The notes beneath the pieces were generated by a model, which was given only the letters and a program-made list of their open reading frames with translations, did no database searches and was not told the DNA's origin. DNA of 6,197 bases from a virus (lineage: Duplodnaviria > Heunggongvirae > Uroviricota > Caudoviricetes), in IMG/VR virus record IMGVR_UViG_2541047125_000012. One strand, 5' to 3'. This document shows, in pieces, positions 1 through 6,197 of this stretch (positions within the stretch are counted from its first letter, which is position 1; every line of letters starts with the position of its first letter). The position numbers and the translations under genes were made by a program.

Positions 1-182
1 CGCGCGTTACCCAGCTTGATTACGGGCAAATCCCCCCGGTTAACCTTGATTCTGGCCTGCGGATTTTTAACCGTGGCCCTTTTCAGCCTGGCCCTTTCCT
101 TTACCAGTTTCCGGCGTACTCTTGTCTCACGGGCAACCTGTGACGCCGACTGCGATATCGCGGATGAAGCAACGCGGTTAAT
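1..182 (-). pseudogene. Z: Inverted, 5'-truncated fragment of the tail completion protein Z gene (about codons 30-89), reading leftward out of the window.
   Basis: Minus-strand translation of 182->94 gives INRVASSAISQSASQVARETRVRRKLVKE, and the next codon (95->93, R) runs in frame into the copy of arm 2 (ARLKRATVKNPQ...). This matches what I recall as the native lambda gpZ segment just upstream of ARLKRATV. No start codon or N-terminal approx. 29 codons are present. Confidence 0.6.
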
Positions 183-275
183 GGCCAGGCTGAAAAGGGC
201 CACGGTTAAAAATCCGCAGGCCAGAATCAAGGTTAACCGGGGGGATTTGCCCGTAATCAAGCTGGGTAACGCGCG
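1..275. repeat. Perfect inverted repeat: arm 1 (1-93) is the exact reverse complement of arm 2 (183-275), 93/93 matches, with an 89-bp unique segment (94-182) between them. Arm 1 reaches the window edge, so the repeat may continue upstream.
   Basis: Base-by-base reverse-complement comparison done by hand. The match breaks at 94 vs 182 (c vs t, not complementary). The partner of position 276 would lie before position 1. Confidence 0.95.
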
Positions 276-588
276 GGTTGTCCTGTCCCGACGCAGGCGT
301 CGTAAAAAGGGGCAGCGTTCATCCCTGAAAGGTGGCGGCAGCGTGCTTGTGGTGGGAAACCGTCGTATTCCCGGCGCGTTTATTCAGCAACTGAAAAATG
401 GCCGGTGGCATGTCATGCAGCGTGTGGCCGGGAAAAACCGTTACCCCATTGATGTGGTGAAAATCCCGATGGCGGTGCCGCTGACCACGGCGTTTAAACA
501 GAATATTGAGCGGATACGGCGTGAACGTCTTCCGAAAGAGCTGGGCTATGCGCTGCAGCATCAACTGAGAATGGTAATAAAGCGATGA
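181..588 (+). CDS. Z: Tail completion protein Z, 5'-truncated: native codons approx. 59-192 are intact and the native start and N-terminus are absent. An in-frame ATG at 181-183 is created at the junction. The supplied ORF 16-588 is a chimeric read-through of the inverted arm, not the native gene.
   Basis: Translation from 184 (ARLKRATVKNPQARIKVNRGDLPVIKLGNARVVLSRRRRRKKGQRSS...LRMVIKR) matches recalled lambda gpZ. The TGA stop at 586-588 overlaps the U start (ATGA). Native gpZ is 192 aa by recollection, which would need a start near position 10, where the sequence is ccc. Confidence 0.8.
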   Translation: MARLKRATVKNPQARIKVNRGDLPVIKLGNARVVLSRRRRRKKGQRSSLKGGGSVLVVGNRRIPGAFIQQLKNGRWHVMQRVAGKNRYPIDVVKIPMAVPLTTAFKQNIERIRRERLPKELGYALQHQLRMVIKR

Positions 589-980
589 AACATACTGAAC
601 TCCGTGCAGCCGTACTGGATGCACTGGAGAAGCATGACACCGGGGCGACGTTTTTTGATGGTCGCCCCGCTGTTTTTGATGAGGCGGATTTTCCGGCAGT
701 TGCCGTTTATCTCACCGGCGCTGAATACACGGGCGAAGAGCTGGACAGCGATACCTGGCAGGCGGAGCTGCATATCGAAGTTTTCCTGCCTGCTCAGGTG
801 CCGGATTCAGAGCTGGATGCGTGGATGGAGTCCCGGATTTATCCGGTGATGAGCGATATCCCGGCACTATCAGATTTGATCACCAGTATGGTGGCCAGTG
901 GCTATGACTACCGGCGCGACGATGATGCGGGCCTGTGGAGTTCAGCCGATCTGACTTATGTCATTACCTATGAAATGTGA
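585..980 (+). CDS. U: Tail terminator protein U (tail tube terminator), 131 aa.
   Basis: ORF 585-980 ([36 protein letters not shown]...) matches recalled lambda gpU in sequence and length. The ATG overlaps the Z stop, and synteny is Z-U-V. Confidence 0.9.
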
Positions 981-982
981 GG
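979..982 (+). promoter_or_regulatory. Shine-Dalgarno (GAGG) for V, 5 nt upstream of ATG 988.
   Basis: tgaGGAGgacgatATG read directly; it overlaps the U stop codon. Confidence 0.6.
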
Positions 983-987
983 ACGAT

Positions 988-1728
988 ATGCCAACACCAA
1001 ATCCTCTGGCACCGGTGAAAGGGGCCGGGACCACACTGTGGGTTTATAACGGGAACGGCGACCCATATGCAAACCCGCTTTCAGACAATGACTGGTCGCG
1101 TCTGGCAAAGGTTAAAGACCTGACGCCCGGCGAACTGACCGCTGAGTCCTATGACGACAGTTATCTCGATGATGAAGATGCGGACTGGGCCGCGACCGGA
1201 CAGGGGCAGAAATCCGCTGGAGATACCAGCTTCACGCTGGCGTGGATGCCCGGAGAGCAGGGGCAGCAGGCGCTGCTGGCGTGGTTTAATGAAGGTGATA
1301 CCCGTGCCTATAAAATCCGCTTCCCGAACGGCACGGTCGATGTGTTCCGCGGCTGGGTCAGCAGTATCGGTAAGGCGGTGACGGCGAAGGAAGTGATCAC
1401 CCGCACGGTGAAAGTCACCAACGTGGGACGTCCGTCGATGGCAGAAGATCGCAGCACGGTAACAGCGGCAACCGGCATGACCGTGACGCCTGCCAGCACC
1501 TCGGTGGTGAAAGGGCAGAGCACGACGCTGACCGTGGCATTCCAGCCGGAAGGCGCAACCGACAAGAGCTTCCGTGCGGTGTCTGCGGATAAAACAAAAG
1601 CCACCGTGTCGGTCAGTGGTATGACCATCACCGTGAAAGGTGTTGCTGCAGGCAAGGTCAACATTCCGGTCGTATCCGGTAATGGTGAGTTTGCTGCGGT
1701 TGCAGAAATCAACGTCACCGCCAGTTAA
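988..1728 (+). CDS. V: Major tail tube protein V, 246 aa, with a C-terminal Ig-like (Big_2-type) domain.
   Basis: The supplied ORF runs 958-1728, but the ATG at 988 ([20 protein letters not shown]...) has a GAGG Shine-Dalgarno and gives the 246-aa length I recall for lambda gpV. The ATG at 958 would overlap U and has no Shine-Dalgarno. TAA stop at 1726-1728. Confidence 0.9.
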
Positions 1729-1731
1729 TCC

Positions 1732-1735
1732 GGAG
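1732..1735 (+). promoter_or_regulatory. Shine-Dalgarno (GGAG) for G, 8 nt upstream of ATG 1744.
   Basis: taatccGGAGaatcagcgATG read directly. Confidence 0.6.
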
Positions 1736-1743
1736 AATCAGCG

Positions 1744-2166
1744 ATGTTCCTGAAAACCGAATCATTTGAACATAACGGCGTGACCGTCACGCTTTCTGAA
1801 CTGTCAGCCCTGCAGCGTATTGAGCATCTCGCCCTGATGAAACGGCAGGCAGAACAGGCGGAGTCAGACAGCAACCGGAAGTTTACTGTGGAAGACGCCA
1901 TCAGAACCGGCGCTTTTGTGGTGGCGATGTCCCTGTGGCATAACCATCCGAAGAAGACGCAGATGCCGTCCATGAATGAAGCCGTTAAACAGATTGAGCA
2001 GGAAGTGCTTACCACCTGGCCCGCGGAGGCAATTTCTCATGCTGAAAACGTGGTGTACCGGCTGTCCGGTATGTATGAGTTTGTGGTGAATGATGCCCCT
2101 GAACAGGCAGAGGACGCCGGGCCTGCAGAGCCTGTTTCTGCGGGAAAGTGTTCGACGGTGAGCTGA
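1744..2166 (+). CDS. G: Tail assembly chaperone G, 140 aa (the zero-frame product).
   Basis: ORF 1744-2166 (MFLKTESFEHNGVTVTLSELSALQRIEHLALMKRQAEQAE...) matches recalled lambda gpG. It ends 18 nt after the slippery heptamer. Confidence 0.87.
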   Translation: MFLKTESFEHNGVTVTLSELSALQRIEHLALMKRQAEQAESDSNRKFTVEDAIRTGAFVVAMSLWHNHPKKTQMPSMNEAVKQIEQEVLTTWPAEAISHAENVVYRLSGMYEFVVNDAPEQAEDAGPAEPVSAGKCSTVS

Positions 2167-2582
2167 GTTTTGCCCTGAAACTGGCGCGCGAGATGGGGCG
2201 ACCCGACTGGCGTGCCATGCTTGCCGGGATGTCATCCACGGAGTATGCCGACTGGCACCGCTTTTACAGTACCCATTATTTTCATGATGTTCTGCTGGAT
2301 ATGCACTTTTCCGGGCTGACGTACACCGTGCTCAGCCTGTTTTTCAGCGATCCGGATATGCATCCGCTGGATTTCAGTCTGCTGAACCGGCGTGAGGCTG
2401 ACGAAGAGCCTGAAGATGATGTGCTGATGCAGAAAGCGGCAGGGCTTGCTGGAGGCGTTCGTTTTGGCCCGGACGGGAATGAAGTTATCCCCGCTTCCCC
2501 GGATGTGGCGGACATGACGGAGGATGACGTAATGCTGATGACAGTATCAGAAGGGATCGCAGGAGGAGTCCGGTATGGCTGA
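1744..2582 (+). CDS. T: Tail assembly chaperone G-T fusion made by -1 frameshift: join(1744..2148, 2148..2582). The T-frame part (2148-2582) has no independent initiation.
   Basis: T-frame ORF 2148-2582 (VFDGELSFALKLAREMGRPDWRAMLAGMSSTEYADWHRF...) matches the recalled lambda T region. Its stop (TGA 2580-2582) overlaps the H start (ATGGCTGA). Confidence 0.8.
2142..2148 (+). promoter_or_regulatory. Programmed -1 ribosomal frameshift slippery heptamer G GGA AAG, linking the G frame to the T frame.
   Basis: G-frame codons GGA (2143-2145) and AAG (2146-2148). The -1 frame opens at 2148 (GTG TTC GAC = VFD...) and runs to 2582 with no start codon or Shine-Dalgarno of its own. This matches the conserved tail-chaperone frameshift of lambda G/G-T. 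Confidence 0.8.
2561..2566 (+). promoter_or_regulatory. Shine-Dalgarno (AGGAGG) for H, 8 nt upstream of ATG 2575.
   Basis: gcAGGAGGagtccggtATG read directly; it lies inside the 3' end of the T frame. Confidence 0.7.
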
Positions 2583-5142
2583 ACCGGTAGGCGATCTGGT
2601 CGTTGATTTAAGTCTGGATGCGGCCAGATTTGACGAGCAGATGGCCAGAGTCAGGCGTCATTTTTCCGGTACGGAAAGTGATGCGAAAAAAACAGCGGCA
2701 GTCGTTGAACAGTCGATGAGCCGGCAGGCGCTGGCTGCACAGAAAGCGGGAATTTCCGTCGGGCAGTATAAAGCCGCCATGCGTATGCTGCCTGCGCAGT
2801 TCACTGACGTGGCCACGCAGCTTGCAGGTGGGCAAAGTCCGTGGCTGATCCTGCTGCAACAGGGGGGGCAGGTGAAGGACTCCTTCGGCGGGATGATCCC
2901 CATGTTCAGGGGGCTTGCCGGTGCGATCACCCTGCCGATGGTCGGGGTCACCTCGCTGGCGGTGGCGACAGGTGCGCTGGTGTACGCCTGGTACCAGGGA
3001 GATTCCACGCTTTCAGCGTTTAATAAAACCCTGGTTCTTTCCGGTAATCAGTCCGGACTGACTGCCGATCGCATGCTGACGCTCTCAAGAGCCGGGCAGG
3101 CAGCAGGGCTGACGTTTAACCAGGCGAGAGAGTCACTGGCAGCCCTGGTGAATGCCGGTGTGCGTGGTGGTGAACAGTTTGATGCCATCAACCAGAGTGT
3201 CGCGCGTTTTGCTTCTGCATCCGGTGTGGAGGTGGACAAGGTTGCAGAGGCTTTCGGAAAACTGACCACCGACCCTACGTCGGGGCTGATTGCGATGGTG
3301 CGCCAGTTCCGTAACGTGACGGCAGAGCAGATTGCGTATGTTGCGCAGCTGCAGCGTTCCGGTGATGAGGCCGGGGCCTTACAGGCGGCGAACGATATCG
3401 CCACGAAAGGCTTTGATGAGCAGACCCGTCGCCTGAAAGAAAACATGGGGACACTGGAGACCTGGGCGGATAAAACCGGGAAGGCATTCAAATCGATGTG
3501 GGATGCCATTCTGGATATCGGTCGTCCTGAGTCCTCAGCGGATATGCTCGCCAGTGCACAGAAGGCATTTGATGAGGCGGATAAAAAATGGCAGTGGTAC
3601 CAGAGCCGGAGCCAGCGCCGGGGAAAAACCGCCTCTTTCCGGGCCAACCTTCAGGGCGCATGGAATGACCGGGAAAATGCCCGTCTGGGGCTGGCAGCGG
3701 CCACGCTGCAGTCGGATATGGAAAAAGCCGGTGAACTGGCCGCCAGGGACCGGGCCGAACGGGACGCATCACAGCTGAAGTATACCGGAGAGGCGCAGAA
3801 GGCGTATGAGCGTCTGCTGACGCCGCTGGAGAAATATACCGCCCGTCAGGAAGAACTGAATAAGGCCCTGAAAGACGGGAAAATCCTGCGGGCGGATTAC
3901 AACACGCTGATGGCGGCGGCGAAAAAGGACTATGAAGCGACGCTGAAAAAGCCGAAACAGTCCGGCGTGAAGGTGTCTGCGGGCGATCGTCAGGAAGACA
4001 GTGCTCATGCTGCCCTGCTGACGCTTCAGGCAGAACTCCGGATGCTGGAGAAGCATGCCGGAGCGAATGAGAAAATCAGCCAGCAGCGCCGGGATTTGTG
4101 GAAGGCAGAAAGTCAGTTCGCGGTACTGGAGGAGGCGGCACAACGTCGCCAGCTGTCCGCACAGGAGAAATCCCTGCTGGCGCATAAAGACGAGACGCTG
4201 GAGTACAAACGCCAGCTGGCTGTACTTGGCGACAAGGTCACCTATCAGGAGCACCTGAACGCGCTGGCACAGCAGGCGGATAAATTCGCACAGCAACAAC
4301 GGGCAAAACGGGCCGCCATTGATGCAAAAAACCGGGGGCTGACTGACCGGCAGGCAGCGCGGGAAGCCACGGAACAGCGCCTGAAGGAACAGTATGGCGA
4401 TAATCCTCTGGCGCTGAATAACGTCATGTCAGAGCAGAAAAAGACCTGGGCAGCTGAAGACCAGCTTCGCGGGAGCTGGATGGCAGGCCTCAGGTCAGGC
4501 TGGAGTGAGTGGGAAGAGAGCGCCACGGACAGTATGTCGCAGGTTAAAAGTGCTGCCACGCAGACCTTTGATGGTATTGCACAGAATATGGCGGCGATGC
4601 TGACCGGCAGTGAACAGAACTGGCGCAGCTTCACCCGTTCCGTGCTGTCCATGATGACAGAAATTCTGCTTAAGCAGGCAATGGTGGGGATTGTCGGAAG
4701 TATAGGCAGCGCCATTGGCGGCGGCGCATCAGCGTCAGGCGGTACAGCCATTCAGGCAGCTGCGGCGAAATTCCATTTTGCGGCCGGAGGGTTTACGGGA
4801 ACCGGCGGCAAATATGAGCCAGCGGGGATTGTTCACCGTGGTGAATTTGTCTTCACGAAGGAGGCAACCAGCCGGATTGGCGTAGGAAATCTTTACCGGC
4901 TGATGCGCGGCTATGCCACCGGCGGTTATGTCGGTACACCGGGCAGCATGGCGGACAGCCGGTCGCAGGCGTCCGGGACGTTTGAGCAGAATAACCATGT
5001 GGTGATTAACAACGACGGCACGAACGGTCAGATAGGGCCACAGGCACTGAAGGCGGTTTATGACGTAGCCCGTAAGGCGGCAATGGATGTTGTGACCGGG
5101 CAGATGCGCGATGGTGGTCTGTTCTCCGGAGGTGGACGATGA
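2575..5142 (+). CDS. H: Tail tape measure protein H, 855 aa.
   Basis: ORF 2575-5142 (MAEPVGDLVVDLSLDAARFDEQMARVRRHF...MRDGGLFSGGGR) matches recalled lambda gpH. It has a long Ala/Gln/Glu/Lys/Arg-rich helical middle, a Gly-rich hydrophobic C-proximal segment, and sits between G-T and M. Confidence 0.92.
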   Translation: MAEPVGDLVVDLSLDAARFDEQMARVRRHFSGTESDAKKTAAVVEQSMSRQALAAQKAGISVGQYKAAMRMLPAQFTDVATQLAGGQSPWLILLQQGGQVKDSFGGMIPMFRGLAGAITLPMVGVTSLAVATGALVYAWYQGDSTLSAFNKTLVLSGNQSGLTADRMLTLSRAGQAAGLTFNQARESLAALVNAGVRGGEQFDAINQSVARFASASGVEVDKVAEAFGKLTTDPTSGLIAMVRQFRNVTAEQIAYVAQLQRSGDEAGALQAANDIATKGFDEQTRRLKENMGTLETWADKTGKAFKSMWDAILDIGRPESSADMLASAQKAFDEADKKWQWYQSRSQRRGKTASFRANLQGAWNDRENARLGLAAATLQSDMEKAGELAARDRAERDASQLKYTGEAQKAYERLLTPLEKYTARQEELNKALKDGKILRADYNTLMAAAKKDYEATLKKPKQSGVKVSAGDRQEDSAHAALLTLQAELRMLEKHAGANEKISQQRRDLWKAESQFAVLEEAAQRRQLSAQEKSLLAHKDETLEYKRQLAVLGDKVTYQEHLNALAQQADKFAQQQRAKRAAIDAKNRGLTDRQAAREATEQRLKEQYGDNPLALNNVMSEQKKTWAAEDQLRGSWMAGLRSGWSEWEESATDSMSQVKSAATQTFDGIAQNMAAMLTGSEQNWRSFTRSVLSMMTEILLKQAMVGIVGSIGSAIGGGASASGGTAIQAAAAKFHFAAGGFTGTGGKYEPAGIVHRGEFVFTKEATSRIGVGNLYRLMRGYATGGYVGTPGSMADSRSQASGTFEQNNHVVINNDGTNGQIGPQALKAVYDVARKAAMDVVTGQMRDGGLFSGGGR
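5128..5132 (+). promoter_or_regulatory. Shine-Dalgarno (GGAGG) for M, 6 nt upstream of ATG 5139.
   Basis: ctccGGAGGtggacgATG read directly; it lies inside the last codons of H. Confidence 0.65.
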
Positions 5143-5468
5143 AAACCTTCCGCTGGAAAGTGAAACCCGGTATGGATGTGGCTTCGGCCCCTTCCGTAAG
5201 AAAGGTGCGCTTTGGTGATGGCTATTCCCAGCGAGCGCCTGCCGGGCTGAATGCCGACCTGAAAACGTACAGCGTGACGCTTTCTGTTCCCCGTTGGGAG
5301 GCCACGGCGCTTGAGTCGTTTCTGGCTGAGCACGGGGGCTGGAAGGCCTTTCTGTGGACGCCGCCTTATGAGTGGCGGCAGATAAAGGTGACCTGCGCAA
5401 AATGGTCGTCGCGGGTCAGTATGCTGCGTGTTGAGTTCAGCGCAGAGTTTGAACAGGTGGTGAACTGA
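5139..5468 (+). CDS. M: Tail tip assembly protein M, 109 aa.
   Basis: ORF 5139-5468 (MKTFRWKVKPGMDVASAPSVRKVRFGDGYSQRAPAGLNADLKTYSV...) matches recalled lambda gpM. ATGA overlap with the H stop and TGATG overlap with the L start. Confidence 0.88.
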   Translation: MKTFRWKVKPGMDVASAPSVRKVRFGDGYSQRAPAGLNADLKTYSVTLSVPRWEATALESFLAEHGGWKAFLWTPPYEWRQIKVTCAKWSSRVSMLRVEFSAEFEQVVN

Positions 5469-6166
5469 TGCAGGATATCCGGCAGGAAACACTGAATGAA
5501 TGCACCCGTGCGGAGCAGTCGGCCAGCGTGGTGCTCTGGGAAATCGATCTGACAGAGGTCGGTGGAGAACGTTATTTTTTCTGTAATGAGCAGAACGAAA
5601 AAGGTGAGCCGGTCACCTGGCAGGGGCGACAGTATCAGCCGTATCCCATTCAGGGGAGTGGTTTTGAACTGAATGGCAAAGGCACCAGTACGCGCCCCAC
5701 GCTGACGGTTTCTAACCTGTACGGTATGGTCACCGGGATGGCGGAAGATCTGCAGAGTCTGGTCGGCGGAACGGTGGTCCGGCGTAAGGTTTACGCCCGT
5801 TTTCTGGATGCGGTGAACTTCGTCAACGGAAACAGTGACGCCGATCCGGAGCAGGAGGTGATCAGCCGCTGGCGCATTGAGCAGTGCAGCGAACTGAGCG
5901 CGGTGAGTGCCTCTTTTGTACTGTCCACGCCGACGGAAACGGACGGCGCTGTTTTTCCGGGACGTATCATGCTGGCCAACACCTGCACCTGGACCTATCG
6001 CGGCGATGAGTGCGGTTATCACGGTCCGGCGGTCGCGGATGAATATGACCAGCCAACGTCCGATATCACGAAGGATAAATGCAGCAAATGCCTGAGCGGT
6101 TGTAAGTTCCGCAATAACGTCGGCAACTTTGGCGGCTTCCTTTCCATTAACAAACTTTCGCAGTAA
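5468..6166 (+). CDS. L: Tail tip protein L, 232 aa, with a Cys-rich C-terminal region (putative Fe-S site).
   Basis: ORF 5468-6166 (MQDIRQETLNECTRAEQSASVVLWEIDLTEVGGERYFFCNEQNEKGEP...FGGFLSINKLSQ) matches recalled lambda gpL. AGGTGG Shine-Dalgarno at 5454-5459. Confidence 0.9.
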   Translation: MQDIRQETLNECTRAEQSASVVLWEIDLTEVGGERYFFCNEQNEKGEPVTWQGRQYQPYPIQGSGFELNGKGTSTRPTLTVSNLYGMVTGMAEDLQSLVGGTVVRRKVYARFLDAVNFVNGNSDADPEQEVISRWRIEQCSELSAVSASFVLSTPTETDGAVFPGRIMLANTCTWTYRGDECGYHGPAVADEYDQPTSDITKDKCSKCLSGCKFRNNVGNFGGFLSINKLSQ

Positions 6167-6171
6167 ATCCC

Positions 6172-6197
6172 ATGACACAGACAGAATCAGCGATTCT
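6172..6197 (+). CDS. K: Tail tip assembly protein K, 5' end only (first 8 codons); it continues past the window.
   Basis: ATG at 6172, 5 nt after the L stop, encoding MTQTESAI..., which matches my recollection of the lambda gpK N-terminus and the expected L-K synteny. Too short to confirm on its own. Confidence 0.5.

What the first reader, a model, noticed from the sequence alone, without database searches (positions are those of the whole stretch)
1..275. Head-to-head inverted-duplication junction inside tail gene Z
Seen directly: 1-93 is the exact reverse complement of 183-275 (93/93). The 89-bp segment between them is not foreign DNA. Read on the minus strand (182->94) it translates to INRVASSAISQSASQVARETRVRRKLVKE and runs in frame into the minus-strand copy of the arm (R-ARLKRATV...), which is what I recall as native gpZ residues approx. 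30-58. So the window reads as reverse-complement of Z codons approx. 30-89 joined directly to Z codons 59-192 and the rest of the tail operon. The two copies break at different points (an 89-bp asymmetry), so this is not a simple inversion. A perfect arm means the event is very recent or not biological. Candidate origins are a template-switch tandem-inversion-duplication in a prophage, a fold-back chimeric read or assembly at a contig end, or a cloning artefact. The arm touches position 1, so the mirrored copy may continue upstream.
Basis: partly seen in the sequence, partly recalled or inferred. Interest (0 to 1): 0.75.

Follow-up and report, generated by a model that had tools for sequence, protein, structure and literature searches.

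The report
Fold-back chimera at draft contig end
The mirrored piece of phage tail gene Z is really in the sequence, but it sits at the very end of a short draft-assembly contig of an E. coli O157-type prophage and is most likely a library or assembly chimera, not a feature of the living genome.

Summary
Window 1-93 is the exact reverse complement of 183-275. The 89-nt spacer is tail gene Z read backwards.

Compared with E. coli O157:H7 prophage Sp8:
- Window 1-187 is the reverse complement of Z nt 80-266, at 100% identity.
- Window 183-588 is Z nt 174-579, at 100% identity.
- The two sources overlap in a 5-nt microhomology, GGCCA (183-187). Its partner TGGCC lies at 89-93. Chance gives this at p about 0.006.

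The window is the whole 6,197-bp contig AVRK01000061.1 of the draft genome of E. coli 09BKT024447, so the arm ends at a contig end.

- The junction is absent from 5,426 complete E. coli genomes, from the phage and plasmid collections, and from three contig collections.
- The same contig has a second private patchwork. H gene 2908-3894 is copied exactly from another O157 prophage, with switches inside 39-nt and 35-nt shared stretches.

Best explanation (about 0.8): an in-vitro fold-back chimeric fragment was taken up at the end of a tangled prophage contig. A real tandem-inversion-duplication-type junction (about 0.13) cannot be excluded without the reads. Interest is low.

The parts
1..93 (-). 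Left arm. Reverse complement of Z nt 174-266, ending exactly at the contig end.
   Evidence: 93/93 reverse complement of 183-275. 100% identical to Sakai Sp8 and TR01 Z on the minus strand. The window is the whole contig.
94..182 (-). Loop or spacer. Reverse complement of Z nt 85-173 (codons 29-57 plus 2 nt).
   Evidence: 100% identical to Z of O157:H7 genomes on the minus strand, and single copy in TR01. Alignment A1.
89..93 (.). TGGCC, the intrastrand pairing partner of the junction microhomology.
   Evidence: Read directly from the sequence. The arms are in register.
183..187 (.). GGCCA, the 5-nt junction microhomology shared by both parental readings (reverse complement of Z 80-84, and Z 174-178).
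   Evidence: The minus-strand match to TR01 and Sakai runs 1-187 and the plus-strand match starts at 183. Simulated P(>=5 nt) = 0.006.
183..275 (+). Right arm. Z nt 174-266 in native orientation.
183..588 (+). 3' two-thirds of tail gene Z (nt 174-579, residues 59-192), continuous with U.
   Evidence: 100% identical to Sakai Sp8 Z. Pfam PF06763 on the called 113-aa product.
181..183 (+). ATG created by the junction, in frame with Z residues 59-192. Probably incidental.
   Evidence: Sequence and frame-0 translation.
2908..3894 (+). Second chimeric feature of the same contig. The central part of tape-measure gene H is 100% identical to H of a different O157 prophage. Switch intervals are 2869-2907 and 3895-3929.
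   Evidence: Informative-site analysis against L014 and L025, with no private substitutions. The other prophage lies at TR01 1.20 Mb.
6172..6197 (+). Start of gene K and the right contig end. It lies in sequence that is multi-copy in O157 genomes, so this is an ordinary repeat-induced break.
   Evidence: TR01 has 2 places for the sequence before the end and 4 places for the sequence after it. K coordinates come from L014.

Best explanation
The 275-nt hairpin is a fold-back chimera that does not exist in the bacterial chromosome.

Proposed steps:
1. A single-stranded piece of the bottom strand of prophage gene Z had its 3' end trimmed back to Z nt 80.
2. It snapped back on itself. Its terminal GGCCA paired with TGGCC 89 nt upstream in the same strand (7 of 8 bases pair if 180-187 against 89-96 is counted).
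3. [quoted passage not shown]
4. At least one read from such a molecule was taken into the assembly at the end of a small contig threaded through the tangled, multi-copy lambdoid tail genes of an O157-type E. coli.

Shown: the anatomy of the junction, the microhomology, that the arm ends at a contig end, that the junction is unique to this record, and that the same contig has a second patchwork join.

Inferred: that the fold-back arose in vitro, and that the assembler rather than the cell joined it to the operon.
For: - The window is identical to the whole 6,197-bp contig AVRK01000061.1 of draft assembly GCA_000462345.2, E. coli 09BKT024447. The arm therefore stops exactly at a contig end.
- Every base of 1-187 and 183-2868 is 100% identical to native Sp8-type sequence. 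Only the order is abnormal.
- The junction has a 5-nt short reverse-complementary match, P = 0.006 by chance. Its two halves lie 89 nt apart. This matches the published profile of artefact chimeric fragments made during end repair: short reverse-complementary regions of about 6 bp, often from adjacent DNA, giving inverted repeats (PMC8458033).
- The junction was not found elsewhere. No single matching place covers at least 80% of a query across the junction in 5,426 complete E. coli genomes, in the phage records searched or in 72,556 plasmids. The exact 23-mer is absent from IMG/VR, from GTDB representative genomes and from JGI metagenomes.
- All 13 contigs read that carry the same 113-aa Z fragment were examined or represented. 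Only this one has the inverted repeat.
- The ten places shown for the identical gpU all have FII followed by an intact 192-aa Z and then U.
- The same contig carries a second private patchwork. H 2908-3894 is an exact copy from another O157 prophage, with switches inside 39-nt and 35-nt shared stretches and no private substitution. This hybrid H protein occurs on one contig only in the protein collection and in no complete genome. Two private rearrangements built only from standard sequence in 6.2 kb point to mis-threading.
Against: - Z nt 1-173 is single copy in O157:H7 TR01. There is therefore no repeat reason for a contig break inside Z. A rare chimeric read would normally be outvoted by native reads, so the break suggests the junction had real read support or that the native path was missing.
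- A short interrupted inverted repeat at the junction is also exactly what in-vivo fold-back models predict (PMC4689423).
- An arm shorter than about 100 nt is what any assembler would output even if the mirrored copy were long, because reads or k-mers cannot be used twice. This is my inference.
- The sequencing platform, assembler and read depth of AVRK01 are unknown to me. No paper was found.
- The hybrid H could be a genuine gene conversion between co-resident prophages.
Confidence: 0.8

Rival explanations
1. A real in-vivo fold-back template switch in prophage Sp8 of strain 09BKT024447, i.e. one junction of a tandem inversion duplication (TID or ODIRA type). A nascent strand ending at Z nt 80 paired through GGCCA/TGGCC with its own or the sister strand 89 nt away and copied back through Z, U, V and beyond. 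The mirrored copy would be long, and the assembler cut it at 93 nt. It could be fixed in the strain or present in a subpopulation, for example replicating induced phage DNA.
For: - The 5-nt interrupted inverted repeat at the junction is non-random. It is the junction type described for TID and ODIRA (PMC4689423).
- The contig breaks inside single-copy Z, which is easier to understand if the junction had substantial read support.
- The perfect arms fit a very recent event.
Against: - The junction is seen in one draft contig only and ends at the contig end.
- The second required junction and a copy-number signal are not observable here.
- Z is needed for a functional tail, and no selection for amplification of tail genes is evident. 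TIDs are unstable without selection (established knowledge, Kugelberg and Roth work as cited in PMC4689423).
- The same contig shows a second patchwork that looks like mis-threading.
Confidence: 0.13
2. A purely computational misjoin. The assembler connected a graph node to its own reverse complement with no chimeric molecule or read behind it.
For: - The location is at a contig end.
- There is evidence of path switching between prophages in H at 35-39-nt shared stretches.
Against: - The two sources share only 5 nt (7 of 8 with one mismatch) at the join. That is far below any usable k-mer or overlap length, unlike the 35-39-nt stretches at the H switches.
- A 5-nt microhomology is unexpected for a random join (P = 0.006). 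It points to a base-pairing step in real DNA.
Confidence: 0.05
3. A cloning artefact or vector-borne rearranged lambda fragment.
For: None found. Lambda tail genes do occur in vectors (general knowledge).
Against: - No plasmid record covers the junction. The best places cover 56% of the query.
- The sequence is O157 Sp8-type rather than lambda-type. It is 100% identical to Sakai Sp8 and about 98% identical to lambda-like phages.
- The record is a whole-genome shotgun contig.
Confidence: 0.02

Closest known systems
Artefact chimeric fragments or reads formed at short reverse-complementary regions during end repair (Haile et al. model, as described in PMC8458033; also PMC8674242 and PMC10908179)
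   Same: The two segments come from opposite strands of adjacent DNA, 89 nt apart. They are joined at a short reverse-complementary match of 5 nt (typical about 6). The product is an inverted repeat with a native-sequence loop. It is private to one data set.
   Different: Those artefacts are normally seen as rare split reads, not in a consensus contig. They are best documented for FFPE or damaged human DNA. Read support here is unknown.
Tandem inversion duplication (Kugelberg/Roth, Salmonella) and ODIRA inverted triplication junctions (PMC4689423)
   Same: A head-to-head junction that preserves a short, interrupted inverted repeat and the intervening native sequence. The arms are perfect.
   Different: No second junction, no third copy, no copy-number evidence, and no selective reason. 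The structure is known only from a contig end.
Native lambda-family tail gene Z (Pfam PF06763) in prophage Sp8 of E. coli O157:H7 Sakai (ECs_1638)
   Same: All 275 nt are 100% identical to this gene. The downstream operon U-V-G/T-H-M-L-K is collinear.
   Different: Nt 1-79 are missing, nt 80-266 are present reversed, and nt 174-266 are present twice.
Fold-back artefacts in long reads (PMC12870357) and missed-adapter palindromic reads
   Same: The read or contig turns back onto its own reverse complement.
   Different: Missed-adapter palindromes, as I recall them, are symmetric at the fragment end or carry adapter sequence, and their arms are kilobases long. Here the loop is 89 nt of native sequence with a microhomology. 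I did not read this paper in detail, so the comparison rests on the abstract and general knowledge.

Membership tests
Lambda-type tail gene Z (Minor_tail_Z, PF06763) | Sequence identity or homology to Z on both sides of the junction | tested here: met
   Window 1-187 (minus strand) and 183-588 (plus strand) are 100% identical to Sakai Sp8 and TR01 Z. PF06763 hits both called products.
Lambda-type tail gene Z (Minor_tail_Z, PF06763) | Intact 192-codon reading frame preceded by FII | tested here: not met
   Codons 1-26 are absent. The frame is broken by the inversion and no FII lies upstream, because the contig ends. Native loci have FII followed by Z of 192 aa.
Library-preparation artefact chimeric fragment (short reverse-complementary region model) | A short reverse-complementary match at the breakpoint that maps to both parental alignments | tested here: met
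   GGCCA at 183-187 belongs to both alignments. Its partner TGGCC is at 89-93. P = 0.006 by chance.
Library-preparation artefact chimeric fragment (short reverse-complementary region model) | The two parts come from nearby DNA on opposite strands and are otherwise unaltered | tested here: met
   Z nt 80 and Z nt 174 are 89 nt apart. Both parts are 100% native.
Library-preparation artefact chimeric fragment (short reverse-complementary region model) | Supported by one or very few molecules, with the native arrangement present at full depth in the same sample | not testable with these tools
   No reads and no other contigs of AVRK01 are accessible. No methods paper was found.
Library-preparation artefact chimeric fragment (short reverse-complementary region model) | Absent from independent assemblies of related genomes | tested here: met
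Tandem inversion duplication / ODIRA junction | A head-to-head junction at a pre-existing short interrupted inverted repeat | tested here: met
   Native Z has TGGCC (nt 80-84) and GGCCA (nt 174-178). The model is described in PMC4689423.
Tandem inversion duplication / ODIRA junction | The inverted copy extends well beyond the junction, and there is a second (tail-to-tail) junction and a third, direct copy | not testable with these tools
   The contig ends 93 nt into the arm. There is no other long inverted repeat in the window.
Tandem inversion duplication / ODIRA junction | Raised copy number (2-3x) of the included segment | not testable with these tools
   No coverage data.
Site-specific invertible segment (Hin/Gin/Cin type) | A recombinase gene nearby, with short inverted crossover sites flanking a segment found in both orientations | tested here: not met
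   Only the tail genes Z, U, V, G, T, H, M and L are called. The structure is a duplication with an offset, not a flip. The native orientation is universal.

The most novel reading that the evidence does not exclude
The junction is real in the DNA of E. coli 09BKT024447. It would be a natural-isolate example of a fold-back template switch (a TID or ODIRA-type head-to-head junction) inside prophage Sp8. It would have formed at a 5-bp interrupted inverted repeat, perhaps in replicating induced phage DNA, and would inactivate the tail-completion gene Z.
Probability: 0.13. Interest if true: 0.35.

Novelty: not a real feature. Interest (0 to 1): 0.08.

Why it matters
Mainly as quality control. A public draft genome record (AVRK01000061.1) carries a 182-187-nt reversed end and probably a mis-threaded H gene. 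As a result, databases hold a truncated 'minor tail Z family protein', a reversed Z fragment and a unique hybrid tape-measure protein (WP_021500179.1) that may not exist in nature. It also shows a useful recipe: an inverted repeat that touches a contig end, is built from 100% native sequence, and has a few bases of microhomology should be treated as a fold-back chimera until reads prove otherwise. If it were real, it would be a modestly interesting natural example of a tandem-inversion-duplication junction in a prophage.

Tried and rejected
- I first scored the junction as blunt, using phage PhiR26_1 as parent. I corrected this when the O157-type parent showed a 5-nt overlap.
- I looked for the junction elsewhere. 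Exact 23-mer scans of viral, genome and metagenome contigs found nothing. Megablast against phages, E. coli genomes and plasmids found no place spanning it.
- Look-up of the 195-aa edge-to-stop product found nothing.
- Look-up of the 135-aa junction-ATG product found only an unrelated contig (L002). There a small indel in Z happens to create the same ATG. It has no inverted repeat.
- I tested whether Z is a repeat boundary that would explain the contig break. It is not: Z nt 1-84 and 85-173 are single copy in TR01. Other draft contigs that end inside Z (L008, L009) have no hairpin.
- I tried to find the sequencing and assembly method for AVRK01 / strain 09BKT024447 in the literature. There were no hits. 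The 228-STEC genome announcement (PMC4125765) does not list this strain in the part of its accession table that I read (part 1 of 2), and a full-text search for the strain name found no paper.
- I tried to infer the assembler's k from the arm length (93) and from the right contig end. This was inconclusive, because the compared prophage K gene is divergent. The arm length fits k of about 93-94 or simply reads of about 100 nt (inference only).
- Rejected: a site-specific invertible segment, a cloning artefact, an IS or foreign insertion in the spacer (the spacer is native Z), and recombination between inversely oriented prophages (that would join equal positions, not positions offset by 89 nt).

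Full report
**1. The observation**

Window 1-93 is the exact reverse complement of 183-275, 93 of 93 bases. The first non-complementary pair is 94/182. The repeat finder reports the same pair, extended to 96 nt at 99%. Nothing else in the window comes close: the next inverted pair is 37 nt at 73%. As single-stranded DNA, 1-275 folds into one long hairpin of -145 kcal/mol, z = -26.

**2. What the pieces are**

The window encodes a lambda-type tail operon:
- Z (3' part), U, V, G and T
- the G GGA AAG slippery site at 2142
- H, M, L and the first 26 nt of K

Window 180-1000 matches Z-U-V of many lambdoid phages on the plus strand. Window 1-182 matches Z on the opposite strand in the same records (alignment).

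The true parent is the O157:H7 type. Against prophage Sp8 of strain Sakai and its counterpart in strain TR01:
- Window 1-187 is 100% identical to the reverse complement of Z nt 80-266.
- Window 183-588 is 100% identical to Z nt 174-579.

The structure is a fold-back, not an inversion.

The two parental readings overlap in GGCCA (183-187). This equals both Z 174-178 and the reverse complement of Z 80-84. Its intrastrand partner TGGCC lies at 89-93. Counting 180-187 against 89-96, 7 of 8 bases pair. I simulated 200,000 random nearby fold-back junctions in Sp8 DNA. Only 0.6% had 5 nt or more of microhomology. The join was therefore made by a base-pairing step in real DNA, either a snap-back or a template switch. 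It was not made by blunt ligation, and it was not made by software alone.

**3. Where the window comes from**

The exact 855-aa H protein occurs on a single record: contig AVRK01000061.1 of NCBI draft assembly GCA_000462345.2. That contig is 6,197 bp long and identical to the window. Protein names give the strain as Escherichia coli 09BKT024447. Position 1 is therefore a contig end, and the arm stops exactly there.

The right end of the contig lies in L/K sequence that is multi-copy in O157 genomes, which is an ordinary repeat break. The left end lies in Z, which is single copy in TR01. That makes the left end anomalous.

**4. Is the junction seen anywhere else?**

No.
- In 5,426 complete E. 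coli genomes, 3,500 have matches but none covers the junction.
- No phage record and no plasmid record spans it.
- The exact 23-mer across the junction is absent from IMG/VR, from GTDB representative genomes and from JGI metagenomes.
- Thirteen contigs read encode the same 113-aa Z fragment. The others owe it to a G6-to-G5 frameshift, a deletion, or a plain contig end. None of them has an inverted repeat.
- The identical gpU is on record in more than 50,000 blocks of the collection. The ten places shown all have FII followed by an intact 192-aa Z and then U.

**5. A second oddity in the same contig**

Outside 2908-3894, the window is 100% identical to Sp8. Inside that interval it is 100% identical to the H gene of a different prophage of the same O157 genomes, at TR01 1.20 Mb. 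The switches fall within stretches of 39 nt (2869-2907) and 35 nt (3895-3929) where the two H genes are identical. There is not one private substitution.

This hybrid H is on one contig only in the protein collection. No complete genome has it: the best whole-window identity is 95%. It could be a genuine gene conversion. Still, two private rearrangements made wholly of standard sequence within 6.2 kb are most simply read as a contig threaded wrongly through a tangle of near-identical prophage genes.

**6. Mechanism**

Best explanation, about 0.8: a single-stranded Z fragment snapped back through GGCCA/TGGCC and was filled in during library preparation. At least one read from it was built into the end of this contig. 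This fits the published description of artefact chimeric fragments. Those form at short reverse-complementary regions of about 6 bp, often from adjacent DNA, are filled in by T4 DNA polymerase during end repair, and yield inverted repeats (PMC8458033).

- Shown: the anatomy of the junction, the microhomology, the contig-end position, the uniqueness, and the second patchwork.
- Inferred: the in-vitro origin.

The main rival, about 0.13, is a real in-vivo fold-back template switch of the tandem-inversion-duplication or ODIRA type. Its junctions also sit at short interrupted inverted repeats (PMC4689423).

Two points favour the rival. A break inside single-copy Z suggests the junction had more than trivial read support. 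An arm of 93 nt is also what an assembler would output even for a long mirrored copy, because reads or k-mers cannot be used twice (my inference).

Several points count against the rival. The junction is private. There is no second junction and no copy-number evidence. No selection is evident. The same contig also carries the mis-threading signal in H.

A purely computational misjoin (about 0.05) is unlikely, because 5-8 nt is far below any overlap or k-mer length. A cloning artefact (about 0.02) has no support.

**7. Comparison with known things, and verdict**

Everything here is ordinary Sp8 sequence. The only unusual element is the order of 187 nt at a contig end. It matches a known class of sequencing and assembly artefact. 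It fails, or cannot be tested for, the further features that define a tandem inversion duplication.

I could not obtain reads, coverage, sister contigs or the assembly method. The artefact verdict is therefore probable, not proven. The read-mapping test in the next steps would settle it. Interest is low (0.08). If the junction were real it would be a modest curiosity (about 0.35).

Noticed in passing
window 2869-3929 (H gene 2575-5142): The tape-measure gene is an exact patchwork. Flanks are Sp8-type and the centre (2908-3894) is 100% identical to H of another O157 prophage (TR01 1.20 Mb). Switches fall in 39-nt and 35-nt shared stretches. The resulting 855-aa protein (WP_021500179.1 / ERE17901.1) is on one contig only. 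It is either an assembly mis-threading or a private gene conversion.
   Followed up: yes
window 181-183: The fold-back junction creates an ATG in frame with Z residues 59-192 (MARLKRATV...). No obvious Shine-Dalgarno sequence lies upstream. Probably incidental.
   Followed up: partly
window 238-243 (G6 run in Z; mirrored C6 at 33-38); L004 and L005: The G6 run in Z is G5 in several other genomes (e.g. AEZK02000026.1 and CP026641.1). This splits Z into 81-86-aa and 113-aa ORFs. It is a recurrent homopolymer frameshift, or a sequencing error, in this gene.
   Followed up: partly
L002 (JAQDTW010000058.1, GCA_027675025.1) 678-860: This Z gene has a 5-nt insertion near its start (ATGGCCATATCATAAAAGG). 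It also has a 6-to-1-nt replacement at nt 168-173 giving AAATGGCCAGG. The two changes together restore the frame, and the second creates the same 135-aa ORF as the window's junction ATG. A run of N lies at 374-383. The protein is named as Escherichia albertii.
   Followed up: no
L005 (CP026641.1) 1920-5733: A degraded prophage in a complete genome. Truncated terminase A lies about 70 nt from a 5'-truncated Z, and V appears fused to tail-fibre domains in a 669-aa product (Phage_TTP_12 + Phage_fiber_2 + Collar).
   Followed up: no
L025 (TR01 1,201,358-1,202,346): The second O157 prophage, the donor type of the H patch, has a major capsid gene truncated after 264 nt and abutting V. It therefore lacks FI, FII, Z and U, which is a natural internal deletion.
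   Followed up: no
window 2142-2148: The lambda-type G GGA AAG slippery heptamer for the G-T -1 frameshift is present where the G (1744-2166) and T (2148-2582) frames overlap. This is the expected arrangement.
   Followed up: partly
window 675-689 and 3568-3582: An exact 15-nt direct repeat, TTTGATGAGGCGGAT, occurs in U and in H. About 0.02 such pairs are expected by chance in 6.2 kb (my estimate). No explanation was sought.
   Followed up: no
Z nt 1-84 in L013 versus L014: TR01 and Sakai Z genes differ only at nt 42, 66, 72, 73 and 75, and upstream. They are identical from nt 76 on. A mosaic boundary between phage lineages therefore lies just upstream of the fold-back breakpoint at nt 80-85.
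   Followed up: partly
window 1-6 and 270-275: The contig starts with the palindromic hexamer CGCGCG, at the outer edge of the arms. Probably a coincidence.
   Followed up: no

Follow-up and report, generated by a model that had tools for sequence, protein, structure and literature searches.

A probable contig-end fold-back inside tail completion gene Z of an O157:H7-type prophage of Escherichia coli

Introduction

Does the left end of the 6,197-nt stretch of DNA analyzed here (the window) belong to a prophage that has lost its tail completion gene Z, or does it reflect the way in which a contig came to its end? Lambda particles defective in Z look normal and are poorly infectious. A first-pass annotation had concluded that no intact Z is present, that a junction within the gene creates both a chimeric open reading frame (ORF) and an in-frame ATG, and that, if the structure is real, the prophage probably cannot complete tails, an engineered or defective lambda derivative being a further possibility. 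Every sequence-level statement in that annotation holds; the biology drawn from them is not supported. It is unlikely that the feature represents real biology, the most likely origin being a sequencing or assembly chimera. The gene calls of the source collection already show the fold-back as two fragments of Z.

The source contig and its tail module

The window is the entire draft WGS contig AVRK01000061.1 (GCA_000462345.2) from E. coli 09BKT024447, with which it is identical in sequence over the range 1-6,197 (6,197 bp). The inverted arm opens at base 1 of this contig, which puts the fold-back at its physical end. Across the public assemblies of the collection searched, the exact 855-aa tape-measure protein H was found on one contig only, again AVRK01000061.1. 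The window carries a lambda-type tail module comprising the 3′ part of Z, followed by U, V, G, T, H, M, L and the start of K, with the contig ending inside Z before any FII gene and with U placed downstream as in native loci. The features are as follows.

1-93, minus strand: left fold-back arm, the exact reverse complement of 183-275 (antisense Z nt 174-266)
1-203, minus strand: partial Z ORF of 68 aa (...AINRVASS...KLGNA) running off the contig end, a gene call of the source collection
16-588, plus strand: chimeric ORF with a TTG start, open to position 1, its first ~56 residues being the antisense reading of Z
94-182, minus strand: spacer or loop of 89 nt, antisense native Z nt 85-173 (codons ~29-58), the sole copy of this segment on the contig
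181-183, plus strand: ATG made by the junction, replacing native codon 58 (AGG) and in frame with A59, for a 135-aa N-truncated Z product
183-187, no strand assigned: junction microhomology GGCCA, which can be assigned to Z nt 84-80, where the inverted piece stops, or to Z nt 174-178, where the forward piece opens
183-588, plus strand: forward 3′ part of tail completion gene Z, nt 174-579, from the last base of codon 58 through the stop, 100% identical to TR01
585-980, plus strand: tail terminator gene U, intact, overlapping the Z stop by the native 4 nt as in native prophages
988-1728, plus strand: V, ORF
1744-2166, plus strand: G, ORF
2148-2582, plus strand: T, ORF
2575-5142, plus strand: H, ORF
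5139-5468, plus strand: M, ORF
5468-6166, plus strand: L, ORF
6172-6197, plus strand: first 26 nt of gene K (C40 peptidase), at the contig end

A slippery heptamer GGGAAAG is located at 2142-2148, at the end of G, where the T frame overlaps, as would be expected for the conserved G/GT -1 frameshift known from the tail chaperones of lambda-like phages.

Anatomy of the fold-back

The native reference gene in an O157:H7 prophage is 579 nt long and encodes 192 aa (locus L002, 5831-6409), which agrees with the length that the first-pass annotation had given for gpZ; the start that it expected near position 10 is indeed occupied by ccc. Comparison with L002 showed that window 183-588 corresponds to native Z nt 174-579 and window 1-187, taken as its reverse complement, to native Z nt 80-266, confirming that the N-terminal part of the chimeric ORF is antisense Z. 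On the contig codons 29-58 are thus inverted, codons 1-26 are missing, and codons 1-58 do not lie upstream on the plus strand.

The two pieces generate an inverted repeat between 1-96 and 180-275 with 99% identity, exact across 1-93 and 183-275 (93 of 93 positions complementary), which lies far outside what chance would produce. They are joined at a 5-nt inverted microhomology, TGGCC...GGCCA, the two halves of which are 89 nt apart, and this microhomology sits in the palindrome TGGCCA or AATGGCCATT (Z nt 78-87). There are 1,447 five-nt inverted pairs with loops of 20-200 nt within the window, so that substrates for a fold-back are nothing special. An origin by plain inversion of the 89 nt that separate the two pentamers was considered and is ruled out, since window 1-88 is antisense Z 179-266 rather than forward upstream Z.

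The octamer ATGGCCAT occurs twice in frame in native Z, at nt 1-8 and 79-86 (L002 5831-5838 and 5909-5916), encoding M-A-I at codons 1-3 and again at codons 27-29. The two copies make up an 8-nt direct repeat, and the second is a possible internal start directly before the recurrent deletion endpoint (see below).

Comparison with related genomes

The forward 3′ part of Z encodes residues 59-192 of a protein of the lambda gpZ family (PF06763), 100% identical to the Z protein of the O157:H7 prophage and followed by U with the native 4-nt overlap; the contig differs from lambda gpZ in having no codons 1-58 ahead of this part on its strand. Read from window 187 to 1, the inverted piece likewise shows 100% identity to O157:H7 genomes, for example at TR01 1,575,470-1,575,656, and both pieces match one intact O157:H7 Z gene at the TR01 locus with 100% identity. 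The contig as a whole is 100% identical to the TR01 prophage over 183 to ~2930 and over ~3930 to 6197, and the TR01 prophage has both an intact Z and a full set of head genes upstream. With lambda-like phage records the DNA of the window is ~94.5% identical, and the suggestion of an engineered lambda derivative is therefore not borne out, the DNA being of O157:H7 type. The window from ~2930 to 3930, inside the tape-measure gene H, shows only 60-86% identity to TR01 between flanks of 100%; this divergent stretch of ~1 kb could be natural mosaicism, or the H alleles of several prophages could have been mixed in the assembly.

The junction itself was not found elsewhere. Neither the 5,426 complete E. 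coli genomes nor the 50,697 phage records searched had a place covering at least 80% of window 1-700, and a 36-mer spanning the junction had no exact match in GTDB species representatives, IMG/VR or JGI metagenomes. The possibility that the contig broke off at a repeat boundary (Z nt 266/267 or 173/174) was also considered and is unsupported, Z nt 80-266 being single copy in TR01, while the extra places in TR01 for Z 267-579 fit partial similarity to 177-aa Z variants.

Because the window is a whole contig that ends inside Z, the absence of codons 1-58 from the plus strand says nothing about the genome. The earlier view that the prophage has no intact Z and probably cannot complete tails thus does not follow: the contig simply ends inside the gene, the O157:H7 relatives carry it intact, and a probable chimera at the contig end holds no reliable information on whether this prophage builds tails. 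For the failure to complete tails to be roughly right, the lesion would have to be real and the genome free of any further copy of Z.

The chimeric reading frame and the junction ATG

The ORF at 16-588 has a transmembrane-like stretch near its N-terminus, with a Kyte-Doolittle 19-residue maximum of 2.43 at residue 9, in agreement with the hydrophobic segment noted in the first-pass annotation. The ATG at 181-183 has the frame and the product length described there, and the remark that it lacks a convincing Shine-Dalgarno sequence also stands, no AGGAGG-like sequence being present in the sequence upstream of it (...gaagcaacgcggtta). Both reading frames scored far above the gathering cut-off of the Pfam Minor_tail_Z profile (PF06763; 23.9 bits), the ORF at 16-588 with 197.8 bits over profile positions 44-190 of 190 and the ORF at 181-588 with 193.2 bits over positions 57-190 of 190. 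Neither covers the full profile, positions 1-43 and 1-56 respectively being missing, and this places the truncation point that an alignment to the family had been expected to define.

Might the family simply start near codon 59, with the 135-aa product as a natural short Z? Beyond the in-frame ATG nothing speaks for such a variant and it is hardly credible. The Pfam model has 190 positions, full-length members start at codon 1, and thousands of native 192-aa proteins match from position 1 (the native cluster P0004 alone has 4,637 members); furthermore window 94-182 is itself an antisense copy of codons 29-58. Nor did the residues encoded by 16-180 match a natural variant in any of the Z proteins read.

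In exact protein look-ups the products of 16-588 and 1-588 were not on record. The product of 181-588 matched only locus L003 (GCA_027675025.1, JAQDTW010000058.1), a 2.2-kb lambda contig with a run of Ns and indels that appears to be a low-quality assembly. At 841-860 this contig carries ...ctggtaaATGGCCAGG..., with a 5-nt deletion and a G>T change relative to native Z, and it has in addition a frameshifting 5-nt insertion at Z codon 3-4. A different lesion there makes the same ATG and exactly the same 135-aa product, which is called as a gene. As a natural short Z, L003 was rejected in view of the poor quality of the contig, with its Ns and indels, and of the different lesion by which its ATG arises.

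Among 5.8 billion protein clusters, near-identical matches covered only the native 63-69% of the chimeric query. The matches with larger coverage were Z proteins with native N-termini or with internal duplications, and the antisense N-terminus was present in 0 of the 31 sequences read among the matches.

A functional reading of the locus would have the prophage without a working Z, expressing either the chimeric 190-aa protein or the 135-aa N-truncated form, or would make it an engineered lambda derivative. The ORFs do exist mechanically, the chimeric one has its hydrophobic N-terminus and L003 yields the same 135-aa product as a called gene, yet this reading depends on the junction being real, and we consider it very improbable. 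The start at ATG 181 has no Shine-Dalgarno sequence, the N-terminal profile positions (1-43 or 1-56) are absent, the chimeric N-terminus occurs in none of the homologues read, and the DNA is that of an O157:H7-type prophage rather than of laboratory lambda. The gene calls of the source collection likewise leave the chimeric ORF uncalled, giving instead the minus-strand partial Z at 1-203 (68 aa) and a Z fragment at 247-588 (113 aa).

Origin of the junction

The reading that we favor, with a probability of roughly 0.6, is that the junction is a snap-back or template-switch chimera which arose during sequencing or assembly and was retained as a tip at the contig end, and that it has no meaning as gene architecture. 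The observations behind this reading are that two opposite-strand pieces of a single locus are joined at a 5-nt microhomology around an 89-nt loop with arms complementary at 93 of 93 positions, that both pieces match a single intact O157:H7 Z gene at 100%, that inverted pentamers able to serve as substrates abound in the window, that the window is a complete contig with the inverted arm running from base 1, and that the junction was not found in the other genomes or collections searched. Such a geometry is what a 3′ end classically yields when it snaps back on its own or a sister strand and is extended. The anatomy, the position at the contig end, the match of the two pieces to a single intact gene and the failure to find the junction elsewhere are matters of direct observation. 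Chimeras formed during library preparation are known in which part of a read is the inverted complement of neighboring sequence at short inverted repeats (PMC10908179). Fold-back artefacts of long reads, defined by a second, opposite-strand segment no more than 200 bp away, can tangle assembly graphs (PMC12870357). The present junction resembles the former, for which a self-pairing (PDSM) model has been proposed, in being an inverted complement of nearby sequence joined at a short natural inverted repeat. It resembles the latter in that both parts lie within 200 bp on opposite strands, such artefacts being ones that disturb assemblies and structural-variant calls. It differs from both kinds of read chimera in being known from an assembled contig alone. 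Several features by which a fold-back chimera is recognized are present here, namely opposite-strand segments less than 200 bp apart, a short inverted microhomology, a contig terminus and absence from the related genomes searched.

In mechanistic terms, a single strand ending ...AATGGCCA-3′ would snap back and pair with the TGGCC located 89 nt farther upstream, either within itself or in a sister molecule, and a polymerase would extend the snapped-back end, for instance during end repair or amplification in library preparation, to give an inverted chimera. The assembler would then extend the contig end through the chimera until the path met its own reverse complement, and would stop there. The in vitro origin and the behavior of the assembler are steps that we infer. 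On such an origin the ORF at 16-588 and the ATG at 181 would be by-products, and the Z gene of the strain would probably be intact, as in related O157:H7 genomes.

The main competing explanation, distinctly less probable in our judgment though well short of negligible, is that the junction is present in the DNA of the strain as the joint of an inverted duplication or inversion, formed by in vivo template switching or snap-back between TGGCC (Z 80-84) and GGCCA (Z 174-178) in a TID- or ODIRA-like event, or by an illegitimate inversion involving two equally oriented prophages. Inverted joints formed at short inverted repeats by template switching, including TID, ODIRA and quasipalindrome switching, are established biology (PMC4689423; PMC10766183; PMC7202029), and the window shares with these duplications an inverted joint, a short inverted repeat and a spacer of tens of bases, differing in being known from one junction on an assembled contig. 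A real junction would also make the contig end exactly where its path meets its own reverse complement, as seen. Several points count for it and against an artefact. Assemblers normally drop junctions that are supported by one or two reads. A strain-specific rearrangement fits uniqueness to one assembly equally well. No repeat boundary is present here in related complete genomes and, with Z nt 80-266 single copy in TR01, no independent cause of the contig break can be named. Lastly, the junction sits on the palindrome AATGGCCATT, beside a breakpoint met repeatedly in real genomes, among them the complete ones of ML35 and E500002; as a rough estimate, the end of the inverted piece would fall on a palindrome near a recurrent breakpoint by coincidence in ~1 of 10 cases. 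Against a real junction stand its absence from every other genome or collection searched and its position off the recurrent TA/ACCG point, and by our estimate such events happen far less often than chimeras at contig ends. In E. coli, moreover, long inverted repeats are unstable when their spacer is short, and a multi-kb inverted repeat with an 89-nt spacer, such as would result were the arms to continue past the contig, is poorly tolerated. Even with a real junction, which would disrupt that copy of Z, the strain could still have an intact one: TID keeps the first copy intact and the remaining genome lies outside the view of this contig, so that the claim of no intact Z would still not follow. 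Such a junction would amount to one strain-specific prophage lesion of little general interest.

The contig-end chimera, which we prefer, carries a more general caution in that a fold-back at the end of a contig can mimic a disrupted gene, a new membrane-like chimeric ORF and a defective prophage all at once.

A recurrent deletion endpoint in lambdoid Z genes

The comparison of Z-family proteins brought to light several with unrelated N-termini, all passing into native Z at N30. In the DNA, independent partners on the left side meet ...TA/ACCGCGTTGC (TA/ACCG, Z nt 87-92, the stroke marking the joint) with nucleotide precision, at the right edge of the 10-bp palindrome AATGGCCATT. The partners and loci are as follows.

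Left partners from the head-gene region: gpA (four different positions), Nu1, portal and capsid E (two positions, one at the protein level only)
Further left partners: a replication-like HTH gene, an ea22-like region and three others
Loci with the recurrent endpoint: L005-L011, L043, L104 and L132-L134
Z nt 87-92 in the window: antisense copy at 175-180

The complete genomes ML35 and E500002 account for two of these junctions. A scan of IMG/VR that required three non-native bases ahead of a 31-nt anchor returned 4 contigs at the TA/ACCG site (Z nt 87-92), and 0 at a control position, at two other AACCG sites and at a second candidate site. The reciprocal class, in which Z 1-86 is kept, was looked for and not found. 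In the junctions read the left partner always ends in TA, often as GG(N)TA, with a microhomology of 1-7 nt. There is no Chi site in the window that could act as protector of the fixed end, and we know of no BstEII-like, integron-core, cos-like or IS-end explanation of the hot spot that fits all of the junctions.

A second candidate point was seen at ...TA/ACCGTCGTATTCC (TA/ACCGTCG, "/NRRIPGAF" in the protein), which corresponds to Z nt 348-353, window 357-362 and Z codon 117. The partners fused to this codon are gpA, portal and one other, in three protein clusters (P0076, P0079 and P0083; loci L135-L137), two of which were read as DNA in Logan assemblies. The joint again lies directly 5′ of ACCG, and TA is once more the end of the left partner.

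The junction in the window is 3-7 nt from the first TA/ACCG point. As a member of that class it was rejected, the inverted piece staying native as far as Z nt 80. A link could take the form that the fold-back is real, or stems from a real DNA end, and that lambdoid Z genes have a sequence-specific break or recombination point at the right edge of AATGGCCATT (TA/ACCG, nt 87-92), with a second at nt 348-353. The first point would repeatedly have given nucleotide-precise deletions on one side only, by which Nu1, A, portal, E or early genes became joined to Z codon 30 and head-less prophages resulted. The junction in 09BKT024447 would then be the snap-back of an end that this activity had produced a few bases off. 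Taken together these propositions are improbable. A recurrent Z endpoint across many E. coli prophages would be new if it is true that a specific nuclease or recombinase, or a mechanism of head-less, tail-only prophages, underlies it.

Small rearrangements were also seen elsewhere in the family. In public assemblies the Z homologues P0001, P0002, P0006, P0031 and P0054 show internal changes that keep the frame, either tandem duplications or deletions, located at short direct repeats (a duplicated VKNPQARIKVNRGDLPVIRLGNAR is one case), and Z appears to be unusually prone to small rearrangements or to assembly errors.
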